A stretch of 64,000 nucleotides of DNA from a phage. Positions within the stretch are counted from its first letter, which is position 1, and every line of letters starts with the position of its first letter. The stretch is taken from sequence record PZ452594.1; one strand, given 5' to 3'. Under the pieces are notes generated by a model. It did no database searches and was not told where the DNA came from. It saw only the letters and a list, made by a program, of their open reading frames with translations. Positions 1 through 64,000 of the stretch are shown piece by piece. The position numbers were made by a program, and so were the translations under genes.

Positions 1-325
1 CATCACAAACTTGCTGAGTAACTAATTGAGGTTTAACTACATCTAAAACTTCTGCCATATCTTTAGAATAATGACGAGCACCTGGAATAATAAGAGTTCG
101 TCCATCTTTTAATTTAAAACGGTTGGCTGCACAGACAATTCGTCGTTGATACTTTTGGTTTTCATCCCAATATGCAGTCTGCCAACAGATTTCAGGAACT
201 TCTTTCAGAATATCTTCTTCTGTACATTTATAACCATGCGCTTTAAATTTTTCAACAAGACTTTCTGGAGTCTCACGAGATAAAGGCACATTCAGCATTT
301 TTAAACGATTAATAAATGGGTTCAT
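1..325 (-). CDS. hypothetical protein, N-terminal ~108 codons only (gene continues past left edge)
   Basis: Truncated minus ORF absent from track; ATG at 325-323 ([16 protein letters not shown]...); ATGA overlap with stop of ORF 322-651; no family recognised. Confidence 0.4.
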
Positions 326-651
326 TTAAACCATCCTTTAATACGTTGCCACAAAGTTTTCTGTTGAGCTTTGTTAACACCAATTGAGCGAATAACTGGT
401 TGAGATTCCTGGAATTCTTTATAATCAGCAAGGTAAATTTCGTAAGCTGCATCCGTAAATGAACTTATCGCTGCCATAAAATTATTGCGAATACCTACTG
501 GAGCATCTTTACTTTCACGAATAATCATGTATTTACCAGTCTTAATCTTTACAATAGTTCCAAGATAAGCTCCATGGTACCAAATATCCCAACCCTCTTG
601 TGTAGGTTCTGCACAACGACGAAGTTCATTAACAATTTCTAACTTGTTCAT
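322..651 (-). CDS. hypothetical protein (109 aa) downstream of motA
   Basis: ORF track; 10 nt downstream of motA stop; no family recognised. Confidence 0.5.
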
Positions 652-661
652 TATTTATTCC

Positions 662-1297
662 TCACAGTTCAGATGCTACAGTGATTACAGCTTCAATGTT
701 TTCTGCTGAGCGTTTAATGTCAAGATACACATTACCGTTTTTAGCGATTTTACATGACATTCCGATGTCAGTAAATTTCTGAATATGATGTTCCATCATT
801 TTGTATCCAAAAATTCGCATATTTCCATTATTGTTAATTTCAAAATTGCGAATTCCATGAGTACGTTTTTCTAAAATAGCAAGATAATTACTACGATAAG
901 TTTCAACCTTTTTAAGAACAAATCCATTTTCATCTAAAAGTTTTAACATGAGGTCTTTATCTTCTTCCATATCGGAAGTAATCTCGCGAGCTTTACGAGT
1001 TGCTCGTTTTTTCAGTAGTTCCGGAGCATTTTCCTGTGCGTATAAAGTTGCTGCGTTTGAAATAATATCCTGAGCTTCACCTGTAATGATTAATCCATCA
1101 CCAGATTTCTCCACCAGGCCTTTTTTAATCAATACCCCAATATTACTATTAACTACTGCGTTACCTAAATCTGGATGCACCTCACGAACTTCTGCAGCTG
1201 TAATGAAATCTTTCTTAGCAATAGTAATTAAAATCGCAGCAGTTTTTTCATTCAGAACATCGTTAGAAGTTTTGATGATGTAAGTTACTTTAGACAT
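662..1297 (-). CDS. motA: MotA, activator of middle transcription (211 aa)
   Basis: Protein MSKVTYIIKTSNDVLNEK... recognised as T4 MotA; length 211 aa matches. Confidence 0.9.
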   Translation of the reverse strand: MSKVTYIIKTSNDVLNEKTAAILITIAKKDFITAAEVREVHPDLGNAVVNSNIGVLIKKGLVEKSGDGLIITGEAQDIISNAATLYAQENAPELLKKRATRKAREITSDMEEDKDLMLKLLDENGFVLKKVETYRSNYLAILEKRTHGIRNFEINNNGNMRIFGYKMMEHHIQKFTDIGMSCKIAKNGNVYLDIKRSAENIEAVITVASEL

Positions 1298-1338
1298 TTT
1301 CTAATCTCCGTAATTCTGTATCAGTAGTTGATAGTTGT

Positions 1339-1368
1339 ATAGTACCACAGTATGCTTTGGTTGTAAAC
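1339..1368 (-). promoter_or_regulatory. T4-type early promoter upstream of motA
   Basis: Minus sense GTTTAC (rc of 1363-1368), 18-nt spacer, -10 TACTAT (rc of 1339-1344); ~45 nt upstream of motA ATG. Confidence 0.45.
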
Positions 1369-1390
1369 CGTTTTGTGAAAAAAATTTAAA

Positions 1391-1418
1391 ATAAAAAAGG
1401 GAGAGCCTCGGCTCTCCC
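1391..1418 (-). terminator. intrinsic terminator after the gene 52 operon
   Basis: Hairpin gggagagcc/ggctctccc (1399-1418) followed in transcript sense by a U-run (plus A-run 1393-1398). Confidence 0.55.
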
Positions 1419-1423
1419 TAAAA

Positions 1424-1573
1424 TTACTGCTCGAACGCGATAACTATCGTGATAACACGTTGAATTCCGAACGCAAGAAGACCTCCTGCTACGGCTGGAA
1501 CAACGCCTAAACCCGCCAGTAAAATGCTACCAGATACTAATGCAGCGCTTGTAATACCTATGAATGGACTCAT
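1424..1573 (-). CDS. small hydrophobic membrane peptide (49 aa)
   Basis: Hand-translated MSPFIGITSAALVSGSILLAGLGVVPAVAGGLLAFGIQRVITIVIAFEQ; ATG overlaps gene 52 stop in ATGA; below track size cutoff. Confidence 0.45.
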   Translation of the reverse strand: MSPFIGITSAALVSGSILLAGLGVVPAVAGGLLAFGIQRVITIVIAFEQ

Positions 1574-2898
1574 TTGATTTCCTCTAAATCTTTGGCGTAT
1601 TCTGTAACTACATCAGTAGTTTTCCAATATTCGTTTTCTTCTTTTTTAGCTTTAGCTTCTTCAGCAAGTTTCTTCGCTTCATCGGAAGTCATATGAAAAA
1701 TATTCATTCCAACTAGTTTATCAACATAAGAAGAATACATATCGATTTTCGAAAGTTCTTCGGTCAGTTCTTTACGAGTTTTACCCTGTACAACAATTTC
1801 ACCTGAAATTACTTTCTTAATGAAATGTGCCTTGGCAAAGGCTAAACGAAAAGCTGACTCAGTTTCTTTAATTTTGTTATCAATTCGTTTTTGAACATAA
1901 GTTTTACGAACTTCAACAAAGTCTTTAATTAAATCAACTACGTTATCGTAAACTTGTAGTTTTCCTTTCTCATTAATGACGGTAATATTCTGAGAACGAC
2001 GCTCAATCAACCCGAAGTCTTTCATAATTTTTGCATGGCGTTCTTCTTCGTTATCGCTCAAAGAATATTCTTTACGGAATTTAACTTTGAACCCAAAACC
2101 ATGCTCACCACAAGCATCATCCCACGTAATGAAGCCTTTATCTTCAAGTGGGTCTAAGATTTTACTCACATAAGTTTCACGATCATACTTATACGGAATC
2201 TCAGTGATATGCATTTGAGTTCGTGAAGTAAACTTATATGTTCCACGAATTTCATATTGCCCATCAATTTCAACGACTTCACCACGAAATTCTGGGAATT
2301 CTACCTTCGGTTTAGTTACTTTCTTTCCTTGAAGAGCTTGTAATACAGCTTTCTTAACAGAAGAAACACTATGAGGAAGAATGTAAGTTGCATAACCAGT
2401 TGCAATACCGGAAACGCCATTAAGAAGAACAGTAGGAATAATAGGCAAATAGAAAGCAGGCGGAATGTGTTCTTTATCTTGATGTACCGGAGCATATTCA
2501 GTATCTTTATATACGTTATAGAAATTTTTACTTACACGAGCAAAAATATAACGACTTGCTGCTGCTTTTTGGACGGTACGAGAACCAAAGTTTCCTTGAC
2601 CATCTAACAGAGGAAAGTTATTATTCCAAGTGTTAGCCATCAAAGCACCTGCGTCTTGCGCAGAGTTTTCACCATGATGATATCCAAGGTCCGCTACACC
2701 GCCTGCGATAGAAGCGAGTTTGTGAAACTTATCTTTATTTCCTCGTGCCAAATCAAGAGCTCGAGCAATAACAAATCGTTGAACTGGCTTAAATCCATCA
2801 ATCATATTTGGAATGGCACGATTTTCAACCGTGTACATAGCATAAGCCAATGCTTCATTATCAATGATACTTTTTAAATCGCGATTATTCAGTTGCAT
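1570..2898 (-). CDS. 52: DNA topoisomerase II medium subunit gp52 (442 aa)
   Basis: MQLNNRDLKSIIDNEALAYAMYTVENRAIP... recognised as T4 gp52 (GyrA-like cleavage-religation subunit). Confidence 0.93.
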   Translation of the reverse strand: MQLNNRDLKSIIDNEALAYAMYTVENRAIPNMIDGFKPVQRFVIARALDLARGNKDKFHKLASIAGGVADLGYHHGENSAQDAGALMANTWNNNFPLLDGQGNFGSRTVQKAAASRYIFARVSKNFYNVYKDTEYAPVHQDKEHIPPAFYLPIIPTVLLNGVSGIATGYATYILPHSVSSVKKAVLQALQGKKVTKPKVEFPEFRGEVVEIDGQYEIRGTYKFTSRTQMHITEIPYKYDRETYVSKILDPLEDKGFITWDDACGEHGFGFKVKFRKEYSLSDNEEERHAKIMKDFGLIERRSQNITVINEKGKLQVYDNVVDLIKDFVEVRKTYVQKRIDNKIKETESAFRLAFAKAHFIKKVISGEIVVQGKTRKELTEELSKIDMYSSYVDKLVGMNIFHMTSDEAKKLAEEAKAKKEENEYWKTTDVVTEYAKDLEEIK

Positions 2899-2902
2899 AA
2901 AT

Positions 2903-3043
2903 TTACCATACTAGTGAATGTAGTGCCATAATAACATCAGAAATGAAAAGCACGACTTGAATTAATCCGAACATTACTCCATAATATAGTGCTATTAATA
3001 AAATAGCAAGGGCTAATGAATAGCCCAAGATTTTCTTAATCAT
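2903..3043 (-). CDS. small hydrophobic peptide (46 aa)
   Basis: Hand-translated MIKKILGYSLALAILLIALYYGVMFGLIQVVLFISDVIMALHSLVW; immediately upstream of gene 52. Confidence 0.4.
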   Translation of the reverse strand: MIKKILGYSLALAILLIALYYGVMFGLIQVVLFISDVIMALHSLVW

Positions 3044-3191
3044 TAGATAACAACACAAATGTTAAATATGCACACATACCCTGAGCTAAAGCTTGCGAAA
3101 ACACACTGCTGGCATCAATACAGATAGTTAAAACACATGCTACTATCCAACAAATAAATGAAATAACTCCTAATAATTTTGCAATATTCAT
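3036..3191 (-). CDS. small hydrophobic peptide (51 aa), ac-like by position and size
   Basis: Hand-translated MNIAKLLGVISFICWIVACVLTICIDASSVFSQALAQGMCAYLTFVLLSND; T4 has the 51-codon ac gene in this neighbourhood (from memory). Confidence 0.4.
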   Translation of the reverse strand: MNIAKLLGVISFICWIVACVLTICIDASSVFSQALAQGMCAYLTFVLLSND

Positions 3192-3278
3192 ATTTTCCTC
3201 ACTGGCGTCCGAAGACGCCTTTAGTTTTAAAATTATTACGATAGAACTGCATCACATGTTCGTTATGGAAATTACTCA

Positions 3279-3737
3279 TTAATATGCCTGCAAAACAAAT
3301 TTAAAGTTATCAGCCAACATACGGTTCATTTCTTCAAGTGTTTGATACTCAGAATGATGATTACGAGTAAACGCCAAAGCTAACTGACCTTTACCAAATC
3401 CTGTCGTCAGAGGTTTCATCTTAGAAGCAGGCAGATAAAATACTGTGTATGGAACATTGTTATTTGCAATAGTACGTGCAAGCTGAGACCGACGTTGACG
3501 AATATGACTTAGAACTGCACTGAATCCTTGCTTAGAACGCTGATTACCTACATAAAATCGTGCAGACACACATGGATTACTAAATGGACGACCATCTAAT
3601 TTACTTACTAAAAAGTAAAATCCAGGTTTAGATAAAATATCTTTATGCGGAGTTCCCAAAAACCATTCACCACCCTTGATTGTACCAATAACGGTAGCGC
3701 CCGCATTATTCAGATCAGTAACAGTCATGTATTTCAT
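3279..3737 (-). CDS. ndd: Ndd nucleoid-disruption protein (~152 aa)
   Basis: [35 protein letters not shown]... recognised as T4 Ndd; start moved to internal ATG with SD AGAGGA (track ORF 3279-3785 begins at a non-ATG codon). Confidence 0.8.
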
Positions 3738-3797
3738 ATTAATTTCCTCTAAATTATTTTCTACTCCAAGGCCGCATGAATACACACGGCCATTAAA

Positions 3798-4013
3798 TTA
3801 ATCGTCGCAGTCGACGCTCAATTCCCAAAACTCTTCTACGGTATAAGTTTCAGTATCATTTTCAATACAGAAACGTTCATTACTATTGTTTGCTAAAGTA
3901 GCGTTAACTGTCATTTTCTCGCTGGTGCTCTTAAGAGGTGAAATACGAATTAACTGATCGCCGTTATCTAAACAAAAAATTTCACCAACTTTTACATCTT
4001 TAAAGATTTTCAT
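3798..4013 (-). CDS. hypothetical protein (71 aa)
   Basis: ORF track; position corresponds to T4 ndd.x small ORFs. Confidence 0.5.
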   Translation of the reverse strand: MKIFKDVKVGEIFCLDNGDQLIRISPLKSTSEKMTVNATLANNSNERFCIENDTETYTVEEFWELSVDCDD

Positions 4014-4128
4014 AATTCACCTCAAGGAGTATAAAATCCAAACGCAGTTGTTGACCATCCCATCCAATACGGGAAATTTGCGCCAATGTAAAACATAAGA
4101 ATATAAAACCAACCGCTCAGCAAATTCA

Positions 4129-4326
4129 TCATTTTACACCATTCCAAATTGTTTCAATCACGGATTTTAAACCATTTTGATGAATATCAATTCCGACAAC
4201 TGCCATCAAATAGATTCCAACTACAACTGAACCCAAGGCGAAAATCAGCATGAAAATGAATAAAGCCGGAAAAATATTATCGAAAAACCATTCAATAAAT
4301 GTAAAAGCACTGCGTTTACGCTTCAT
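4129..4326 (-). CDS. small membrane protein (~65 aa)
   Basis: ORF track 4129-4347; start moved to ATG with SD GAGGAAAAT; hydrophobic core IFPALFIFMLIFALGSVVVGIYLMAVV. Confidence 0.5.
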   Translation of the reverse strand: MKRKRSAFTFIEWFFDNIFPALFIFMLIFALGSVVVGIYLMAVVGIDIHQNGLKSVIETIWNGVK

Positions 4327-4333
4327 ATTTTCC

Positions 4334-4447
4334 TCACATAAATCCAAAGTAAACGTTTAATACATCAATCATTAAAACGATTGGGAATATACTCAAAACT
4401 ATTAGTATTATAACTACATTCCATATAGCTTTAACAATCTTTTTCAT
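4334..4447 (-). CDS. small membrane peptide (37 aa)
   Basis: MKKIVKAIWNVVIILIVLSIFPIVLMIDVLNVYFGFM preceded by SD GGAGGAACAG; C-terminal part of track ORF 4334-4582. Confidence 0.45.
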   Translation of the reverse strand: MKKIVKAIWNVVIILIVLSIFPIVLMIDVLNVYFGFM

Positions 4448-4475
4448 TTTCTGTTCCTCCGTAGTTGATAGGGTA

Positions 4476-4505
4476 ATAGTACTACGGAGGAACAGTCTTG
4501 TAAAC
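4476..4505 (-). promoter_or_regulatory. T4-type early promoter flanked by a 14-bp inverted repeat
   Basis: GTTTAC (rc 4500-4505), 18-nt spacer, -10 TACTAT (rc 4476-4481); inverted repeat ctgttcctccgtag / ctacggaggaacag spans the -10 and the downstream SD. Confidence 0.45.
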
Positions 4506-4754
4506 AACTTTTTTAAAAATATTCGTAATAAATGTGAATACCAATCACTACTGCCGAAACCTGTGCAACCCACCACGCACAAGCAATAAGTACAGAATTC
4601 AAAATTTTCATAATAACCTCATCACAAAAGTAAATGTTAAACAAATTACTGGAATACTAATTAACCAAACAAAACACCACCATAATGAACTCATAGTTCA
4701 ATCTCAGCGATTTTCATTTTATTCTCCAAATCTGTATCAGTAGTTGATAGTTGT

Positions 4755-4784
4755 ATAGTACCACGGTCCTTGTGGTATGTAAAC
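4755..4784 (-). promoter_or_regulatory. T4-type early promoter
   Basis: GTTTAC (rc 4779-4784), 18-nt spacer, TACTAT (rc 4755-4760); directly downstream of denB stop. Confidence 0.4.
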
Positions 4785-4799
4785 CATTTTGTGAAATTT

Positions 4800-5357
4800 T
4801 TAAATGGAAAGATACCATCCGTTGTAGTTGCTTTTTCTTACAACCTTACGAAGGTCTTCTCTGTCACCGATGAACTTCGGAGTGTACTGGATGACACCTG
4901 GATGAATTTCTTTAGTGTTGAATATAATTATACAGTCAGCGACTTGATGATTCAGAATGGGCCCTAGATTTATTCCAGAACCGTATGGATACTCTCCGCT
5001 GCATCCGGTTGTTACCGAAATCCATCGTGAGTCAGTTTGATGTGTTTTGACTTCTACACGAAGCCCACAGTATTTTGGATGCGCCAATACATCCCATGCA
5101 TATGTATATGGGTCATTAACATCCTCTTGGCCTTTGTTAACATACCCGCTTAGCCAATCTGCTACAAAAAATTCTGCGTACACAGCGATACGACATCTTT
5201 CAATAACTTCTGCTTTATCCTGGTTCGGGTTTTGTTTTAAAGAGTATCTTGCTGTATCAGCAATTTTGGCCTTCATTTCACTAGTCAAGTCACTGTTCGA
5301 TAGGGTAAATGTCGGAATCTGAAATAGTCTCTGCAAACCCGGATTCGTTTTCTGCAT
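4800..5357 (-). CDS. denB: endonuclease IV DenB (185 aa)
   Basis: 185-aa product, position between rIIB and ndd, sequence recognised as T4 DenB. Confidence 0.85.
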   Translation of the reverse strand: MQKTNPGLQRLFQIPTFTLSNSDLTSEMKAKIADTARYSLKQNPNQDKAEVIERCRIAVYAEFFVADWLSGYVNKGQEDVNDPYTYAWDVLAHPKYCGLRVEVKTHQTDSRWISVTTGCSGEYPYGSGINLGPILNHQVADCIIIFNTKEIHPGVIQYTPKFIGDREDLRKVVRKSNYNGWYLSI

Positions 5358-5420
5358 TTAAACTTTCCTTTATGTCGGAATCATAATTTCCCTTAAAACA
5401 AAAGGGCCGAAGCCCTTATT

Positions 5421-5615
5421 TTATTTGAATTGTGCAATTCTTTTTTCTAAACAATCTGCGTAAGATTTCATTGAGATGAACTGTGAAAGCAACAGTTCTT
5501 GCTCAACTGCACTAACCGTTAGAAACTTTGCGCTTTCTAAAAATTTGCTAAGTGCATTAATTTTGAGCATTAATTGATCGTATTCTTCTTTTACTCGTGC
5601 TTGATAACCTAACAT
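5421..5615 (-). CDS. hypothetical protein (64 aa) between rIIB and denB
   Basis: ORF track; flanked by CUUCGG hairpins at 5402-5417 and 5629-5646. Confidence 0.5.
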   Translation of the reverse strand: MLGYQARVKEEYDQLMLKINALSKFLESAKFLTVSAVEQELLLSQFISMKSYADCLEKRIAQFK

Positions 5616-5643
5616 AATTTTCCTTAGTTAAGGGCCGAAGCCC

Positions 5644-6582
5644 TTATTTAAATTGTTCAGTAACGTCTTCAACTACTTCGTATTGGCAGGTACGCATTTT
5701 AGCATCGTTGTAATCAATCGGAATTGATACTACATCACGCGGATGTACTTTAACTTTTACGACTCGGATGGTTGAACTGCCAAAGTGACGAATATAAGAT
5801 TTAGAACATACATGCAGACCACGAGAACAAGTTTGTGTATCATCGTCATTCACACGAGTACGTGGCATTTTAACTACTTTACCCGGACTGTTATCAAAGG
5901 TGTTTGAGTGACAGTCAAAGTAATTGCTGCGAACTACTTTCCAAGCATAGAAGTAACCATCTTCTGTAATTTCAATATCGTTTGCTACCAAGAAATCAAA
6001 GAGTCGAGATACTGCTTTTTGGCTCGGGTTTTCCAACAGATTTTCCAAGAACGGAAAATAAAATTCAAAGTTTTCGCCTTTTTCCATCGAATCGAGAATA
6101 CGATCAACTAAACCAGACCGCAATTCAATATTTTGATAGAACAAGCTTCCACCTTCAATTCGAACATCACCGGAAATATATTTTTCAACAGCGCGTCGAA
6201 CATTAATTTTTTGTGCAGCTTCTTCTAATTTATCTGCAACAAGCAGATTAAGAATTTCCTGGAAATTTGAATGAGTATTAGGGGTTGCGTTATAAGTTAC
6301 ACCATCAACAGTAATTGAAATGAATTTTTTAGATGCATTCCAAATAATGTCAGATTTAGCAACTGGAGCAATAACTGCATCGCTATTAACTTTAACTGTA
6401 ATATCACCGCTAATAGTAACTTTAGGGTGTTTAGCTTCTTCAGCATTTTTCAAAACACGACGGATTGTGTCAACCGATACACCTTGCCAATCAGCCAATT
6501 CCTGCTGAGTGTAATTACCACTTGAATACAGTTTAACAATTTCAGCTTGTTCGTTTTTGGTCAGGCATTTAATATTGTACAT
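5644..6582 (-). CDS. rIIB: rIIB rapid-lysis/membrane integrity protein (312 aa)
   Basis: MYNIKCLTKNEQAEIVKLYSSGNYTQQELADWQG... recognised as T4 rIIB; 312 aa. Confidence 0.93.
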   Translation of the reverse strand: MYNIKCLTKNEQAEIVKLYSSGNYTQQELADWQGVSVDTIRRVLKNAEEAKHPKVTISGDITVKVNSDAVIAPVAKSDIIWNASKKFISITVDGVTYNATPNTHSNFQEILNLLVADKLEEAAQKINVRRAVEKYISGDVRIEGGSLFYQNIELRSGLVDRILDSMEKGENFEFYFPFLENLLENPSQKAVSRLFDFLVANDIEITEDGYFYAWKVVRSNYFDCHSNTFDNSPGKVVKMPRTRVNDDDTQTCSRGLHVCSKSYIRHFGSSTIRVVKVKVHPRDVVSIPIDYNDAKMRTCQYEVVEDVTEQFK

Positions 6583-6593
6583 AATTTTCCTTA

Positions 6594-8771
6594 TTAGGCC
6601 GCAAGGGCCTTCATAGTTTTGGCGATTTGGGAAACTTCATCATCACTTAAAGAGTTGCGATATCCGATGAAGTCGGAAACAATACGGAATTTCTTGGTAA
6701 ACTCAGCAACCATTTTATCACTGTTTTTTGAAGCATTATTTGATAATACATCAAAAAGATTAGTTACTGTCCAGATGTCATGACCGATGGTATCTTTTCC
6801 ACCATTGAAATATACGCCCCGTAATGAACTAACTATATTAGCGAGTCGTGTATATTCTTCAGAAACATCATCTGTACTGAAATACTTCATCATAAAATCT
6901 AGTTCAGGATATTTAATAATTTTATCAATATATCGTTGAGCTGAACTTGAATAACCTACATACTTATCATAATCTACATCATCAAAAGCATCTACATATA
7001 AATCACGCAAAGCTTCAAAAATACATTGGCACTGACCGAGTTCTTTTACCTTTTTCTGTAAAAGCGGACGAATAACATAAAATTCATTAATGCCAATAAG
7101 ATTAGCCATACGAATCAAAATATTCATAGATGGATGACAAAGAGATGTAGTACCATCCATAGAGAAAATATCAGAACGATGCATATACGCTACATAACCA
7201 GTAATTTCATCTGCTTCTGATGTGAGCGTAAATAATTCCTCTTTTTCCCAACGCCCATCTTTAATTTCAAACTTAAACGCTGTAGCAGCTTTAGGACGAG
7301 GAGCTTTACTTTTAACTACCTTTGGAATATAACTTTTTACTAAAGCTTCAATTTCTGACAAATAATGAATGTTAACTTCATCACTTTCAAACATCGCCAT
7401 AATATCAGGGAGTAAATCAATCTGCGATTCTACTTCTGGGTTAATAAACAGAAGGCGTTCGTTATGATGAATATTTAAAGTGTTATTAAATTCACTATCA
7501 TCTAACGCATGTGCTAATCCACGGACAATATTAACACGATTTTTAATATTATCAATAACGATATTAATTTTTGTTGTATTAATACCAAACAGACGATAAC
7601 TTGATGCAACGGCTGAAGTTTCATGACTTTGCTTAATGCGCTTCAGTCGAGGGTCAAGATTTACTTCATACACAACTCCTGCATTGCATAACTTACTATC
7701 AGGTTCAAACATGCTTTGCATCTTCTTATATGACAGATTTTTAGTCGTAAATTTGACTGAATTACTAATCATATAATCTCGAGCAGAATACCCCATCTTC
7801 ATCAATTCACGATATGTATGACGGGGAGATGTGGATTCTTTAAATCGTTTTACATCTTCATTAAATGCTTTCTCACTGAGTTCTTTAACTCGTTCAATAA
7901 TATTTTTACGAGTACGATCATCCAGTGAAAGAGCCTCGCGAGATGGAGCAATATCAAGTGAACCCATTGGAAACTTAATGTAATTCACTTCATTGCGAAT
8001 GCTTAGCCAGTTACGGTCTCTAATAACACCATCGATAGGATAAACAATACCGCCATAGATAGCATATAATCCACCACGATCAGGCCAGTATCTTTCTGGA
8101 TTTACACCATAATAATCATCAAAATCCGGAAAATAATCAATTTCACGGTCAAGACCATTAATGATAGCCAAATCTTTGAACGGTCGCATGATATAAGAAA
8201 CTTCATAAGCAAAGTTTCTAAAGTCTTTTTCTTCAACTGGAACTACGATTTCAATACCAGTTTTATCATCTGGACCCATTTCTTTTACGAATGTAGGTTT
8301 AATCTGTGGACCATCACCATCCATGTAAGCTACATAACCACGAATTTCACCTTTATGATACGAAGTAATACTAAACGTATCAGTATAACTAAATGGAGAT
8401 TTAGAACCTAAACCAAATCCGCCAATAAAGTCATTAGATTCGGCTTTCGATGAACTGAAGTATGAATTATACAACCCAGGAGAATTATCATCACCTTGAA
8501 TATCAAAATCACTCATACCCGGACCAAAATCTCGACAAACAAATCGTGGATCTAATCGTCCTGGAACTTGAATGATAAATTTTTCAGGATTTCCATTGAG
8601 AGCATGGGCATCAATCATGTTGGTAATCAATTCACGGACTACTGCGCGAATCTTGTTTGTATACAAATCAGATGACAGAATTTTAAATACTTTAGGATTT
8701 GCTGCGATGCTAAATGCTTTTGATTTAGCACCATTACCAAGAATTGTTTCTTTTTCAGTGGTGATAATCAT
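6594..8771 (-). CDS. rIIA: rIIA rapid-lysis protein (725 aa)
   Basis: [30 protein letters not shown]... recognised as T4 rIIA; 725 aa; 11 nt upstream of rIIB. Confidence 0.93.
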
Positions 8772-8781
8772 AATTTCCTCA

Positions 8782-8985
8782 TTAATTCATATTGCGTTTA
8801 ATAACTTCAGCAACTTCTAGTAGTTCATCTTTAGTTGCGGTGTCGGATTGAATTTTATCTCTAATATCCTTAAAGCGGTTTTTAAACTCTTCGGCTTCTC
8901 CCATATCGAAAAAGCGTTGAATGATTCTATATTCTCGATGAACTGCTTTATCAAAAAGTTCTAAATTTACTCTGTATGATTTCAT
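8782..8985 (-). CDS. rIIA.1-like small protein (67 aa)
   Basis: ORF track; position between 39 and rIIA as for T4 rIIA.1. Confidence 0.6.
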
Positions 8986-9010
8986 TTCAATATCCTCATT
9001 TGCCCAATTA

Positions 9011-9040
9011 ATTATACCACATCCTTGTGGTAAAGTAAAC
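9011..9040 (-). promoter_or_regulatory. T4-type early promoter upstream of rIIA.1/rIIA
   Basis: GTTTAC (rc 9035-9040), 18-nt spacer, TATAAT (rc 9011-9016); overlaps gene 39 stop. Confidence 0.45.
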
Positions 9041-10860
9041 TACTGGCTCATCCATTCTTTGCGAAGGTCAGCATTATCTCCCATGAGCATTTCAAAAAGC
9101 TCTTTCCAGTTCTCAGGAAGTTTAACAACATCATATACTGGGTTTTGAATCATCTCACGATATTCAGATTTTTCTAAAGAGCCAAGTCCCTTAATATAAC
9201 GGATGCTATGTTTAGGTAGAGCATCTTTAGCACTCTCATATTCAGCGACTGTATAAAACCATTCTTGTTTTTTACCGACCTGAGCGATGATTACAGGAGT
9301 TTTGACAAAGCGAATTCTTCCTTGTTCAAACAGTTCTGGCCAATTACTAAAAAATCCGAGCAGAGAAGGATAAATGCTTCCTAGACCATCATGGTCAGCA
9401 TCAGTCATAATAGCAATATTATGATAATTCAAGTTTTCAGCTTTTTCACCGAGAACTAGACCAGTGATTGCGCAAATATCAAATAGTTCTTTGTTTTTAA
9501 GCATATCTGCATAAGACATACCCCAACTGTTGAGAACTTTACCACGTAATGGATAACCACCATGAAGTTCTTTATCACGAACATCAATAAGATATCCGAT
9601 AGCAGAATCACCCTCAGTCAAGAAAAGAGTAGTGTCAGCATCTTTACCACAAAGATTCGCTTTGATATGTTTATGAACCTTAGCTTTAGAAGCCTTTTTA
9701 GCTGCTTTAGTTTCTGCTGCTTTTTCTGCCGCCAATTTACGAGCCAAAGCAGCTTCGATAATCGGCATTAGAATTGCTTCATTATTTAGAATAGCACGTG
9801 AAATCTTTTTAGCATCAAGCTGAATATGACTACGGATTTCACCAAATGGAGAAGTCAAACGCTCTTTAGTTTGAGAATCAAATCGCATGTTTTTCATATC
9901 ACGAACAAACATAACGATAGTCAAACATTCTTTGACACGCGCTTTAGTCACATCAATTTTGAACTTACGTTTGATTTGTGGAATAAGGTCTTCACAAATA
10001 TCATCCATAACACAGTCAATGTGATGGCCACCATTCTTAGTGTGGATGTTATTCACATAAGTTAATTGACGAAATCCATCCGGTGAACGACCAACCGCAA
10101 TAGAACAATTTTCTTGTTCTTGAACGATAGCATGCTCATCATATTGGCGTGCATATTTCTTAAAATTGCCCTGAACCTTTTTACCATTAAAGGTAAATTG
10201 AATATCAGGATAAACAACAGCAAGTGTCTGGAGACGATCTAGTGTAATGTCAAGATAAACTTGGGACAGCTCATTAGTTTCAAATGACATAAAATCAGGA
10301 ATGAAAGTAACACGAGTTCCTTTCCATTTTCCTGGAATAGTTTCCCATGATTTATTTTCCATGCCATTTGAACAACGAACTACAATATTATTTTGACCAT
10401 CGCCAGTTTCACCGACAAACATCACAGAAAAAATGTTAGTTAAACTAGAACCAACACCATTCATACCACCGGTGACACGTTCTTTATCATCACCAAAGTT
10501 ACCACCCGCTTTTGGAATAGTCCAAGCAGCAACTGGACCAGGAATTTCTTCACCGGTAGGTGTTTTAACCATCGCTTGTGGAATACCACGACCGTTATCT
10601 TCAACTGTTACTTGATTGTTTTTGATGGTAACATTAATTTTATTCGCGAATTTAAACTTAGTACGAATACCTTCATCTACTGAGTTATCGATAATTTCAT
10701 CAATAAGCTTAACAAGACCAGGTACATACTGAACACTTTCCCATTTACCAAACAGAAAGCGCTCATGCATTTCATTAGCAGAAGAGCCAATGTACATGCC
10801 ACTACGCTTTTTGATATGTTCAATATCGCTCAGAATTTTAATTTCATTCTTAATCATCAC
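9040..10860 (-). CDS. 39: DNA topoisomerase II large (ATPase) subunit gp39, uninterrupted (606 aa)
   Basis: GHKL motif EDNGRGIP and TOPRIM LFLTEGDSA; one continuous ORF spanning what are genes 39 and 60 in T4. Confidence 0.92.
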   Translation of the reverse strand: MMIKNEIKILSDIEHIKKRSGMYIGSSANEMHERFLFGKWESVQYVPGLVKLIDEIIDNSVDEGIRTKFKFANKINVTIKNNQVTVEDNGRGIPQAMVKTPTGEEIPGPVAAWTIPKAGGNFGDDKERVTGGMNGVGSSLTNIFSVMFVGETGDGQNNIVVRCSNGMENKSWETIPGKWKGTRVTFIPDFMSFETNELSQVYLDITLDRLQTLAVVYPDIQFTFNGKKVQGNFKKYARQYDEHAIVQEQENCSIAVGRSPDGFRQLTYVNNIHTKNGGHHIDCVMDDICEDLIPQIKRKFKIDVTKARVKECLTIVMFVRDMKNMRFDSQTKERLTSPFGEIRSHIQLDAKKISRAILNNEAILMPIIEAALARKLAAEKAAETKAAKKASKAKVHKHIKANLCGKDADTTLFLTEGDSAIGYLIDVRDKELHGGYPLRGKVLNSWGMSYADMLKNKELFDICAITGLVLGEKAENLNYHNIAIMTDADHDGLGSIYPSLLGFFSNWPELFEQGRIRFVKTPVIIAQVGKKQEWFYTVAEYESAKDALPKHSIRYIKGLGSLEKSEYREMIQNPVYDVVKLPENWKELFEMLMGDNADLRKEWMSQ

Positions 10861-10884
10861 TTATCCTCGTTTGGTTTCGGGAAT

Positions 10885-10909
10885 ATTATACTCCGGTAAT
10901 CATAAAGCT
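10885..10909 (-). promoter_or_regulatory. MotA-dependent middle promoter upstream of gene 39
   Basis: Minus sense aGCTTTA (MotA box), 12-nt spacer, TATAAT (rc 10885-10890); 25 nt upstream of gene 39 start. Confidence 0.45.
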
Positions 10910-10926
10910 AAAGGCCCGAAGGCCTT

Positions 10927-11187
10927 TTATTTAAAACGGATAGTCGAATCCTTGAAGAATAGACCAGAACACACGGTTCCTTCTACTTTCTGCCCAGTAG
11001 GTCCAATAGCACGAAATCCAGTATGCTGGAAATCATTTTCAGAGCAACCGAACCAGTTATATCCAGTGATTTCAATATTCGTAAAACCACTTGAAGATAA
11101 AACTTTGGTTGCATTATCAGCATCAGTACATCCTGCTAAAGACACTGCTAATACTAATGCTGCGATAGAACGATTAACATATTTCAT
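10927..11187 (-). CDS. predicted lipoprotein (~86 aa)
   Basis: Signal peptide with lipobox LAGC (MKYVNRSIAALVLAVSLAGCTDADN...); start moved to ATG. Confidence 0.55.
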   Translation of the reverse strand: MKYVNRSIAALVLAVSLAGCTDADNATKVLSSSGFTNIEITGYNWFGCSENDFQHTGFRAIGPTGQKVEGTVCSGLFFKDSTIRFK

Positions 11188-11192
11188 AATTT

Positions 11193-11564
11193 TCACTTAA
11201 ATTTAATGGCTTGAAGAAGACTAATAACTCTCAAGCGACTTCTTTCATCTTTAACTGTAAAAGAAAGAGGGTCACCAGATTTCATAGTAATGGTACATTC
11301 AAAATCAAAATCTTCTGTAACTTCTTCGAAGAAGTCAAATTCTTCATCATAAATTAGAACATTACTCTGACAACTATGAAGAATTTTTCCATCATTTCCA
11401 GATGCTGTACTAATCATTGTAACATTATGACCTTTCATATCTTCAACGATAAATTCACTAGTCAATATTACAGCATTAATAGAACTATTCCTATTACTAG
11501 CAGAAAGTAGATATTTCTGTTCTTCACCTTCACGAATGCAATATTTCTTACCGATTTTAAACAT
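11193..11564 (-). CDS. hypothetical protein (123 aa)
   Basis: ORF track; region corresponds to T4 39.1/39.2/goF/cef/motB cluster. Confidence 0.5.
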   Translation of the reverse strand: MFKIGKKYCIREGEEQKYLLSASNRNSSINAVILTSEFIVEDMKGHNVTMISTASGNDGKILHSCQSNVLIYDEEFDFFEEVTEDFDFECTITMKSGDPLSFTVKDERSRLRVISLLQAIKFK

Positions 11565-11745
11565 AATTACCCTTTAAGTAAGTCGTAAAAACCACCATTC
11601 ACATGCTTAGGAGCAGAAGGCCGACGAGTAGACAAACGATGACATTTAGGGCAAACATCATTTTCTCGTTCAGAAATCTTTTTAATTTTTTCATATTCAT
11701 GCCCGCAATCTTCGGATTGGCATTTATAATCATACATTGGCATAA

Positions 11746-12165
11746 TTATTCCTTAAAGTGTGCTTTCAACATCTGATACAAGGACCATGCCTGTTCATTA
11801 TTTTCAATAGTAACTTTCATGACTGGGAATTCTGTGAAATCTTCTATTTGTTCTTGCTCTTTCTCTTCCTGCTCTTCAGCTGCCTGGTATGGATTTTCAA
11901 CTTCATCAAAGAACCCAGCTTCGTTAGTAGAAAGCCAGATAAAGTTTTCGTCAAGGATATCACCATGTGTTGCATATCCAACTGTGCCAGTAGATGTCAC
12001 AATTTTAGTAGGACGACCAAGATGGTCAACATCTAAAATTTTAAAAGGATGCATACCTAAACGGCGTGCATAGATTCCGTTATCAGTATGGTCTTTAATA
12101 AAATTTTCTTGAGCTTGTTTATTTTTAAATTGATACCATTTATTAACTTCAAATTTAATAGCCAT
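11746..12165 (-). CDS. hypothetical protein (139 aa), acidic C-terminus
   Basis: ORF track; size close to T4 goF but not verified. Confidence 0.5.
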
Positions 12166-12413
12166 TAATAAATTTCCTTCCAGTAAGTTGTGCCATCTTC
12201 AGTAATTTCACGAAATACACCGTAAATTGGTTGTTTATCACCAACCTTTTCATACACATAAACCGAAGTCAAGTGAGTAAACTTGATGGTGTGTTCCTTT
12301 TGAACTACTACCAAATCTGGATCGAATAATACATCTTCAAATTCGTCATTAGTGCAATTCTGAACAATTTTACGTTTCATTACAATTTCCTCATTAATTG
12401 AACAGTGGAGCAA
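12165..12413 (-). CDS. hypothetical protein (82 aa)
   Basis: ORF track; overlaps neighbours by a few nt. Confidence 0.45.
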
Positions 12414-12675
12414 TGCGTTTCAGAAGAGTAGTAGCACCTTTGGCGAATTTTACATCATGAAAAACAGTTTCTTCTTCTGTAACAACTCGAACTTTAATAT
12501 TTTCACAATCCCAATTTTTACGAGCAATCTTCAAAAGCTGCAGTAAATCTTTACATTCAGCAATATCGATAACACATCCACGAGAATCTTCCATTATCGC
12601 ACGATAACCGTAAGCCATACCATAATCGTTGAAAGATTGCTCGATGATAATTAAGTTTTCCATTTTATTCTCCAA
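12394..12675 (-). CDS. hypothetical protein (93 aa)
   Basis: ORF track; preceded by SD GGAGAATAAA and by a 12-bp inverted repeat tcagtagttgat/atcaactactga (12689-12729). Confidence 0.45.
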   Translation of the reverse strand: MENKMENLIIIEQSFNDYGMAYGYRAIMEDSRGCVIDIAECKDLLQLLKIARKNWDCENIKVRVVTEEETVFHDVKFAKGATTLLKRIAPLFN

Positions 12676-12760
12676 GTTGTTTTCTGTATCAGTAGTTGAT
12701 ATTGATATAGTACCATAATCAACTACTGATGTATATAGTTTTATGAAAAAATTTTAAACT

Positions 12761-13252
12761 TTATGCATAGCGAGCTTTGCTATAGTGTTTAATCCAACTT
12801 TCAGGAATGACTTTGTATGTTCCTAAAAATACCGCGTTGTATAACTTAACGCCATCTTCTACCCATTGATCAGTAATGTATGCACACATGGCGCGAGTAC
12901 GGTTAACAACCCCTTCCTCACCTTCAGTAAATTCAAACTCATAAGGAGCAACGAACTTAATAGCTTGACCGAGTTTCCACTTAAAGTCTACGCCTACATG
13001 CGAAGTATCAATCGTTTCAATTCCTTTAGCGGGAACAGCTTTCAAAAACGCAGGCTCAAGAAATTTCCATCGAACATAACCAAACTGAGGTTTAGACATT
13101 CCATCTTTAGGAATGATACGCACTTTTACTTCAGAATCTTCATCTTTAACACCATGTTTAAGCTGAATGCTTACGACTTCAACCAATTTTCCTGCTGCCT
13201 TAGAACGGGATTTATCAGATACACGAGCAATTTCACCGATATTAATATTCAT
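12761..13252 (-). CDS. hypothetical protein (163 aa), paralogue of next gene (MotB-sized)
   Basis: Shares TDQWVEDGVKLYNAVFLGTYKVIPES with TDQWIEDGVELLNVVHAGEYSVVPRS of ORF 13326-13826. Confidence 0.5.
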   Translation of the reverse strand: MNINIGEIARVSDKSRSKAAGKLVEVVSIQLKHGVKDEDSEVKVRIIPKDGMSKPQFGYVRWKFLEPAFLKAVPAKGIETIDTSHVGVDFKWKLGQAIKFVAPYEFEFTEGEEGVVNRTRAMCAYITDQWVEDGVKLYNAVFLGTYKVIPESWIKHYSKARYA

Positions 13253-13296
13253 AATTATCTCTCACTTGTTAAAAAGATTTTATACTCCGCAGGACC

Positions 13297-13326
13297 ATTA
13301 TACTCTGGTCCCAAGAGTTTGTAAAC
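13297..13326 (-). promoter_or_regulatory. T4-type early promoter
   Basis: GTTTAC (rc 13321-13326), 18-nt spacer, TATAAT (rc 13297-13302). Confidence 0.45.
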
Positions 13327-13826
13327 TAGCTTACACGAACATTAATCACTGCGCTGCGAGGAACTACGGAGTACTCTCCAGCATGAACTACATTAAGAAG
13401 TTCAACGCCATCTTCAATCCACTGGTCAGTTACCCAACCGCCAATCGGATTCGCGAATGGACGACGAATATAAACTGCCTTACACAACAAATCAGTCGGG
13501 TCTTCAATTTTTTCAACTGGTGTTACATACATAGAAACTAAATCCATATCAATATGGGATTTTTCTTGTTCTTCTTTTTCAATTTCTGTCAATAAATTGA
13601 AATCTTCTTCATAGATGATGAATGATGATACCCTTCCATAATAGTTTCTAATTTCCATGTACACTGTACCAATGAGAATTCCGCTATTAACACTAATAAC
13701 AGTAAAAGGATATCCGCCAGTTGTACCAAGAAGTTCCCAAAACTTGCTATCAGTCGTATTCGACATTGTCTGGAAATCAATTTCAGATGGTTTTTTCATT
13801 TGATACGTAGTATTAATTTTAATCAT
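13326..13826 (-). CDS. hypothetical protein (166 aa), paralogue of previous gene
   Basis: ORF track; C-terminal similarity to ORF 12761-13252. Confidence 0.5.
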   Translation of the reverse strand: MIKINTTYQMKKPSEIDFQTMSNTTDSKFWELLGTTGGYPFTVISVNSGILIGTVYMEIRNYYGRVSSFIIYEEDFNLLTEIEKEEQEKSHIDMDLVSMYVTPVEKIEDPTDLLCKAVYIRRPFANPIGGWVTDQWIEDGVELLNVVHAGEYSVVPRSAVINVRVS

Positions 13827-13835
13827 AATTTTCCT

Positions 13836-14348
13836 TTAATCTAAGGTAATAAAGCCTTTTAATTCGGCATGCGATTTGCGAAACATTACTTGATGCCCAC
13901 CAATGATAACTTGATCATCTGGCACTTCATAAATCGCAATGTACATTCCACGATCTTTTAAGTCTTCACGCTCTTCTCGAGTAAACCATCTCATTATATC
14001 ATATTCACTAGCGAAAGCAAAATGATATAATGCAATAAACCACAATGGAATATAATTTTCAATTCGTGAATAATCTTTATTCCATTTAGTTTTAATAGCA
14101 TCATTAGCATTTTCAACTAATAACTTATCATCGTGTGGAATAGGAATACTTTCATGACTTTCATAATCATTGCTATGATGATGAAATGATGATGAATTAA
14201 TACCGCAAAATTTTAGCCAAGTTCGAGTTTTCATAGAATCAAATCCACGATAAGGAGTTGATTGAACACATAACTCTTGCCTAATTTTCATTATACCACT
14301 ATCATCATTTAATGCGCTAAACGATGATTCAACACGATAAATTTTCAT
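13836..14348 (-). CDS. hypothetical protein (~170 aa)
   Basis: Track ORF 13836-14387; start moved to ATG (MKIYRVESSF...) with SD GAGGATAATAAA so that it lies downstream of the promoter -10. Confidence 0.5.
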   Translation of the reverse strand: MKIYRVESSFSALNDDSGIMKIRQELCVQSTPYRGFDSMKTRTWLKFCGINSSSFHHHSNDYESHESIPIPHDDKLLVENANDAIKTKWNKDYSRIENYIPLWFIALYHFAFASEYDIMRWFTREEREDLKDRGMYIAIYEVPDDQVIIGGHQVMFRKSHAELKGFITLD

Positions 14349-14375
14349 TTTATTATCCTCAGTAGCTATGGTGTT

Positions 14376-14405
14376 ATAATACCACAACTAACCGAGGAAG
14401 TAAAC
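14376..14405 (-). promoter_or_regulatory. T4-type early promoter
   Basis: GTTTAC (rc 14400-14405), 18-nt spacer, TGnTATTAT (rc 14376-14381). Confidence 0.45.
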
Positions 14406-14411
14406 AACTTT

Positions 14412-15095
14412 TTATCGTTTAGTTGGAAGAGATAGAGGATCGCATTCTTCCTCTGATGGAGCGTCTTCAAGACCCATAGCATAGCGCAAAGCATACTTCA
14501 TCATCAGGATGTCTTTCGCACAGTCATGAATAGAATCATGTGCAACGAATCCATCTAAAGTTCCCTTTGGAAGAGGACATGTGGTCATATCACGAACAAG
14601 TAGAAGTGCTTCAATTCTGGTACGAATATCACGCTGATTCCAGAATTTACACGGTTCTAACTTAAATGTATCAAGCTCATTCTCGGAAACGCCATTAAGA
14701 CGTTGAATATCGCGAATGAGATCGACTAAAATTGGAAAATCAAACGACATTCCACGGCACCAGCCTTGAGATTTCCAAGGATCGATATTATGTGCATTGA
14801 TGTAATCGTTGAATTTTGCAATACCATCAATGGTGCTTACATCTTCATCGGATGGTGCAATATTTTTTCGAGCTTCAGGAGACTGATTTTTCCACCATTC
14901 GATAGTGCTTTTAGTAAAAAGACGATGTCCTTTTTGGCTTTTTAAATCAAATTTGATTTTAATGCCACGTGAAACTAATTCATCAAATGTTTCAACAACT
15001 TCTGGGTTAGGGTCAAAGGCAATAACAGCCAAATCAATAACCGCTGCTTTTTCACCGCTTCCCATTGTTTCAAAATCTATAATAAAATCAAACAT
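14412..15095 (-). CDS. dexA: exonuclease A DexA (227 aa)
   Basis: DEDDh-type motif IIDFETMG near N-terminus; 227 aa; recognised as T4 DexA. Confidence 0.88.
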   Translation of the reverse strand: MFDFIIDFETMGSGEKAAVIDLAVIAFDPNPEVVETFDELVSRGIKIKFDLKSQKGHRLFTKSTIEWWKNQSPEARKNIAPSDEDVSTIDGIAKFNDYINAHNIDPWKSQGWCRGMSFDFPILVDLIRDIQRLNGVSENELDTFKLEPCKFWNQRDIRTRIEALLLVRDMTTCPLPKGTLDGFVAHDSIHDCAKDILMMKYALRYAMGLEDAPSEEECDPLSLPTKR

Positions 15096-15352
15096 TAAAT
15101 TTTCCTTGCTAAATCGCGAATTTGACCTACAGTATAGTCTTGAATATAAACTTTATTAATAGGTTCATCAATAAATTTTGCCATAGATTCAATATCTTTT
15201 TGCATCTCTTCAAGACTGTATATTATCTTTAAAGCTTTTTCGCGAATAGTAATATTTTCAGGACCTGGATTTTCTTTAATGACAGCTTTAACATTTGTCA
15301 TAAGAGATTTAAACTGGTACCAACTCAACTCAATCATTAATAATCGCCTCAT
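15095..15352 (-). CDS. hypothetical protein (85 aa), dexA.1-like
   Basis: ORF track; paralogous to ORF 15330-15590 (shared LEE..DI.....F......I.DY..G.I pattern). Confidence 0.45.
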   Translation of the reverse strand: MRRLLMIELSWYQFKSLMTNVKAVIKENPGPENITIREKALKIIYSLEEMQKDIESMAKFIDEPINKVYIQDYTVGQIRDLARKI

Positions 15353-15590
15353 AAAGATAGCTAATTTCGCCTAAAACGTAATCATTGATTGTAACAGTTT
15401 TCACTTCACCACAAAAGAATTCTAACGCAATTAAATCTCGTTCAATTTCTTCTAATTGAAGCATCAACTTACTAGATTCAATTTTTACAGTTTCACGATT
15501 TTTACCATGAGCAATTTCATAAATTTCGCTAACTTTATCCTGAAGAAGATAAAACTGATCTTTAGTTATTTCCACGAATAGCTTCCTCAA
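15330..15590 (-). CDS. hypothetical protein (86 aa), dexA.2-like
   Basis: ORF track; paralogue of previous ORF. Confidence 0.45.
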   Translation of the reverse strand: MRKLFVEITKDQFYLLQDKVSEIYEIAHGKNRETVKIESSKLMLQLEEIERDLIALEFFCGEVKTVTINDYVLGEISYLYEAIIND

Positions 15591-15822
15591 ATTTAATTAG
15601 TAATTTACAGACACTTTCATCTAGTGTAATTACCGTATCTGTATTACTGTGATATGATTGTTTTTCAATTCGTTTAATTGCTAATATAGTATCACTTATA
15701 AGATAAAGCTTATGAAGGAGCTCAGCTCCTGTTACCATAACATCGAGATTATCTTGCTTATTAGTATGCTTCCTTATACCATCTATTAGACGATTTAAAT
15801 ATTTTGAATTGATGTTAATCAT
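15562..15822 (-). CDS. hypothetical protein (86 aa)
   Basis: ORF track; immediately downstream of dda. Confidence 0.45.
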   Translation of the reverse strand: MININSKYLNRLIDGIRKHTNKQDNLDVMVTGAELLHKLYLISDTILAIKRIEKQSYHSNTDTVITLDESVCKLLIKFEEAIRGNN

Positions 15823-15828
15823 ATATCC

Positions 15829-17148
15829 TCACACATAAAATACGTCATAACGACCACGGGTAACACCAACATAAAGAAGTTGTTGAGCTAGTTCAGCATC
15901 TGCATAATGAATACAAGGCGTATAAATGAAAGCACGGTCTACAGACATACCCTGAGCTTTATGGAATGTTGATGCAGGAAGTGCTTTCACTTTACTAAAC
16001 TGTGATTTAGCATCCCAAAAATCACTCCACGGAGCTTTTCCGCCTTTGTTCCAATTTTTATAAGTTTCTGCAGTTTTACCTAAAAATAGGTTAAACTTAT
16101 ATAGCTCTTCATCAGATGAAATTATTTTAATCTTTTCACTATAATATTCATCATCGCCGTAAGTTTCTACTGTTAAATCCCAATGACGAATTAAGTATTC
16201 TCCAGGAACACCACGGGCTTTAACAAACGTCGATGTATACTCTGCTTCTATAATACGAACTAATTGTCCGTTATTAAAAATAATTTCTGACACAGGCTTT
16301 CCATCAATTTTATATGTTTTAATTAATGGTTCCTGCATTACAATAATTTCACCTACAATAAAATCTTTATCAGTTTCAAAAATCTTTTTACGAATAATGC
16401 TATTTAACTTGTCAACAGATTTATTCGTAAATGCCATTACGCGATTTTCAAACAAATCATCTAGAGATTTGACGATTGAAAAATAATTTACCATAAAATC
16501 GCGTAAAGCGGTATCACCTGTAAATCCACGTACTCCATGCCCGTCAACAACTTTATCATAAATCCACTTACCGTTGCGAACATCAGTAGCTACATCAATA
16601 ATAGGAGCATTACTGCGTTTAACTTCAGTAAGTTCACACTGATAAAAATCTTTGTGTGTAAAGAATGGACTGATATAAGCAGTATTTTCTCCTGGATCAA
16701 CAGGTCTAATTTGCTTATTATCACCTATTCCAATTATAGTACACCAAGGTGGAATAGTTGAAAGCAGAATTTTAAATAGCTTTCTATCATACATTGACAC
16801 TTCGTCGCAGATTAATACCCTGCATTTAGCTAAATCTGGTACTTCCTTCTGTTCAAAAAGAACGTTTTCTTCATACGTAACTGGGTTAATTTTAAGAATA
16901 CTGTGAATAGTACTCGCTTCTTTCCCCGACAGTTTTGAAAGAATCTTTTTAGCTGCATGTGTAGGAGCTGCCAAAATGATACCAGTTTCGCCTGTTGATA
17001 TTAAAGCTTCAATGATGAACTTAGTAAGAGTAGTCTTACCAGTACCAGCAGGTCCATTAATAGTTACATGATGTTTCTTTTCTTTAATAGCCCTCATAAC
17101 GATGTTAAAGGCATTTTTCTGGCCTTCTGTCAAATCATCAAATGTCAT
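15829..17148 (-). CDS. dda: Dda DNA helicase (439 aa)
   Basis: Walker A GPAGTGKTT; MTFDDLTEGQKNAFNIVM... recognised as T4 Dda; 439 aa. Confidence 0.93.
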   Translation of the reverse strand: MTFDDLTEGQKNAFNIVMRAIKEKKHHVTINGPAGTGKTTLTKFIIEALISTGETGIILAAPTHAAKKILSKLSGKEASTIHSILKINPVTYEENVLFEQKEVPDLAKCRVLICDEVSMYDRKLFKILLSTIPPWCTIIGIGDNKQIRPVDPGENTAYISPFFTHKDFYQCELTEVKRSNAPIIDVATDVRNGKWIYDKVVDGHGVRGFTGDTALRDFMVNYFSIVKSLDDLFENRVMAFTNKSVDKLNSIIRKKIFETDKDFIVGEIIVMQEPLIKTYKIDGKPVSEIIFNNGQLVRIIEAEYTSTFVKARGVPGEYLIRHWDLTVETYGDDEYYSEKIKIISSDEELYKFNLFLGKTAETYKNWNKGGKAPWSDFWDAKSQFSKVKALPASTFHKAQGMSVDRAFIYTPCIHYADAELAQQLLYVGVTRGRYDVFYV

Positions 17149-17456
17149 CGGAAAGTCCCTGCAATTGGAATACTAACAATACGCCCAGTATCTAGAATTC
17201 GTTGATATAATCTTTGTGTGTCTATGTCAGGCTTAACATGTTTAACTTCTATTTTATTAAACCAAAATTTACGTGGAGTCTCAACTAATCTTGGAATTCC
17301 CTTACCTAAAGCTAGTCGATACTGCTCTTTAAGAGTAGTAAATACTTTATCAGCAATATTCCATTCAAAAAATACAGCAGGACGATGTTCATCAAGTGGA
17401 ACTGGCGCCGTAAATCCGTCTTTGTCTCGGTAAACTATCGCGTATACATAAACCAT
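17145..17456 (-). CDS. hypothetical protein (103 aa), dda.1-like
   Basis: ORF track; ATGA overlap with dda. Confidence 0.5.
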   Translation of the reverse strand: MVYVYAIVYRDKDGFTAPVPLDEHRPAVFFEWNIADKVFTTLKEQYRLALGKGIPRLVETPRKFWFNKIEVKHVKPDIDTQRLYQRILDTGRIVSIPIAGTFR

Positions 17457-17457
17457 A

Positions 17458-18204
17458 TTATCCTCGGATAAGTTTAAAAATTGAACAATTTAGCGGATAT
17501 CCTCTTTTCAGTTTAAGTTTATCAATAAAAGACAAATTTTGATACCGCTCTACACCTTGAATAATTTTATCACACATATCATATTGCATTTCTGCTTCTG
17601 ACAACTTTTTCACAATTTTCCAATCCGAGCCTTTAAGAAGAACGTTCAGTTTAACAACTTCAGCGCCTTCTGCTATGCGAGAACCATCAATACGAGCTTT
17701 GAGTGCTATAATCCTTAGCTTAATGTCAGATGTCTGTTTTGATTTAGAAAGCTGAGAAATGTGTTCAATTCGATTTTCACGTTTTTTCTGTATAGCTTTA
17801 ATTTGATTATAAGTCTTTTTGATTTTAGCCCATTTCTTTTCATCTAAATTTAGTTTATGAACTTTTTTCGCAGATGAACGACCAATTCGCAAAGCAAATA
17901 AATCACGCTTTTCAATCAACTCTTCTAAAGTATAATCAGAACGAAATGTATTATACTTTTTCTTTACTGCAATAACATTCCCTTTAATGTATCCAACGTT
18001 ATTATCAAAACGTTCTAATGATAATTTCTCTCCTTCAATACGATTATCAAAAGGTTCTCCCGAGTAAGCGCAAACTTTTTGATCTAAAATGTTCTTAATG
18101 TAATTGAAGTCTAAGTTAAAATCTTTAGAACGTCTTTTTGCAGATGCCTGAGTATGCTCTAGACGACGTTTAATTTTACGAATTTGATTATTAGACAGCT
18201 TCAT
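17458..18204 (-). CDS. basic 248-aa protein at the position of T4 srd
   Basis: ORF track; Lys/Arg-rich; position between dda.1 and modA and length fit T4 Srd, sequence not verified. Confidence 0.45.
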   Translation of the reverse strand: MKLSNNQIRKIKRRLEHTQASAKRRSKDFNLDFNYIKNILDQKVCAYSGEPFDNRIEGEKLSLERFDNNVGYIKGNVIAVKKKYNTFRSDYTLEELIEKRDLFALRIGRSSAKKVHKLNLDEKKWAKIKKTYNQIKAIQKKRENRIEHISQLSKSKQTSDIKLRIIALKARIDGSRIAEGAEVVKLNVLLKGSDWKIVKKLSEAEMQYDMCDKIIQGVERYQNLSFIDKLKLKRGYPLNCSIFKLIRG

Positions 18205-18327
18205 ATTTTTCTCACATCTTACGGACGGTTAACTACTTATACTATAACATTTTTACTTTAACTTGTAAACAACTTTATGTAAAAATGCTTTAAAAATTTC
18301 ATGGTATAATGAATCTAAGTCCTTCCA

Positions 18328-18930
18328 TTATAGATTAAATCCTTCAAAATCAAGAGTATAGATAGTGTATGTTGAATACTTTTTGTACTCATATCTATCT
18401 GCAATTTTAAATACACTTCCAGCTGGTATCATTACTTCTTGTTCATCTGAAACTAATTCCATATTACGATAACGATGGCTATCCGGAAACTTAAAGTTTG
18501 GATTGTATTCTTTACAGCGTAGAGCTTTTATAGCATACTCCTGGAAATTGAATACCATAGGAGCTTTGAATTCAAAAATAACCTGTGTGTTATACTCTAA
18601 ACCGGAAGCAAAATGTAGAGCTATATTTTTATCATATGAAGCTGATACGACTTTATCAAATGTAATAATATCAATTCCTTGATTTAACACCTGCTTAGTC
18701 TCAGCTGGAACACCTCTCCAAAGAGGTTTATCGTTTGGAACCAAACGAGATTTGATTATTTCATTTAACCAAGTATGGTCATCTGGTTTGTTGGTAATAC
18801 AATGAATTAAAAGTTCAATTTCAGATAAATTAAACCCTTCAGAAAGTAATTCTTCACGAATAGAAGCACGCACCGATGCATCCATTGATTTTATTTTAAA
18901 ATCTTTTAGTTGCATTACTGAGTATTTCAT
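18328..18930 (-). CDS. modA: ADP-ribosyltransferase ModA (200 aa)
   Basis: R-S-ExE ART signature (LWRG, VSASYD, EQEVMIP); 200 aa; position after srd. Confidence 0.8.
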   Translation of the reverse strand: MKYSVMQLKDFKIKSMDASVRASIREELLSEGFNLSEIELLIHCITNKPDDHTWLNEIIKSRLVPNDKPLWRGVPAETKQVLNQGIDIITFDKVVSASYDKNIALHFASGLEYNTQVIFEFKAPMVFNFQEYAIKALRCKEYNPNFKFPDSHRYRNMELVSDEQEVMIPAGSVFKIADRYEYKKYSTYTIYTLDFEGFNL

Positions 18931-19562
18931 TCAACTACCTCAATATCATAAACTTTAAATGTTCCAAATGAATCGTGTAATTTTTCTTTTGAAATAGAAG
19001 TTATTCTATACTTTCCAATTGGAATCATCCATTCTTGTTCATGTACAATCATCATTAAGTTATCAGTACGCTCTGAATCTAATCCATCAGTGTCTTCATA
19101 CGTGTACTTAAACTCAGTATTAGGAGAAGAAAGTATAATATCGCTGATATGGTCAGAGTAATTAAAAGCTTTATCAGTTTTTAAACGAAGTATTGTTTCA
19201 GTGAAATATTCAGCATAAGAAAAAGAACACGCTGTATGCAAACTAGTAGTAAATGAATCTACCCTGTTCGTTGAAAACACTTCTCCAACCTGTAAATCTT
19301 TAATAAGTTCTTTTGTCGATTTTGATATACCACGATATAATTGATAAGGTGATTTAGTTAAATGCTTTTTAATGATTTTATTCAATTGCCGATGAAGAGC
19401 TTCATTCTTTTTAGCTTCCATACATTGCCAAAGAACAGACTGCTCAAAGTCAGTAAATTTTTCACAGACTTTTTTATACATATCATATTGAAAATCAACG
19501 CTTTCAGCTTTTATAGATAACTGTTCAACATCTGCAAGATTAATAATCATGATAGCCTCCAT
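18927..19562 (-). CDS. modB: ADP-ribosyltransferase ModB (211 aa)
   Basis: R-S-ExE signature (LYRG, FSTN, EQEWMIP); ATGA overlap with modA. Confidence 0.8.
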   Translation of the reverse strand: MEAIMIINLADVEQLSIKAESVDFQYDMYKKVCEKFTDFEQSVLWQCMEAKKNEALHRQLNKIIKKHLTKSPYQLYRGISKSTKELIKDLQVGEVFSTNRVDSFTTSLHTACSFSYAEYFTETILRLKTDKAFNYSDHISDIILSSPNTEFKYTYEDTDGLDSERTDNLMMIVHEQEWMIPIGKYRITSISKEKLHDSFGTFKVYDIEVVE

Positions 19563-19576
19563 ATACTTCAGAAGCT

Positions 19577-19606
19577 ATCATATCATCGTTAGAAAGGAAA
19601 GTAAAC
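19577..19606 (-). promoter_or_regulatory. T4-type early promoter upstream of modB
   Basis: GTTTAC (rc 19601-19606), 18-nt spacer, -10 TATGAT (rc 19577-19582). Confidence 0.4.
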
Positions 19607-19617
19607 AACTTTTTGAA

Positions 19618-19800
19618 TTATTTTGCCCAGGGAGCCCAAGGCGGAGGGTCAAGATGGTATGAAGCTAGTTCTTCTAGAAGAGCATCTGGGGCTTCAATTC
19701 CATAATTCTGTAATACTATACGGTACTCTTTCTTATAATCGCTAGAATCATTCTGGATATTCGTAGAATGATTATCTTCTAACATCTCAAATAAATCCAT
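19618..19800 (-). CDS. hypothetical protein (60 aa)
   Basis: ORF track; C-terminal PPPWAPWAK. Confidence 0.45.
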   Translation of the reverse strand: MDLFEMLEDNHSTNIQNDSSDYKKEYRIVLQNYGIEAPDALLEELASYHLDPPPWAPWAK

Positions 19801-19808
19801 ATTAATTC

Positions 19809-20279
19809 CTAGCGATAAAAACCAAATTGACGATTAGCTTCAATAATCTTTCTTTCTTCTTCTGACATTCTCCAGCGTAGTCCAACGTCAAAATGAGCCC
19901 AGACCATCTTAACAAATGCATTTATATCTTTAATATCTTCAATAATGAATGTTTTACTTTTAGAAGGTTGACTCGCTAATTTAACTTTATCATCTTCAAA
20001 CAGGTCAAAAAGACCATATTCGTGAGCTCTTTTATAGCCTTTAATAGTTAAAGCTTCAGAAGAAGAAAATGGTGAATCTGTATTCTGCAAAATATCTTCA
20101 GTATGCTTTATAACTAGAATAACATTTTCTGGATATTTTCTTTCTTTTATATCTTTAATTAAAATATCCGGATTTTCTGCTAAAGGAATAATTAATGAGC
20201 ACTTTTTATCAAGTGTATTTACTGATTTACCTTCTTTAGACATAAATTCTATTGAATAATGTTTTGCTACTTCAATCAT
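19809..20279 (-). CDS. hypothetical protein (156 aa)
   Basis: ORF track; T4 mrh/srh neighbourhood. Confidence 0.5.
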
Positions 20280-20432
20280 GTGATTTCCTCTTGCCTACTA
20301 ATGGGCCGTCAGGAATTTTGTTTTCCTGAATGTATTTCTCATTTTCTTCCATCATTTTAATGCCAATTTTAAGAAGCAAATCCATTGCTTCATTTGCTTT
20401 AGCTTTAGCCTCTTCTAACGTCATATCTCTGT

Positions 20433-20636
20433 TCATGATTTATCCCCATAGATGTCTCTCATCAATTTAAGCGCTGAGCGTTCTAATTTCTTTTCTTTCT
20501 CAACGCTAATCATTGATTTCATCCATTCTTCTGATTCGTTCTGCATTTCTTTATTTGCCTGTTCAACCCAACCATCATCAATGTACATTGAGTTTGGTCT
20601 ATTGAACCATTCAAACATTTTCTTCAGAACTTTCAT
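20433..20636 (-). CDS. hypothetical protein (67 aa)
   Basis: ORF track. Confidence 0.45.
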
Positions 20637-21108
20637 TTGTTTTACCTAAAACGATAGTATGGACACCGTCAAATTCATGAATTTTTAGCAAATTAGGATT
20701 TAAATTATTCCATAAAGAGGTAATAAAATATGATAGCGCACTTTCGTCCGTAATTATAAATTTATTTCCTTTATCTATTTTCCAATCATATATTGAATCG
20801 TATGAATAGAAGGATAACGGTTTATTATTATAGTATGCTTCAGCAACATCAATATAGTTAGATTTAGTAAATGCTTGAATTGCCATAAATGGAGAATTTT
20901 GTACAGTTTCAATAATTCCGATCTTTTTAAGTTTTATTTCAACATCTTCTGGAACTGGCATTGAAATAAAATCTTCTACTAGATACATGTCATTGTCATA
21001 TCTTTTATCAATCATTACTGCTACTGTAATTGGAACATCCTTGACAAACGCCATACTAATACTATTGATAGACATTTCAAACAAAATCGCTTCCATAATT
21101 TTCCTCAA
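20611..21108 (-). CDS. hypothetical protein (165 aa), Mrh-sized
   Basis: ORF track; size near T4 Mrh, not verified. Confidence 0.5.
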
Positions 21109-21446
21109 TCACAAGATGTAGATGAACAACTAGAATCACAAGAACTTCCACATGAATCGCCCGTCCATACATGAACAGGAACATTAGTATCATATGAATC
21201 AGAACTAGACTGTGTATTCTGTGCATTAGATGATGTAGTAGGTACTGACCAGCGCCAAGGATTTTTATAATATTCTTGGGCTTCTTCATAAGTCATAGTA
21301 ACTGCTTCTACTGTTCCATCTCCCATATAAACATATTCAACTACAGTTAAAGGAATGTAGTCATTTGAAATAGGAACTACACCTTCTCCGGGAGTTGTAG
21401 AGAAAAAATCCGTAAAGAAACTTTTAAACCAATTAAAGATAAACAT
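21105..21446 (-). CDS. hypothetical protein (113 aa) with Cys/Ser-rich C-terminal tail
   Basis: ORF track; tail ...[18 protein letters not shown]. Confidence 0.5.
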
Positions 21447-21652
21447 TACAAAAAGCCTCTTTTGAATTCGACTTGCTTTTCGCCATAATCATATCGAATC
21501 TCTGCATTAAATTCGACAGAACCATCTGCATACATCATAAATGAATGCACAACAACTTCTGTAGACCATGGTTGTAGTTCATATTTCTTCATTACATGTC
21601 GTGAAATGATAATATCTAAATCTTCATTCGGTTTAATCCAACGATTTAACAT
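21446..21652 (-). CDS. hypothetical protein (68 aa)
   Basis: ORF track; upstream of soc. Confidence 0.45.
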   Translation of the reverse strand: MLNRWIKPNEDLDIIISRHVMKKYELQPWSTEVVVHSFMMYADGSVEFNAEIRYDYGEKQVEFKRGFL

Positions 21653-21710
21653 AGCGCTCTCCTCTATAAGATAATTTTATTATACCATACTCATTTTGGA
21701 AAGTAAACCA

Positions 21711-21744
21711 TTTAAATGAAAAAAGGACTCCCGAAGGAGTCCTT
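21711..21744 (-). terminator. intrinsic terminator after soc
   Basis: Hairpin aaggactcc-cgaa-ggagtcctt (21723-21744; UUCG loop in RNA) followed by U-run (plus A-run 21717-21722). Confidence 0.6.
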
Positions 21745-21748
21745 GAAT

Positions 21749-21994
21749 TTATTCACCAGTTACTTTCCACAAATCTTCATTTGCAGCAATCCATTCAGTA
21801 CGTTGATTTTCTTCATATACTGTAGAATATGCTGCTTTTTCTGAAGGGAATGTCTGGTAATGTGCACCAGAAATTTTGTGAACGTCAGAATAAAGAGGGA
21901 AAGCTACGGAAATTTCCTTTCCTTCAATTTTCTTATTTCCATCTAATTTCTGCTCAAATGTTTTGATATTAACATAACCGCGAGTACTAGCCAT
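21749..21994 (-). CDS. soc: small outer capsid protein Soc (81 aa)
   Basis: MASTRGYVNIKTFEQKLDGNKKIEGKEISVAFPLYSDVHK... recognised as T4 Soc. Confidence 0.92.
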   Translation of the reverse strand: MASTRGYVNIKTFEQKLDGNKKIEGKEISVAFPLYSDVHKISGAHYQTFPSEKAAYSTVYEENQRTEWIAANEDLWKVTGE

Positions 21995-22024
21995 GTAATT
22001 CTCCTTTTATTTAAATTACATGAT

Positions 22025-22032
22025 TATTTATA
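22025..22032 (-). promoter_or_regulatory. late promoter (TATAAATA) for soc
   Basis: Minus sense TATAAATA (rc of tatttata 22025-22032) ~30 nt upstream of soc ATG; soc is a late gene in T4. Confidence 0.5.
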
Positions 22033-22077
22033 ATAAATTCTCGCGGCTTTTAAGTCGTCGTTTATTTAAACGAGCTA

Positions 22078-22596
22078 TTAATAGCCTCGGTCTTGACGAG
22101 CGAAATTTTCAGCATTTTTCAGATAATAAAGTTTAAATATTTCTTCAGCTGACATTCCAAGAGCAATAAATTTATTCATGAAAAAGTGAAATTGGTCAAT
22201 CAGTTCAAATTTAATTTCAAGCTGATCTTCAGGAGATAAGTCTTGAATTTTCTTGGATTGCATTTCAGAATAACGTTTCTTCCAAGGTTTCCATACGGCA
22301 GAAGCTTCTTTTTCACCATTACTCATACCACCAAGAGAAGTATATAGCTCGCGAGTTTCATCTGCGATATAATCGTCTTGGTTTCGCAACCAAGCAAGAA
22401 CTTCTCCTGCAGTTTCAAGTGAATCAGGATGACGATTTGTTTCTGGTTTATCATTAGCCAAACGAATCTGTAAATGCCGCTGCATATCAAGCATAACCTG
22501 CAGTGGGTCAATATTGTGCATAATATTCTCAGCATATGCACGATTTGCTTTATCAACACCTTCGATCAAATGAGCGCATTCATTAAAGTAAGCCAT
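22078..22596 (-). CDS. 56: dCTPase/dUTPase gp56 (~172 aa)
   Basis: MAYFNECAHLIEGVDKA... recognised as T4 gp56; track ORF 22078-22689 is an upstream non-ATG extension. Confidence 0.88.
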   Translation of the reverse strand: MAYFNECAHLIEGVDKANRAYAENIMHNIDPLQVMLDMQRHLQIRLANDKPETNRHPDSLETAGEVLAWLRNQDDYIADETRELYTSLGGMSNGEKEASAVWKPWKKRYSEMQSKKIQDLSPEDQLEIKFELIDQFHFFMNKFIALGMSAEEIFKLYYLKNAENFARQDRGY

Positions 22597-22667
22597 TATT
22601 TTTCCTTTCAATTCATGGGTTAGTAGATTAATTATACAATAAATATATAAAGCAATAAGGAGGACAT

Positions 22668-22868
22668 ATGGTACAAAAATTAATGGCACTTGTTAATGCC
22701 ATAAAAGGTAATAAAAAACGTATAGCTTTTACTATTTCTGCTATGGTAGGAATTTTACTCTGGAACTTTATTCTATCACCTGTTGCAATTGCACATGGTA
22801 TTAATATTCCAGTAGTTACTCTTGATACATTTGTAGATTTAGCATTTGCTTTAGTTGGGTTGATTTAA
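22668..22868 (+). CDS. small hydrophobic protein (66 aa) on the opposite strand
   Basis: ATG 22668 preceded by AAGGAGG (22657-22663); two hydrophobic segments; convergent with gene 61 and ends 3 nt into it. Confidence 0.5.
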   Translation: MVQKLMALVNAIKGNKKRIAFTISAMVGILLWNFILSPVAIAHGINIPVVTLDTFVDLAFALVGLI

Positions 22869-23893
22869 ATCTTAGCATATTTAGATAGCCGCATTTTAGC
22901 CATCAACCCCTGGGCAATATTATTTTTCATATATTCCATAATTTGTTCAGGGGTTGCACCTTCCTTTCTAATCATATCATTAACATCTTTTGATTTCCAG
23001 GGAGATTTATCCCAAAACATAACCCTTTCTCCTGCATCAACTAATTTAGTCATTCGCTTAATAGTGTCAGGATGACGAGGTTCATTATCTAAAACCCACA
23101 CTCGTCTATCTTTAAATGGAACAACTTCTAGGTCTAATTGACCACCCGTAATAGCTATACCATTTTCAATAAAAAGTGAATCTATAGGTCCTTCTAGAAC
23201 ATATACATCACCATCTTTAACTCGTTCGACTCCATAGATTTTTGTTGCTTCAGGATAAGCTTTGATGGTGATATATTTTTGGGGAGCATCTTTCTTTAAT
23301 GCACGTCCTTGAAAAGACTCAGCTTTTCCATTAGCATTATAAATTGGAATAACAAGACGAGGCTCAGGTATTTCCTTTTTATATGTTCCCGGTGCTATGC
23401 TATTAACTAATTTAGGCCATTCAGTTGTAAACCAAAGATATTTCCATTTATCCTTTGGAATACAACGAGCTTTTATATATTTTATAATTGCATGGTCTTC
23501 CGCCAGTTTATCTAATCTAACACATGACGGAAGAGATTTAATTATTTTCTTCTCAGGTTGTTTAGGAAGTTCTTTAGGTTTTTCTACTGGACGACTTTTA
23601 CCTTTTTCTTTTCTTATTTCAAAGATATACTCACGATATAAATCGGGTTCAAACTCCTTTAAATATATTCCGATTGGCGCATGATAGTTGCAGTTATAAC
23701 AATGAATATTTCCTTCATTATTATCACCATAATACCATCCACGGGCTTTATTTTGATCGGTTTTTGAATCTCCACAAACAGGACATCTAAACCGTAATTT
23801 AAAAGTTGAACTATTATTTACTTGCGCGAATTTAGGTAAATGAGCCAATGCACGGTATGCAAACTCATTATCAATCCAAGGTATTGATGACAT
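22865..23893 (-). CDS. 61: DNA primase gp61 (342 aa)
   Basis: Zinc-binding CPVCGDSK...CYNC; MSSIPWIDNEFAYRALAHLPKF... recognised as T4 gp61; 342 aa. Confidence 0.92.
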   Translation of the reverse strand: MSSIPWIDNEFAYRALAHLPKFAQVNNSSTFKLRFRCPVCGDSKTDQNKARGWYYGDNNEGNIHCYNCNYHAPIGIYLKEFEPDLYREYIFEIRKEKGKSRPVEKPKELPKQPEKKIIKSLPSCVRLDKLAEDHAIIKYIKARCIPKDKWKYLWFTTEWPKLVNSIAPGTYKKEIPEPRLVIPIYNANGKAESFQGRALKKDAPQKYITIKAYPEATKIYGVERVKDGDVYVLEGPIDSLFIENGIAITGGQLDLEVVPFKDRRVWVLDNEPRHPDTIKRMTKLVDAGERVMFWDKSPWKSKDVNDMIRKEGATPEQIMEYMKNNIAQGLMAKMRLSKYAKI

Positions 23894-23894
23894 T

Positions 23895-24060
23895 TTTACT
23901 CTTCTTTTTCTTTAGATTCCTCTTTTTTCTTTTTAGGAATCTGTTCAGGGCCTTTATTTACTACAGCACCTGATGTTGTTCCAGTAGAGATATTTTCAGG
24001 ATTACCACCTGAATCTCCAGCAACCATATCTTCTTTGATAAATTCTTTATATGTTTTCAT
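23895..24060 (-). CDS. small hydrophilic protein (~54 aa)
   Basis: Hand-translated MKTYKEFIKEDMVAGDSGGNPENISTGTTSGAVVNKGPEQIPKKKKEESKEKEE; below track cutoff. Confidence 0.35.
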
Positions 24061-24061
24061 A

Positions 24062-24418
24062 TTAACCTCTATTCATAAAAGCATTAAAAATTTGGTCATC
24101 AATCGATGGAATAGCAACCTTTTCGGCATCATTTAGCAAATCATTAATTTCATCAGATAGCATAACGCATGTACCTTTATTTCCTGTAATTGTTACTGCG
24201 CAATTACGAACGTTTTCTTTATCAAATTTTAGGTTAATATTTTCGTAGTGAAAATCCTTTAATGCCGAATATATTTTTAAAATGAAATTGTCTTTTACTA
24301 CAATAAACCCAACCTCACTATTAAAACGTGGTTCATGGAAACTGTAATAAACCTTTTCATCTATAAAATCGTATGAAATTTTTTCCATTTTTAAATATGA
24401 AAATTCAGAACTATACAT
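24062..24418 (-). CDS. hypothetical protein (118 aa)
   Basis: ORF track; within the 61-41 interval (T4 61.1-61.4 region). Confidence 0.5.
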   Translation of the reverse strand: MYSSEFSYLKMEKISYDFIDEKVYYSFHEPRFNSEVGFIVVKDNFILKIYSALKDFHYENINLKFDKENVRNCAVTITGNKGTCVMLSDEINDLLNDAEKVAIPSIDDQIFNAFMNRG

Positions 24419-24430
24419 ACTAACCTCTAA

Positions 24431-24724
24431 TTACTCACCTACCACTTCAGCGATGATATTTTTATTATTAAAGTTTTTATCACAATACAGAACGTAATTG
24501 TATTGCATTACACCACCAGACTTAAGCTGTTTTTGCACTTCAGCTTTCATTTCAGGGCGATCGCGCTCAACGATATTCATAATATCTGCTTCAATTTGAG
24601 TTTCAACCTCAGTCTGATCAGCAGTCATAGACCACTCACACAAATCTTTATCATAACCTGCCATAGCAGGCTGAGCAGCACAAGAAGCTAAAGCAAAAAT
24701 TGTAGCAAAGATAAATTTTTTCAT
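24431..24724 (-). CDS. sp: periplasmic/lipoprotein Spackle-like superinfection-exclusion protein (97 aa)
   Basis: Signal peptide MKKFIFATIFALASCAAQPAMAG; 97 aa; position in the 61-41 interval as for T4 sp (61.3), recalled from memory. Confidence 0.6.
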   Translation of the reverse strand: MKKFIFATIFALASCAAQPAMAGYDKDLCEWSMTADQTEVETQIEADIMNIVERDRPEMKAEVQKQLKSGGVMQYNYVLYCDKNFNNKNIIAEVVGE

Positions 24725-24784
24725 GATAATCTCCTCAGCAGTTTATGTTTATATAGTATCTCAATTTCCAACAAAAGTAAATAG

Positions 24785-25084
24785 TTATTTTAAAACTTCT
24801 GCGTAATCACATGTTACAAACTGTTTCTCTAGCTTGACGATTTTACGAAAGTATCTTTTACATTGACGAATCTGTCGCTTAGTAGGGCGCACAGCAAACT
24901 TAATAAATTCCACTCGACCAAATGGAGGGCTTTCTTCTGATGGAATATCTAACACCAATTCCCACGTATCTGCAATAAGTGCTTTGAATTGAGTATTTTT
25001 CCTAACGTTATACGGAGTAGGTTTAAATAAAACAATATGCATATTATCCTCGGCAATCCACTTCACATACTTTCTTGTCATCAA
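24785..25084 (-). CDS. hypothetical protein (99 aa)
   Basis: ORF track; 61.4-like position. Confidence 0.5.
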   Translation of the reverse strand: MMTRKYVKWIAEDNMHIVLFKPTPYNVRKNTQFKALIADTWELVLDIPSEESPPFGRVEFIKFAVRPTKRQIRQCKRYFRKIVKLEKQFVTCDYAEVLK

Positions 25085-25226
25085 TGAAAGCTTTAACTAA
25101 TGCTTTATTAACTTCAGCATACTGAGTAGTAGCCCATTGAACGTCATCTTTCATCATTGTGGTTTCTTTAGTAAACATGCTTTCATTCTTAAACCACCCC
25201 ATAAAAACTACCTTTACCAATTCCAT
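25044..25226 (-). CDS. dmd: Dmd-like protein (60 aa)
   Basis: 60 aa, immediately downstream of gene 41 as for T4 61.5/dmd; MELVKVVFMGWFKNESMF... Confidence 0.6.
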   Translation of the reverse strand: MELVKVVFMGWFKNESMFTKETTMMKDDVQWATTQYAEVNKALVKAFIDDKKVCEVDCRG

Positions 25227-25255
25227 AACAATCTCCTCATTTAACCAACAAGACT

Positions 25256-25285
25256 ACTATACCATAGTCTCGTCAGCTTGTAAAC
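25256..25285 (-). promoter_or_regulatory. T4-type early promoter upstream of dmd
   Basis: GTTTAC (rc 25280-25285), 18-nt spacer, TATAGT (rc 25256-25261); overlaps gene 41 stop. Confidence 0.45.
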
Positions 25286-26712
25286 TAAAATTTTAATTCA
25301 TTTGCCAAAGCATCTAACTGAGCTCGAGTAGATTCATTTCTTTGATAGCGATTCTGTTCAGCCTGAATCTGTTGTGAACCTGCTACTTCACTCACTTCAG
25401 TTGGAGTAGAATCTTGTTCAATTTCTACCCATTTCTGATTTCCCTTTTGAACACCCATCAAAAACTTATTCCATTTATTCTTATCACCATATCGTGATTT
25501 GATTTGCTTAATTAGTTGTTGTTCAGCAGCTGCTAACTCCTCGGTTTCAATGACCGCAAGCATAAAATCGGCTGTTGCTGGAAGACCGGCAGATTCTGCA
25601 ATATCGCTCATGTTAACATCAGAAGAATCCCAAGCTTGCTTACCAACTTGTGCTGCGGTCCAAAGAACAGTTTCGGTTTCAACAGCCAGAGCACGCAATT
25701 CCTCTGCGATAGCTTTAACAGTTGTGTAACTATTTTCTGAATAAACTCTGATGCGACAAGATTTACAAATACCCAGATAGTCAACAATAATGATTGTTGG
25801 AACAAAATTCTTCTTGAGCTTTAATTCATTTAAAAGCGACCGAAATGTATTAGCGTCTGCTCCACCAGTAGGATACTGTTTAACGATTAAACGTCCAAGA
25901 GTAGATTTCTCACGCCATTTTTCCATTTTTCCTTTATATTCAGCGTAAGAAATATGCCCATCATCAATGTCATCAAGAGAAACATCAAGCATGTTAGCGT
26001 CAATACGTTTAGCACAGACTTCTTCTGCCATTTCCATTGAAATGTAAAGAACATTATGACCGAGCTGTAAATAATCTGCTGCCAATGAACACAGACCTAA
26101 TGACTTACCAACGTTAACACCAGCCATTAAAACGTTCAGTGTTCCAGTCTCAGCTCCGCCTTTAGTAATTTTATTTAGAATTTTGAGTTTAAATGGAACC
26201 TTACGAGCTTTATTCATATAAGATAGCCAACGTGCTTCGTAGTCATCCATCCAATCATGACCAACGTAGCTATCAAATGAAATTGATAATGCTTGGCGCA
26301 TGATGTCAGGAATAGCACCTACATCTGGCATTTTCTTATTTCGTTTTTCCGGAGGAAGCTCAGCATTAGTTTGAATTTCAATTATTTTAGATGTGGCGTT
26401 AAACATCGCCCTTTGCTGAACATATTTTTCTGTTTCTTTTACTAACCAGCTATGGTCTTCTGGAGAATCAGCTAGTTTTGAAATAAGTGTTTTTACACCA
26501 GAATATTCTGTTTCAGTAAATGAACTATTTTCTAATGCAACATTTAACGCATTAATAGATGGAACGCTATGGTACTCATTAACATGAGATTTAATTAATT
26601 TGAATGTATTTTTAGCTGGACCACTTTCAAAATATTCTGAATCCATATATGGCCAAACTTTTGAAAAATAAGCTTGATCAAATATAAGATGAGAAAGAAT
26701 AATTTCTACCAC
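25285..26712 (-). CDS. 41: replicative DNA helicase gp41 (475 aa)
   Basis: Walker A GVNVGKS; recognised as T4 gp41; 475 aa; GTG start in this window. Confidence 0.93.
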   Translation of the reverse strand: MVEIILSHLIFDQAYFSKVWPYMDSEYFESGPAKNTFKLIKSHVNEYHSVPSINALNVALENSSFTETEYSGVKTLISKLADSPEDHSWLVKETEKYVQQRAMFNATSKIIEIQTNAELPPEKRNKKMPDVGAIPDIMRQALSISFDSYVGHDWMDDYEARWLSYMNKARKVPFKLKILNKITKGGAETGTLNVLMAGVNVGKSLGLCSLAADYLQLGHNVLYISMEMAEEVCAKRIDANMLDVSLDDIDDGHISYAEYKGKMEKWREKSTLGRLIVKQYPTGGADANTFRSLLNELKLKKNFVPTIIIVDYLGICKSCRIRVYSENSYTTVKAIAEELRALAVETETVLWTAAQVGKQAWDSSDVNMSDIAESAGLPATADFMLAVIETEELAAAEQQLIKQIKSRYGDKNKWNKFLMGVQKGNQKWVEIEQDSTPTEVSEVAGSQQIQAEQNRYQRNESTRAQLDALANELKF

Positions 26713-26721
26713 ACTTACTCC

Positions 26722-27066
26722 TTAAAAGAATTTAAATTTTTTCTTTGACCTTTTATTAAATGCATCTTGTAGTTGCATTGTAATACATTTTTCTACATGA
26801 GGAGCTAACTCAGCTTTTCTTTCTTGGTCAAGAACAGCAAAGTCCATTACAACCTTTCCATTAACCCAATCTAATTTTGTCACATACACAATGTGTGTAG
26901 AACCATCTTCTAGTTTAATGACAATCTCCTGGATAACATTTTCCATGGCAGATTTAATTATCTTAAGAGATTCATTAAAAAGACGTTCTTTTCTTTCTTC
27001 TTCCCCCTCCGAAGAGGGGGATTCATCGATAATTTCTAGATCTAAATCTAAATCATCTTTATTCAT
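26722..27066 (-). CDS. 40: gp40-like protein (~114 aa)
   Basis: Position between uvsX and 41; start moved to ATG (MNKDDLDLDLEII...); track ORF begins at GTG. Confidence 0.6.
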   Translation of the reverse strand: MNKDDLDLDLEIIDESPSSEGEEERKERLFNESLKIIKSAMENVIQEIVIKLEDGSTHIVYVTKLDWVNGKVVMDFAVLDQERKAELAPHVEKCITMQLQDAFNKRSKKKFKFF

Positions 27067-28240
27067 TAAATTCTTCCATATCACTTAGCTGATCTAGGTC
27101 AGTTTCTAAATCAGCTGCTGATTTACTTTTACTTTCTGAGGATTTAAATTTTTCAACTTTTGAGTTAATTAATTCATCAACTTCCGCTTCAACAATTTCA
27201 TTACTATCAATAGCACCTAACTGATAAGCACGCTTAATAGCATCACGGAATGGTTGATGCTTAAATAAAGGACCCCAGAATGTAGTGCAGTTGGTATCTT
27301 TTGCACGCCAAGATTTTTCTTCGCGAATCATCTCGCCGGTTTCTTCATCAAGAAATTCACGAGCATACCAACCATTCTTAGGTTTTACTACAAATCCTAA
27401 TTCTAGAGCCATATCTAACAATCCAGAATAAGGATCGATACCGCCGTCAAATTTAACATCAATAAAGAATTTACTTTTTTCTTTAACTGTACGAGATTTT
27501 TCTACATTTAGAACAAATTGATACCCCTGAAGATCAGAACCATCTTTAATCTGACGCTTACCGATAATGAATACAGTATCAGCCGAATACATTACACCTG
27601 TACCGCCTGTCATTACGGTTTTGCTAAACATTTCAATTGTTTCAATTGTATGGTTAACCGCAACACATGGAATATTTTTAATGCTAAAATAAGGAGTAAC
27701 AATACGGAATAATGACTTCAGTGATTTAGCACGAGTCATATCTGCCACAGATTTTTCATTCAAGGCATCTTCCGTTTCTTTCTTAGAAGCCATATTACCG
27801 ATTGAGTCGATGAATACAATAACTTTTTCACCGCGCTCAATAGCTTCAAGCTGATTCACCATATCAATTTTCAGCTGTTCAACTGACTGAATTGGCGTAT
27901 GAATTACTCGTTCCGGGTCAACTCCCATGGATCGCAAATAAGCTGGAGTAATACCAAATTCGCTATCATAGAATAGACAAACCGCGTCAGGATATTTGTT
28001 CAAATACGCCGCAACCATAGTCAAAGACATATTTGATTTAAAGTGTTTAGAAGGCCCTGCGAAAATAGTTAAACCAGACTGCATACCGCCATCAATCGCA
28101 CCAGAAATAGCGATATTAAGCATTGGGATTTTTGTACGGATTACATCCTTTTCATTAAAGAATTTAGATGTAGTCAGTTCAGCAGTCATTTTAGAAGTGG
28201 AAGCTTTAATCAAACGGGATTTTAAATCTGCAATAGACAT
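27059..28240 (-). CDS. uvsX: UvsX recombinase (393 aa)
   Basis: RecA-family P-loop GPSKHFKS; MSIADLKSRLIKASTSKMTAELTTSKFFNEK... recognised as UvsX; acidic C-terminus. Confidence 0.93.
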   Translation of the reverse strand: MSIADLKSRLIKASTSKMTAELTTSKFFNEKDVIRTKIPMLNIAISGAIDGGMQSGLTIFAGPSKHFKSNMSLTMVAAYLNKYPDAVCLFYDSEFGITPAYLRSMGVDPERVIHTPIQSVEQLKIDMVNQLEAIERGEKVIVFIDSIGNMASKKETEDALNEKSVADMTRAKSLKSLFRIVTPYFSIKNIPCVAVNHTIETIEMFSKTVMTGGTGVMYSADTVFIIGKRQIKDGSDLQGYQFVLNVEKSRTVKEKSKFFIDVKFDGGIDPYSGLLDMALELGFVVKPKNGWYAREFLDEETGEMIREEKSWRAKDTNCTTFWGPLFKHQPFRDAIKRAYQLGAIDSNEIVEAEVDELINSKVEKFKSSESKSKSAADLETDLDQLSDMEEFNE

Positions 28241-28317
28241 TCATTTTTTCCATAGGCATCATTATATTTTCCTCACTGGTTAAAGATAGAGTAATTATAA
28301 CACAATAAATTTAGGCA

Positions 28318-29160
28318 TTAATCAACTGCTATTGGATGAATAGCATTAAACTTATGAAATGCTTCTGATTTTTCTTTACGCGAAACACACATGCGAAGAA
28401 CCTTTAATGGCTCATCTTCTTCACCCAACGATTTTCGTTTTTCAATATTAGAAGTTTTCCAACGAGCTTGCTCTGGAAACTCTCTGTTGATTTGCTCAAG
28501 CGCTCTATTATGTTTAGAATTACTACGAATTGAACTGCACCCGCCAGGAGCTTGTGCTTTTCCAGATACAACCAGATATTTGAACAAGGCCAAATGCGGA
28601 TAACCTTGATTAATTAAATTGAGAAATGCATACATATCTTCGCACAAATCAATTTTTCCATACCCAATTTGTTCTGTCGTAAGTTTTCCAAGGTCATACC
28701 ATGTATTCGTGAATCCATATGAATTTTCACGATAATTACCCCAAGATGAAGTAATTTTAAAAATTGGTAGACGAGCATGGCCATGATAATACCCACAATC
28801 CATGGCATCCTCAACATATTGAATCAATTCATAGAACTGTTCACGGGTTAATTGATTGACTTTATCTACACAGCGACGATCATCTCTTTTTCGCATTGAG
28901 CTCATACGAATCGTAGTATCATCGTCAATCATCCAGATTCGTTGACCTGCATACATATCAGTAATTGCTTTACGAGTACCGGCAATTCCATTTACGTCAT
29001 CAGGAATAGTTATAATTTTAGCTCTAGACCCATAGGCATCATAATAAGCTTTTTCTTCATGTTCACGCACTACAATATGGGGTTCATAATCAGTCGGAAA
29101 CATATCAAGGGCAGAAACTGCCCCGACACGCTGATAACTTGGAATTACGAATTGAATCAT
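28318..29160 (-). CDS. GT-A fold (DxD) glycosyltransferase in the beta-gt slot (~280 aa)
   Basis: N-terminal VIPSYQR and DxD motif WMIDDDTT; lies between uvsX and 42; not T4 beta-gt (351 aa); start moved to ATG, ATGA overlap with gene 42 stop. Confidence 0.6.
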   Translation of the reverse strand: MIQFVIPSYQRVGAVSALDMFPTDYEPHIVVREHEEKAYYDAYGSRAKIITIPDDVNGIAGTRKAITDMYAGQRIWMIDDDTTIRMSSMRKRDDRRCVDKVNQLTREQFYELIQYVEDAMDCGYYHGHARLPIFKITSSWGNYRENSYGFTNTWYDLGKLTTEQIGYGKIDLCEDMYAFLNLINQGYPHLALFKYLVVSGKAQAPGGCSSIRSNSKHNRALEQINREFPEQARWKTSNIEKRKSLGEEDEPLKVLRMCVSRKEKSEAFHKFNAIHPIAVD

Positions 29161-29897
29161 TTCCACTCACCTTTATAGTCTTTTTTCACAATATGAGTTT
29201 CGCCAGTATTCCACCAATGATCAACCAAGTAAAAATGACGAGAATATACATGAAGACTTCCAACATTCCATATAATAGAACCTGCTTTATACTGACGAGT
29301 TGAATCGCCGGCATTCAAATCAGATACTAATTTATCTAATACGTATTTTTGCCATGCATAATCATTACGGAATCCGAAGACCACGTCATTTGAGCGCATG
29401 TTAACAACCGCATTGACTTTCTTATCACGAATCAGGTACTGTACTGTATTAGTACACATGAAATCTGACATACCATCTTTATTGTAGTCAAATTGCATGG
29501 ATGGACGAGTATAAATCATGATACCACGTCGAGAATCAGGATTTTGACCAAGTTCAGCTAAACACATATCATATTGAGCATAGTTATCTTCTGACCAGAT
29601 AGCCCAACCATAATTCGAGTTAATTTCACCTTTAGAAGATGCTACTTGTTGCCAAATCTTCGGTGTTTCACCCGGAATATCTTTAACGAACAAGCTCTTA
29701 GATTTATACCATTCAAGTTCACGCTGAATGTATTCATCATTAAGAGCGCCAAAAATAAACGGTTCATCTGCTATAAATGATGCGCCAATAATTTCAATAG
29801 TTTTAACGCCAGTTTTATCAACTACGAAATCTTTTTCCTTTAATGCAAGACCCAAATGAAGACGGATTTCTTCAACTGTCATAGAGTCACTAATCAT
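29157..29897 (-). CDS. 42: dCMP hydroxymethylase gp42 (246 aa)
   Basis: MISDSMTVEEIRLHLGLALKEKDFVVDKTG... recognised as T4 gp42; 246 aa. Confidence 0.93.
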   Translation of the reverse strand: MISDSMTVEEIRLHLGLALKEKDFVVDKTGVKTIEIIGASFIADEPFIFGALNDEYIQRELEWYKSKSLFVKDIPGETPKIWQQVASSKGEINSNYGWAIWSEDNYAQYDMCLAELGQNPDSRRGIMIYTRPSMQFDYNKDGMSDFMCTNTVQYLIRDKKVNAVVNMRSNDVVFGFRNDYAWQKYVLDKLVSDLNAGDSTRQYKAGSIIWNVGSLHVYSRHFYLVDHWWNTGETHIVKKDYKGEWK

Positions 29898-30050
29898 TTA
29901 AACCTCAATTGATACATTCATATTTAACTTGTAACAGTAATAAACCCCAACCTATAATAAGTGGCGGAATCATAAGAGGAACTGTTACGCTATAGTATAT
30001 ACTTATTATAACCATCAAGATTAAAAGCAACACTGCTATAATTTTGCTTT

Positions 30051-30302
30051 TCATTCTTTCTCTCTGATGATAATTACCTGATTTGGATGTGCAGACTTTT
30101 TGGTTTCACCCGCAATTGACCAAATGAATGTAATAAACCAACCAATAATTGACCAATTAAACAGTAAAGACGTGAAAAAGATTCCTACTGTCGATTTTGA
30201 CCCACGCATCAAGGCGATGAACCATGGAAGCATGTATATAATAATAGCCAACACACCTGAAACTAAAACCATAAAAATTGAACCTGCTACTAAAGTTTCC
30301 AT
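30051..30302 (-). CDS. imm: Imm superinfection immunity membrane protein (83 aa)
   Basis: Two hydrophobic helices (METLVAGSIFMVLVSGVLAIIIYMLPWFIALM...); 83 aa; position between 43 and 42. Confidence 0.85.
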   Translation of the reverse strand: METLVAGSIFMVLVSGVLAIIIYMLPWFIALMRGSKSTVGIFFTSLLFNWSIIGWFITFIWSIAGETKKSAHPNQVIIIREKE

Positions 30303-30309
30303 GTTTTCC

Positions 30310-30690
30310 TCACTTAGTCAAATTTTTTACGCATGAATTATAAGAATTCACTACATACTCCATCGGAGCATTTTTACCGGTACGCCATTGGTAATTATTA
30401 GCCCAATTTGCCCAAAGCTCGGCGCAGTAGTTTTCAATTTTTTCTTCGCGTGTAATTACATCCGAATTACGATATGCTTGAGCAGATTCATCTGGACGAA
30501 TAGCTTCGTCAAAATTCGCCTGCATTTGTTCTACTGTTTGCTTTGGAGCTTCTTTATAACACTTGACATTAGGATTATAAAATTTGCTTGAACAGTTTAC
30601 AATTTTTCCTACATCAGACTGATTTACTACCGGTTCTTGAGCTACACAACCAGTAAGACCTAATGCAATAACCAAAATAGCGATTTTCAT
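30310..30690 (-). CDS. predicted lipoprotein (126 aa), imm.1-like position
   Basis: Signal peptide with lipobox LTGC (MKIAILVIALGLTGCVAQ). Confidence 0.55.
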   Translation of the reverse strand: MKIAILVIALGLTGCVAQEPVVNQSDVGKIVNCSSKFYNPNVKCYKEAPKQTVEQMQANFDEAIRPDESAQAYRNSDVITREEKIENYCAELWANWANNYQWRTGKNAPMEYVVNSYNSCVKNLTK

Positions 30691-30702
30691 AATAATTTCC
30701 TC

Positions 30703-30954
30703 TTAAAACTTAACAAATAACTTTAAAGCATCTTCAATTTTAATTCCTTTTCTTACACCCATAACAGAAATTGGCTGTGACTGAAATTTTCCTTTACCAT
30801 TATAAATTTCTAATCCAGTCACCATTCCATTTTGTTCTATAATACCGTAAGTGTTACCTTCATTTTCAAATTCTTTAACTTTAAAGAGTTTATTAGCTTT
30901 TTCTGCGTTAACAACTTTTAAATTTTGAATAAAATTAGTTTGAATATTTTTCAT
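30703..30954 (-). CDS. hypothetical protein (83 aa)
   Basis: ORF track; SD GGAGGAACA upstream; downstream of early promoter cassette. Confidence 0.5.
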   Translation of the reverse strand: MKNIQTNFIQNLKVVNAEKANKLFKVKEFENEGNTYGIIEQNGMVTGLEIYNGKGKFQSQPISVMGVRKGIKIEDALKLFVKF

Positions 30955-30982
30955 TTTGTGTTCCTCCGTAGTTGATAGTTGT

Positions 30983-31012
30983 ATAGTACCACAGAGGAAC
31001 AGTCTTGTAAAC
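30983..31012 (-). promoter_or_regulatory. T4-type early promoter (cassette copy)
   Basis: GTTTAC (rc 31007-31012), 18-nt spacer, TACTAT (rc 30983-30988); 52-bp block identical to 56878-56929. Confidence 0.5.
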
Positions 31013-31087
31013 AGTTTTGTGAAAATTTTTTAGGGAATTCTAAAGGTCCAGAATCATCTGTTTTTCATAAGTATAGATTTATATTAC

Positions 31088-31115
31088 TTGTATGAAAAAG
31101 GGACCCGGAGGTCCC
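31088..31115 (-). terminator. intrinsic terminator after gene 43
   Basis: Hairpin gggacc-cgga-ggtccc (31100-31115) followed by U-run (plus A-run 31095-31099). Confidence 0.55.
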
Positions 31116-31128
31116 TAGATTTATTCTA

Positions 31129-33825
31129 TCAGCCAAACAGGAAGTCTAACGAAGCTTTTTCTTCATAGTCCATACCAGCCGATTCACACATGCCTGCAAG
31201 CGGTTTAACAAACGATTTTTGGAACAAAGTTGAGTAGTCAATCCAAGATAGTACATCAGAACGAATTTCTTTTGGAAGTTCTGTACCCGACGGCCAAGCA
31301 ATGCACTTGTCGCCAAATGGATTTCCTTCACGTAATGGAAGAACCATTACCTTATTTCCATCCAAAATTGGAGCTACACCCAAACCACTAACAGCTCGAC
31401 GATAAGTTAGCACACCACGAATATGGAACGGGCATTTAAATCCTGGCCAACCTTTATCATCATATTTCGCTATATCGTTCGCAGTTTTTACTTCAGCAAT
31501 AACTTTATAGTCAAGTTGACGATATTCTTTCTCGAAGTTCTTGTAATATTCTTGGACAGACTCTTCACCTTCCTGAAGAATACGACGAATACTTTCTTCA
31601 AGAGCTTCTTGTACTGCTTTTGGTGTTGAACTTTGCTGAGTTTCCATACCCATGATTTTTAGATGCGGTTCAGCAAATCGCTTATCTTCCATATCATAAA
31701 CGTTCAGAGCATAACGTTTTTTCGCTTTCCAAAATCCACCAACACCCTTTGAACCGAGCGGAGGACAAGAAATAGCTTCACGGTCCATATGCATCAGATG
31801 CTCGCGGTTATTCATATAGTCACATAACTCACGATATGCAACATCAATCATAGGTTCCATCTTTTTCTTACCGAACTGATTCATGAATTCAACTAAATCG
31901 TTCTGCTCTTTGAATCGGTCAAGACCAACTTTTTCAATAACTTTATCTACACAAACATATACCGAATCAGTATCACCTGCTGCGATGAAATCTTCACCAT
32001 TAGTTCCGCATACTTTATTCAGATATTCATTAATTTTACGAGCAATCCACTGAATACCGACTTGGCCGAAAATTGTGATAGCAGTAGCATTTCGCAGATC
32101 ATAATAACGGAAATGAATATTACCAAGAGCACCATAAAGACTATTAATGAGAATTTTACGGTTCAGCTGATTTGTGTTAGCAAGTGTAGCTGCTTTTTCA
32201 CATTCTTCAATCAAACTATTGAGAACAGATTCAGTATAATTCGATAGTTCATTTAAGAAATCATCACTGAACTTAACATATCGTTCAACTTCAGGTTTAG
32301 TTGAACAAGACCCTGCGCCTTTCATAATAATCTTTTTAATAGCTTCGGCATTCATTTCTTCAGCGAACATTTTCTTTTTCCAATCTTTACGCTGGAAAAA
32401 TACTTTAGCGATTTCCTTTGGAATGATACCTTCTTGATGCTTATCATACATCCATCCATTCGGAGAACAAGAATATTCATCACTCGGTTTAGGAGCTGTT
32501 CCTGCGATATATTCATGAATTGGATGAACTTTAAACTGACCACGAATAGTTTCAGGACTAATGTTAACCTGACGAATAATGCTCGGATACAGAGACGTCA
32601 AGTCAAAACTCATAATATATCGACGAGCAATTGGTTTAGGTTCAAATACAAATGCACCCGGAAAACTCTGTTTAACGTGCGAACCTTGTTGAGGAATAAC
32701 CTTATGTTCACCTTTCAATGAGTTAAAAATAATAGCATCCCAAGTTTTAATAGGACTCATTACACCGGAAAAAGGCATTTTAGCGTAATAAGACATACTT
32801 AAAACTAGATCGATAAACCCGCGAATTTTATCAATTGCTTGAACTGATTCTACGTCAATGATGTTATAACTAATGTATCGTTGATGATTAGTCTCACGAA
32901 GTTTATTAATAGGACCGTCGTATGGTAATTTACCTTTTTTGGTTTCATGTTGAGCAACTGATTCCAAAGAGAATGACGGCAAATTAGTAAAAGCGAATTT
33001 CTTGTACAAATCTAAATAATCAAGAATAGATACGCCATCAATAGAATAAATTTCTTTGCTGCCGTACATATTTTGAATTAGTTTAGATTTTACTCGACCG
33101 ATTGGAGAGAAACGTTTCATACTGCGTTCGCCCAGAATCATTTTAACACGATTCATGATATACGGAACGTCAAACCCCTCAATATTCCAACCAGTAAAAA
33201 TAGCAGGTCGTTTCTGTTCCCAGAGATTAATATATTCCATGAGCATATCACGCTCATTATCAAATGGCATATAAATTACTCGGTCAAGAATTTCTTGAGG
33301 AACTTCATCACCACCTTCACAGTCAAGCTTAGCAGCTAACTTTGCATCCCATTTTGATACTGAACCGTACATTGAATTCAAAAGGTCGAAAACATAAAAA
33401 CGATCGTCAATTGAATCGTAATGAGTGATAGCATCAATTTCATATTCAGCTTTCATTGGGTCAGGAAATTTATCACCAGTAACCTCAATGTCGCAGTTAG
33501 CTACACGAACAAATTTTCGGTCATAAACAATTTCTGAACCATATGTATCACTGATATAAGCGAGTTTAAAATCGTTCATACCGAGAGCTTCGAGACCAAT
33601 GTCTTCCATTCGCTTCATCCAATCTCGAGCATCTTTCATTGATGGAAATTTTTGAGGAGCGCAGTTTTTACCATAGATGTCTTTGTATTTTGACTCTTCC
33701 TTACAATGCCTAAACATAGTTGGAAGATATTCTACTTCACGAGTACGTTCCTTTCCGTTTTCATCAATATAACGTTCAACAATGTTATTTCCGACTGTTT
33801 CAATAGAGATATAAAATTCTTTCAT
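31129..33825 (-). CDS. 43: DNA polymerase gp43 (898 aa)
   Basis: Family B polymerase motifs (exo DIE, pol DTDS); MKEFYISIETVGNNIVERYIDENGKERTREVEY... recognised as T4 gp43. Confidence 0.95.
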   Translation of the reverse strand: MKEFYISIETVGNNIVERYIDENGKERTREVEYLPTMFRHCKEESKYKDIYGKNCAPQKFPSMKDARDWMKRMEDIGLEALGMNDFKLAYISDTYGSEIVYDRKFVRVANCDIEVTGDKFPDPMKAEYEIDAITHYDSIDDRFYVFDLLNSMYGSVSKWDAKLAAKLDCEGGDEVPQEILDRVIYMPFDNERDMLMEYINLWEQKRPAIFTGWNIEGFDVPYIMNRVKMILGERSMKRFSPIGRVKSKLIQNMYGSKEIYSIDGVSILDYLDLYKKFAFTNLPSFSLESVAQHETKKGKLPYDGPINKLRETNHQRYISYNIIDVESVQAIDKIRGFIDLVLSMSYYAKMPFSGVMSPIKTWDAIIFNSLKGEHKVIPQQGSHVKQSFPGAFVFEPKPIARRYIMSFDLTSLYPSIIRQVNISPETIRGQFKVHPIHEYIAGTAPKPSDEYSCSPNGWMYDKHQEGIIPKEIAKVFFQRKDWKKKMFAEEMNAEAIKKIIMKGAGSCSTKPEVERYVKFSDDFLNELSNYTESVLNSLIEECEKAATLANTNQLNRKILINSLYGALGNIHFRYYDLRNATAITIFGQVGIQWIARKINEYLNKVCGTNGEDFIAAGDTDSVYVCVDKVIEKVGLDRFKEQNDLVEFMNQFGKKKMEPMIDVAYRELCDYMNNREHLMHMDREAISCPPLGSKGVGGFWKAKKRYALNVYDMEDKRFAEPHLKIMGMETQQSSTPKAVQEALEESIRRILQEGEESVQEYYKNFEKEYRQLDYKVIAEVKTANDIAKYDDKGWPGFKCPFHIRGVLTYRRAVSGLGVAPILDGNKVMVLPLREGNPFGDKCIAWPSGTELPKEIRSDVLSWIDYSTLFQKSFVKPLAGMCESAGMDYEEKASLDFLFG

Positions 33826-33905
33826 AGATATTCCTTAGTTTATAGCCCGAGTTATTAGGCTCTTGATATATTATACTCCAAATAAGGGGCCGAAGCCCCT
33901 TTGCT

Positions 33906-34142
33906 TTAAATTTCTATTGTACGACGCGATATAACGGACTTGCCATCTTTATTTGCGGTTTTGATAATCGCATGAAATGCGCGTTGGTGTGGGTAAACTA
34001 ATCGTTGGAATTCTTTTTGGAATTCTATTTGTTTATCTTCCGGGAGGTCAAAAACCAGTTGGGTAGAAGACAGACCATATGTTTGTTTTAGATTTTCAAA
34101 TATTAGAAAAGCTTCGGTAAACTGAATCTCTGATTGTGTCAT
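33906..34142 (-). CDS. hypothetical protein (~78 aa) between regA and 43
   Basis: Track ORF 33906-34193; start moved to internal ATG (MTQSEIQF...) to avoid overlap with regA. Confidence 0.4.
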   Translation of the reverse strand: MTQSEIQFTEAFLIFENLKQTYGLSSTQLVFDLPEDKQIEFQKEFQRLVYPHQRAFHAIIKTANKDGKSVISRRTIEI

Positions 34143-34152
34143 ATAATTTGCC

Positions 34153-34521
34153 TTAATTACCAATCGTATATTTAGGAACGAGTTTCCATTCATGTTTTTG
34201 TTTAAAAGAAATAACTCGGAAGTTATTAGTTAAATCTTTCATAAAAGTTCTTTGACCAGGAACGATTTCAATCAGTCCCCAATCTTCTAACAACCATGCA
34301 ATCGAATCACGACGAACTTCATCTTCTTCTGTCATTTCAACTTGACGACCATCCATACGAAGCATTTCTTTAAAATGAACGATATAGTATAGTCCTTTTT
34401 TCTGAAGAATATGACAGGACTGATACAGAACTTTATCTTTATTATTAGCAATTCCCATACGAGTCAAAGTTTCTTTTACTTTCAGAAAATCTTCAGGTTT
34501 TTTAAGAGTAATTTCAATCAT
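34153..34521 (-). CDS. regA: RegA translational repressor (122 aa)
   Basis: MIEITLKKPEDFLKVKETLTRMGIANNKDKVLYQSCHILQKKGLYYIVHFKEM... recognised as T4 RegA. Confidence 0.9.
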   Translation of the reverse strand: MIEITLKKPEDFLKVKETLTRMGIANNKDKVLYQSCHILQKKGLYYIVHFKEMLRMDGRQVEMTEEDEVRRDSIAWLLEDWGLIEIVPGQRTFMKDLTNNFRVISFKQKHEWKLVPKYTIGN

Positions 34522-34522
34522 T

Positions 34523-35086
34523 TTACCATTCCAATGCTAGTTTTTTGAGTTGTTTCTGTTCTTTTACGTTCTTAGTCACTTCTTTCAAAAAATCATCCGT
34601 GACTAAACCTTTTAGTTCTTTTAATACTAAAGGAAGTTTTCCATTTTTAGTAAGAATTGATTTATAGTTAATTGCATCATTTGTATTAACTTGATACCGC
34701 TTAGCAAGTAACTTAATAATCAATACTTCGGTGGAATCTTCAACCAGTTTTGCCCATTTACCATATCTTTTACCACGAGGAACAGCAGCCATCAGATAAT
34801 TAAAATGGGCTTCATCGCTTAATCCTGATCCAATTAAATTCATAGCATATACAGCTGGCATGCACTCTGGAAATTGTGATAATGCATTCTCAACCATGAA
34901 TTTTGAATAATCTTTTTGAACAATAGAGCATTTAGTTTTATTATTAATAGCTCCAATTATTTCAAAAAACTCATTTTCAGCTTTTTCTTTAAAAGAATCA
35001 GCAGCGGATTGGACAGCTGTCCAATCTTTTGAATACCAAGCAACTTGATGCTCGTTTAATTGAATATCATCTTGAAATAAGCTCAT
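34523..35086 (-). CDS. 62: clamp-loader subunit gp62 (187 aa)
   Basis: Sequence recognised as T4 gp62; directly downstream of 44. Confidence 0.9.
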
Positions 35087-35087
35087 A

Positions 35088-36047
35088 TCACTTCCACTGC
35101 ATTTCGCACGCTAATTGAATGAAAAGATAAGCTAGATGCAATTCAGTATTAGCTGCAATACCATGATACTGATTATTTTCGCCGACAATTTCGTACATAC
35201 GAATAATACTCTGTGGAGTTACACGTGAATAAATTTCTTCGGCAAGTTTACCAACAAACCAAGAATAATCTGCTGCATATTTTGGTGCTAAAGCTCTGAG
35301 TTGTTTAACATCTTTATTTTTGAGAGACTCAAGAACATCATCAATAGCACCACGATCGTTAGTAACCAGTGATAAAATACCAGCATCCAAAACACCTTTA
35401 GATGAATAACTATCGAGCTCGCCAATAGTTTTACGAAAATCAGGAAAATTCTTTTTAACCAAAGCTGCTACAACTTTCATATCAGCTATAGCAATTCCTT
35501 CATGCTTGCAGATTTCAGTCAATCGACGAATCATCTGCTTCATCATTTCAATTTTATCTTCATCGGTCGGTTGACCGAATGTAATAACTCGGCAGCGTGA
35601 CTGAAGCGGTTTAATAATACCATCAATATTGTTAGCAGTAATAATAATACTACAGTTTGAACTATAAGCTTCCATAAAGGAACGAAGATGTCGCTGAGAC
35701 TCTGCTAGCCCTGAACGGTCAAATTCATCAATAACGATTACTTTTTGACGACCATCAAATGAAGCTGCACTGGCAAAATTAGTCAAAGGACCGCGAACGA
35801 AATCAATTTTACAATCTGATCCATTCACAAACATCATATCAGCATTTACATCATGACACAATGCTTTTGCTACAGTTGTTTTACCTGTTCCTGGAGAAGG
35901 AGAATGAAGAATAATATGTGGAATCTTACCTTTACTTGTAATAGATTTAAAGGTTTCTTTATCAAAGGCGGGAAGAATACATTCATCGATAGTAGATGGA
36001 CGATATTTCTGTTCAAGAATGTGTTCTTTTTCATTTACGGTAATCAT
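35088..36047 (-). CDS. 44: clamp-loader ATPase gp44 (319 aa)
   Basis: AAA+ Walker [11 protein letters not shown]; start at [22 protein letters not shown] with SD GAGGAAATT (track ORF adds 5 codons). Confidence 0.92.
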
Positions 36048-36098
36048 AATTTCCTCATTCAAGTTTTAGTGTAAATTATAAAGGGCCGAAGCCCTCTA

Positions 36099-36785
36099 TT
36101 AAAAATCGTGGGTAGAATCAGCTTCAAGAGCTACTACATAATTCGCGTGTTCACCTTCAAATTTAGCAGCACCTTGTTTACCTTTTGCCCAGAGCAGAAG
36201 TTTATAATTTCCTGGTTGCATTTTCATATTTGCCATATTGATAATGAAATTAAATGTATTTTCACCATCATAATCACCAAGAGTCAAAGAATATTTAACA
36301 CGGGTCAAAGCAGAATCTTCCACTTTATTAAAACCGTTAATTACGATTTTACCTTCTTTTACTGTGATAGCAATTGTATCAATCTGCAGACCGCGAGATA
36401 CACGCAACAGCTGCTGAAGGTCTTCAGCTTTAATTTCAGTAACAACAGATGCTACCGGGAATGGAATTGGTTTATTAGGAGCAACTACTGTACTCGGATC
36501 GGCTGCTGGCCAAAAAATTGTTGAACGAGCATCAGCAATTTTAATATTTCCATCTTCTGACTGGGAAATTTCTGCATCATCATTAACTAGGGACAGAATA
36601 CCGAGAAAACCGTTCAAATCGTAAATCGCTACATCAAAATCAATAGTGTCAGAAATATTTGCTTCTGCATAAGTTGTACCATTAACTGCGCGAGTCATAA
36701 TAAATTGACCGGATTTAAGCATAATACCAGAGTTAATAGTAGCGAAATTTTTAAGCAGAGCAGTAGTATCTTTAGACAGTTTCAT
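36099..36785 (-). CDS. 45: sliding clamp gp45 (228 aa)
   Basis: MKLSKDTTALLKNFATINSGIMLKSGQFIMTRAVNGTTYAEANIS... recognised as T4 gp45. Confidence 0.93.
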   Translation of the reverse strand: MKLSKDTTALLKNFATINSGIMLKSGQFIMTRAVNGTTYAEANISDTIDFDVAIYDLNGFLGILSLVNDDAEISQSEDGNIKIADARSTIFWPAADPSTVVAPNKPIPFPVASVVTEIKAEDLQQLLRVSRGLQIDTIAITVKEGKIVINGFNKVEDSALTRVKYSLTLGDYDGENTFNFIINMANMKMQPGNYKLLLWAKGKQGAAKFEGEHANYVVALEADSTHDF

Positions 36786-36840
36786 GTAATTTCCTTCAAT
36801 TCAAATGAGATTTAATTTTATAACTAATTTAATAAAGCAA

Positions 36841-37230
36841 TTAACGATTAAAATCAGCCGCAATTGTTTCCGCAACAATTTGAGCAGCAACAATTAGACG
36901 TTCATCTGCATTACCGCAATAATCATCTTCAAGGCGTTCACCGCATGAAGTCATAATAAATTTAGCACCGGCGTTTAGAGATTCTGTAGTATGTTTGCGC
37001 ATTAGTTCAATCCATTTATTACTTACTTCACGATCGATAGCTTCATAATACGCATGACGAGCAGGTGCAGATTTAATTTTATTCTGAATAACTTCCATTG
37101 CGTTATCAGAAAGAGACAAAACCCATGCTCGACGAATTTTATTTTGGTTTTGTGGATTTGATTCAGAACGCACGTGTTTTGGCTGAATATCTTTTACGTC
37201 AACAGTATAATTCACAGTAATTTTAGTCAT
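36841..37230 (-). CDS. rpbA: RNA polymerase-binding protein RpbA (129 aa)
   Basis: Position between 46 and 45; 129 aa as for T4 RpbA. Confidence 0.75.
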
Positions 37231-37239
37231 AATACACCT

Positions 37240-37428
37240 TTAGTCATAATAATCAGTAACAGTCCAAGCTTCATTTCTATTGGACATTATTTTTGTATAT
37301 TCTGCTTTAAATGCATTCCTAAGCATAGATTCAGTAACTATATGCTCTTCATTAGAAAAATTATTTCTCAGAATATATCGTTTTATTTCAGGAATAGTTA
37401 ATAGATGCTGTCCAGTTGAATATTCCAT
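37240..37428 (-). CDS. hypothetical protein (62 aa), 45.2-like
   Basis: ORF track. Confidence 0.55.
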   Translation of the reverse strand: MEYSTGQHLLTIPEIKRYILRNNFSNEEHIVTESMLRNAFKAEYTKIMSNRNEAWTVTDYYD

Positions 37429-37483
37429 GTTTTTCCTCCATAGAGATTATACTCTAATAAATTAAAGCATAATCTCTTATAAA

Positions 37484-39166
37484 TTAAACCATTACAGTAA
37501 ATCGACCAACTTTCTTCATTTGAAGATGCTGACCATATTCTTGCGGGTCATGGTCTTTATGTGAAATTATAAAAACATTAGTGTTTTTCATTGAATTTAT
37601 AATATTAGCTACACCTTTAATACCTTCGGCATCAAATGACCCATCAAACACTTCATCGAGTATTAATGTACTAATACTAACACCAGATACAATAGAAGCA
37701 ATATCACGCCAAGTAAATAAAAGAGCAATATCAATTCGTGCCTTTTCACCTTCACTAAATGAAGCATAACTAAAATCTTCACGACCACGGGATTTAATTG
37801 TCTCATTAAATTCTTCATCTAATGTAAACACATAATCCGCTTCCATTATTTTAAGATAATGGTTAATCTGCTTATTAAATAATGGAATGTACTTTTTAAT
37901 AATAGCACCTTTAATACCAGAATCTTTGAGCATATCAGTCAAAATTCCTCGGTGGTATTTTTCCATTACTAAATTAGTTTTTGTCTTAACAATTTTATCA
38001 AGTTCTTCTTGAAGCAGTGCTATTTCATCGGCATGGTCAATAAACTCAGATGATGCTTTTTCTATAGCCGCTTTAACCTTTTTAGCTTTATCTACCGTCG
38101 TGATTAGAGATTGCTTTTTATTGCGAATATCATTTGCCAACGACTGTTGGGTTTTAATATTATCTCGGTATTCATCAACAAGAACTTTTAAATTATCACG
38201 ATGTGTTGAAAGCTGTTCAAATGAATGTGTGCATTCAGAAACTTTATCTTTAATTTTAGAAACAACTTTATCACCGGAACTTAATTGTGACAAACAGGTT
38301 GGGCATAATCCACCTTCGTGATACATATTAATGACTTTATTATACGAGTCAATTTTTGATTTAATTAAAACTGCTTCTTGACCGATTTTATTAAATGCAT
38401 CAGTCGGATCTTCGTCTAAAACAATATTAACTAATCTTTCATTAGCTTCTTCTATTTCCGATTTTAGCGTTCTAGCTTCTTTTGCCAAATCATCATACAT
38501 ATTCTGCAAACGAGTAAGATTGTCACCCGTTAATTTTTTCTGGCGTTCAACGTTATCATTATATATTTTAATTTGTTGGATAATACTATCTTTTTTAACA
38601 TCAAGCACTTGGTTTTGTGAATTTAATTCACGTATTAGTGCTTTATTAAGCTTATCCATTTCAGCTAATGTTCCTACCTCGAGCAGGTCTTCCACAAGCT
38701 TTCTTCGCGCAGGGGTCGACAAACCCATGAAAGGGGTATACCCTGCTGTACCAAGGACAACAATCTGCTTGAAACTGGCATATGACATTCCGATAAGCTG
38801 TTCAAATTCTGCTTGGAAATCTTTACTGCTGGCAGATTCATTAAGACGTGTACCGTTAACGGTGATTTCGAAAACGTTTGGTTTTTGTCCTCTTTTGATA
38901 TAGTACTTTTTCTCATCATATTCCATCCACAGTTCAACTAAAAGTTCTTTCTTATTTGTGCTGTTTATTAATTGACCTTTCTTTACATCACGAAATGGCT
39001 TACCAAAAAGCCCAAATGTGATGGCTTCTAACATAGTAGACTTACCACCGCCATTTCGTCCAGTAATAAGAGTTTTTTGAACCTTATCTAATTGAATGTC
39101 AACTCCATTTTGACCAACTGACATTATATTTTTATATTTTACTCTATTAAGTTTAAATGATTTCAT
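37484..39166 (-). CDS. 46: recombination endonuclease subunit gp46 (Rad50/SbcC-like, 560 aa)
   Basis: Walker A GRNGGGKST, central coiled coil with CPTC zinc hook, C-terminal signature/Walker B; recognised as T4 gp46. Confidence 0.93.
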   Translation of the reverse strand: MKSFKLNRVKYKNIMSVGQNGVDIQLDKVQKTLITGRNGGGKSTMLEAITFGLFGKPFRDVKKGQLINSTNKKELLVELWMEYDEKKYYIKRGQKPNVFEITVNGTRLNESASSKDFQAEFEQLIGMSYASFKQIVVLGTAGYTPFMGLSTPARRKLVEDLLEVGTLAEMDKLNKALIRELNSQNQVLDVKKDSIIQQIKIYNDNVERQKKLTGDNLTRLQNMYDDLAKEARTLKSEIEEANERLVNIVLDEDPTDAFNKIGQEAVLIKSKIDSYNKVINMYHEGGLCPTCLSQLSSGDKVVSKIKDKVSECTHSFEQLSTHRDNLKVLVDEYRDNIKTQQSLANDIRNKKQSLITTVDKAKKVKAAIEKASSEFIDHADEIALLQEELDKIVKTKTNLVMEKYHRGILTDMLKDSGIKGAIIKKYIPLFNKQINHYLKIMEADYVFTLDEEFNETIKSRGREDFSYASFSEGEKARIDIALLFTWRDIASIVSGVSISTLILDEVFDGSFDAEGIKGVANIINSMKNTNVFIISHKDHDPQEYGQHLQMKKVGRFTVMV

Positions 39167-39181
39167 TTTGTATCCAATTGT

Positions 39182-40036
39182 TCACAATGAAGAAAATTCT
39201 TTAACTAAAGCCTGTAATGAAGCCTCTATTGGATATCCATTCTTAACTAACATTTTCCTAAACATTACATGTTTAGGACGATTATATGATATCCACAATT
39301 CATACAATTTATCTTTATTATCCCAATGATAGCCTTTTCGTCGAGATGCTATATGAGCTTTTCTAATCTCCGGATTTTTCCAACTAGCAGCTACTGAATT
39401 TGATATAGCTATTTTATATTCAGGTTTTGATAAAGCAGCACGAACAGCCTTTTGGTGTTTAATTTTATTTTCTTCGTTATTAAACCATTCCCTTGAAGCC
39501 ATTGAAATTTTTTGTTTTGTTTTAAAATTATTTAATCTTTCTTTATTATCTTTCCTATTTTTTGCTACTGAAAAATATTTTAATGCCCTTTCTCTAGCAG
39601 CATTTCTATTTTGCGGATTTGAATAATACTGTTGAAGCCTTTTTGATATTGTGTCACTTACATCTTGTTTTATAAAACTATATTCAGCAGCTATTAAATC
39701 AACTTCGGCTAAAGATAAATTTTTATATGTTTTTCCTGACATCATTCTATTTAAAGCATTTAACATTTTTCCATTTTTACCTTTTGCTAATAAGAAGTGT
39801 GCTTTAAAATGATTAAAATGACTTAAATTAACTAAATTCCATGTAGATTTTAAATATTCAGGAAATATTGATTTAGGAAGCACGTGGTGTGCTTCCGTTT
39901 TACCTGGAGTTTTAACAGTTGAATTCACAGAAATAAAATTAATGTAAGACTTGGCGTCTTCTTCACTCAACGCTAATTTTTCAACTAATTCCTTTATTAA
40001 AAATTCATCATTAATGTCAAGTTTAAAATTCTTCAC
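39182..40036 (-). CDS. HNH-family homing endonuclease-like protein (284 aa)
   Basis: HNH motif EAHHVLPKS...NLVNLSHFNHFKAH; basic C-terminal region; GTG start; lies between 46 and 47. Confidence 0.6.
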   Translation of the reverse strand: MKNFKLDINDEFLIKELVEKLALSEEDAKSYINFISVNSTVKTPGKTEAHHVLPKSIFPEYLKSTWNLVNLSHFNHFKAHFLLAKGKNGKMLNALNRMMSGKTYKNLSLAEVDLIAAEYSFIKQDVSDTISKRLQQYYSNPQNRNAARERALKYFSVAKNRKDNKERLNNFKTKQKISMASREWFNNEENKIKHQKAVRAALSKPEYKIAISNSVAASWKNPEIRKAHIASRRKGYHWDNKDKLYELWISYNRPKHVMFRKMLVKNGYPIEASLQALVKEFSSL

Positions 40037-40248
40037 AAAAGATTCCTTTTAATGTATCTTTTAGACCATTCTATCATATCATCATAATCTAAAAAGTATT
40101 CATCAAATTCAGCCATGCAAACAACACCTTGTGCTGTTTTTGATGTAATATAAATTATTCCAACATATCTAGAATCTTCTTCGGTATAATCAATGTTTGC
40201 TATGAATTCATCATTAATGTCAAATGTCGAAAACTTCACAGTATGCAT
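40033..40248 (-). CDS. hypothetical protein (~71 aa)
   Basis: Track ORF 40033-40296; start moved to ATG (MHTVKFSTFDINDEF...). Confidence 0.4.
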   Translation of the reverse strand: MHTVKFSTFDINDEFIANIDYTEEDSRYVGIIYITSKTAQGVVCMAEFDEYFLDYDDMIEWSKRYIKRNLL

Positions 40249-40483
40249 CCTTAATACAAGATACAGCCATATCTCGTAATGATTTAGGTGTGTCATTATC
40301 TAAAATGTTGAAGTTAAAAGATACAGCCCAGTCAGTGCAGACCGTGACCTTTTTAATACAATTATCTTCAACCTCTAACGGTTCAAACCAATATTCAATA
40401 ATTTCTTTATGCCCAATATCATCTTTTACTTCGCATTCAAAATGCTGACTCATCATAACATTTTTAAATTCATCAAAAGTCAT
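40220..40483 (-). CDS. hypothetical protein (87 aa)
   Basis: ORF track; ATGA overlap with gene 47 stop. Confidence 0.45.
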   Translation of the reverse strand: MTFDEFKNVMMSQHFECEVKDDIGHKEIIEYWFEPLEVEDNCIKKVTVCTDWAVSFNFNILDNDTPKSLRDMAVSCIKDAYCEVFDI

Positions 40484-41499
40484 TGTGTTGCCTCTACATA
40501 TAACTGATTTGCATATTGAATAAGTGCTTCACGGTCAGAATCAGTGATGTCTGGAATTGCATTAATGTATTCTTCCATCAACGTCTGAAGCGATTGAACT
40601 TCAACTTCTTCACTGTCATCTGACTCGACAGAGTTATCAATCTTTGACACAACTCGTAACGAATGCACAACTTTTTCTAGTTCAGATTCGAACTTCGTCA
40701 GATTTTTGTCTACTTCAGTTACTATAACACGTACTGATAGATTTGTAAAATCTTTATAGTCAATTTTTCCTTTAAATGGATAATGAATTCTACGGTGCCA
40801 GGTAGTGTTGTTTGGAATAAATTCCATTCGTTCTGTTTCTGTATCAAACATCCAGAACCCGCGAGGGTCATTCTCGTCACCTGCTGTTAGTGTCCATGGT
40901 GTCCCAATATATCTGACGTTTGCAGCCTCAGAAATAGTATGGAAGTGACCAGACCACACTTCTTTATAAGTCTTAAGGAAATCAGGTTCAAGACCGTGAG
41001 ATTTCATTCCTTTATAAAAATAAAATCCATTCAGTTCCCAGTGACCAACACAAAAAGAAGCAGATGAAGTTTTGATGTGTTCAAGAATTTCACCAGTATT
41101 TTCTTCGCACATCCAAGGAATTAAATCAATCAAACATCCGTCAAAATCTACTGTAGTAGGCTTATCATATACTTTAACATTGGGATATTTAGCCAAAAGC
41201 TCAGTAGAGGCATTTGGAGTTAAAGTATTTTTAAAGTGCATATCATGGTTTCCTACAACAGTATGTAGGGTAATACCAGCATCATCAAGCATTTGAACTA
41301 TTTCACGAGCAAACTCCATAGTTTTATGCGTGATTGCTTTTCGCACATCAAAAATATCGCCGTATTGAATCCAGGTAGTAATTCCATTTTTCTTAGAATA
41401 TTCTATTGCTTGTTTAATTCCATCCAACTGAATAGATTGAACCCACTCATCATCGGCTTTAACGCCTAAATGCCAATCACCTAAATTTAAAATTTTCAT
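40480..41499 (-). CDS. 47: recombination endonuclease subunit gp47 (Mre11/SbcD-like, 339 aa)
   Basis: Phosphoesterase motifs LNLGDWHLG, GNHD, GHFH; recognised as T4 gp47. Confidence 0.93.
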   Translation of the reverse strand: MKILNLGDWHLGVKADDEWVQSIQLDGIKQAIEYSKKNGITTWIQYGDIFDVRKAITHKTMEFAREIVQMLDDAGITLHTVVGNHDMHFKNTLTPNASTELLAKYPNVKVYDKPTTVDFDGCLIDLIPWMCEENTGEILEHIKTSSASFCVGHWELNGFYFYKGMKSHGLEPDFLKTYKEVWSGHFHTISEAANVRYIGTPWTLTAGDENDPRGFWMFDTETERMEFIPNNTTWHRRIHYPFKGKIDYKDFTNLSVRVIVTEVDKNLTKFESELEKVVHSLRVVSKIDNSVESDDSEEVEVQSLQTLMEEYINAIPDITDSDREALIQYANQLYVEATQ

Positions 41500-41634
41500 A
41501 TATCAAGAACCGTCATTGAAATGCAAAATAAAATTATTGAAATAAATCCATCTGGAGTGCTAAAGAACCCAATCCAACATGCTCTAGTGAATAGATAAAA
41601 TGCAAGAAAAAGTATCACATATCCAAGAAATATC

Positions 41635-41659
41635 ATTATATCAAACTCCGTATAAAGCT
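41635..41659 (-). promoter_or_regulatory. MotA-dependent middle promoter upstream of gene 47
   Basis: Minus sense aGCTTTA (MotA box), 12-nt spacer, TATAAT (rc 41635-41640); adjacent to CUUCGG hairpin 41660-41677. Confidence 0.45.
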
Positions 41660-41675
41660 AAAGGGCCGAAGCCCT

Positions 41676-42878
41676 TTATTTTGTAATAATGTCAAACTGT
41701 TCTTTAAAGCAGAAGCTTGAATCTTGATGCTGATACAAAAATTCATACGCTTTTTCTCGCTCACGGTCATAAAGAGCTCGGTCAGATGACAGTTCTTTAA
41801 TACGCTCGAATGTTGATTCCATATCATTTTCATCAAACCAAATGATACCGCTATCATGCGAGGTCAAAGGAGTATTATCAACACGGAATTTTAAATTTTC
41901 GCCAGTAGATTTCCAAAATACCGGAATTGTTCCACATGCACCAAGCTCGAGATGAGTATATTCTAAAGAACGTTGTAGATATTTTTTATCCAACTTACTC
42001 AACTGATAACCAAATCCGGATTTACTCATGCGTTCAAGCATTTCGCTATTTACATAACGGTCAAGAATTTGCGTTGGCAAATTAGGAGCAATTTTAATTT
42101 GGTCTACTTGATGAAGACGATAATATTCATATGGAATTCCCTTTTCTTTAATAGGAATGAACGCTGGAGAACGTTCCAGACCTTCCATAATAGTACTTAG
42201 TCCTGCAGGTTTAAGATGTTTTTCGTGAAAATCAAACATCTGATAAAAACCTTTCCATGTAGTCGTACGACCAATCCAACGGTTAACATTCATGTTAATT
42301 TCAGAAACATCTTTCCAGTATGTTGATCGAACCTTCGCAATATCCATAGGAGGCTGAAAGTTGTATACGGTCGGTGCTTCTTCAATATCATCAAACAGAG
42401 AAACTGTTTCTGGATACCATTCTTTCATCAGAACTTTATTAAAATCGCCATTATCAGAATGACTAAAAATAACATCAGCTCGACGAACAGTTTCTTCTAA
42501 TCCCAAATTTCGGCGCAAAGAAAGAGAAGAATGGTCATGTTGATAAACTACAACACGAACCGAAGGTTTAATGTTATCAATAATTTTTTTATAGTTATTA
42601 ATAGTGTCTTCTTCAACCGAAGTAGCAGGAACTGAATTGATAATTAGAATATCACAATCATTTACCAGCTTAAGTGTTTTATCGTATTCTTTTGCCAATA
42701 AAACCGGAATTGAAAATGATTTATAATCATGCGCGCAATTACGAGTAAATGATTTATCTTTAGCATAAACCAAAGTTACTTCATGACCATTTTTAATAAA
42801 CCAATCACGTTGCTCAAGAGAAAATTTAGTTACACCGCAACCTTCAAGACCTCGAGCCATAAAAATACATACTTTCAT
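41676..42878 (-). CDS. agt: DNA alpha-glucosyltransferase (400 aa)
   Basis: MKVCIFMARGLEGCGVTKFSLEQRDWFIKNGHEVTLVYAKDKSF... recognised as T4 alpha-gt; 400 aa. Confidence 0.92.
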   Translation of the reverse strand: MKVCIFMARGLEGCGVTKFSLEQRDWFIKNGHEVTLVYAKDKSFTRNCAHDYKSFSIPVLLAKEYDKTLKLVNDCDILIINSVPATSVEEDTINNYKKIIDNIKPSVRVVVYQHDHSSLSLRRNLGLEETVRRADVIFSHSDNGDFNKVLMKEWYPETVSLFDDIEEAPTVYNFQPPMDIAKVRSTYWKDVSEINMNVNRWIGRTTTWKGFYQMFDFHEKHLKPAGLSTIMEGLERSPAFIPIKEKGIPYEYYRLHQVDQIKIAPNLPTQILDRYVNSEMLERMSKSGFGYQLSKLDKKYLQRSLEYTHLELGACGTIPVFWKSTGENLKFRVDNTPLTSHDSGIIWFDENDMESTFERIKELSSDRALYDREREKAYEFLYQHQDSSFCFKEQFDIITK

Positions 42879-42944
42879 TTAATATCCTCTTTGTTTTGGT
42901 TTATTTTACCAAAAATTTATAAAGCAATATAGGAGCCGAAGCTC

Positions 42945-43061
42945 CTATCCGCATAATACGCCATACAGAGGCTCATTAGAACTTTTAAATTTTATGCGCT
43001 TATATTTTATAGTTCCTTCTGCTTTAGCTTTATCATGAGACTCTTTAAAGAGTCTCATCAT
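42945..43061 (-). CDS. small ORF (38 aa) whose start lies in a 24-bp perfect palindrome
   Basis: Hand-translated MMRLFKESHDKAKAEGTIKYKRIKFKSSNEPLYGVLCG; SD AGAGGAA; palindrome 43035-43058. Confidence 0.3.
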   Translation of the reverse strand: MMRLFKESHDKAKAEGTIKYKRIKFKSSNEPLYGVLCG

Positions 43062-43121
43062 TTCCTCTTTAGAGGAACGAATTTTATTATAATCTATTTC
43101 AGAAGTCTGGGTGTTCATCTT

Positions 43122-43328
43122 TCATAACTGCCACCATTTTTTGACTTGATAAGAATCAACCCACACTTTCATATTAGGGTCTGCTCTTACAATAGGAGGA
43201 TTAACTTCTTTAATTGAACTATCATGGTATTCTTTTTCAGAAATTTTCACACAAAGATGACCATTCAAAGATTCAGTAAATCCTGCATTAATTTTAAGAC
43301 GCTTGAATTTTACGTGTGTAAGCATCAA
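43122..43328 (-). CDS. hypothetical protein (68 aa)
   Basis: ORF track; between 55 and alpha-gt. Confidence 0.45.
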   Translation of the reverse strand: MMLTHVKFKRLKINAGFTESLNGHLCVKISEKEYHDSSIKEVNPPIVRADPNMKVWVDSYQVKKWWQL

Positions 43329-43611
43329 TCATATCCTCAATTTGCGATCTAGTAGTCTTCCAAAGAATACTAATGAGTTCATCGTTATATGGCTGTTTTA
43401 GAATATCCCGACTTTTCTTGATAGCATATTCGTATTGAGCAAAATTATTATTTTCAGCTGCAATCTGAGCGTGCTTATAAAGACGATTCAGTTCGCGTTT
43501 GTTTTTAGACAATAACTTATTTGCTTTTCTTTCTGCTTCAAGACGGTTCTTTTCTTCAATAGAAGAAATAAGCTTTTCCACTTCATCATTAATTTCGGGT
43601 TTATCAGTCAT
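43294..43611 (-). CDS. hypothetical protein (105 aa)
   Basis: ORF track. Confidence 0.5.
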   Translation of the reverse strand: MTDKPEINDEVEKLISSIEEKNRLEAERKANKLLSKNKRELNRLYKHAQIAAENNNFAQYEYAIKKSRDILKQPYNDELISILWKTTRSQIEDMIDAYTRKIQAS

Positions 43612-43612
43612 A

Positions 43613-43831
43613 TTATTTCTCTAATATAAAATAAAAATCATCATCTGTTAAATGATACCGATAGTTTAATTCTACACCATTAGATTTAAAAGCGGTATCA
43701 TACGGATTTTCTGGATCAATATCAATGTCAAGAGCTAAAACTTCCCTGAGATACATTTTAAGTAAATAGGGAATAGCTTCAACTTCAGGTATTTCTTCCA
43801 AGAATCCGGAGAGGTTAATCGTTAGCCTCAT
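43613..43831 (-). CDS. hypothetical protein (72 aa)
   Basis: ORF track. Confidence 0.5.
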
Positions 43832-44372
43832 ATAAAAAATCCAAACTAGGAGAATCGTCTACAACACTTTTCTTTTCAGCCCCCGGTGTTCTATAGGTTG
43901 ATTCTTCGTAATGCGTCATTTTATCATAGATGTCTTGAATAAAAGTTTCATCTACTAACGCAACCATATCGTCGTCACGACTGTCATAGACATTGTGAAC
44001 GAAGTAACTGTATTTCTTTGCAACTTCCTTACGTTCTTTTTTAATACGTTGGACGAATGCATTAAAACAAGCTTGAGTTATATATGCATGCGGGTTTTTA
44101 TATTTCGTTTCATCAAAATTATGAAGCCCCTTAATAGAAGCTTCTATACCATCTGCAATCATTTCTTGTTTCCAAGATTGGGTGTATCCTGAAAAGTTGA
44201 AACGTTTAGATAAGCCTTCTGCAATAAGCATAATGGCTAATCCGATAGTATCATTCTGACGAACTACTTTATTTGGGTCTTTATTATTTGCTAATTCTGT
44301 TTTCCAATCAATAATAGCTTGTAAAAGCTCTTTATTGTTTACGTAATTATATTTAGGCTTAGTTTCTGACAT
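43815..44372 (-). CDS. 55: late sigma factor gp55 (185 aa)
   Basis: [35 protein letters not shown]... recognised as T4 gp55; start at ATG with SD GAGGTGAAA (track adds 2 codons from GTG). Confidence 0.9.
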
Positions 44373-44450
44373 TTTCACCTCTTAGCTCAATTCATAGATC
44401 TATTATATCATAATATTTGAAGATCTATCTTAAAGCATAGAGGATATCAG

Positions 44451-44720
44451 TTATCTAAGTAAACAGTATGCTTGGAACACTTTCTCCATCATCTTTTTAA
44501 ATTCATGAATATCTATATAATGACTAGTTAAATCAGCATGATATAAAAAGTCTAAAAACTTTTCATGTGTGCTAACATATTCACTTTCATTTAATTCAGA
44601 AACATGACTTTCCCAATATCCAACACCAGTCTTATTTGGGAAAAATGAAATTTTCATGTATTGGTCAACATAGAAAATGCCATAATTTTCAATAGTAATA
44701 GAAATATTAATAAATTTCAT
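44451..44720 (-). CDS. hypothetical protein (89 aa)
   Basis: ORF track; 55.x region. Confidence 0.45.
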   Translation of the reverse strand: MKFINISITIENYGIFYVDQYMKISFFPNKTGVGYWESHVSELNESEYVSTHEKFLDFLYHADLTSHYIDIHEFKKMMEKVFQAYCLLR

Positions 44721-44932
44721 ACATTCATCAACTTAGCCGCTTCAAGAGCTGCATCTAGTGAATCAAATTGATCAACATATTCAATCAATTCGCCGTAATT
44801 GGCATATAACCACCATTGGCTAAATTCATACTCAAGGATGAATCCGTTTCCTTCAATTTGAGTTAAACCAATGCCATTTGTATTTACTTCATATCCAGCA
44901 AGACGCAAATCGTTAATAAGAGCTTCGTTCAT
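44717..44932 (-). CDS. hypothetical protein (71 aa)
   Basis: ORF track; ATGA overlap. Confidence 0.45.
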   Translation of the reverse strand: MNEALINDLRLAGYEVNTNGIGLTQIEGNGFILEYEFSQWWLYANYGELIEYVDQFDSLDAALEAAKLMNV

Positions 44933-44934
44933 AA

Positions 44935-45261
44935 TTATACCTTAGTAATTTTCAGGTCTGCAAATTTTTTCTTGCGTTGATTTTTCATGCGACGAATAGT
45001 TTTATCGGAAATTTCATGCTTTTGATAAGCTTTAGATTCTACACCAAAAGCTTTAACATCAAATTCTGACAAGATATATTGAACCAACAATTCACGGACA
45101 GTATTGCGTCCAATCTTCTGATCATTCTGTTTCATCGTCTGATGAAGCTCTTTTTCCCATTTATCCAAACTTTGAGGAGTTACAATATCGCCTTTTTCTA
45201 GCAAAGAAACTACTTTATCATATGCGTAAGAATTAATGACGTTTTTAATTTGAATAGTCAT
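44935..45261 (-). CDS. hypothetical protein (108 aa), basic C-terminus
   Basis: ORF track. Confidence 0.5.
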   Translation of the reverse strand: MTIQIKNVINSYAYDKVVSLLEKGDIVTPQSLDKWEKELHQTMKQNDQKIGRNTVRELLVQYILSEFDVKAFGVESKAYQKHEISDKTIRRMKNQRKKKFADLKITKV

Positions 45262-45313
45262 ACATTATCCTCAATTACGTTAAAATTTTATTATCCAAAA
45301 AGGGCCGAAGCCC

Positions 45314-45514
45314 TTAGCTAAACTTTTTGGCACCCTTCCAGCCTTCATACATCATTGCGGCTGATATTAATATTGCTCCTGAGCAACTTGAATATTTGTG
45401 ATTCCAAAACCAGTTTAGAAAAACTTCATCATCAATACCTTGAGCTATCATATTTTCAAAGAACTGACGACGAGCTTCGGCAATTCGCTGCGATAATTTA
45501 GATTCAGGATTCAT
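45314..45514 (-). CDS. hypothetical protein (66 aa)
   Basis: ORF track. Confidence 0.45.
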   Translation of the reverse strand: MNPESKLSQRIAEARRQFFENMIAQGIDDEVFLNWFWNHKYSSCSGAILISAAMMYEGWKGAKKFS

Positions 45515-45646
45515 TTAAATTTCCCAATTACCATTTTCATCAATAAATTTAATCCAATCATTTACTGACCACTTGGTCGTATCGCCTTTTGGAGCAACAT
45601 TTAAAGTGTATAATCCTTGCTTAAAAAGCATGCGTTTGATATTCAT
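45515..45646 (-). CDS. hypothetical small protein (~43 aa)
   Basis: Track ORF 45515-45730; start moved to ATG with SD GAGGAAAAT, which removes overlap with upstream ORF. Confidence 0.4.
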   Translation of the reverse strand: MNIKRMLFKQGLYTLNVAPKGDTTKWSVNDWIKFIDENGNWEI

Positions 45647-45653
45647 ATTTTCC

Positions 45654-45947
45654 TCAGCTGTAACGATAGCACTCATTTGATTTACGTTTAGCAACTCGTT
45701 GAGAAGTATTATAATCAAAATCATCGTCAATATAAACTGATTTTTTCAACTTTCTTACTTCACCGCGTAATTGGCGATTTAGCTCATCTTTAACTTCTGA
45801 ATCAATGCCTTTCATTCTACGCCATTTATCAGAGCGAAAAATGTTTTCAACCATATCTTTATGACTTACACCATCAGGAGCTTTACGCTTTCCGAAATAG
45901 TCATAATCACGTACTTTTAAATCTTTACGACGATACGTTTTACCCAT
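45654..45947 (-). CDS. hypothetical basic protein (~97 aa)
   Basis: Track ORF 45654-45992; start moved to ATG (MGKTYRRKDLKVRDYDYFGKRK...). Confidence 0.45.
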   Translation of the reverse strand: MGKTYRRKDLKVRDYDYFGKRKAPDGVSHKDMVENIFRSDKWRRMKGIDSEVKDELNRQLRGEVRKLKKSVYIDDDFDYNTSQRVAKRKSNECYRYS

Positions 45948-46122
45948 GGAGTTTAATTTCCTTAGCAACTGAACTAAATACAGCACGATCACAAATCATG
46001 CGTTTATGTAACTTGAGTATAATATAGCAAACTTCAAAACTATTTACATGAGTAACACGAACAGCATTACCATTCACGAGATAATACTGTCCCTTTTTAA
46101 TTTCTTTATCAACCACAACCAT
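45940..46122 (-). CDS. hypothetical protein (60 aa)
   Basis: ORF track; downstream of early promoter 46153-46182. Confidence 0.45.
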   Translation of the reverse strand: MVVVDKEIKKGQYYLVNGNAVRVTHVNSFEVCYIILKLHKRMICDRAVFSSVAKEIKLHG

Positions 46123-46152
46123 ATCAATTCCTCAAAGGTAATTCATATGTTA

Positions 46153-46182
46153 ATAATATCATGGTTTGAACTTGTTGTAAAC
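46153..46182 (-). promoter_or_regulatory. T4-type early promoter
   Basis: GTTTAC (rc 46177-46182), 18-nt spacer, TATTAT (rc 46153-46158). Confidence 0.4.
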
Positions 46183-46280
46183 AACTTTGTGAAAAATATT
46201 TTAGGGAATGTTAAGAAAGGAACGATAGCTTAGAATGGTAATATACAGAATGTGAGAAAGAAAGGCCCAGAGGGCCCGTC

Positions 46281-46589
46281 TTAATCTTCTATGATATCTC
46301 TATCATATCCAAGTGAAATGAGAGTTTCTTTGAAGTGTTTAATGTTCTTTTGTCTAGAATCATTAATGAAAATGACCGGATAACGAATGTTAAGAGATGT
46401 GAATCCAGCGCGTTTAGCAAGAGATACAATCAGTGGACGATCATACTCAATCTTACCGTTATTTGTAAGAACTTTATAGAAAGTAAAAGGAGCATTGAGC
46501 TCCTTTAGAAGTTTTGTAACTGATTGACATCCAGGACAACGACCTACTTCATCTGGAATTCCATAGACTTCAATCTTATTTTGTTTCAC
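46281..46589 (-). CDS. nrdH: glutaredoxin-like protein NrdH (102 aa)
   Basis: Redox motif CPGC near N-terminus; position upstream of nrdG/nrdD. Confidence 0.65.
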   Translation of the reverse strand: MKQNKIEVYGIPDEVGRCPGCQSVTKLLKELNAPFTFYKVLTNNGKIEYDRPLIVSLAKRAGFTSLNIRYPVIFINDSRQKNIKHFKETLISLGYDRDIIED

Positions 46590-46591
46590 AA

Positions 46592-46828
46592 CTATTCCTT
46601 ACTAAGAGCAGCATTCAGCTTGTTAGTAATTTTATCTAGACGCTCATTGAATTCGCTAGAAGATAGTCCTTTTTCTGGAGAAATCAAACTAATCACGAAA
46701 AATATAGCAATAAAAGGAATAAGGAAAATAGCTCCAACTGCCATAAACAAAAAGAATGTTACGGTTGTAAGAAAATCAGCTAAACCTTTACGAAATTTAT
46801 ACATATTTACCCTTAATTGATTAACCAA
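46592..46828 (-). CDS. small membrane protein (78 aa)
   Basis: ORF track; hydrophobic stretch FLTTVTFFLFMAVGAIFLIPFIAIFFVISLI. Confidence 0.45.
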   Translation of the reverse strand: MVNQLRVNMYKFRKGLADFLTTVTFFLFMAVGAIFLIPFIAIFFVISLISPEKGLSSSEFNERLDKITNKLNAALSKE

Positions 46829-46918
46829 GCATTGATAAGCACTAAACTATACTGCGAATAAAATTCTGGACCAAAATGAAAAATCATATCATTTATAGTA
46901 TCCATAATATAATTCAAT

Positions 46919-47389
46919 TTAATCATGTTTCCACACCCCATCGGTATTTGACCAAAGTCGCTGATTATCTGATCCTCGCCACAGCTTTTTAGTCGGAAGA
47001 TTTTTCTCATACTTCCCATCAATAATAACATCAACATATTTAAGCATTTCTAGTTGTTTAATATCTTCAAATTTATATCCTGTCCACAACCAAATGCTTT
47101 TATTGGGATAAAGATTTTTTACTGTTTGAACCACAGAGTGAATCACGTCTCTGTTATCAGGATAAAGAGGGTCACCTCCGGTTATAGTTAATCCTTCTAT
47201 ATAATCATTATTCAAACATTCAATCAATTGTTCTAGTGTTTCACCAGTAAATGGAATACCATTTCTAGCATTCCATGTTGATTTATTATAACACCCTTCG
47301 CATTTATGCAAACAACCTGTAACGAAAAGAACGACCCTGCAACCAGGGCCATTAACAAAATCGCAAGGATAAAATCTATCATAATTCAT
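46919..47389 (-). CDS. nrdG: anaerobic ribonucleotide reductase activating protein NrdG (156 aa)
   Basis: Radical-SAM CxxxCxxC (CLHKCEGC); ATGA overlap with nrdD. Confidence 0.9.
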   Translation of the reverse strand: MNYDRFYPCDFVNGPGCRVVLFVTGCLHKCEGCYNKSTWNARNGIPFTGETLEQLIECLNNDYIEGLTITGGDPLYPDNRDVIHSVVQTVKNLYPNKSIWLWTGYKFEDIKQLEMLKYVDVIIDGKYEKNLPTKKLWRGSDNQRLWSNTDGVWKHD

Positions 47390-49203
47390 TGGTGTTTAAC
47401 CCTATGCATGATTTCTTTATTTTTACCGAGATTAAATCCGCGTTCGTTTGGATTTCCCAAATAACCACATGTTCTTCTTATGGTGTTCATCTTTTTAGGA
47501 TCAGTTTCTCCACAAATAGAACAAACAAATCCGTTTTCAGTAGGAGTCATTTCATGGGTACTTCCACATGTAAAACATTTATCTACTGGCATATTAACAC
47601 CAAAATAATCTAAATGTTGTGCAGCATAATCCCATACGGCCTCAAGACCTTTTAAGTTATTTTTCATATCAGGAAGTTCAACATAAGAAATGTGACCACC
47701 TGTCGCAATGAAATGATATGACGCTTCACGAGAAATCTTTTCAAACGGAGTAATATTTTCTTCTACTGAAACATGGAAACTGTTAGTGTACCAGCCTTTA
47801 TCGGTAACATCTTTTACACTTCCATATTTTTCTGTATCAAGTTTACAGAAGCGATAACAAAGGTTTTCAGCAGGAGTCGAATATAAACTAAAAGCAAATC
47901 CAGTTCTTTCAGTCCACTGTTTAAGATGAGCATTCATTTTAGTTAAAATTTCTCGTCCAATATCACGACCGACAAGAATATTCAATTCGTGAATACCAAT
48001 GTATCCTAAAGACACTGAACTTCTACCGTTTTTAAATAACTCAATTATGTCGTCATCAGGTTTAAGACGAACCCCGAATGCACCTTCTTGGTAAAGAATA
48101 GGAGCAACAGTAGCTTTAACTCCTTTTAAGGAACTAATTCTACACATCAATGCTTCAAAACATAAATCCATTCGTTCATTAAATAGCTCAACAAATTTTT
48201 GTTCATTGAATTGTGTTCCAATATAAGAATCTAACGCGATGCGAGGAAGATTCAGTGTTACAACACCAAGATTATTACGTCCATCAAGAATTTCATTACC
48301 AGTCGAATCTTTCCATACGCTCAAGAAACTACGGCAACCCATTGGAGAAACAGGAACAGATGAACCAGTGATAGCTTTATTGTTCTTAGCTGAAATAATA
48401 TCAGGATACATCCTTTTGCTTGCACACTCTAGAGCAAGCTGCTTAATATCATAGTTCGGATCGTCTTTGTAAAGATTAACGCCTTCTTCGACGAACATAA
48501 CAAGCTTAGGAAAAATAGGAGTTATCCCATCACGACCGAGACCTTTAATACGATTTTTCAGAATTGCTTTCTGAATCATTCGTTCAGTCCAGTCAGTTCC
48601 CGTACCAAATGTAATTGTTACAAAAGGTGTTTGCCCGTTTGAACTAAAGAGAGTATTTACTTCATATTCATAAGCTTGGAATGCATCGTATACGTCTTTT
48701 TCTGTTTTAGATTGAGCATAATTCAACGCATCAGCGATTTGCCATTTTTCTGCATCCTCAATATGTTTTGCATAGGTGCGTTTAACATAAGGAGAAAGTA
48801 CTTTATCTACATTAGCAAAAGTCGTTCCGCCATATTGATGGGAAGCAACTTGCGCAGTAATTTGTGCCATAATTGCAGTAGCAACGCCAATTGATTTAGG
48901 AGTTTCAATCTGTGCATTACCAAGCTTAAATCCGTTCTCAAGCATTCCTTTTAAATCTACTAAACAGCAATTAGTAAATGGAAGAGCAGGGGAATAATCA
49001 ATATCATGGAAATGGATAATTCCGCTTTCATGCGCTTTCATAATAAAAGACGGGACCATATTTTTGGCAATGTGTTTAGACACAATACCAGCCATAAGGT
49101 CCCGTTGAGTTGGAAAAACACGAGAATCTTTATTAGCATTCTCGTTTAAAAGGTCTTTATTAGTTTTATGAATCAATCCTTCAATTTCTTTTTCAATTGT
49201 CAT
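47386..49203 (-). CDS. nrdD: anaerobic ribonucleoside-triphosphate reductase NrdD, intron-less (605 aa)
   Basis: Glycyl-radical motif RRTCGYLG and C-terminal zinc ribbon CFTCGS...CSICG in one continuous ORF. Confidence 0.93.
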   Translation of the reverse strand: MTIEKEIEGLIHKTNKDLLNENANKDSRVFPTQRDLMAGIVSKHIAKNMVPSFIMKAHESGIIHFHDIDYSPALPFTNCCLVDLKGMLENGFKLGNAQIETPKSIGVATAIMAQITAQVASHQYGGTTFANVDKVLSPYVKRTYAKHIEDAEKWQIADALNYAQSKTEKDVYDAFQAYEYEVNTLFSSNGQTPFVTITFGTGTDWTERMIQKAILKNRIKGLGRDGITPIFPKLVMFVEEGVNLYKDDPNYDIKQLALECASKRMYPDIISAKNNKAITGSSVPVSPMGCRSFLSVWKDSTGNEILDGRNNLGVVTLNLPRIALDSYIGTQFNEQKFVELFNERMDLCFEALMCRISSLKGVKATVAPILYQEGAFGVRLKPDDDIIELFKNGRSSVSLGYIGIHELNILVGRDIGREILTKMNAHLKQWTERTGFAFSLYSTPAENLCYRFCKLDTEKYGSVKDVTDKGWYTNSFHVSVEENITPFEKISREASYHFIATGGHISYVELPDMKNNLKGLEAVWDYAAQHLDYFGVNMPVDKCFTCGSTHEMTPTENGFVCSICGETDPKKMNTIRRTCGYLGNPNERGFNLGKNKEIMHRVKHQ

Positions 49204-49673
49204 TTTAAACTCTTTCTAAGCTGCTTCTTAAATGAAGCTATTAACTGTGTTTTAGTGTCAGATTCATTATATTCAAATCCTCTTTGAAGCATCTCAGCCA
49301 TCATTTCCTCTTTTCCTAAACGAGAAAATTCCTTTGATTTATCTCCAACGAAGTTAGGGTGAATATTATTTTGGGTGTAATCGGATTTTAAATAAGTAAG
49401 TAAATTTTCTAACCATTCAAGATAATCAACACCTTGTCCCTTTAAGCCAGAACGATTAAATTTATGCTTCATTTGACCTTCTGCGGCATTGCAGAGATTA
49501 CAAAGCAATCCACGTACCTTTCCTGCTTTTGGTCCATTTAATTCATGGTCATGATCAAGATGATTAGCTTGAACATCAGGATTTAGTTCTCGTTGGCAAA
49601 TTAAGCATTTACCATTTTGTGCATCATAAAATTTCTGTTTTTCTTCTTTATATAATTTGCCAGTCAATAACAT
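49200..49673 (-). CDS. 49: endonuclease VII gp49 (Holliday junction resolvase, 157 aa)
   Basis: MLLTGKLYKEEKQKFYDAQNGKCLICQRELNPDVQANHLDHDHEL... recognised as T4 endo VII. Confidence 0.92.
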   Translation of the reverse strand: MLLTGKLYKEEKQKFYDAQNGKCLICQRELNPDVQANHLDHDHELNGPKAGKVRGLLCNLCNAAEGQMKHKFNRSGLKGQGVDYLEWLENLLTYLKSDYTQNNIHPNFVGDKSKEFSRLGKEEMMAEMLQRGFEYNESDTKTQLIASFKKQLRKSLK

Positions 49674-49714
49674 AATAAACCCTTACCTTAAATAGATAAG
49701 GGTATTTATTATTT

Positions 49715-50200
49715 TCAAGTATTGTAAAACATTTGATTCAATCGCTTATATTGCCGAATCTTTTGGTCAGAAAAAGAAATTTGGGTTTCAAGCCATTCAA
49801 TATATTCTGCCGCAGCTTGCATCAAATTTCCTTCATAGCCATCGTTATTTTCTTGTGCAGCTAATTTAGCTAATGCGTATGAAATGCGTTCACCTTGAAA
49901 AGCGGCTTTAGGTTTATGAACAACTTGATTAGTTCGCTCTACAACTTCTTCAATTTCGCCATTTTCAATGGATTCAGTATTCCACAAGCACCAATACGTA
50001 ATTGGCTTATCGTAGATGTTAATAATCTTTCCATCAGAAAGTTCAATTTCAATAATTCCAGTGTCAGGCTCTATATCATCTTCACATTCTTTTGCAAGTT
50101 CACGAACTTTAAAGACAGTACCTGCACTAAGTTCCGGCCAGTAATTACACAGCCCTGTATCAGCACGATTAATTCTAAACCACTTATCTACTGTAATCAT
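49715..50200 (-). CDS. pin: Pin protease inhibitor-like (161 aa)
   Basis: Position after 49; 161 aa after moving start to ATG (MITVDKWF...); track ORF starts at TTG. Confidence 0.65.
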   Translation of the reverse strand: MITVDKWFRINRADTGLCNYWPELSAGTVFKVRELAKECEDDIEPDTGIIEIELSDGKIINIYDKPITYWCLWNTESIENGEIEEVVERTNQVVHKPKAAFQGERISYALAKLAAQENNDGYEGNLMQAAAEYIEWLETQISFSDQKIRQYKRLNQMFYNT

Positions 50201-50323
50201 GTCCCATCTCCATATCAATTAAGTCATTTATCGTTGGTTCATTATATACTGTTTCTTCATCAGTGTAAACCGGTTCTTCCGGCTCTGGCTCTACAGTTTC
50301 CCATCTAGCCGCCCACCAAGGTT

Positions 50324-50644
50324 TTATAGCGTAATCCATTCTCGTACTATCTGAGTTACTACACGTTCACGGGGCTCGACTAGTTCAACAGTCGGAACTG
50401 CATAATACCAGTCAGAATGATAAGAACCTGACCGAGATTCATTTACAGCCACATGTACATTATGTTTTGGACTAAAGTAAACACACTGACGATATTGACA
50501 TTTACCATCTTGCACCCAGTCTTCTATTTCGACAGGTTTAAGATAATCGGAAAAATCGAAATCATAGTTTTCCGAAAATGCATCATGGTCTTCAATGATT
50601 TCGCTCAGAACTGCATCAACATCTAATTTATTTTCAATAGTCAT
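50324..50644 (-). CDS. hypothetical protein (106 aa)
   Basis: ORF track; 49.x/pin-nrdC interval. Confidence 0.5.
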   Translation of the reverse strand: MTIENKLDVDAVLSEIIEDHDAFSENYDFDFSDYLKPVEIEDWVQDGKCQYRQCVYFSPKHNVHVAVNESRSGSYHSDWYYAVPTVELVEPRERVVTQIVREWITL

Positions 50645-50654
50645 TTTTCACCAA

Positions 50655-50864
50655 TTAATTTCGCAATTTATTAAGTTCTTCATCATCAATCCAGGATTCT
50701 AGTCCTGATGGCAAATCAGATTCAATTTCCCAAAGAAGTTCTTCAATTTTATGAAGACGATCTAGTTCTTCAGCAGGAATAGTAACCATTGACGGAGCTC
50801 TTGCTACATTAATATCGTAAATCATATTTACCCCAGTTTGACCATACAATCGCCGTATTTCCAC
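50655..50864 (-). CDS. hypothetical protein (69 aa)
   Basis: ORF track. Confidence 0.45.
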   Translation of the reverse strand: MEIRRLYGQTGVNMIYDINVARAPSMVTIPAEELDRLHKIEELLWEIESDLPSGLESWIDDEELNKLRN

Positions 50865-51043
50865 TTAGAAATAGACTTTTCACCATTAGAATAATAAACT
50901 TCAAGTTTAGCACGATTATTTTTAATTTGAATAACCTTGGCTGTCATCAAAGTTCCATACCCATAATAAACTGCAACTTCATCACCTACATATACCGCGC
51001 TTCCGCGGTAATCATGAATATAGTCAGTTCCTTCGAGCATCAT
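50828..51043 (-). CDS. hypothetical protein (71 aa)
   Basis: ORF track; ATGA overlap with nrdC. Confidence 0.45.
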   Translation of the reverse strand: MMLEGTDYIHDYRGSAVYVGDEVAVYYGYGTLMTAKVIQIKNNRAKLEVYYSNGEKSISKWKYGDCMVKLG

Positions 51044-51303
51044 TTAAAATATTCTCGCAGTTGGTCAAATCCACCAATATGACTTCCATCAGGAGCAAAT
51101 ACCTGGGGCATTGTCAAGCCGATTTGAGTATCACGACCTAGTTTAGTCAGAAGCTCAGCGATTTTCTCATCATCAAAAACACCTTTTTCCGGCATAATGT
51201 TGATAAATTCAAACGGCTGTTTCTTCACGGTCAAAAGACGTTTTGCATTATCGCAATACACGCATTTATGAATGTTGCTATCATAACCATATACTTTAAA
51301 CAT
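51040..51303 (-). CDS. nrdC: thioredoxin/glutaredoxin NrdC (87 aa)
   Basis: Active site CVYC; MFKVYGYDSNIHKCVYCDNAKRLL... recognised as T4 NrdC. Confidence 0.9.
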   Translation of the reverse strand: MFKVYGYDSNIHKCVYCDNAKRLLTVKKQPFEFINIMPEKGVFDDEKIAELLTKLGRDTQIGLTMPQVFAPDGSHIGGFDQLREYFK

Positions 51304-51304
51304 A

Positions 51305-51547
51305 TTATTCCTTAATTCCTAGTACTTGTTTAAAAGTCTCGTCGTAATCAAGACTTTGGCCCGTTTGTTCTTTATGTTTGTATATAATATCACTTACTTC
51401 TGATAGCATATTTTTATATGAACGAGTTAAAGCAGATTTAAGCACGCTGTATCTATCAGGAAATTTACCATGTTCATTATAATAAGCTATTGCTAATTCA
51501 CGGACTGCCTTTTCAGCAGCCTCCATATATTCTTTACGCTTGGTCAT
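51305..51547 (-). CDS. hypothetical protein (80 aa)
   Basis: ORF track; nrdC.x accessory stretch. Confidence 0.5.
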
Positions 51548-51549
51548 TT

Positions 51550-51939
51550 TTAATCCAAAATATTATTAGGCATTGGTTGAACACTCACAAGTTCTTTAAA
51601 GAACTCAGTAGAGTCAGGCAATTTAACCATTTCCGGAGCATGCTTACTGAATTTATGTTTACATTGACGGCATTTATATTCAAGCTCTGGTTTACGCCAG
51701 TTAATCAACTGAACTTGTTCAGTACCGCATTCAGGGCAATTAGGAACGTTTTTAGAAGCTCTTTCACGTCGTTCAACCATAGCCATAATAGCATCCCATG
51801 CTGGAGGTTTAAAATCTAAATCGTCGCAGCCGTGAATCTTTCCACGCATTTCCATATCATCTTCCTCACCAGCCATAATAATTTTAATTAAACTGGAATT
51901 ACTTGAAGCTGCAATGTCTTCTAATAAACGCTTTTTCAT
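51550..51939 (-). CDS. zinc-ribbon protein (129 aa)
   Basis: CPECG...CRQCKHKF (CxxC-x17-CxxC); acidic N-terminal part. Confidence 0.5.
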
Positions 51940-52865
51940 TTCAATACCTCAATAGCATTACGTAAACCATTTGCTTTTGCATTAAGAGCTTTTAACAATT
52001 TGGTGTGTTCTGCAATTTGGGCTTCAACTTCAATCAAACGGGCATTGAGATATTCACGTTCTTCACTCAGATTATCAACCTTTTCTACTTTAGGCTCTTT
52101 TACAACTGTCTTATATGTATTAGGGTTCTTCAGTTTAATTAGAATGCGTGAACTGTATAACATTGAACCATTATCTTCGGTTTCGTCATACATTTCCACT
52201 ACGTCCATAATTTTTAACATCATGCGGAGTTTATAAGACAACGAACGAATAGTTTTGTTGTGCTTATTAATTTCTTTAGCTGTCATGGTGCCAAGATTAC
52301 GTGAGTAATAATAAGGAACCTGGATATTAATTAATACTGATGAACCACCTGGCTTGTGTGTTACTTCATCAGCAATAACCCAGTCCTTAACATGAACTGT
52401 ATTTGTACGGTCATCGCCCGCGGTAAATAGTTTGCGAGCATGCTTAAAAAGCATATTCACTTGGTCATTGAATTGACAAGCAAATTTATCAGCAAATTTA
52501 GTTTCAGGAATGGTAGAAAACCAATCAGCCAAATGAGTCTTTTTAACATCATTAACAATAGTAAATTCAACCAAATCGGTTATAGATGTCTCAGATTTAA
52601 TGAAGCTCGGCTTCATAAAGTTTTTAATGTTCTCATGAGCTACAGTAGAAGATAACATACGAGAACGTTTAAACCATTCAAGCAAATTGCCTAACGAATG
52701 AGAATAAGCGTTTTGAGTATCTTTACAGATATGATTTTCCTGACCAACATATTGAAGGAAATCACGAAGAATATTATTGATTACTGCTCTGTGTCCTATC
52801 TGATAATTACGATGTTTAGTAATAAGACTGTCAAAATAATCAATATAATGTTTACGAGTTTTCAT
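51936..52865 (-). CDS. hypothetical protein (309 aa) with C-terminal coiled coil
   Basis: ORF track; C-terminal heptad repeats ...[42 protein letters not shown]. Confidence 0.55.
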   Translation of the reverse strand: MKTRKHYIDYFDSLITKHRNYQIGHRAVINNILRDFLQYVGQENHICKDTQNAYSHSLGNLLEWFKRSRMLSSTVAHENIKNFMKPSFIKSETSITDLVEFTIVNDVKKTHLADWFSTIPETKFADKFACQFNDQVNMLFKHARKLFTAGDDRTNTVHVKDWVIADEVTHKPGGSSVLINIQVPYYYSRNLGTMTAKEINKHNKTIRSLSYKLRMMLKIMDVVEMYDETEDNGSMLYSSRILIKLKNPNTYKTVVKEPKVEKVDNLSEEREYLNARLIEVEAQIAEHTKLLKALNAKANGLRNAIEVLK

Positions 52866-52917
52866 GTTCTTCTCACTTGGTTAATGGTTTATACTCCGAG
52901 CCATCCTTGGCTTTAAA

Positions 52918-53916
52918 TTACTTAATTAACTGTAAAGCTTGTTCAAGACGATCAAGACGATTAACGGATTCTTCCCAAATCTTTTTAGCCTGCTCATATT
53001 CTTTCTGCGCTTTATTAGAAATTTCTAGAACTTCTTTATAAGCTTTTTCTAATGCAATAACTTCTGGACGAATTTCTACCGGTTCAGGTGAATCATCAAG
53101 ACATTCCATTAGTTCCTCAAGGGTAGTTTCTTCTTTAGGAGTATTCACAATTTCATCACATTTTTGTTGGTAAATTTCTTTACTAGTAGGTGAATAAGTA
53201 CATTTCACTTCACGAAGACTAACTACAATTTTATATCCTTCCCAACCGCATATATTCTTAAAAGGATATGTATGAATATTTTCTACTGTTTCCATACAGC
53301 CCAAAACCGCCTCTAATTGATAAGTTATAGTGCTAGCAATTGAGAAAAATTTATTAATATTCTTTTGGTTAGCGTTTGGTGTAAAAAATCCATAATTCAC
53401 AAAAATAGCTACTTTATTTTCATCAAGCTCATATTCTTTTACGATAATCATATCAGAAGCCAAAGGATGAATTTGACGATAATCGCCATAACATAATTTA
53501 GAAGCTGATTTTAGAATTTGTCCTTTGAAAAGTCTGAAATTACTAATCCAACGACGAGTAAAAATATTCTCAGGGTCTTCTTTATTAAGATGATAAGAAT
53601 TAACATCACCGAACCAATTATATCCTACTACATCTTTAGTTCGTTTAATTTCTTTCCCAAATTTACTAAGAATATCTCTGTTGACTAAGTATGAAAGAAG
53701 ACGAGACCCTTTAAAGGTTTTCTTAATGTCATCTTTATCTGTACGACTAGAAATTTCACGAACTTCATGAATAAATTTGCCGGAAGAAACAATACTTGCA
53801 TCAGTATTATTGAGCCATTGATTGATAATAGAAATCACACTATTCTGACTAGACATAGGTTTAACTTTATCATCAATAACGCTGTTGAACGATTTAATAT
53901 ATTCGTTGCGAGTCAT
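52918..53916 (-). CDS. hypothetical protein (~332 aa) with C-terminal coiled coil
   Basis: Track ORF 52918-53946; start moved to ATG with SD GAGGAG downstream of promoter; C-terminal ...KEYEQAKKIWEESVNRLDRLEQALQLIK. Confidence 0.55.
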   Translation of the reverse strand: MTRNEYIKSFNSVIDDKVKPMSSQNSVISIINQWLNNTDASIVSSGKFIHEVREISSRTDKDDIKKTFKGSRLLSYLVNRDILSKFGKEIKRTKDVVGYNWFGDVNSYHLNKEDPENIFTRRWISNFRLFKGQILKSASKLCYGDYRQIHPLASDMIIVKEYELDENKVAIFVNYGFFTPNANQKNINKFFSIASTITYQLEAVLGCMETVENIHTYPFKNICGWEGYKIVVSLREVKCTYSPTSKEIYQQKCDEIVNTPKEETTLEELMECLDDSPEPVEIRPEVIALEKAYKEVLEISNKAQKEYEQAKKIWEESVNRLDRLEQALQLIK

Positions 53917-53944
53917 ATTAATCTCCTCAGTAGAAAGTAAGAAC

Positions 53945-53974
53945 ATTATACCACATCCTTGTGGCGAAGTAAAC
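53945..53974 (-). promoter_or_regulatory. T4-type early promoter
   Basis: GTTTAC (rc 53969-53974), 18-nt spacer, TATAAT (rc 53945-53950). Confidence 0.45.
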
Positions 53975-54978
53975 TAGTTTAGTGCATTTAGTGCGTTGTT
54001 CAATTTAGAACGTTGCTTCGTGAGATTTTTTACTTTTTCTTGGGCTTTTTCTAGCATCTTTTCAGCTTCTAACACTTCATTAGTTGCTTTAACGAGTTCA
54101 TCATCTACTGCCTTGATAGACTTCTCAATCGCATCCGCGTGCCATTTTTCAACAGGTTTAAGACTCGGATTTTCAACAGGAAGAAAATTCACTTTATTGA
54201 ATTTCCATGCATCATTATTACCTGAACTATACATCCAAAATTTAGGATCGTTTGATGAGTAATTAGTTTGGGGTTCAGGTTTTTTCTCTTGTGTAACTTC
54301 GTCCTTTCTCAAAAAATCATATTTAAATGAAACGATCATATCAAGTTCATATGTTGTCGTATCTAATTTAAATCGTTCGAAATGCTGCGAAATCTTAGAT
54401 TGAACAGCAGCAACAACATCCATATACTTAAATGCTTCTGTCAGCTGTGATTTAAGACATTCACAAATTGAAAGAGAATTTTTTGTATTAGGTTTAAAGC
54501 TAATTCGTGCAGTTCTATTATTTTCTTTAGATGGTCTTACTTCCATCTGAAGAGTATAACCATCAAATTTCAGATTCTTTAAGTTAATATCAGAACCTTT
54601 TAATCGACTAGCCGTCGACAAAATTTGCTTTAATTGTTTACGGAATAGAGCAATAAATCTCCATTCAATACGATAATGATTTGGATTGAAAAATCCAGAT
54701 GATAAATCGACCTTACTCTGACCAACACCTTGAACAAATAGAGGATTTTTATAATCAATAGTTTTACAGAAATCGGTGAGCTGCTCACGAGCAGTCATTT
54801 GTGTAATATACCCCGCTTTACTAAAATGACGTAACCATTCACTGCTATTCATATATTTAAAGTGAATATCACGATTAACTTTATCAGGGTCTAAATTATT
54901 TTGGCACAAAAATGTCATAACATCGCGAGTATAGCTGGCATTACGAACCATATCTTCAATTTGAGAACGAGTTTTCAT
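53974..54978 (-). CDS. hypothetical protein (334 aa) with C-terminal coiled coil
   Basis: ORF track; C-terminal ...LVKATNEVLEAEKMLEKAQEKVKNLTKQRSKLNNALNALN. Confidence 0.55.
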   Translation of the reverse strand: MKTRSQIEDMVRNASYTRDVMTFLCQNNLDPDKVNRDIHFKYMNSSEWLRHFSKAGYITQMTAREQLTDFCKTIDYKNPLFVQGVGQSKVDLSSGFFNPNHYRIEWRFIALFRKQLKQILSTASRLKGSDINLKNLKFDGYTLQMEVRPSKENNRTARISFKPNTKNSLSICECLKSQLTEAFKYMDVVAAVQSKISQHFERFKLDTTTYELDMIVSFKYDFLRKDEVTQEKKPEPQTNYSSNDPKFWMYSSGNNDAWKFNKVNFLPVENPSLKPVEKWHADAIEKSIKAVDDELVKATNEVLEAEKMLEKAQEKVKNLTKQRSKLNNALNALN

Positions 54979-54986
54979 GGTGTTCC

Positions 54987-55895
54987 TTAAGATTTAAGTA
55001 AATCAACAATTTTAATTAATTTTTCACGTTCAGATTTAGCTTTACTACTCAGTCCAGATAGTCTGAAAATTTCATCGTCATATTGTTGAATAGAAATATT
55101 CAGCTCTTCAATTTGCTTATTAAAATAATCAATTTGTTCAGAATGTTTTTCGTTACTACGAACTGGTACAGGTTTTGTAGGAAATTTAGTTAAACTGGAT
55201 TCATCCGGGCGATAAATTAAAATGCAATTTGAACCAATCGGGCATTTAGCACCAGATGAATATTCTAACGTTCCAGCTTCTTTTAAAACTTCAAAAGCTA
55301 AACAGAGATGATGCCCCATATTAACATAATCTGTAGAGCGAGCTCTGATATAATAATCATCGCCGCGAATACTAAATTTAAAGCATTTAAGGTCTTCTGT
55401 ATTATTGGTCTTAAAAATCATTTGTTTATCTAGACCTTTAGCTAATCGAGCGCCTAATGCTAATAATCGTCGTTGATTTTCCCACAAATCCGCAATCATT
55501 TGATCGAATGACAATTTCGGCATTAGTCTACCATAAAGGTCATATCCTTTATTATAATTGCGAAGAATTTCACTCGCGTTAATACGAGACAACGCTCCAA
55601 TTTTATTAAGGGCTTTCATGATGCGATTAGATAAACCCATTCCAGACCCGTTTGTTCGCTGTAAATGTTTTTCTAATCCAAATCCAATATCAACTTTAAA
55701 CTTATCTAAAATTTCTGCATGAACATCTCTGTCAATAACATTCAAATCCAAAGTTGGGTTAAATCTATGAAAAAATTTATCTGGCTCTCCACGACGAAGT
55801 ACAGTCCATTCATTCAATTTTTTATTAACTAAAGATTTAATTACTGCATTGACATTATTAATTACTACTGACATATTTTCCTCACTCAATTTCAA
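54987..55895 (-). CDS. hypothetical protein (302 aa) with C-terminal coiled coil
   Basis: ORF track; C-terminal ...QIEELNISIQQYDDEIFRLSGLSSKAKSEREKLIKIVDLLKS. Confidence 0.55.
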   Translation of the reverse strand: MKLSEENMSVVINNVNAVIKSLVNKKLNEWTVLRRGEPDKFFHRFNPTLDLNVIDRDVHAEILDKFKVDIGFGLEKHLQRTNGSGMGLSNRIMKALNKIGALSRINASEILRNYNKGYDLYGRLMPKLSFDQMIADLWENQRRLLALGARLAKGLDKQMIFKTNNTEDLKCFKFSIRGDDYYIRARSTDYVNMGHHLCLAFEVLKEAGTLEYSSGAKCPIGSNCILIYRPDESSLTKFPTKPVPVRSNEKHSEQIDYFNKQIEELNISIQQYDDEIFRLSGLSSKAKSEREKLIKIVDLLKS

Positions 55896-56289
55896 TTTTA
55901 CTAAATACGCAGAATATGATGGAAAAGACTATATAAGCACCGCATACAGATTGAACTAATACCATTCCAAAGAACCAAACAATATTATCAAACAATGTCT
56001 GTTTTACGTCGAAAGGACGTAAACTTACAGTAATATTATCGCCTTTTTCTATTGATGAATACATCTCTGGGGAAATATATTCGCTAAATCTATAACCGTC
56101 TTTGAGTTCATATACGGCAATAAACGATAAACTAGACCCCTTTCCTTGAGTTCCTGTAAGGGTATTAACTACAGTAACATCATAATCTTTATAATGCATA
56201 TAATCATTAATTGCGTAATAACCATATGCAATTACTATACATAAACAACATATCAATAAATTCAATCTTTTAATTATCAACTGTTTCAT
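55882..56289 (-). CDS. membrane protein (135 aa)
   Basis: Hydrophobic segments at both ends (LLICCLCIVIAYGYYAI; VWFFGMVLVQSVCGAYIVFSIIFCVF). Confidence 0.5.
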   Translation of the reverse strand: MKQLIIKRLNLLICCLCIVIAYGYYAINDYMHYKDYDVTVVNTLTGTQGKGSSLSFIAVYELKDGYRFSEYISPEMYSSIEKGDNITVSLRPFDVKQTLFDNIVWFFGMVLVQSVCGAYIVFSIIFCVFSKIEIE

Positions 56290-56318
56290 AATAATCTCAA
56301 TTAAAAGGGCTTAGAACC

Positions 56319-56343
56319 ATTATACCATCCTTGGTATAAAGCG
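56319..56343 (-). promoter_or_regulatory. MotA-dependent middle promoter
   Basis: Minus sense cGCTTTA (MotA box), 12-nt spacer, TATAAT (rc 56319-56324); 30 nt upstream of ORF 55882-56289. Confidence 0.4.
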
Positions 56344-56344
56344 G

Positions 56345-56872
56345 TTATGCGAGTACCGTCTTTAACCGTTCTTCAAACTTCCGAAGAGTATTCTGGCGTT
56401 CAGCTCTTTGCTTTTTGTAAGTTTCAATACGCTCTGAAATGAGAGTGTATCGTTCATTTACTGATTCTTTCATAAAATCAGGAATTTCACGAGAAGCTTT
56501 AATCTCGTCAAATTTATCAATAACAGCTTGCTCTTCAGCAATTAAGTTATCATACATCAAAATATCTTTCTTGATGAACTCAATATCTTCTTGAGTTACA
56601 CGAGATAATTTAGATGCTTTATCCTTTTTGTACTGTTCGTTAGTATCACGAGACCAGTGTAATGTACGATTTTTATTCGTATTCTTATAAATTTCTACAA
56701 TACCAATCTCATCAATAATAACGATCCAATTCCAACGGGATTTGTAAATTTGTCCTCCATCAACAGTGATTTCACCTCCGATTGAGATGTCATTAAAGAA
56801 CTTGCTTTGTGCTTCAGATTTAAATTTACCATCATTGTAGTTTACCAAGTTGAAAATATCTTTAGCATTCAT
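56345..56872 (-). CDS. hypothetical protein (~175 aa), coiled-coil C-terminus
   Basis: Track ORF 56345-56932; start moved to ATG (MNAKDIFNLV...) downstream of promoter cassette, SD GGAGGAACA. Confidence 0.5.
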   Translation of the reverse strand: MNAKDIFNLVNYNDGKFKSEAQSKFFNDISIGGEITVDGGQIYKSRWNWIVIIDEIGIVEIYKNTNKNRTLHWSRDTNEQYKKDKASKLSRVTQEDIEFIKKDILMYDNLIAEEQAVIDKFDEIKASREIPDFMKESVNERYTLISERIETYKKQRAERQNTLRKFEERLKTVLA

Positions 56873-56899
56873 TTTTGTTCCTCCGTAGTTGATAGTTGT

Positions 56900-56929
56900 A
56901 TAGTACCACAGAGGAACAGTCTTGTAAAC
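56900..56929 (-). promoter_or_regulatory. T4-type early promoter (cassette copy)
   Basis: GTTTAC (rc 56924-56929), 18-nt spacer, TACTAT (rc 56900-56905); 52-bp block identical to 30961-31012. Confidence 0.5.
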
Positions 56930-56931
56930 CA

Positions 56932-57246
56932 CTAAAAGAAACTTCTTTCACAATTTTTTCCACTGAACCAAGCGCTCACTGCTTTCTTAGTCTCAGGAGC
57001 AGTGTTATCCATAAACCATTCAAAGGCAGCCTTTTTATGATTCTGGAGGGCTTCTCGGGCTTTAATCTGCTCACGGTCTATTAACACTAACATATGAGCC
57101 TTTCTTGTCACCAAGGGCTTCTTATGATTCTTGGAGTATTCCCAGTCATTTGTCCAACGCATTGTCGTTGCGAACTGATGAACCGCGTCTTTAATTTTAG
57201 TTTCGTAAATTTCACGAGCCTTTGAGTATAACATCACTACCTCCAT
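56932..57246 (-). CDS. hypothetical protein (104 aa)
   Basis: ORF track. Confidence 0.4.
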   Translation of the reverse strand: MEVVMLYSKAREIYETKIKDAVHQFATTMRWTNDWEYSKNHKKPLVTRKAHMLVLIDREQIKAREALQNHKKAAFEWFMDNTAPETKKAVSAWFSGKNCERSFF

Positions 57247-57335
57247 TTACCAGTTTAATTCTAATCATCTTTTTGATGGCAGTCCATATAATCTATTTCT
57301 GAACTGCCTTTTTGTCATAGAAGTCCTCTTATGAA

Positions 57336-58304
57336 TTATTTCAGAAGAGTAACCTCAGCGATTTCTTCCCAACCGTTTTTGTCGGTCATAATAAAGTCAG
57401 CAAGATAAAGAGCAGTACGCAGTGAAACATTACGTAAACGATTAACATTGACTTTCATCCATGATAATGCTTTATAAGTTTCTTCATCAGAAAGACCGCG
57501 CTTTTGCATCATGTCAGTTGAAAGAATAACATCTTCAACCCTGACCATAATTTCTTCATTAGTGTGAACACCCAAATCCAAATAAACTGAGCGGGACACT
57601 AATGCTTGTAAATGTGGAGCAAGTTTAGTACCACGGTCTAATTCGCGGTCAATGTCAACGTTTGTGATAAAAACAATCGTTCCTTTAAATTCAAACTCAC
57701 GCTCAATGCCTTTTTCTTCTAAGTAAGAAGATGCGGTGCTCCAGCAGACTTTACGGGTCTCTCCAGTGTCCAGAGCAGCTTTCAGAAGATTAAGAATGTC
57801 CATATCAGAGAAAACATCCACATCATCAATCAAAAGGACAGAATTCTCTTCACGATTATTCCAAAGCTGCTCATAAAGACCAATACCAGAGATTTTACCA
57901 TTAATGCTTTTATATTCAATGTATCCAATATCATTTGCTTTATTTAAAGCTTTATCTAAAGAATACGTTTTACCAATACCTGCTGCACCAGAGATAATTA
58001 ATGAACGAATGTTTCCGTTAATAATACCATTCGTCATCATTCCCATAACATTAAATCTTTTATTAATGCGGGTTTTCATATCTTCATACGATTCTTTAAC
58101 TTCTTCAACTTTTACACCATCATATGAAATGTCTGATTTGTAAACCCAAACACCGCGACGTTTACCGTCAATTTCAACAAAAACTTTACCATCTCCTTGT
58201 GCATCTACCGGAGCATTATCTGGGAACCATTCGCCTAAGAGCTCAAAAGTTCCAGAAATTTCTTTACCGAAGTAGATACCCTTATTGATAGTTACAGTTT
58301 TCAT
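57336..58304 (-). CDS. P-loop NTPase (322 aa)
   Basis: Walker A GAAGIGKTYS and Walker B VLLIDDVD. Confidence 0.6.
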   Translation of the reverse strand: MKTVTINKGIYFGKEISGTFELLGEWFPDNAPVDAQGDGKVFVEIDGKRRGVWVYKSDISYDGVKVEEVKESYEDMKTRINKRFNVMGMMTNGIINGNIRSLIISGAAGIGKTYSLDKALNKANDIGYIEYKSINGKISGIGLYEQLWNNREENSVLLIDDVDVFSDMDILNLLKAALDTGETRKVCWSTASSYLEEKGIEREFEFKGTIVFITNVDIDRELDRGTKLAPHLQALVSRSVYLDLGVHTNEEIMVRVEDVILSTDMMQKRGLSDEETYKALSWMKVNVNRLRNVSLRTALYLADFIMTDKNGWEEIAEVTLLK

Positions 58305-58361
58305 TTTATTCTCCTTTGATTTGATAGGACTACTATAACATAGTCCTATCAGTTTGTATAC

Positions 58362-58562
58362 TTATTTTGACATTTCTTCGATGTCACGACGATACCCGTC
58401 ACGAACTTCACGAAGAGCTTCAAGGCCACACATAGGCTCGATACCAGTAATGTGAACTTGATTAATCTGATACTCTACATCTTCTAACTGAGCGAAAACA
58501 TAACGACGTTCAGCTGCACAACCAGATTTAGCTTTACCGAAACGTTTATTCAAAGTAGTCAT
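58362..58562 (-). CDS. hypothetical protein (66 aa)
   Basis: ORF track; downstream of promoter 58601-58630. Confidence 0.45.
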   Translation of the reverse strand: MTTLNKRFGKAKSGCAAERRYVFAQLEDVEYQINQVHITGIEPMCGLEALREVRDGYRRDIEEMSK

Positions 58563-58600
58563 TTTGTATCTCCAATTTACTCATTTGTTTTGATAGTTGT

Positions 58601-58630
58601 ATAGTACCATAAAGCTTTATGCTTGTAAAC
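58601..58630 (-). promoter_or_regulatory. T4-type early promoter
   Basis: GTTTAC (rc 58625-58630), 18-nt spacer, TACTAT (rc 58601-58606). Confidence 0.45.
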
Positions 58631-58649
58631 AGTTTTGTGAAAAAATTTT

Positions 58650-58679
58650 TGAAATAAAAAAGGGAGCCCGAAGGCTCCC
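58650..58679 (-). terminator. intrinsic terminator
   Basis: Hairpin gggagcc-cgaa-ggctccc (58662-58679; UUCG loop in RNA) followed by U-run (plus A-run 58654-58661). Confidence 0.6.
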
Positions 58680-58681
58680 TA

Positions 58682-59695
58682 TCATTTATAATAACTTCGG
58701 TGGTTTTCAAGATAGACCTTCTCAAGGAAGTCATCCCAGAAACTCATGTCTACTTTTTGCTGCATACCGTTCTTAGAAGCTTCAGTAGATGCTGCTTCTA
58801 CTTGATCAACCACATCTTCCAAAAACTCTTGAACTGTTTTAAATGGATGTTTACCCAACTTCACGTCGAGAATAAATGGAGCATCTTGGAGTGGATAAAT
58901 CAAGTCGCCAGTTTTGTAAATTTCCAATAGTTGAAGTCCACCACGACAAGCATGACTTAGTGCTTTCCAATCAATACCTTCATTAGCTTCGGCTTTACGA
59001 GCACGTTCACCATATTCAGCATCTAATTTGTTCAGTGACTGCTTAAGCTCAATAAGAGAAAGTGTTGTCTGATATTTACGACCCAACACAGTGTAGAACG
59101 TTTGCGGGCCTGTTTTCTCGTGATTATGGAACACCCATTCACAGAATTCGTTTTCTGGAAGACGATGCTTAATATCTTCAACTTTAGTGCGACGCTGCTT
59201 AATAGAACCATCTTCTTGGTAATCAATCCACTGCTCAGGAATTTGATTAACTACTTTCAATACATCACGTAATGCAGCCAAACGAGAACCCTTGACACCG
59301 TATTTAGAAGCTTGCTTGCGAACATATCCTAAATAGGATTTCATGTTAGTCGTATAAAAACGAGAACGGTTGTCTTGAATAAACTTCCACACGTCAGGCA
59401 AATCAGATTTAACCACTAGTTCAGGTGGAGTGTGAAGCATATCCAATGCTACAGTTTCACCATCTGCTGCTAATTTAAAGAAATATTTAAGACTGTATAG
59501 TTCATGGTCAATATCATCTTTAGTGTTTTTAGATGATGTGTTGTTGGTATTTTTACTCATATGCTCTTTAACATTTCCGATAAGAATATCGCGAGCAGGA
59601 GGAACAAAGATTTCTTTAAAATCTACATCAGATTCTGGGGTAGAAGTTCCATAAAGATGACTACCAAAATAGCTTTTCATTACTGTTTTCATCAT
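58682..59695 (-). CDS. Pol-beta-superfamily nucleotidyltransferase-like protein (337 aa)
   Basis: N-terminal GSHLYGTSTPESDVDF fits the hG[GS]x9-13 D-x-[DE] nucleotidyltransferase signature; followed by terminator. Confidence 0.5.
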   Translation of the reverse strand: MMKTVMKSYFGSHLYGTSTPESDVDFKEIFVPPARDILIGNVKEHMSKNTNNTSSKNTKDDIDHELYSLKYFFKLAADGETVALDMLHTPPELVVKSDLPDVWKFIQDNRSRFYTTNMKSYLGYVRKQASKYGVKGSRLAALRDVLKVVNQIPEQWIDYQEDGSIKQRRTKVEDIKHRLPENEFCEWVFHNHEKTGPQTFYTVLGRKYQTTLSLIELKQSLNKLDAEYGERARKAEANEGIDWKALSHACRGGLQLLEIYKTGDLIYPLQDAPFILDVKLGKHPFKTVQEFLEDVVDQVEAASTEASKNGMQQKVDMSFWDDFLEKVYLENHRSYYK

Positions 59696-60153
59696 TCAGC
59701 CTTATATTCAATAACAGGACATACTTTAGCTTTACGCGCTTTTAAAAATTCAACGATAACCGATTTCTTGGGTTGAATAGGAGGTAAACCTTTATACGCC
59801 CTATCAATATTTTCTACGTGTAAAGCATAATCCTTTTTCCATTTATAATCTTTATATTTTTCACGCAAATGTGCAGGAATAACAAATGAACCGATAATAA
59901 GTAAAACAACCAAAATCGCAAGTATAAATGCTGATGGAAGCAAAGTCCATAAACTACCAAAAATAATCCAACGCTGTAGGCTTTCTGCACAAATAATTGT
60001 TAGCCCTACGAGTATAGCACATCCAAAAATAGAAACGAAAAATGTAGGAATGGCAATAGACCAAAAATATGCGCATAGTGTCTTAGGTCGTTGCCATTCA
60101 TCGTTAAACAATTTGAATAATTTATAGTGCCAAGAGTTTTCATTAATAATCAT
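59692..60153 (-). CDS. membrane protein (153 aa)
   Basis: Two or three hydrophobic helices (FWSIAIPTFFVSIFGCAILVGLTIICA; LLPSAFILAILVVLLIIGSFVI). Confidence 0.5.
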   Translation of the reverse strand: MIINENSWHYKLFKLFNDEWQRPKTLCAYFWSIAIPTFFVSIFGCAILVGLTIICAESLQRWIIFGSLWTLLPSAFILAILVVLLIIGSFVIPAHLREKYKDYKWKKDYALHVENIDRAYKGLPPIQPKKSVIVEFLKARKAKVCPVIEYKAE

Positions 60154-60155
60154 AA

Positions 60156-60677
60156 TTATACTTTCATTGAAGGTGTAACAGTTGTTAAATACTTAATCAT
60201 AGCTTCAGCTTCTGATTTTGATAATGAAATTTCTCCACTGTTTTGACGAATAGAAATAAAATCCGGATGACGGTCACCACCAGCTTTTAAAACACACATA
60301 TAAGTATCAACTTCGCCTTCAATATTTGAAATGATTGAAGCAGTTCCACATGAATGCGGTTTTTGATAAATCAACACAGCTTTTCTTCCGCCATTTGACT
60401 GTTCATAGGCTTTTAATACATCAAACAAATCAGTTCTTTTATCAATAGCTAAAATGTTATTTTCATCTTCAATGTTAAATCCTTCGGATACTTCATAAAG
60501 TGTTACCCATAAATCACCAATGTCAATAACAGCATTTACTTTTCCACGGCTTTCAAGAGTATGACAAATTTTCTTGATTTCGTCATAACTCATTTTAATA
60601 ATATCATCTCCTTGACTAAGAAAGATGTCATTTTTAAATTCAACACGAATTAAACCGCTTTCACTTGAAATAAACAT
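60156..60677 (-). CDS. hypothetical protein (173 aa), paralogue of next gene
   Basis: C-terminus SEAEAMIKYLTTVTPSMKV resembles DEAIALKTYLDSVIPTMISK of ORF 60684-61238. Confidence 0.5.
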   Translation of the reverse strand: MFISSESGLIRVEFKNDIFLSQGDDIIKMSYDEIKKICHTLESRGKVNAVIDIGDLWVTLYEVSEGFNIEDENNILAIDKRTDLFDVLKAYEQSNGGRKAVLIYQKPHSCGTASIISNIEGEVDTYMCVLKAGGDRHPDFISIRQNSGEISLSKSEAEAMIKYLTTVTPSMKV

Positions 60678-60683
60678 ATTTCC

Positions 60684-61238
60684 TCACTTTGAAATCATAG
60701 TTGGAATAACAGAATCAAGATAAGTCTTTAGTGCAATAGCTTCGTCTTTGGTAAATGTGACAATATGTGCTCGAGAATCATCAATTTGGCGAACAAGTAC
60801 GACATCGCCATCTTCATAAGAAGTCTTGACATCCAAAGTCGTAGTATAATTTGCAGCTACTGGATTAATAATGCTAGCACCGCGATCTTTAGCCCATTGA
60901 AGTTTAGCCTTTTCGGGTGTTTCGACTGTTTCAGATTCCAAGAATTCTTTCACCTTGGCAACGAATGTTGCCCAATTGTTGATAGAAAGACACATAAATT
61001 CAGTTTCAATATTACCGCCGTAAAGGCCACGATAAAAACGAACTTGGAGGTCGCCTGTAATATTAGTTACACCGGTAACTCCTGAGGGAGCATAAGATAA
61101 AATCGCAGCCAGTTCCATAGGAAGAATAGTAATACTATCGTCTTCCTGCGTCAGAACGTATACATTATCACGTTTTTCGATAACCAGGTCACCGAACAAA
61201 TCAGTTGTTTCAATTACAGCTTTCATATTATTTACCAA
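60684..61238 (-). CDS. hypothetical protein (184 aa), paralogue of previous gene
   Basis: ORF track; shared C-terminal motif. Confidence 0.5.
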   Translation of the reverse strand: MVNNMKAVIETTDLFGDLVIEKRDNVYVLTQEDDSITILPMELAAILSYAPSGVTGVTNITGDLQVRFYRGLYGGNIETEFMCLSINNWATFVAKVKEFLESETVETPEKAKLQWAKDRGASIINPVAANYTTTLDVKTSYEDGDVVLVRQIDDSRAHIVTFTKDEAIALKTYLDSVIPTMISK

Positions 61239-61413
61239 TTAAAGTTTCAATATAAGAATCAAGATTTACTTTAGCTTCTTCCATAAGAGTTTTGTATTTA
61301 ATCTTGTTAGCATGTCCGGAGAAAGCTGATTCATCAATAATTGTTGATGTATGAACAGCTCTACTATACGTCTCAATTAATTCTCTTAATTTAAAAGCCT
61401 GCTCACTCGTCAT
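61228..61413 (-). CDS. hypothetical protein (61 aa)
   Basis: ORF track. Confidence 0.45.
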   Translation of the reverse strand: MTSEQAFKLRELIETYSRAVHTSTIIDESAFSGHANKIKYKTLMEEAKVNLDSYIETLIGK

Positions 61414-61545
61414 TACATACTCCTTTGAATAATATCAATAATGTTATTCACCAAATTATAAGTAAACATTGGGTAATTATATTGAATCATCACATACACA
61501 ACAAACAAAACTTTCATTCTCTTCTCCTTGGCAGTTGACAAGATT

Positions 61546-61575
61546 ACTATACCATAACCTTGCCAACTTGTAAAC
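61546..61575 (-). promoter_or_regulatory. T4-type early promoter
   Basis: GTTTAC (rc 61570-61575), 18-nt spacer, TATAGT (rc 61546-61551). Confidence 0.35.
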
Positions 61576-61740
61576 CATTAAATGACGTTTTCAATAAAAT
61601 TCTGAAGCTTTGTGTGAGCATCAACCATGATTTTCAATTCTTCTTTGGCGAAAGCTATACCTCTTTCCCGAGAAGAACACTCATAGTCAGAAACTGCATT
61701 AGCATATTCTTCAATTAGCTTCATTAAAAACATCTGCTTT

Positions 61741-61935
61741 TCAGTTTTCATTATTCCACCTAATCATTTCAAGATATTGAACTAACTTAGCTTTGGATTT
61801 ATCCAAATCCTTTTTAGCTGCTTCTATACCGTCGTATGAATATCCTTCACAATGCTCAACTGCTAATTGGTATGAATCTATTTCAATATCACGTGCTAAT
61901 TTAATGATTTTTTCAAACTGTTCACGTGTTAGCAT
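61741..61935 (-). CDS. hypothetical protein (64 aa)
   Basis: ORF track. Confidence 0.45.
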   Translation of the reverse strand: MLTREQFEKIIKLARDIEIDSYQLAVEHCEGYSYDGIEAAKKDLDKSKAKLVQYLEMIRWNNEN

Positions 61936-61937
61936 AC

Positions 61938-62141
61938 TTAAACTCTCGTATTATGATCGATAATTTCATCAAGAAACATATCTAACGCTTCTAAAGCATT
62001 ATCAACTTTAGCTTCAAGTTCATCAATGCCTTTATTTGCAATGCCTGACGAAAACCAAGCAAAGTCACTAAGTTCCTCGTCTGCTTTACGAATTAAAGCT
62101 ACCAATTCTTTAATCTTATCCGCTTGTTCGATACTAATCAT
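61938..62141 (-). CDS. hypothetical protein (~67 aa)
   Basis: Track ORF 61938-62177; start moved to ATG with SD GGTGGAA, TAATG junction with upstream ORF. Confidence 0.45.
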   Translation of the reverse strand: MISIEQADKIKELVALIRKADEELSDFAWFSSGIANKGIDELEAKVDNALEALDMFLDEIIDHNTRV

Positions 62142-62374
62142 TATTCCACCACATATGAAAGAGAGAATATTGCACACGCCATGTGAGTTGCAACTTCATC
62201 ACACATATTATAACGTTTCTTAAGAAGTTCTACAAGTTCTTCACTAGTAACTTCATCCATGTCGACGAAAAAATCACCATTAATGATGACGTAGATATTT
62301 CCTTCTTGATTGAGTGCTTCAATTTTCATGATGTTCTCCTCTTTATCCGATAGTTGTATAGTATCACAGCTCAA
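62141..62374 (-). CDS. hypothetical acidic protein (77 aa)
   Basis: ORF track; downstream of promoter 62358-62387. Confidence 0.45.
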
Positions 62375-62387
62375 ACGGAAAGTAAAC
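62358..62387 (-). promoter_or_regulatory. T4-type early promoter
   Basis: GTTTAC (rc 62382-62387), 18-nt spacer, TACTAT (rc 62358-62363). Confidence 0.4.
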
Positions 62388-62390
62388 CGG

Positions 62391-62420
62391 TAAAATGAAA
62401 AAAGTCTCCCGAAGGAGACT
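62391..62420 (-). terminator. intrinsic terminator after rI operon
   Basis: Hairpin agtctcc-cgaa-ggagact (62403-62420) followed by U-run (plus A-run 62398-62402). Confidence 0.55.
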
Positions 62421-62424
62421 AATG

Positions 62425-62811
62425 TTATTCGAGGGAAAGAAGATACTTACTCTGGTAAAACATTCCAGTAATATCATCTATCGTGCTTTGGATGGCTGGA
62501 GGCATTTCTTTATAAATGCTGTTAGATTGGTCTAGTATGCGATCAATCATTTTAATTGTGTCGGTAGGAAGTTTACTGGCATCTGGAATTGAAGGTGTGT
62601 ATTTTCTACCAGAATACCCCAAATATTGCTCACCAAATTTATCAATCAAATCTGGCAACTCGGAGAAAATAAAATCGTATGCTTTATGTCTAGCATAACT
62701 TTTAGTTTCAAAATGTGCAGAATGAAAATAAGCTTGTGCAGCCATTAATAAACCTAAGTATTCATCTGCCTTTGAAGGTTTTCCACTTTGTGAAAAGTCG
62801 CTGAATTTCAT
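62425..62811 (-). CDS. hypothetical protein (128 aa), rI.-1-like position
   Basis: ORF track; ATGA overlap with rI. Confidence 0.5.
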
Positions 62812-63101
62812 TCAGTCTCCAATTTAATGTTCATAATTCTAGCGTATGATTGTGCCATCTCCGCGCCTCGTTCTATACATTCAAAATCAGAAGAGCACGG
62901 GTCATTTTTATAGGTCGTTCTCATAAAACTATAGAATTGTTCAGACGATTCTACGCTTTTATTTTCAAAAAGCATATAAACGTGCCTAATACCAGATTCC
63001 ATAAATTTATCAAAATGAGAATCGACATTCGCTTCAATTGATGGAGATAAAACAAATGACAATCCTAGCATGGCAAAAAGTGCCGTTGCTTTTAAGGCCA
63101 T
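62808..63101 (-). CDS. rI: lysis-inhibition regulator rI (97 aa)
   Basis: MALKATALFAMLGLSFVLSPSIEANVDSHFDKFMESGIRHVYMLF... recognised as T4 rI; N-terminal signal-anchor. Confidence 0.9.
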   Translation of the reverse strand: MALKATALFAMLGLSFVLSPSIEANVDSHFDKFMESGIRHVYMLFENKSVESSEQFYSFMRTTYKNDPCSSDFECIERGAEMAQSYARIMNIKLETE

Positions 63102-63113
63102 AAAGGCCTCCTA

Positions 63114-63326
63114 TCATTTTTGTCCTGTATTTACTTTATGCCGGTGCACGGCCTTAACTTTATCAAAGTATTTTTCAAAATTTCGCAATCTAGTATAGTC
63201 TGCCGGAGATTGGTTGAGCGATACTTCTCGACGCAAAGCTGAAATGATATTTCCAACTTCCCTACGAATTTCATCTAATTGAAGAACAGTAAGATTGCGA
63301 AGTTGCTTTTCAGTTAATTGTAGCAT
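63114..63326 (-). CDS. hypothetical protein (70 aa), rI.1-like
   Basis: ORF track. Confidence 0.5.
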
Positions 63327-63368
63327 ATATACCCCTTTAGTTAGATAAACCTATTTATAACTTTTGCA

Positions 63369-63950
63369 CTAACCAAGCTTTTTAGTTAATTCATTCCAAT
63401 GTTTTCTACACAAAGAAACATAAATTTCATCACCAATACAGATTTGATTACCTTCTTTAACTGGTGTTCCATCTTCCATTAATCGAGCTGTCATAATCGC
63501 TTTTTTACCGCAATGACAAACTGCTTTTAGTTCAATAAGTTTATCTGCAATCGCTAAAAGTTCTTTAGAACCTTCAAACAATTTTCCAGCGAAATCAGTC
63601 CTTAATCCATAAGCCATAACAGGAACATTATATGTATCAACAATTCGGCTCAATTGATGCACTTGTTCAGTTTTTAAAAACTGGGCTTCATCTACAAATA
63701 CGCAATGAATATCTTTTTGTGCTTCAGCCCATTTATAGAACTCGAAAATATCCATATCATCTGTGATAATATTCGCTTCCTGTTTAATTCCAATGCGAGA
63801 AACGACTTCACAGACAGAGTCGCGAGTATCAATAGCAGGCTTAAGAACTAATACACTCATTCCACGTTCTTTATAATTATGTGCAGCAGTCAAAAGAGAA
63901 GCAGATTTTCCAGCATTCATTGCTGCATAAGTAAAAATTAAACTCGCCAT
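63369..63950 (-). CDS. tk: thymidine kinase (193 aa)
   Basis: P-loop AAMNAGKS, zinc ribbon CHCGKK...C; recognised as T4 Tk. Confidence 0.92.
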   Translation of the reverse strand: MASLIFTYAAMNAGKSASLLTAAHNYKERGMSVLVLKPAIDTRDSVCEVVSRIGIKQEANIITDDMDIFEFYKWAEAQKDIHCVFVDEAQFLKTEQVHQLSRIVDTYNVPVMAYGLRTDFAGKLFEGSKELLAIADKLIELKAVCHCGKKAIMTARLMEDGTPVKEGNQICIGDEIYVSLCRKHWNELTKKLG

Positions 63951-63962
63951 TTTAGTCCTTAG

Positions 63963-64000
63963 TTAAATTTTCTAAATATGTTTCTAAATCATTTTCAGCT
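63963..64000 (-). CDS. C-terminal fragment of a gene upstream of tk (runs off right edge)
   Basis: Open minus-strand frame ending at TAA 63965-63963; only ~12 codons in window. Confidence 0.25.

Follow-up and report, generated by a model that had tools for sequence, protein, structure and literature searches.

Small hydrophobic-peptide genes in the 52-to-denB interval of a T4-like phage

Several short hydrophobic peptides are known to act on the bacterial envelope. AcrZ binds AcrB and provides a micro-protein precedent for modulating AcrB, the target proposed for the T4 protein Ac. Like the type I toxins (Hok, Ldr, Ibs, TisB), AcrZ has ∼20–50 amino acids and one or two hydrophobic helices, and acts in the inner membrane. 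On the phage side, the single-gene lysis proteins phiX174 E and levivirus M inhibit MraY and MurJ, respectively, and small T4 membrane proteins such as Imm act in superinfection exclusion. The peptides considered here, encoded between genes 52 and denB, are alike in length and hydrophobicity and would probably share the inner-membrane location. However, they have no sequence relationship to AcrZ or the type I toxins, and they come from early phage genes that have promoters of their own and no evident antisense RNA partner. Nor are they homologous to Imm, E or M, which act on host envelope machinery; in contrast to these, they are early and non-lytic.

In T4 itself, clusters of predicted membrane proteins have been pointed out (Miller et al. 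2003, as quoted in the Ac preprint), and the products of ndd.1–ndd.6 were described as unknown by Kutter et al. (2018). Parts of T4-type genomes are hyperplastic and carry multiple near-identical promoter-early stem-loop (PeSL) cassettes, in which a TTTACW-N17-TAYWAT promoter has a stem-loop over its –10 box and a Shine-Dalgarno (SD) sequence and ATG at its 3′ end (Arbiol 2010; Comeau 2014).

The window analyzed here (the whole stretch of 64,000 nucleotides in record PZ452594.1) is from a T4-like (Tequatrovirus) genome, and the region of interest is the 52-to-denB accessory block of T-even phage. Seven genes for hydrophobic micro-proteins of 28–65 residues lie in this interval, interleaved with stp, ndd and ndd.1. 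The features are as follows.

2903–3043, minus strand: 52.1, 46 aa, GRAVY 1.80; DUF7396, phrog_3595, T4 annotation
3036–3191, minus strand: ac, 51 aa, GRAVY 1.46; SD GAGGA; phrog_2501
3199–3279, minus strand: stp, 26 aa, hydrophilic, context; Pfam Nuclease_act (71 bits), T4 annotation
3279–3737, minus strand: ndd, 152-aa nucleoid disruption protein, landmark of the cluster
3798–4013, minus strand: ndd.1, 71 aa, acidic and soluble, context
4022–4132, minus strand: ndd.2, 36 aa, hydrophobic and aromatic-rich; phrog_4135, T4 annotation
4129–4326, minus strand: ndd.2a/3, intact, 65 aa; DUF7248, phrog_2401; corresponds to T4 'ndd.3' plus 'ndd.2a'
4334–4447, minus strand: ndd.4, 37 aa, single transmembrane (TM) segment, GRAVY 1.87; strong SD GGAGG
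4451–4504, minus strand: putative PeSL-type cassette, TTTACA-N17-TACTAT (site 4504→4476), with a perfect 15-bp stem-loop (arms 4451–4465 and 4481–4495)
4513–4611, minus strand: ndd.5, 32 aa, single TM segment, GRAVY 1.26; SD GAGG; phrog_5011
4608–4694, minus strand: ndd.6, 28 aa, single TM segment, GRAVY 1.77; weak SD GAG; phrog_8851
4691–4717, minus strand: mini-ORF MKIAEIEL*, 8 codons; SD GGAG
4755–4783, minus strand: putative early promoter, TTTACA-N17-TACTAT with TG (site 4783→4755), upstream of the mini-ORF, ndd.6 and ndd.5

The original prediction listed five hydrophobic ORFs, and all five are present on the minus strand. Its coordinates are exact for the three ORFs for which they were given in full, whereas the 32-codon ORF (4513–4611) starts to the left of the range of ∼4590–4700 assigned to it. 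The five match annotated T4 genes one-to-one (52.1, ac, ndd.4, ndd.5 and ndd.6) with 95–100% protein identity (0–2 residue differences), and the ORF described as 'ac-sized' is ac itself, its product being the same as T4 Ac at 51/51 residues. Gene order, strand, position between 52 and denB, PHROG and Pfam families, and promoter cassettes are all common to this locus and T4 (NC_000866, T4p265–T4p275). Two differences from the T4 reference lie in the 65-aa gene, which is intact here, whereas in T4 the loss of 1 nt after ATGAA divides it into ndd.3 and ndd.2a (T4 ndd.3 being a PHROG singleton), and in the upstream ATG of the 42-aa T4 annotation of ndd.4, which is ACG here and in relatives. A PHROG family exists for each of the peptides and a Pfam family also for 52.1 and ndd.2a/3. 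The genes are thus already known from the T4 reference annotation, PHROGs and partly Pfam, and the novelty implied by presenting the ORFs as additions to a computed list falls away, as every one is annotated in the T4 reference genome. That the ORFs are these real T4 genes we regard as practically certain. Two hydrophobic members of the cluster, ndd.2 and ndd.2a/3, were missing from the earlier list.

The best 19-residue hydrophobicity window ranges from 2.2 to 3.1 across the peptides. No paralogy was detected among the seven in an all-against-all hhalign comparison (best probability 16.5%, for 52.1 versus ndd.4; the rest <7%), and the seven belong to unrelated families. The start signal is an SD of the gene's own for ac, ndd.2a/3, ndd.4 and ndd.5, and an overlap with the preceding ORF for 52.1, ndd.2 and ndd.6. 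The SDs predicted for the five ORFs are clear in ac, ndd.4 and ndd.5, but weak in ndd.6 and absent in 52.1. T4-derived annotation calls ndd.2, ndd.2a, ndd.5 and ndd.6 'outer membrane protein' or 'periplasmic protein'. The peptides bearing these labels have 28–36 aa and one hydrophobic helix, and the inner membrane is a more likely location for them.

Small hydrophobic ORFs can arise by chance in AT-rich DNA or persist as leftovers of cassette shuffling, without encoding any functional peptide. Indeed, the window contains 28 ATG-initiated ORFs of 25–70 aa with GRAVY ≥1.0, compared to 3.6 ± 1.8 when dinucleotides are shuffled, and wrong frames inside larger genes account for many of the 28; hence hydrophobicity alone is weak evidence. 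Conservation was assessed in GenBank phage records, as a scan of IMG/VR with Ndd gave only five loci. By tblastn, the five listed ORFs occur in 463–730 phage genomes. All Tequatrovirus genomes examined have the frames open and co-linear, SD or overlap contexts are conserved among relatives, and purifying selection (dN/dS ∼0.1–0.5, computed at saturating dS) acts on the five of the seven peptides that are also found in other Tevenvirinae genera, with values for the cross-genus orthologues that resemble that of ndd itself. Variable sites in 52.1, ndd.4, ndd.5 and ndd.6 together fall at codon positions 1, 2 and 3 in the numbers 15, 4 and 20, a depletion at the second position (chi-square ∼10, P ∼0.006). 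End-to-end tiling of the coding strand between 52 and denB, cross-genus conservation, dN/dS <1 and second-position depletion place the five ORFs above chance. The genetics of ac, including point mutants, argue in the same direction. Although the restriction of ndd.5 to one genus, the failure to detect the peptides by mass spectrometry and the lack of a knock-down phenotype (see below) could be cited for chance frames, this explanation is largely refuted by conservation, and we consider it extremely unlikely. The prediction that these are genuine small hydrophobic-peptide genes, which loss of the frames in relatives would have contradicted, stands, since the frames are conserved. Occasional natural frameshifts (ndd.2a/3 in T4 and ESh34, ndd.6 in G8, ac in T6) indicate that individual genes are dispensable.

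The product of 52.1 matches phrog_3595 (E 2e-25) and, over its full length (1–46), Pfam DUF7396 (80.1 bits; gathering cut-off 27), and PF24129 is assigned to all 14 of its database clusters. Homologues are found in seven other Tevenvirinae genera, each time adjoining gene 52, with dN/dS of 0.08–0.4 and invariant residues Y20, Y21, G22, Q29 and D36 (core YYG...QVVLFISD). An AF2 model predicts a single 44-residue helix (residues 2–45, pLDDT 96), compatible with one membrane crossing as well as with folding back at the conserved YYG. At its ATG, 52.1 shares 8 nt with the end of ac (ATGATTAA), implying translational coupling to ac, and its stop lies 4 nt before the ATG of gene 52, which has no good SD of its own. 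Outside Tevenvirinae, no 52.1 homologue was recognized in the Acinetobacter, Aeromonas, Krischvirus, Providencia and Vibrio T4-like phages examined. Some T4-like phages in which 52.1 goes unrecognized have unrelated hydrophobic ORFs upstream of gene 52. A Rosetta-stone fusion of 52.1 to gp52 was considered for the Aeromonas phages and rejected, as the 100-residue N-terminal extension of gp52 there is an acidic stretch that lacks hydrophobic character (best 19-residue window 0.13–0.47).

This arrangement raises the question of whether some of the ORFs matter chiefly as translated leaders (52.1 for the essential gene 52, ndd.2a/3 for ndd.2), with the peptides being secondary. In each of the eight Tevenvirinae genera that yielded 52.1, 4–5 nt separate its stop from the following ATG of gene 52, which has a poor SD; ATGA-type overlaps are conserved; and the mini-ORF, left over from a deletion, has retained exactly such coupling for ndd.6. 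However, purifying selection on the amino acid sequence of 52.1 is strong, and the invariant core would be superfluous in a mere leader. Moreover, knock-down at the 52.1 start is scored 'Not Fit' and gene 52 'Fit', suggesting that gene 52 expression is independent of 52.1 in the laboratory. We therefore find a primary leader role very unlikely.

The remaining peptides show family-specific features of their own. ndd.2, whose start overlaps the upstream stop (ATGA), has a motif N.PYW.GW that is kept in Kanagawavirus and a Klebsiella phage. ndd.2a/3 (67.3 bits to DUF7248; gathering cut-off 27) combines a basic N-terminal end with a single long TM segment, and its C-terminus carries the conserved motif NGLKSV..TIWNG. 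Homologues of ndd.4, which is present in 596 phage records (tblastn), are found in Dhaka-, Gapriver- and Kanagawavirus and a Klebsiella phage, and residues P22 and D27 are conserved inside its hydrophobic stretch. Most pairs of ndd.4 within Tequatrovirus show 0 synonymous versus 1–2 non-synonymous differences, making the within-genus selection signal uninformative. ndd.5 is confined to Tequatrovirus (494 records by tblastn), with eight of its nine variable sites at third codon positions and dN/dS of ∼0.08. It is the sole peptide with a lipobox-like sequence (LIAC, residues 8–11), which is too N-terminal for a typical signal peptide. ndd.6 has homologues in Dhaka-, Gapriver-, Mosig-, Kanagawa- and Gelderlandvirus, with P15 conserved inside the hydrophobic stretch. 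The ndd.6 start codon shares an ATGA with the stop of the ORF before it, a coupling context that is conserved. In most relatives, ndd.6 is preceded by an 87-aa gene, annotated in phage 107, of which the mini-ORF is the remnant 3′ end; with it, ndd.6 retains its termination-reinitiation context.

Two putative sigma-70-type early promoter cassettes of the PeSL kind precede the peptide genes. In the ndd.4 cassette, the loop contains the –10 box, the 3′ arm contains the SD of ndd.4, and the predicted fold has an energy of –27.4 kcal/mol (z = –6.4). Pairing is retained in 96.7% of cells in an alignment of 10 sequences; among these, no two-sided compensatory changes were seen, only one-sided wobble-preserving ones, no better than in shuffles. 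The promoter at 4755–4783 is a direct repeat of this cassette (families D2 and D4), and the window has 15 matches to the pattern TTTACW-N17-TAYWAT, every one of them on the minus strand, versus 0.43 expected. We see no essential difference from the cassettes of other T4-type hyperplastic regions, the copies here being known from sequence. Comeau (2014) gave both the PeSL consensus and the ndd.4/ndd.5 cassette as an example of PeSL-mediated exchange, and promoter and terminator/attenuator activity has been measured for the RB49 cassettes only. The genes sit in a hyperplastic region organized by PeSL cassettes.

All these genes are assigned to the early transcript class in T4, and ndd.1 protein is detected early in the proteome. 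None of the peptides has been detected by mass spectrometry in T4-infected cells, which is weak evidence, as short, trypsin-poor hydrophobic peptides are expected to escape detection. No T4 ribosome-profiling study was found in the literature. Gene-by-gene translation knock-down with dCas13d had no fitness effect, and the whole block can be deleted with a burst of ∼50%; any function would therefore be conditional. Overall, the best explanation is that the 52–denB block is an early micro-protein accessory block, a reading to which we assign a probability of about 80%. On this view, the peptides would enter the inner membrane of the host in the first minutes after infection, either as one helix each or as a helical hairpin, and each might tune some host envelope function, helping the phage only under particular conditions.

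Within the cluster, a phenotype is known for ac only. Its product matches phrog_2501 (E 2.2e-25), PF26944 is precomputed on identical or near-identical proteins, and an AF2 model (pLDDT 71) predicts a two-helix shape (residues 3–25 and 30–50). Conserved polar or helix-breaking residues (D26, Q33, Q37 and G38) interrupt its hydrophobic stretches, and two divergent ac alleles circulate within one genus. From work on the identical T4 protein, Ac is the acriflavine-sensitivity determinant: infected cells accumulate acridines through Ac, loss of Ac confers acriflavine resistance, as does G38R, and Ac expressed alone in E. coli sensitizes cells to acriflavine and ampicillin. Blockage of AcrAB-TolC by Ac has been proposed in the literature. 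Most plausibly, Ac interferes with a component of efflux or permeability, for example AcrAB-TolC, and the acridine effect follows as a by-product. More generally, the suggestion that such peptides act on host membrane proteins is plausible though not new, and we give even odds that their effects are exerted on host membrane components.

Two other modes of action deserve consideration. The peptides could be real but non-specific 'monkey wrench' toxins that depolarize or permeabilize the inner membrane and aid host shut-down. Bacterial type I toxins have a similar size and composition, the increased dye uptake in ac+ infections was originally taken as a permeability change, and many small immediate-early T4 genes are reported to be host-lethal when cloned (Kutter et al.). 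Yet within each family, particular polar or aromatic motifs persist from genus to genus, suggesting specific contacts, and the single G38R change abolishes the Ac effect. HMM comparison also revealed no similarity to any bacterial toxin family: in an NCBIfam search (Hok, Ldr, Ibs, TisB, AcrZ and others) the best match had E 0.029 and 14.8 bits against a cut-off of 150 bits, and none came near its cut-off. Non-specific action thus seems fairly unlikely. Alternatively, the peptides could be superinfection-exclusion or anti-defence factors directed against membrane-associated host or prophage systems, an idea in keeping with their neighbors rIIA/rIIB and stp. The genomic neighborhood, the two divergent ac alleles and the hyperplastic, shuffled nature of the region, which is typical of adaptive genes, fit such a role. 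No PADLOC model was matched, but that library comprises defence rather than anti-defence proteins. We judge this role unlikely.

Returning to action on host membrane components, one candidate activity comes from deletion genetics. [quoted passage not shown] The genes responsible have been in question since 1968–1990. Conceivably, the early T4 factor behind the phosphatidylglycerol stimulation is to be found among the denB-adjoining micro-proteins (ndd.2–ndd.6), one or more of which would act directly on a phospholipid-synthesis enzyme in the host inner membrane or on its regulator, although we regard this proposal as unlikely.

Many GenBank records omit or mislabel these micro-protein genes, and 30 years after sequencing they encode conserved early micro-proteins without assigned function. 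The block is the only T4 interval known to control phage stimulation of host phospholipid synthesis. If its proposed action were confirmed, Ac would be of practical interest as a natural inhibitor of a multidrug efflux pump.

A 2-kb query around the cluster matched 577 phage records, nearly all of them Tequatrovirus, with a best identity of 97.5%. In the T4 reference annotation, the genes of this region lie on a single strand in the order 52, 52.1, ac, stp, ndd, ndd.1, ndd.2, ndd.2a, ndd.3, ndd.4, ndd.5, ndd.6, denB, denB.1, rIIB, and on the minus strand of the window the ORFs follow the same order. The five hydrophobic ORFs of the original prediction are all among them, as 52.1, ac, ndd.4, ndd.5 and ndd.6. 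Two further hydrophobic ORFs, ndd.2 and ndd.2a/3, belong to the same cluster.

Hydrophobic micro-protein ORFs of the 52-to-denB block, with the number of phage records found by tblastn where counted
2903-3043, minus strand, 52.1, 46 aa; 730 records
3036-3191, minus strand, ac, 51 aa; 463 records (T4-type ac)
4022-4132, minus strand, ndd.2, 36 aa
4129-4326, minus strand, ndd.2a/3, 65 aa
4334-4447, minus strand, ndd.4, 37 aa; 596 records
4513-4611, minus strand, ndd.5, 32 aa; 494 records
4608-4694, minus strand, ndd.6, 28 aa; 494 records

The five predicted ORFs have GRAVY values of 1.26-1.87 and best 19-residue windows of 2.2-3.1, and they differ from T4 52.1, ac, ndd.4, ndd.5 and ndd.6 by 0-2 residues; the one described as ac-sized is ac itself. 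Shine-Dalgarno (SD) sequences had also been claimed, and good ones do precede ac, ndd.4 and ndd.5 (as well as ndd.2a/3), but that of ndd.6 is weak and 52.1 has none. 52.1 begins within ac, the two genes sharing 8 nt, and ndd.2 and ndd.6 each start in an ATGA overlap with the preceding ORF. The cluster corresponds to the 52-denB accessory block already known from T-even phages; the hyperplastic region that holds it and its regulatory cassettes are likewise known, and nothing in it is new in kind. In several GenBank records (e.g. NC_019503 ime09, NC_054942 SH7 and OL964735), ndd.x micro-genes are mislabelled 'naphthalene 1,2-dioxygenase', which looks like a propagated gene-symbol mix-up; in many others, 52.1 is unannotated.

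Could such ORFs arise by chance? In the window, 28 ATG-ORFs of 25-70 aa are hydrophobic by the same thresholds, compared to 3.6 in shuffles, and many of these are wrong-frame ORFs inside genes. Hydrophobicity alone is therefore no evidence in this genome, and the evidence we regard as decisive is comparative. We compared loci from 11 other Tequatrovirus phages and from seven other groups (Dhakavirus, Gaprivervirus, Mosigvirus, Kanagawavirus, Moonvirus, Gelderlandvirus and a Klebsiella T4-like phage). The seven frames are open in every Tequatrovirus compared, save three frameshifts. Each of the seven other groups has 52.1, although the copies in PEi20 and a Proteus phage are unannotated; ndd.4 and ndd.6 each occur in four or five groups, and ac, ndd.2 and ndd.2a/3 in several, while ndd.5 was not found in these seven groups. 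The frames are thus conserved within Tequatrovirus and, ndd.5 aside, in other genera, a point on which the original prediction could have failed. Between genera, dN/dS is 0.1-0.5, with synonymous sites near saturation and ndd in the same range. Among Tequatrovirus, codon positions 1, 2 and 3 carry 15, 4 and 20 variable sites, respectively (52.1, ndd.4, ndd.5 and ndd.6 summed). Each peptide matched its own PHROG (E values of 1e-17 to 1e-26); in Pfam, 52.1 matched DUF7396 and ndd.2a/3 matched DUF7248, and Ac carries PF26944 in a large protein database. For 52.1, only 14 clusters were found in a collection of 5.8 billion proteins, and the taxonomically named ones are all from T4-like phages, except for one entry filed under Shigella sonnei. 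Collectively, these comparisons, together with the tblastn counts, show that the micro-protein ORFs are real, phage-restricted genes. Another small hydrophobic ORF, motA.1 (1424-1573, minus strand; 49 aa), overlaps the end of gene 52. The remaining ones in the window, such as 29905-30054 near imm and 22668-22868 (plus strand), are probably a mixture of real membrane micro-genes and wrong-frame artefacts.

The comparison also bears on annotation. The T4 reference (NC_000866) has a 1-nt deletion just after a start codon (ATGAA-CGT versus ATGAAGCGT; window 4129-4326, minus strand; T4 4933-5129), so that a conserved DUF7248 gene (65 aa) is broken into 'ndd.3' and 'ndd.2a'. The intact gene is found in the window, Maryam, RPN226 and the other Tequatrovirus compared except ESh34, in which it is truncated. 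T4 'ndd.3', a PHROG singleton, is therefore a frame-shifted product and not a gene family. Similarly, the start ATG of the 42-aa ndd.4 annotated in T4 (window 4448-4462, minus strand; T4 5250-5265) is ACG in the window, Maryam, RPN226 and others, so the conserved gene is the 37-aa form, which starts at a downstream ATG preceded, 8 nt away, by GGAGG. An 87-aa gene ending in MKIAEIEL lies before ndd.6 in most relatives, and its stop codon overlaps the start codon of ndd.6. The window, T4 and Maryam have a promoter cassette in place of this gene and lack ~240 bp found upstream of ndd.6 in most Tequatrovirus. At 4691-4717 (minus strand), an 8-codon ORF, MKIAEIEL, with a new SD (GGAG), is the 3' remnant of the 87-aa gene and keeps the same overlap with ndd.6. 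The junction lies at ATGAAAATCGC, also found downstream of the imm.1 cassette in T4 (knock-down guide off-target list).

The coding strand has two promoter-like TTTACA-N17-TACTAT sites, at 4783->4755 and 4504->4476. The pattern equals the published consensus of the promoter-early stem-loop (PeSL) cassettes of T4/PST (Comeau 2014); 15 such sites were counted in the window, every one on the minus strand, versus 0.43 expected. The two cassettes near ndd.4-ndd.6 are direct repeats of each other, and the T4 ndd.4/.5 cassette is the example of PeSL-mediated exchange used by Comeau et al. (2014). The 4504->4476 site lies within a perfect 15-bp stem-loop (arms 4451-4465 and 4481-4495; -27.4 kcal/mol, z = -6.4), with its -10 box in the loop and the ndd.4 SD in the 3' arm. 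Given this layout, transcripts from its own promoter would carry an unpaired ndd.4 SD; in read-through transcripts from upstream, the SD would be paired, or the transcripts attenuated. Across 10 distinct copies of the stem-loop, 96.7% of cells pair; covariation in these copies was not above shuffles, all changes being one-sided with G-U kept. The ndd.4 promoter and stem-loop unit (TTTACAAGACTGTTCCTC.G..GTACTAT) is one of three near-identical copies, at 4451-4495, 30983-31011 and 56900-56928, minus strand. GC-rich hairpins with UUCG tetraloops were also seen on the coding (minus) strand, at 3204-3219, within the last stp codons (GVFGRQ and stop) just upstream of the ac SD, and at 5402-5417 and 5629-5646, after denB.1 and rIIB.

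Descent from one duplicated family was rejected: profile-profile comparison detected no kinship among the seven micro-proteins (best probability, 16.5%), leaving seven families. None resembled any NCBIfam family, bacterial small toxins included, or any PADLOC model. Conserved features fall within the hydrophobic stretches: LYYGV.FG..QVVLFISD in 52.1, with Asp36 invariant; D26 at the turn and SVF.Q..AQG in Ac; AIWN...SIFPIV..ID in ndd.4; MSS..WC.IW..SIP.IC in ndd.6; and N.PYW.GW in ndd.2. In ndd.2a/3, a single long hydrophobic stretch lies between a basic N-terminus and NGLKSV..TIWNG at the C-terminus. The Ac motif contains G38, whose change to Arg confers acriflavine resistance (10.1101/2025.06.30.662393). 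AlphaFold2 predicted a single helix for 52.1 (residues 2-45; pLDDT 96) and two helices for Ac (3-25 and 30-50; pLDDT 71), the latter in agreement with a published ESMFold hairpin (10.1101/2025.06.30.662393). Annotation derived from T4 labels some block genes 'outer membrane protein' or 'periplasmic protein', for which the tests run gave no support; an inner-membrane location would be the simplest reading.

Natural variants were seen at several of these loci. Two very different ac alleles exist within Tequatrovirus: those of RPN226 (1037-1189) and Shfl2 (2541-2693) are only distantly similar to T4 Ac (pN ~0.41) and resemble Gaprivervirus and Mosigvirus versions. The flanking genes are 95-100% identical, and the divergent alleles represent mosaic replacement of a single micro-gene. 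Ac of phage T6 is frame-shifted after G38-M39, and ndd.6 of G8 has lost its stop. A 47-aa protein from an ENA metagenomic contig (P0010) fuses the Ndd N-terminus to the 52.1 C-terminus, an ndd-stp-ac deletion like the classical sa deletions. In the Aeromonas phages Tulanevirus (L024 395-700) and Biquartavirus (L026 377-700), gp52 is extended at its N-terminus by an acidic stretch of ~100 residues, and its gene comes directly after ndd, with no micro-protein genes between. Raoultella phage RP180, a Kagunavirus and 45-kb siphovirus, has an unannotated 25-aa ORF in an intergenic gap (1195-1272, minus strand) that is identical to T4 Stp over the initial 24 residues and agrees with window Stp at 23 of 24 (DNA identity 88.9% across 72 nt); the same match was seen in a second Kagunavirus.

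In T4, 52.1, ac, stp, ndd.2, ndd.2a, ndd.3, ndd.4, ndd.5 and ndd.6 give early transcripts; mass spectrometry detected Ndd and Ndd.1 but not the products of 52.1, ac, stp or ndd.2-ndd.6, including ndd.2a (PMC9697503, Table S2). When translation was knocked down with dCas13d, the latter genes all scored 'Not Fit' and gene 52 'Fit' (PMC11879866 supplement). The sa-delta-9 deletion, which removes 52.1 through denB, still yields ~50% of wild-type phage (PMC6071114).

Among the seven micro-proteins, genetics exist for Ac only. Infection is acriflavine-sensitive with wild-type ac and resistant with ac deletions or point mutants, and expression of Ac by itself makes E. coli more sensitive to acriflavine and ampicillin; blockage of AcrAB-TolC by Ac has been proposed on this basis by the authors (10.1101/2025.06.30.662393), an idea restated as an assumption in a 2026 PNAS paper. 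Action on host membrane proteins, as originally suggested, is thus already proposed for Ac, and is plausible, although unproven, for all seven. Kutter et al. described the ndd.1-ndd.6 products as without known function. They also reported that infection no longer stimulates phospholipid synthesis when sa-delta-9 is present, that the partly overlapping rII-delta-DD2 loses the phosphatidylglycerol-specific stimulation, and that the genes responsible are an open question (PMC6071114). The remaining interest lies in the six conserved peptides, of seven, that are still without function, and in the unmapped lipid-synthesis phenotype of the block, for which the micro-proteins adjoining denB are obvious candidates.

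Follow-up and report, generated by a model that had tools for sequence, protein, structure and literature searches.

The ndd.4 locus

The 64-kb window (the whole stretch of phage DNA that was analyzed) is a segment of a Tequatrovirus (T4-like) genome, and its positions 4000 to 5400 match more than 500 T-even phage records with 95 to 97% identity. The gene order on the minus strand, rIIB, denB.1, denB, ndd.6, ndd.5, ndd.4 ... ndd, is that of T4. The 37-codon open reading frame (ORF) considered here is the homologue of T4 ndd.4; tblastn searches detected ndd.4 homologues in ∼600 phage records, which come from Tequatrovirus, Gaprivervirus, Dhakavirus, and the CIP9-type phages of Enterobacter and Edwardsiella. 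Directly in front of it lies an early promoter overlapped by an inverted repeat, referred to below as cassette A. The features of the locus are the following:

4334 to 4447, minus strand: ndd.4 ORF, 37 codons, ATG at 4447-4445, end at 4334, encoding a small hydrophobic protein
4451 to 4465, minus strand: 3′ arm of the repeat, ACTACGGAGGAACAG, which holds the Shine-Dalgarno sequence (SD) GGAGG (4460-4456), including a GGAG motif of the RegB type
4469, minus strand: predicted transcription start, an A, the seventh nucleotide after the −10 element, inside the hairpin loop; the homologous base ends the promoter feature of GenBank record X75802
4476 to 4481, minus strand: −10 element TACTAT, in the hairpin loop
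4481 to 4495, minus strand: 5′ arm of the repeat, CTGTTCCTCCGTAGT, in the promoter spacer; its final base (T) doubles as the first of the −10 box
4500 to 4505, minus strand: −35 element GTTTAC of the ndd.4 early promoter, a minus_35_signal in the T4 record X75802
4513 to 4611, minus strand: upstream ORF, homologue of T4 ndd.5, stop codon TAA at 4515-4513
4755 to 4784, minus strand: upstream early promoter (the T4 ndd.6 promoter), a pattern match that is an annotated promoter in X75802

The ndd.6 early promoter is co-oriented with cassette A and lies 279 nt upstream of it, inspection of the sequence between 4755 and 4505 revealed no terminator-like site, and a MotA-type promoter is found at 6737, upstream of rIIB. 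With this layout, read-through into cassette A from the upstream promoter(s) appears plausible. The stop codon of ndd.5 is separated by 17 nt from the first paired base of the cassette A stem, so that a ribosome terminating on ndd.5 should not melt this stem.

The start codon annotated for ndd.4 in T4 (L001 positions 2263-2265, T4 positions 166762-166764) is homologous to window positions 4462-4460. This ATG arose by a C-to-T change in the 3′ arm (CTACGG to CTATGG), at a place where the relatives have ACG, and has no SD in front of it. The true start of T4 ndd.4 is probably the ATG five codons downstream, which would give a 37-aa product.

An inverted repeat spanning the promoter and the ribosome-binding site

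Read 5′ to 3′ on the minus strand, cassette A consists of GTTTAC (4505-4500), aaga, CTGTTCCTCCGTAG(T) (4495-4481), and TACTAT (4481-4476), followed by taccctatcaa, (A)CTACGGAGGAACAG (4465-4451), aaa, and ATG (4447-4445). The inverted-repeat search returned arms of 15 nt that are 100% complementary and lie 15 nt apart. The first-pass annotation had described a 14-bp upstream arm in the promoter spacer; the location was right, and the arm is one pair longer. The downstream arm, as had been claimed there, carries the SD of the 37-codon ORF. Among perfect inverted repeats with a loop of 3 to 40 nt, this one is the longest in the window, and a perfect repeat of at least 15 nt appeared in 3 of 300 dinucleotide shuffles of the window. 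The stretch from the −35 element to the ATG folds with −25.7 kcal/mol, compared to −8.5 ± 2.6 kcal/mol in shuffled versions (z = −6.7), none of which (0 of 200) folded as well.

The ndd.4 promoter is more than a consensus match, since the T4 ndd region in GenBank (X75802) has the promoter, −35, and −10 annotated at exactly homologous bases. A search for a dataset of transcription starts across the T4 genome yielded none. The pattern GTTTAC-N18-TAnnAT occurs 15 times in the window, always on the minus strand, against an expected 0.23. The promoter inside cassette A, GTTTAC-N18-TACTAT, belongs to this early class; no late-promoter sequence TATAAATA is found nearby, and the sequence upstream of the promoter, tatttttaaaaaagtt, is AT rich.

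A canonical terminator role of the stem is unlikely, because it is followed by AAAAUGAAAAAG, with no U-tract. An intrinsic terminator at this site was also considered on either strand and rejected: the minus-strand stem has no U-run, and the T-run on the plus strand begins 14 nt past the stem. Processing by RNase III was considered as well and seems unlikely for a stem of 15 bp. Comparison with Rfam yielded no family at the gathering threshold anywhere in the window and, at the cassette A site, only generic sub-threshold hairpin matches.

Two paralogous cassettes

Two further copies of the cassette are present on the same strand:

30952 to 31012, minus strand: cassette B, stem 31001-30988/30972-30959, 14 pairs including 2 G·U, with promoter, spacer arm, loop, and SD arm as in cassette A
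56870 to 56929, minus strand: cassette C, upstream of nrdC.8, stem 56918-56905/56889-56876, 14 pairs including 2 G·U

Both are near-identical paralogous copies of the whole ∼60-bp cassette A, and the three share the −35 box, the spacer, the −10 box, the loop core CTATCAA, and the SD arm. Each of the stems of cassettes B and C contributes about −20 kcal/mol when the G·U pairs are counted. Both sites had been listed previously, at 30959-31001 and 56877-56919, as shorter 8-bp versions of the repeat; they are present within 1 nt of these coordinates, and their size was understated, as they are copies of the entire cassette with 14-pair RNA stems that include two G·U pairs. The best-supported description of the unit is a repeated early-promoter cassette with three copies in this window, not a hairpin of a single locus.

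Cassette B precedes an 83-aa ORF (30703-30954, minus strand) that is located between gene 43 and imm.1 and is absent from T4. The imm.1 promoter of T4 has the same −35 box and spacer arm joined to a leader of the ndd.6 type, in which the complementary arm is missing. This contrast looks like a PeSL-type, cassette-mediated insertion or deletion, judging from the sequences. Behind gene 43, at approximately 31110-31090 (minus strand) and ∼100 nt upstream of cassette B, there is a canonical intrinsic terminator, GGACCTCCGGGTCC followed by CTTTTT; therefore, read-through into cassette B is probably already reduced. At cassette C, the stop codon of nrdC.9 is 2 nt ahead of the −35 element.

Predicted folding of read-through and own-promoter RNAs

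In folding calculations on read-through RNA, the probability that GGAGG is unpaired was ∼0 in cassettes A, B, and C. Opening the stretch from the SD to the AUG would cost ∼17 to 23 kcal/mol in read-through RNA of these three cassettes and ∼0.7 to 2 kcal/mol in RNA from their own promoters. The comparison of read-through with promoter-proximal 5′ ends that accompanied the first-pass annotation thus came out as anticipated, with the SD fully paired in the former and free in the latter. When the sequence upstream of +1 was shuffled, 0 of 300 shuffles reached the observed occlusion at A, B, or C. Among the 142 SD-preceded ORF starts in the window, the three cassettes hold ranks 1 to 3 in SD occlusion, with 20.3 kcal/mol for A, 17.8 for B, and 17.0 for C against a median of 6.2. 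Gene 49 of the window, the textbook case of such masking, reaches 16.1 kcal/mol and soc reaches 9.4, both below cassettes A to C.

The sense RNA is more stable than the antisense RNA by 2.6 to 10 kcal/mol in 12 of 15 variants, which argues for a role as mRNA-sense RNA rather than as a DNA cruciform.

The fourth most occluded start in the window is that of gene 55 (the region of 44372, minus strand), with 16.7 kcal/mol and nested hairpins. The region of its 5′ arm contains a MotA-box-like ATGCTTTA, and the sequence may represent a middle-promoter version of the same promoter/SD-hairpin logic.

Other early promoters in the window

At five of the 15 early promoters, namely those of cassettes A, B, and C and of motB.2 and modB, the long and short RNAs differ by 8 kcal/mol or more. 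The promoter at 46182 is intermediate (4.9 kcal/mol), and the other nine differ by no more than 1.7 kcal/mol. That such hairpins are a feature of every T4 early promoter was accordingly rejected on account of these 9 of 15; in half of the 16 promoter regions that were folded, the z-scores were unremarkable. The promoter-spanning SD hairpin is a recurrent, not universal, design. The two additional cases are as follows:

14346 to 14405, minus strand: motB.2 early promoter, 17-pair hairpin 14398-14381/14372-14356, in which the spacer pairs with the initial transcript and the SD
19542 to 19606, minus strand: modB early promoter, 18-pair hairpin 19587-19570/19560-19542

In the modB hairpin, the 5′ arm comprises the −10 box with both its flanks, and the 3′ arm comprises GGAGG and the AUG. 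The motB.2 and modB hairpins are unrelated in sequence to cassettes A to C, and both are kept in T4. Folding predicts that they bury the SD (and, in modB, also the AUG) only in read-through RNA.

Strong promoter-spanning hairpins that cover no SD were found at two other sites. At the motB promoter (13318-13284, minus strand), the spacer pairs with the first nucleotides of the transcript, including the leader GGAG that is the classic motB RegB site. This GGAG is not the SD of motB, which suggests masking of a RegB site independently of translation. At 12730-12688 (minus strand), next to a degenerate −35 box, ATATAC, an 18-pair hairpin with a 13-nt perfect core, ATCAGTAGTTGAT/ATCAACTACTGAT, joins the spacer to the initial transcribed sequence, and the GGAGAATAAAATG further downstream stays free. 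Short CCAC..GTGG palindromes that end at the TGG before the −10 box are seen in the early-promoter spacers at 4784-4755, 9040-9011, and 53974-53945 (all minus strand); their folding z-scores are individually not significant.

Conservation and re-invention across phages

Compared to the window, the ndd.4 cassette of T4 has three transitions in its arms (CTGTTCTTCCGTGG/CTATGGAGGAACAG), all of which turn Watson-Crick pairs into G·U pairs in the mRNA sense. A table of 13 distinct variants of the hairpin cassette was compiled from phage genomes, IMG/VR, and metagenomes. When IMG/VR and metagenome contigs were scanned with patterns anchored on the parts of the cassette outside the arms, most matches were due to chance, and only ∼30 T4-like cassettes were recovered, a number that suffices for the variant table and is too small for strong statistics. 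Across the 13 variants, all five variable sites of the 12-bp core preserve pairing through G·U, and disruptions are confined to the two terminal pairs. A G-to-A change at arm position 11, which would create an A·C mismatch, is limited to chimeric cassettes in which the complementary SD arm is missing. The same spacer arm without an SD arm to match it is found, in addition to the T4 imm.1 promoter, in the ndd.6 promoters of some phages.

In each sampled lineage of ndd.4, the promoter region is paired with the SD by means of different sequences, in different registers: CATCTCCGGTGGTTGTAG ... CTATCAACTACTGGAGATG in Gaprivervirus (phage VR7), CATCTCCATTA ... TAATGGAGATG in Dhakavirus (phage WG01), and GTTTACATCCATT ... 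AATGGAGGTGAAT in the CIP9-type phages, where the hairpin is weak (17 of 300 upstream shuffles). In Dhakavirus and the CIP9-type phages, the 3′ arm falls not on the conserved initial transcribed sequence but past it, on the SD. The nrdC.8 cassette of Dhakavirus uses yet another arm pair, ATCTCCAGTAG/CTACTGGAGGT. A column-wise count over 9 Gaprivervirus and Dhakavirus cassettes gave 95% pairing and one compensatory exchange of U-A to G-C, with marginal shuffle support (26 of 500). Because the column covariation is only marginal, more weight is put on the re-invention between lineages and on the upstream shuffles. By these sequence comparisons, the architecture is conserved by compensatory evolution across genera and recurs at motB.2 and modB.

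Two IMG/VR contigs (L107 and L110) represent an nrdC.8 lineage with 85% protein identity in which a promoter-spanning hairpin, AGGTCTAT..ATAGACCT, is located ∼55 to 25 nt upstream of the nrdC.8 ATG. There, the hairpin joins the spacer to the −10 box and initial transcript; the SD is unpaired, with an opening cost of 6.1 kcal/mol. Masking of the SD is not indispensable, since some cassettes and this one nrdC.8 lineage leave the SD free, with another hairpin or with none.

Relation to known regulatory systems

The 2010 review of posttranscriptional control in T4 lists as masked starts e, soc, 49, and I-TevI, along with I-TevII, I-TevIII, mobE, and segB (PMC3014915); ndd.4, nrdC.8, motB.2, and modB are absent from its masked-start cases. 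Similarly to e, 49, soc, and I-TevI, the hairpins of the cassettes bury the SD and/or the AUG, and the transcript from the inner promoter lacks the 5′ arm. In those genes, the long transcripts are silent and the short ones are translated, which in the cassettes is predicted from folding. However, the inner promoter of e, 49, soc, and I-TevI is a late one (TATAAATA), as documented for e and I-TevI (PMC3014915), and the hairpin stops early translation, whereas cassettes A to C have an inner sigma-70 early promoter whose own spacer is the 5′ arm and which would limit translation to the immediate-early transcript. The dual-transcript logic of T4 e and gene 49, invoked when the repeat was initially described, holds for the structure, with the SD buried in the long RNA and free in the short one, and the rationale for the timing differs. 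Given the early class of its inner promoter, the ndd.4 cassette is a variant of this group and not a plain member of it.

The cassettes also resemble the PeSL (promoter-early stem-loop) units of the T4-type phages RB49 and phi1. According to Arbiol 2010 (PMC2839356), these consist of an early promoter with a stem-loop between, or overlapping, the −35 and −10 elements and end with an SD and ATG; an attenuator or terminator function is ascribed to the stems, the cassettes are taken for recombination linkers, and terminator-like activity is reported for one RB49 stem-loop. The PeSL concept was extended to the phage pair PST/T4, with an ndd.4/.5 exchange as the example, in Comeau 2014 (PMC4122927). 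The likeness extends to an internal or overlapping stem-loop in an early promoter, an SD and ATG, repetition between small genes of hyperplastic regions, and gene swaps. The ndd.4 cassette shows every PeSL feature that can be examined in sequence, i.e., an AT-rich early promoter, an overlapping stem-loop, and three copies among small genes. Signs of cassette shuffling are present as well, namely an additional ORF behind cassette B, the chimeric nature of the imm.1 promoter in T4, and ndd.6 promoters with the same spacer arm. Unlike the cassettes described here, the PST/T4 stems lie upstream of the promoter (PMC4122927), and the RB49 stems are of the polyG/polyC type. The portions of PMC2839356 and PMC4122927 at hand contain no SD-masking role for PeSL stems.

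A GGAG(G) in the SD of early genes is also what the cassettes share with the target sites of RegB, nrdC.8 being the gene of cassette C. According to Durand 2006 (PMC1702504), RegB/S1 recognizes GGAG/U followed by 7 nt that are A rich and C poor (11 nt in all), and RegB is inhibited by secondary structure. During early T4 infection, it cuts GGAG/U of nrdC.8 (moderately), motB.2, and modB in vivo. modB is cut despite a structure that is stable in vitro, and Durand et al. suggested that RegB acts on nascent RNA before structures form. The ndd.4 site, GGAGGAACAGA, has a favorable G at position 5 and a disfavored C at position 8. The portion of PMC1702504 examined mentions neither cleavage of ndd.4 nor a complementary arm derived from the promoter or any consequence for long versus short RNA. 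In the supplement of PMC9697503, motB.2, modB, and nrdC.8 have early RNA and early protein, ndd.4 RNA is early in T4, and the ModB signal is flat after its first detection, which fits a pulse of synthesis and is no proof of one.

Early-promoter cassettes have been described at the internal-protein (IP) loci of T-even phages (Repoila 1994, as cited in PMC2839356), where a conserved T4-type early promoter and leader repeats likewise flank small variable genes. In the ip5-ip9-ip7-ip8 locus of RB15 (L064, Z35082), inverted repeats between the spacer and the initial transcript, TGATGAGGTA/TACCTCATCA and GATGGGGTA/TACCCTATC, show a compensatory change of A-T to G-C between cassette copies. Their 3′ arm is the initial transcribed sequence, in contrast to cassettes A to C, and the SD is further downstream and unpaired.

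Proposed mechanism and alternative explanations

The cassettes could operate as follows. A polymerase arriving from upstream would copy both arms, and the 5′ arm (the promoter spacer) would pair at once with the 3′ arm (the SD region) into a 14- to 15-bp stem of −20 to −26 kcal/mol, which would bury GGAGG and exclude 30S subunits. RNA from the cassette's own promoter would start in the loop (at the predicted A4469) without the 5′ arm and would present a free SD in a 22-nt leader. On longer transcripts, the cassette gene would then be a silent passenger, its translation being confined to its own immediate-early transcript. As RegB cuts exposed GGAG in early SDs, the short RNA would be RegB sensitive and the long RNA RegB resistant.

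This dual-transcript reading is structurally well supported, and the differential translation is what the folding models lead one to expect. That the hairpin allows translation from the cassette's own promoter only and hides the RegB site in long RNA is regarded as reasonably probable. The estimate is not set higher because these effects are predicted only, the leaders are short, there are viable cassettes without an SD arm, and one nrdC.8 lineage spares the SD. With leaders of 20 to 22 nt, any long hairpin that spans the start site is forced onto the SD, so its cover could be incidental. It is not obvious what would be gained from silencing read-through copies, because the proximal and the nearest upstream promoters are both of the early class. 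In vivo occlusion may be incomplete if, as proposed by Durand et al., RegB cuts nascent RNA before it folds. Translation would probably be own-promoter-only and restricted to the immediate-early transcript, or insulated from the transcriptional context, and not delayed to late times.

Two other explanations assign the selected role elsewhere. The cassette could be a PeSL-type module in which the stem-loop acts mainly as an attenuator or terminator and as a recombination linker that shuffles small genes, the overlap with the SD being a by-product of the short leader. The definition of Arbiol 2010 and the terminator-like RB49 stem-loop (PMC2839356) agree with this, as does the PeSL exchange that Comeau 2014 invokes for T4 ndd.4/.5 (PMC4122927). 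So do the triplication of the cassette, the extra ORF behind B set against a chimeric promoter in T4, the frequency of chimeras, and the hairpins at 12730-12688 and in the L107/L110 nrdC.8 lineage, which span the promoter and spare the SD. However, no U-tract follows any of these stems, the 3′ arm of ndd.4 in Dhakavirus and the CIP9-type phages passes over the initial transcript to pair precisely with the SD, and the PST/T4 stems of 2014 stand upstream of the promoter, not across it (PMC4122927). Recombination would also leave the G·U-preserving substitutions and the sense-strand bias unexplained, and this account, taken as the main one, is rather doubtful. A similarly doubtful view is that the hairpins were selected to shield GGAG/GGAU from RegB in long polycistronic RNAs, so that delayed-early and middle RNAs survive, promoter-proximal ones are cut, and the block of translation is of secondary importance. 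A GGAG or GGAU is indeed buried in each of the SD-covering hairpins found here, and the motB leader hairpin covers the leader GGAG and not the motB SD. Yet a paired SD blocks ribosomes regardless of RegB, the nrdC.8-type site has a C at consensus position 8 and is only moderately cut (PMC1702504), and cleavage of ndd.4 goes without mention in the portion of that paper examined. Both views are compatible with own-promoter-only translation and do not exclude it.

A purely DNA-level element (a cruciform or a promoter palindrome that binds a protein), or a repeat that arose by chance and was spread as the cassette duplicated, is very unlikely. The arms in the window are perfectly Watson-Crick paired, so that at cassette A alone the DNA and RNA readings are indistinguishable, and the three copies are not independent events. 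Chance is nevertheless hard to reconcile with the shuffles (3 of 300 for the repeat, 0 of 300 for the SD occlusion), and the G·U pairs of the variants would correspond to A·C mismatches in the opposite strand, with the sense strand favored in 12 of 15. Moreover, the arms move relative to the −35 and −10 elements between genera yet stay on the SD, and the same arrangement is found in independent sequence families.

Implications

The ndd.4 promoter, the ndd.4 gene, and the class of cassette are already known. An early promoter whose spacer serves as the anti-SD arm was not found described in the literature examined, and an earlier mention is possible. T4 serves as the reference for gene regulation in phages, and start-masking hairpins that hold a promoter are known there for late promoters only. 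If the early version that translates from its own promoter works, it would add a posttranscriptional layer to the distinction between immediate-early and delayed-early genes and would mean that the spacers of several very strong promoters, otherwise unconstrained, have a function. It would link the PeSL cassettes, the targeting of early SDs by RegB, and the structure-masked starts. It predicts pulse-limited expression of small, possibly toxic early genes, such as ndd.4 and ModB, and it would offer synthetic biology a compact, portable own-promoter-only translational insulator.

A more general proposal, which is tentative and for which the chances fall somewhat short of even, is that T-even phages use anti-SD hairpins within early promoters as a general means of insulation, favored by selection. 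Genes equipped with such hairpins would be translated only from their own immediate-early transcripts, inactivated by RegB, and thus limited to a short pulse of synthesis, and they would be silent and RegB resistant in the long delayed-early and middle RNAs that express distal genes. If true, such control would mirror the late-only regulation of e, 49, soc, and I-TevI and would explain how cassettes can be shuffled between contexts without a change in gene dosage.

Follow-up and report, generated by a model that had tools for sequence, protein, structure and literature searches.

Gene 39 of a T-even phage is an uninterrupted topoisomerase II large-subunit gene with an unoccupied MobA homing site

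Introduction

Does gene 39, which encodes the large subunit of topoisomerase II (Topo II), run unbroken through the phage DNA of record PZ452594.1, and, if so, was it never invaded by the MobA cassette that splits it in phage T4, or has it been restored after an invasion? Topo II is composed of two subunits, gp39 and gp52, in phages T2 and T6, but of three in T4 (PMC11461880). The MobA element was described as 1097-1106 nt in length, with 64 nt deleted; its HomR shows 67-81% identity and, in clade 1, has 9 nt more (Manning & Atkins 2022, bioRxiv 10.1101/2022.08.31.505936). According to Bonocora et al. 2011, as related by Manning & Atkins (10.1101/2022.08.31.505936), MobA nicks the uninterrupted T2 gene within the HomR-equivalent segment, some 20 nt upstream of the bypass point, and inserts a copy of the cassette into that gene, T2 being the experimentally shown recipient, while the 50-nt insert shields invaded genomes from re-cleavage.

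The DNA analysed here is a stretch of 64,000 nt of that record, hereafter the window, and all coordinates refer to this whole stretch. A sequence-only reading of it had proposed that gene 39 is uninterrupted, without the gene 60 split, mobA or bypass element, and has the arrangement of T2/T6-type phages. Here, we delimit the gene, compare it with those of T4, T2, T6 and other relatives, and weigh the possible origins of its continuous state.

Results

Gene 39 is a single reading frame of 605 codons

At this locus the ORF listing gives a lone ORF at 9040..10860 on the minus strand, of 606 aa when begun at a GTG, and the small ORFs listed inside it on either strand are frame shadows. An in-frame TAA directly precedes this GTG (10860..10858), which is the earliest start that the frame allows, and the codon that follows the GTG, as read directly in the sequence, is an ATG (10857..10855) with a GAGGA 6 nt upstream. 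The annotated homologues are, every one, 605 aa long and begin with MIKNEIK. Because of the Shine-Dalgarno spacing and this uniform length, the start was placed at ATG 10857, and GTG 10860 was discarded as an ORF-calling artefact, so that the extent to 10860 in the sequence-only reading is shortened by one codon. The gene therefore comprises 605 codons plus a stop (Table 1), or 606 codons if the stop is counted, the protein being 605 aa, while the placing of both a GHKL and a TOPRIM region in one product holds. The 78 nt upstream of the start, ribosome-binding site included, are identical to T4, and the product matches phrog_543, 'DNA topoisomerase II large subunit', over aa 1-605 with an E of 1.6e-295 (PHROGs).

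Table 1. Location of gene 39, its domains, its partner gene and the adjoining sites in the window
Feature	Position	Strand	Evidence or remark
Gene 52, GyrA/ParC-like subunit, 442 aa	1570..2898	minus	PF00521, E 9.4e-77; Arg-Tyr (RY) dipeptide at aa 116-117
rIIA.1, immediately downstream of gene 39	8782..8985	minus	PF24210 T4_RIIA1, E 2.2e-33
Promoter-like site TTTACT, 17 nt, TG-TATAAT	9011..9039	minus	Candidate in the gene 39/rIIA.1 spacer; 10 of 12 consensus matches, the region's total of matches being no higher than the shuffled expectation
Full-length gene 39 ('60plus39' in RB14)	9040..10857	minus	605 aa + stop; type IIA topoisomerase large subunit, GyrB/ParE-like
TOPRIM C-terminal associated domain, aa 519-604	9046..9303	minus	PF16898, E 4.2e-7; equivalent to the T4 gp60 C-terminus
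Unoccupied MobA homing site, 64-nt parental segment	9376..9439	minus	Breakpoints against T4; identical to T2
Codons G491 (GGT) and L492 (CTA)	9382..9387	minus	Codon comparison: T4 has GGA-UAG, 50-nt gap, GGA-UUA here; window contiguous, no stop
TOPRIM metal-binding core, contiguous	9388..9615	minus	E415 (EGDSA) to D486/D488/D490 (DADHDG)
Transducer domain, aa 250-384	9706..10110	minus	PF00204, E 1.5e-13; QTK loop at aa 329
GHKL ATPase core, aa 47-149	10411..10719	minus	PF02518, E 1.9e-9
Shine-Dalgarno GAGGA	10864..10868	minus	6-nt spacer to ATG 10857

The product unites the ATPase, transducer and TOPRIM regions

Pfam places HATPase_c (GHKL), the DNA_gyraseB transducer and TOPRIM_C all within the one gene 39 product. 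The GHKL (Bergerat) boxes of gp39 read EIIDNSVDE (N, aa 54), DNGRGIP (G1, aa 87) and GGMNGVG (G2, aa 130). The Pfam Toprim model gave no score below an E of 0.001 on gp39; the TOPRIM E...DxD residues E415, D486 and D488 lie in one polypeptide and coincide in position with those reported to form the catalytic motif of T6 Topo II (PMC11461880). In T4, this motif is divided between gp39 (Glu) and gp60 (DxD), whereas gp39 of the window holds both. In a phmmer search of the PDB, the T6 chain 8ylu_C aligned with gp39 from residue 1-605 to 1-605 with 1388 bits and one residue different from the solved structure, and human Topo IIα/β, ParE and GyrB also matched over nearly the full length.

The T4 cassette is absent between two clean breakpoints

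For comparison, T4 gp39 and gp60 were rebuilt from NC_000866, gp60 being joined across the annotated 50-nt gap. Residues 1-473 of gp39 align with T4 gp39 1-473 at 98%, and residues from about 472 to 605 with T4 gp60 27-160 at 96%, no difference from gp60 being left after residue 479. Two terminal stretches of the T4 proteins, the CTE (final 43 aa of gp39) and the NTE (initial 30 aa of gp60), have no counterpart in the window, so that gp60 is shared over the last roughly 128-134 aa (~478-605, corresponding to gp60 33-160). The alignment to T4 gp39 plus gp60 and to T2 gp39, the latter without gaps, thus came out as the sequence-only reading had supposed; its equation of the C-terminal ~160 aa with gp60 is right in that the two align, but only about 130 aa are shared, because the gp60 N-terminus (NTE) is element-derived.

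In the DNA alignment, the window and T4 agree up to a sharp break after window 9440 (T4 3911), and they agree again from window 9375 (T4 2793) onwards. Between these breakpoints the window has 64 nt (9439..9376), against 1117 nt in the T4 reference and 1106 nt in the resequenced T4T. The HomR of the T4 element, 48 nt in length, is identical to the window segment at 35 of 48 positions (73%); after it come GGA-TAG, the 50-nt gap, GGA and 9 more diverged nt. These figures reproduce the element anatomy published by Manning & Atkins (10.1101/2022.08.31.505936). In all, the T4 element adds a 43-aa extension on gp39, the HNH gene mobA, a 30-aa gp60 extension with the diverged HomR, and the 50-nt bypassed gap, none of which is in the window.

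Remnants of the cassette and hidden insertions were searched for across 8.9-11.0 kb. In this interval, tblastn found nothing with the intact T4T MobA (272 aa) and nothing with CTE or NTE, which gave chance matches elsewhere with an E of 0.2 or more, and blastn-short found neither the 50-nt bypass, matched elsewhere only by chance 11-12-mers, nor any part of the whole T4 insert. No HNH ORF, 50-nt gap or in-frame GGA-stop take-off lies within the gene. Three GGA-stop strings do occur in 8.9-11 kb, and were rejected as bypass-like sites: the GGA-TAA is in frame but upstream of the start codon, and the other two are out of frame. The segment at the homing site is of the parental T2 type, an element-type diverged HomR not being present in the window. 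A cryptic insertion, intron or intein in gene 39 was dismissed in view of the gap-free 605 aa against T2, T6 and RB14 and of the lack of any Rfam match, whether to a structured RNA or to an intron, anywhere in the window. The signature of the 'hit-and-run' fused Topo2L of Aeromonas clade 7 was likewise not seen, there being no insertion relative to the parental proteins and no CTE/NTE similarity. The claim of an uninterrupted gene, one ORF with no gene 60 split, mobA or bypass sequence in 8.9-11.0 kb, is thus upheld.

One further difference from T4 lies just before the QTK loop, where codons 326-328 of gp39 in the T4 reference give R-LIR-Q, and the window (9874-9882), T2, T6 and the resequenced T4T give R-FDS-Q. 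In the DNA this is a compensating -1/+1 pair, TTTGATTCT versus TTGATTCGT. It was not accepted as a real divergence from T4, since the frameshift pair occurs only in the old T4 reference and T4T reads FDS; the LIR is most likely an error of the old record and not biology.

The same gene is found in T2, T6, RB14 and most sequenced relatives

The gene aligns without gaps to those of four relatives, with 603/605 identical residues and 96.0% identical DNA for T2, 604/605 and 97.2% for T6, 604/605 and 97.3% for the '60plus39' of RB14, and 604/605 and 98.6% for ADUt. In the records of T2, T6 and RB14, the gene measures 1818 nt and occupies the same map position, and those of T2 and T6 each have a single 605-aa gp39, in agreement with PMC11461880, which confirms the T2/T6-type arrangement proposed from the sequence. 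T173D is the sole substitution in RB14 gp39, and F70L and T173D are the two in T2 gp39. Because only 1-2 aa are changed at 2.7-4.0% DNA divergence from T2, T6 and RB14, the comparison indicates that gene 39 is under strong purifying selection.

The frequency of the uninterrupted state was determined with a junction query of 221 nt (window 9300-9520) that spans both T4 insertion points, and a junction was counted as intact when at least 80% of the query was covered in one place. Such a junction is present in 453 of the 495 matching phage records (~92% of sequenced relatives). The T4 element was found in 43 records, nearly full length in 41, many of these records being T4 isolates or laboratory derivatives. 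Another count, of 506 records at 80% coverage or more, was dropped for the junction count, because T4-type matches had been joined across the 1-kb insert, which makes that figure unusable as a number of uninterrupted genes. The uninterrupted gene 39 is therefore the majority state, carried by about nine in ten relatives, and the split, ribosome-hopping form of T4 is the rare exception; the present locus is an ordinary one.

Neighbouring genes and a Mob-family paralogue elsewhere

Downstream of gene 39 follow a 54-nt spacer, rIIA.1, rIIA and rIIB, and the statement of the sequence-only reading that rIIA.1 directly adjoins the gene is borne out by this short spacer and the Pfam match in Table 1. 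On the upstream side, a GGCC-TTCG-GGCC hairpin and a T-rich tract lie just after the stop codon of 39.1 (10885-10925, minus), and are followed by TTAGCTTTA, 12 nt and TATAAT. We take this TTAGCTTTA-12 nt-TATAAT arrangement, which resembles the MotA-box consensus, to be a candidate middle promoter for gene 39.

The gp39.1 of the window (10927-11196, minus) has an N-terminal signal sequence with a lipobox-like LAGC at its end (LVGC in RB14), which suggests that gp39.1, here and in RB14, may be a small lipoprotein. The gp39.1 of the T4 reference has 65 aa and no signal N-terminus, and this annotation is short because stop codons break the upstream frame in the T4 record; a 1-nt indel relative to T4 is located in 39.1 at window 11117 (T4 5588). 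Between 39.1 and 39.2 lies a 123-aa ORF (11193-11564, minus) that belongs to phrog_622, of unknown function, and has weak similarity to the goF-like family phrog_13003 (E 7e-7). A 372-nt CDS is at this position also in RB14 (RB32ORF005c), T6 and ADUt, whereas the T4 reference annotates no gene between 39.1 and 39.2.

At a distance from gene 39, gene 46 (37484-39166, SbcC/Rad50-like) and 46.1 (40033-40296, DUF5487) flank a free-standing HNH homing endonuclease of 284 aa (39182-40036, minus; phrog_655 'homing endonuclease', E 7.8e-45). This protein, on which Pfam gave no match, shares 29% identity with MobA across 203 aa and accounts for a tblastn match at 39.4-39.9 kb. A mobA gene relocated nearby was excluded, as tblastn gives just this distant paralogue about 29 kb off. 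The gene is present in only 72 of the 518 matching phage records, e.g. PP01 and SHFML-26, while T4 and most relatives lack it and match the query in two pieces that cover 38-39% of it. The phage is thus without mobA in gene 39, yet hosts a Mob-family paralogue elsewhere.

Discussion

Based on these comparisons, we regard the locus, with a probability of about 95%, as the ordinary, uninvaded 'parental' topoisomerase II large-subunit gene of T-even phages. On this reading, the MobA homing-endonuclease/bypass cassette of roughly 1.1 kb either never entered gene 39 or has left nothing behind in it. GHKL ATPase, transducer and contiguous TOPRIM are all on the single 605-aa polypeptide, which should form a two-subunit enzyme with gp52 (1570-2898) that would need neither gp60 as a third subunit nor translational bypassing. 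The uninterrupted state as such is already known from Manning & Atkins 2022 (10.1101/2022.08.31.505936) and the Nat Commun 2024 study (PMC11461880), and also from Bonocora et al. 2011, as cited in that literature. The locus has little weight as a discovery, since a protein one residue away has already been purified, assayed and solved by cryo-EM. For annotation, one 605-aa topoisomerase II large subunit should be called from ATG 10857, without a ribosomal-bypass exception.

An unbroken frame could also be a restored one: the MobA/bypass cassette, formerly present in this lineage, would then have been lost either through precise excision ('hit and run') or through gene conversion, with a co-infecting phage that had not been invaded as the donor. 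Such a course has precedents in the fused hit-and-run ORFs of Aeromonas phages, and repeated gain and loss of the element has been argued (Manning & Atkins, 10.1101/2022.08.31.505936); T-even genomes are, moreover, mosaic, the best match of the present one being ADUt (98.1%) in the gene 39 region and PP01 (99.6%) around 39-40 kb. However, no CTE or NTE remnant is left, the HomR region is parental and T2-identical instead of the 73%-identical element type, and no indel is seen relative to T2, T6 or RB14. Had an uninvaded relative cleanly restored the gene by recombination, no mark of this would be left; as it stands, secondary loss is unsupported, and we consider it very improbable. If traceless loss by gene conversion did occur, the phage would be one snapshot of a cycle of homing-element gain and loss within Tequatrovirus. 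It is scarcely credible that the frame is unbroken only through an error of assembly or annotation, or that it belongs to a pseudogene which is inactive but has stayed open, given the same 1818-nt gene in more than 450 independent phage records, the intactness of all catalytic motifs and the mere 1-2 aa changes at 2.7-4.0% DNA divergence noted above.

Because the 64-nt target segment is identical to the empty MobA site of T2, we predict that the phage would be open to invasion by the cassette when it shares a host cell with a phage that encodes MobA. With its MobA target intact, it could be used as a naive recipient in homing crosses.

T6 is among the closest known systems. The domain order, the E415/D486/D488 metal site and the neighbourhood of 39.1, 39, rIIA.1 and rIIA are all the same in T6 as in the window, and T6 gp39 (PDB 8YLU, 8YO5, 8YOD; Nat Commun 2024, PMC11461880) differs by Q526H only, at 2.8% of nucleotides and with no structural difference. 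We infer that gp39 and gp52 form, by ordinary translation, an A2B2 type IIA topoisomerase like those of T2 and T6. T6 Topo II relaxes DNA (PMC11461880), and from the 604/605 identity to that assayed protein the gp39 enzyme of this phage would be expected to have the same ATP-dependent DNA relaxation activity.

Follow-up and report, generated by a model that had tools for sequence, protein, structure and literature searches.

What is done by a hairpin joined to a MotA-box promoter in the short space upstream of gene 39 of a T4-like phage, and why does nearly the same arrangement recur upstream of gene 47? On the evidence given below, each site is very probably a compact intergenic regulatory cassette, in which a hairpin acting on upstream RNA is combined with a MotA/AsiA middle promoter.

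The DNA analysed was a stretch of 64,000 nucleotides (sequence record PZ452594.1; hereafter the window) with a GC content of ~35%. It belongs to a T4-like phage (Tequatrovirus): in a BLAST map it was 93-98% identical to T4 over most aligned segments and collinear with T4 positions 162306-168903 followed by 1 to ~60394, and a 1-kb probe around the gene 39 site matched >500 Tequatrovirus records, nearly all at 95-99% identity. The minus strand carries all early and middle genes of the window. The phage is a relative of T4 and not T4 itself, since gene 39 is unsplit, mobB is absent and some small ORFs differ. Gene 39 lacks the gene 60/mobA insertion and therefore has no translational bypass element; upstream of the 39.1-like ORF there is a 123-aa ORF (11193-11564) that has no counterpart in T4.

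Anatomy and promoter identity of the sites

The near-identical strings that the original prediction had reported at 10901-10929 (site 1, before gene 39) and 41651-41678 (site 2, before ORF 47.1 and gene 47) were both found there, and each site does combine a CUUCGG hairpin and a MotA box with a TATAAT that follows the box at a spacing of 12 nt. The motif anatomy was read directly from the minus strand (Table 1): site 1 is TAA-AAAGGCC-uucg-GGCCTTT-a-GCTTTA-tgattaccggag-TATAAT, and site 2 is TAAAGGGC-uucg-GCCCTTTA-GCTTTA-tacggagtttga-TATAAT. At site 1 the 5' arm of the hairpin starts at the last A of the TAA stop codon (10927-10929) of the upstream 89-aa 39.1-like ORF, and the T-rich 5' part of the MotA box is also the 3' arm and U-tail of the hairpin. 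The distance from the -10 hexamer to the gene 39 ATG is 27 nt, Shine-Dalgarno included, and stem-loop, promoter, Shine-Dalgarno and ATG are packed into a stop-to-start span of 69 nt. At site 2 the a-gt stop codon TAA (41676-41678) supplies the first three bases of the hairpin 5' arm, and the same four elements before 47.1 are packed into 39 nt.

Table 1. Positions of the genes, promoter elements and hairpins discussed in the text, numbered along the window
Feature	Position	Strand	Details
motA gene, 211 aa	662..1297	-	98% identity to T4 MotA; Pfam MotA_activ and MotCF matched
Gene 39 (unsplit; 605 aa), large subunit of topoisomerase II	9040..10857	-	ATG at 10857 (real start); ORF 9040-10860 = 606 aa
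Gene 39 Shine-Dalgarno GAGGA	10864-10868	-	
Predicted P39 transcription start, G	10878	-	homologous to T4 position 5349
P39 sigma-70 -10 hexamer TATAAT	10885..10890	-	12 nt past GCTTTA
P39 MotA box TTTAGCTTTA	10903..10912	-	core GCTTTA 10903-10908; consensus (a/t)(a/t)(a/t)TGCTTtA from PMC2988021
Site 1 C(UUCG)G hairpin	10910..10927	-	7-pair stem, -10.7 kcal/mol predicted
P43-related case, hairpin AAGGGGC-uucg-GCCCCTT	33870..33901	-	hairpin 33884-33901; TATAAT 33870-33875, 8 nt later
Gene 47, recombination nuclease subunit	40480..41499	-	
ORF 47.1, 46 aa, hydrophobic	41496..41636	-	between P47 and gene 47
Predicted P47 transcription start, T	41628	-	homologous to T4 position 36576
P47 -10 hexamer TATAAT	41635..41640	-	12 nt past GCTTTA
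P47 MotA box TTTAGCTTTA	41653..41662	-	core GCTTTA 41653-41658; overlaps hairpin 3' arm
Site 2 C(UUCG)G hairpin	41659..41678	-	8-pair stem, -12.7 kcal/mol predicted
Hairpin-plus-Mot module upstream of a-gt (T4 PmobB/P-alpha-gt.1)	42903..42948	-	hairpin ATAGGAGC-uucg-GCTCCTAT 42929-42948
PnrdC.7-type middle promoter GCTTTA-taccaaggatgg-TATAAT (site 3)	56319..56346	-	MotA box AACCGCTTTA 56337-56346, 12-nt spacer, -10 56319-56324

A third pair of MotA box and TATAAT with the 12-nt spacing had also been predicted and lies at 56319-56342 (site 3); its predicted +1 is 56312, the upstream gene ends with a stop codon at 56345-56347, two bases before GCTTTA, and on sequence reading and folding no hairpin was found there. 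Judged by their sequences, sites 1-3 correspond to the published MotA-dependent T4 promoters P39, P47 and PnrdC.7, whose start sites are given as T4 positions 5349, 36576 and 53325 in Table 1 of Hinton 2010 (PMC2988021), a table of 58 identified T4 middle promoters; the mapping sources cited in that paper are Guild et al. 1988, Hsu & Karam 1990 and Truncaite et al. 2003. From hairpin to start codon, sites 1 and 2 are exactly the T4 sequence, and at site 3 the promoter elements are identical and a single substitution lies far upstream of the box. Promoter identity and start sites are established by the published T4 work on identical sequence, so that the MotA-dependent 5' ends by which the original prediction was to be checked have already been obtained in T4.

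The middle promoter consensus is (a/t)(a/t)(a/t)TGCTTtA at 12 +/- 1 bp from TAtaaT (PMC2988021); at the three sites A or C stands before GCTT where the consensus has T, a departure that the published tolerance allows. All 58 listed promoters were extracted from the T4 sequence for -10 placement, and in most of them, P39, P47 and PnrdC.7 included, the hexamer was located at -12 to -7 of the listed start. A strict search of the T4 minus strand for GCTT(T/C)A-N11-13-TATAAT gave nine matches, eight of which are known middle promoters. In 10885-10930 and 41635-41680 a sigma-70 scan called no -35/-10 promoter. Neither promoters nor terminators are annotated in the GenBank records of T4, and a literature search for T4 5'/3'-end transcriptomics gave nothing usable. 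The motA gene that had been placed in the window is indeed present, with two Pfam MotA domains (Table 1), and asiA is expected to the left of the window start, outside the window (T4 160878-161150, the window beginning at T4 162306). MotA dependence in the window phage would be carried over from T4 by analogy.

The ATG of 47.1 (41634-41636) lies inside TATAATG and overlaps the P47 -10, and a GGAG (41646-41649) in the promoter spacer stands at Shine-Dalgarno distance from it. The predicted P47 start is 8 nt downstream of the A of this ATG, so that full-length 47.1 would be translatable only from RNA reading through the hairpin. The 47.1 of RB69-like relatives is provided with a Shine-Dalgarno of its own, 3' of the promoter.

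The hairpins and their probable role

The first C(UUCG)G hairpins to be described were those of T4 mRNA (Tuerk et al. 1988, as recounted in PMC4371310). On the minus, transcribed strand of the window there are 13 with stems of at least 6 pairs, and most were judged intergenic by their flanks (a stop codon before, a Shine-Dalgarno and start codon after). A census of the whole T4 genome gave 90 minus-strand hairpins, in four of which, each with a UUCG loop, the distance from the hairpin end to a listed middle start is 19-33 nt (P39, P47, PmobB and P43); at random positions ~0.65 such cases would be expected (Poisson P ~0.004, a figure that ignores the intergenic preference of both features). T4 thus has three canonical hairpin-plus-Mot modules (P39, P47 and PmobB), the P43 variant, and at least seven hairpins before early-promoter-like motifs. 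The Mot box is abutted closely by the hairpin, whereas hairpins before early promoters stand 15-32 nt ahead of the -35.

The same classes are present in the window. In the PmobB-type module, TGCTTTA (42920-42926) is followed by an 11-nt spacer and TAAAAT (42903-42908), and early-promoter motifs (GTTTAC...TATAAT) follow hairpins at 21723, 58661 and 62403. The P43 site lacks a canonical Mot box at the normal distance, its sole GCTT standing 15 nt from the -10 in the region of the hairpin loop. Hairpin-plus-Mot modules flank a-gt on both sides, P47 below and the PmobB-type module above (window 41635-42948); in T4, mobB lies between a-gt and the upper module, and it is absent from the window.

A perfect Mot-type motif, aaaTGCTTTA-N12-TATAAT, was also noticed on the + strand at 18284-18310, in the srd-modA intergenic region, where a minus-strand early promoter diverges from it and it runs antisense into modA (18328-18930). 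The motif recurs in T4 (predicted +1 ~11897), which has another on the + strand near 76000; both are missing from the published list of 58 middle promoters, and both share GGTATAATG(A/G)(A/G)TCTAA with PuvsY and PnrdC.7.

In the original prediction, sites 1 and 2 were taken as a terminator or stabiliser fused to a middle promoter. The promoter part stands on the mapped, identical T4 sequences; for the hairpin, we infer termination or stabilisation, and its terminator score is weak. The tail that follows the full stem at the two sites is AGCUUUAU, or UUUAGCUUUAU when only the G-C stem is counted. Neither hairpin was called in a simple terminator scan of the minus strand, and a search of the whole window with Rfam at gathering thresholds found no RNA family. 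An ARNOLD terminator is annotated at the site 1 hairpin in MK373786, and a 'terminator' at the site 2 hairpin in MH992510 and LR215722. A rough score of the d'Aubenton-Carafa type, computed with modern energies and only indicative, was ~-13 for the T4-type P39 and P47 hairpins, below the classic threshold, +8 to +11 for relatives with a TTTTT run, and +33 to +50 for hairpins before early promoters.

The hairpins are read as terminators because they stand at a stop codon, have a U-rich tail and are comparable to a PeSL stem-loop with terminator activity. Because the scores are weak and T4 middle genes are also expressed by extension of early transcripts (PMC2988021), the T4-type hairpins are probably leaky terminators and/or 3'-end stabilisers. 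A possible but doubtful alternative is that the hairpin brings about no useful termination and only shields the 3' ends of processed upstream mRNA against exonucleases or serves to nucleate folding, with tight intergenic packing accounting for its proximity to the promoter. The weak score and the interrupted U tract of the T4-type phages would suit this alternative, but canonical U runs (UUUUUGCUUU) and positive scores are found for the orthologous modules of relatives, and several annotation pipelines call terminators here. The early-transcript extension just mentioned, and the read-through RNA that 47.1 needs with its start codon upstream of the P47 start, could likewise be accommodated by a hairpin that does not terminate; the PeSL stem-loops tested in RB49/phi1, on the other hand, were effective terminators, and the leaky terminator and/or stabiliser is preferred.

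Read on the + strand, the site 2 palindrome (41659-41678) is followed by TTTTGTAATA and is called terminator-like by the simple scan; the hairpin could act in both directions.

Conservation in relatives and the origin of the likeness

Tevenvirinae loci were taken from IMG/VR for gene 39 (n=56) and gene 47 (n=47), and conservation and stem covariation were observed as follows. The full module, defined as hairpin, 0-6 nt, GCTTxx, 11-13 nt and TAnnnT, was found upstream of gene 39 in 29/56 loci. A box and -10 with no upstream hairpin call were found in a further 11/56, of which eight are without an evident hairpin, one has an imperfect stem and two have the box inside the hairpin 3' arm; 16/56 have neither of these arrangements in strict form. 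Upstream of 47/47.1 the full module was found in 22/47 loci, and 11 more have the hairpin with a GCTAT variant box. In these 11, TGCTAT replaces TGCTTT after the hairpin and the -10 spacing is kept, which suggests that TGCTAT may be a lineage-specific variant of the Mot box. Since there are lineages with box and -10 but without hairpin, the parts are separable and the promoter does not need the hairpin.

Stems vary by lineage (GGCC, GGGC, GGAGC, GGAGCC, AGAGCC, GGAAC, GGAACTC, GGACC and others) and are still paired, and the loops in relatives are UUCG, UUAG, UACG, UAAC, GCAA or CUAGU. Among 24 distinct modules, both-side changes were found at 6 of the 7 stem pairs and slid controls collapsed; this set was selected for having a hairpin, so that the paired percentage is partly given by construction and the evidence lies in the diversity of paired states only. 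A canonical U run (CCTTTTTGCTTTA) is usual among the relatives. The terminator-like tail is the T-rich sequence that flanks the Mot box on its 5' side. The gap between hairpin U tail and MotA box is 0-6 nt in >50 loci.

The term 'duplicated' in the original prediction, if it is taken to mean recent copying, is not borne out by these comparisons. In distant relatives each locus has kept its own module with a stem of its own: GGCC recurs at the gene 39 locus and GGGC at the gene 47 locus in relatives with ~70-75% protein identity. In global alignments of the hairpin-to-box segments, P39 and P47 of T4-type genomes are 0.89 identical, which equals the maximum for unrelated cross-genome module pairs (mean 0.75), and in most other genomes the two modules are 0.60-0.80 identical. 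Outside the functional elements the similarity ends, the spacers and flanks being unrelated. Gene conversion between the loci, or a recent duplication, was judged unlikely on account of the locus-specific stems in distant relatives and the equal similarity among unrelated modules. We conclude that the P39 and P47 modules are best regarded as two old instances, each maintained on its own, of a composite motif under tight constraint, which would explain their likeness better than recent duplication.

It has to be weighed against this, as an unlikely reading, that the two modules are copies of one mobile cassette ('PmSL'), recently duplicated or homogenised, with the main role of providing short homology patches for recombinational gene shuffling. 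The 26-mers of hairpin and MotA box are identical at 24/26 positions, with two compensatory mismatches (GGCC/GGCC vs GGGC/GCCC), but the likeness ends exactly at the functional elements, and locus-kept stems at such protein divergence imply that each module is old. The unusual junction CCTTTAGCTTTAT is common to both modules, where relatives have CCTTTTTGCTTTA, and is the sole hint of exchange; the identity within the genome, as noted, does not exceed that of unrelated pairs. PeSL-mediated recombination is documented in RB49/phi1, PmSLs have been named in phage nt-1, and a-gt lies between two modules, one of which adjoins the mobB indel; this is the sole neighbouring indel, but mobB, as a homing endonuclease gene, can explain its own indel, and nothing in the alignments points to exchange between the gene 39 and gene 47 loci.

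A chance resemblance and motif combination in AT-rich phage DNA has next to no probability and was rejected: short motifs like TATAAT are common at ~35% GC, but the 26-mer (<=3 mismatches allowed) was found 2 times in the window against 0.00 expected, GCTTTA-N12-TATAAT 4 times against 0.06 (the fourth on the + strand, 18287-18310) and CTTCGG 38 times against 12.4, all above expectation, and experimentally mapped T4 promoters coincide with the sites. Non-chance occurrence in the window is an observation of this analysis; in a loose pattern scan of IMG/VR (CTTCGG-N5-12-GCTTTA-N11-13-TANNNT) the hits among the matches listed were scattered, probably due to chance and uninformative.

Proposed working and comparison with known systems

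In the layout behind the proposed working, the stop codon of the upstream prereplicative gene overlaps the 5' arm of the extra-stable hairpin, by one base at site 1 and by the whole TAA at site 2, and the U-rich 3' side of the hairpin runs into the MotA box, placed by position arithmetic from +1 at ~-36 to -27 and centred near -30, with TATAAT, 12 bp past the box, at -12 to -7. After infection, AsiA would remodel sigma-70 region 4 and MotA would bind both the box and sigma-70, by the sigma appropriation that is the mechanism of middle promoters (PMC2988021). Host RNA polymerase would then start 7 nt after the -10, giving middle-mode mRNAs for gp39 (topoisomerase) and for gp47/gp46 (recombination nuclease). 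Since the middle transcript would start ~31-32 nt downstream of the hairpin, the hairpin would act only on RNA from upstream promoters; as, most likely, a leaky intrinsic terminator and/or an exonuclease-blocking 3' end, it would close the upstream transcription unit yet leave room for the 'delayed early' expression that T4 is known to obtain by read-through.

Once ADP-ribosylated, alpha subunits make no further use of DNA upstream of the Mot box (PMC2988021), and the closeness of hairpin and box would fit this, since nothing would need to sit there. It seems very unlikely that the tight, conserved overlap is a coupling device and more than compaction, one in which polymerase pausing or terminating at the hairpin would be released at the MotA box, ~25 bp upstream of the start, and recycled locally into MotA/AsiA-dependent initiation, or in which the hairpin would shield the promoter from occlusion by strong early read-through.

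The promoters, the hairpin type and the idea of a composite cassette are all already in the literature, and the finding adds little beyond confirming that real regulatory elements are recoverable from raw sequence. Three modest additions can be named: the layout of hairpin, U run, MotA box and -10 is conserved, with co-varying stems, at two core-gene loci in many Tevenvirinae; the likeness of P39 and P47 would come from motif constraint and not from recent duplication; and the weak-looking terminators of T4-type phages fit the known dual expression of genes 39/47 by read-through and middle promoter.

Compared with P39, P47 and PnrdC.7 of T4, the promoters show no difference of substance: in both, the MotA box stands 12 bp from TATAAT, the genes downstream are the same and motA is 98% identical; only the surrounding genome differs (unsplit gene 39, no mobB, small ORFs). 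With the C(UUCG)G hairpins of T4 mRNA, the hairpins of sites 1 and 2 share the UUCG loop closed by a C-G pair, the intercistronic position and the transcribed strand, whereas their stems are short, with 4 G-C and 3-4 A-U pairs. Like Rho-independent terminators, they are G+C-rich, with an A run on one flank and a U-rich tail on the other; they differ in the T4-type tail UUUAGCUUUAU and in a rough score under the classic threshold, while relatives have UUUUU tails.

Two composite cassettes have been described. PeSLs are stem-loop/promoter cassettes of T4-like phages, whose stem-loops were tested as terminators in RB49/phi1 (Arbiol et al. 2010, PMC2839356), and the PmSLs of Vibrio phage nt-1 consist of a stem-loop, a TGCTT Mot box and a -10 (Comeau et al. 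2014, PMC4122927). A literature search for 'PmSL' returned unrelated papers only, and no explicit statement was found in the literature searched that P39 and P47 of T4 are PmSLs; the P39/P47 modules are nevertheless the same concept. Shared features are the stem-loop directly upstream of promoter, Shine-Dalgarno and start codon in one short intergenic space, and the presence of several similar copies per genome. The differences are that PmSLs were described in nt-1 and the PeSLs of T4/PST carry early promoters, unlike the Mot-box modules; that PeSLs and PmSLs precede ORFs of hyperplastic regions, whereas P39 and P47 precede the conserved core genes 39 and 47; and that in the latter the Mot box overlaps the hairpin U tail, with a gap of 0-1 nt, and no recombination role is evident.
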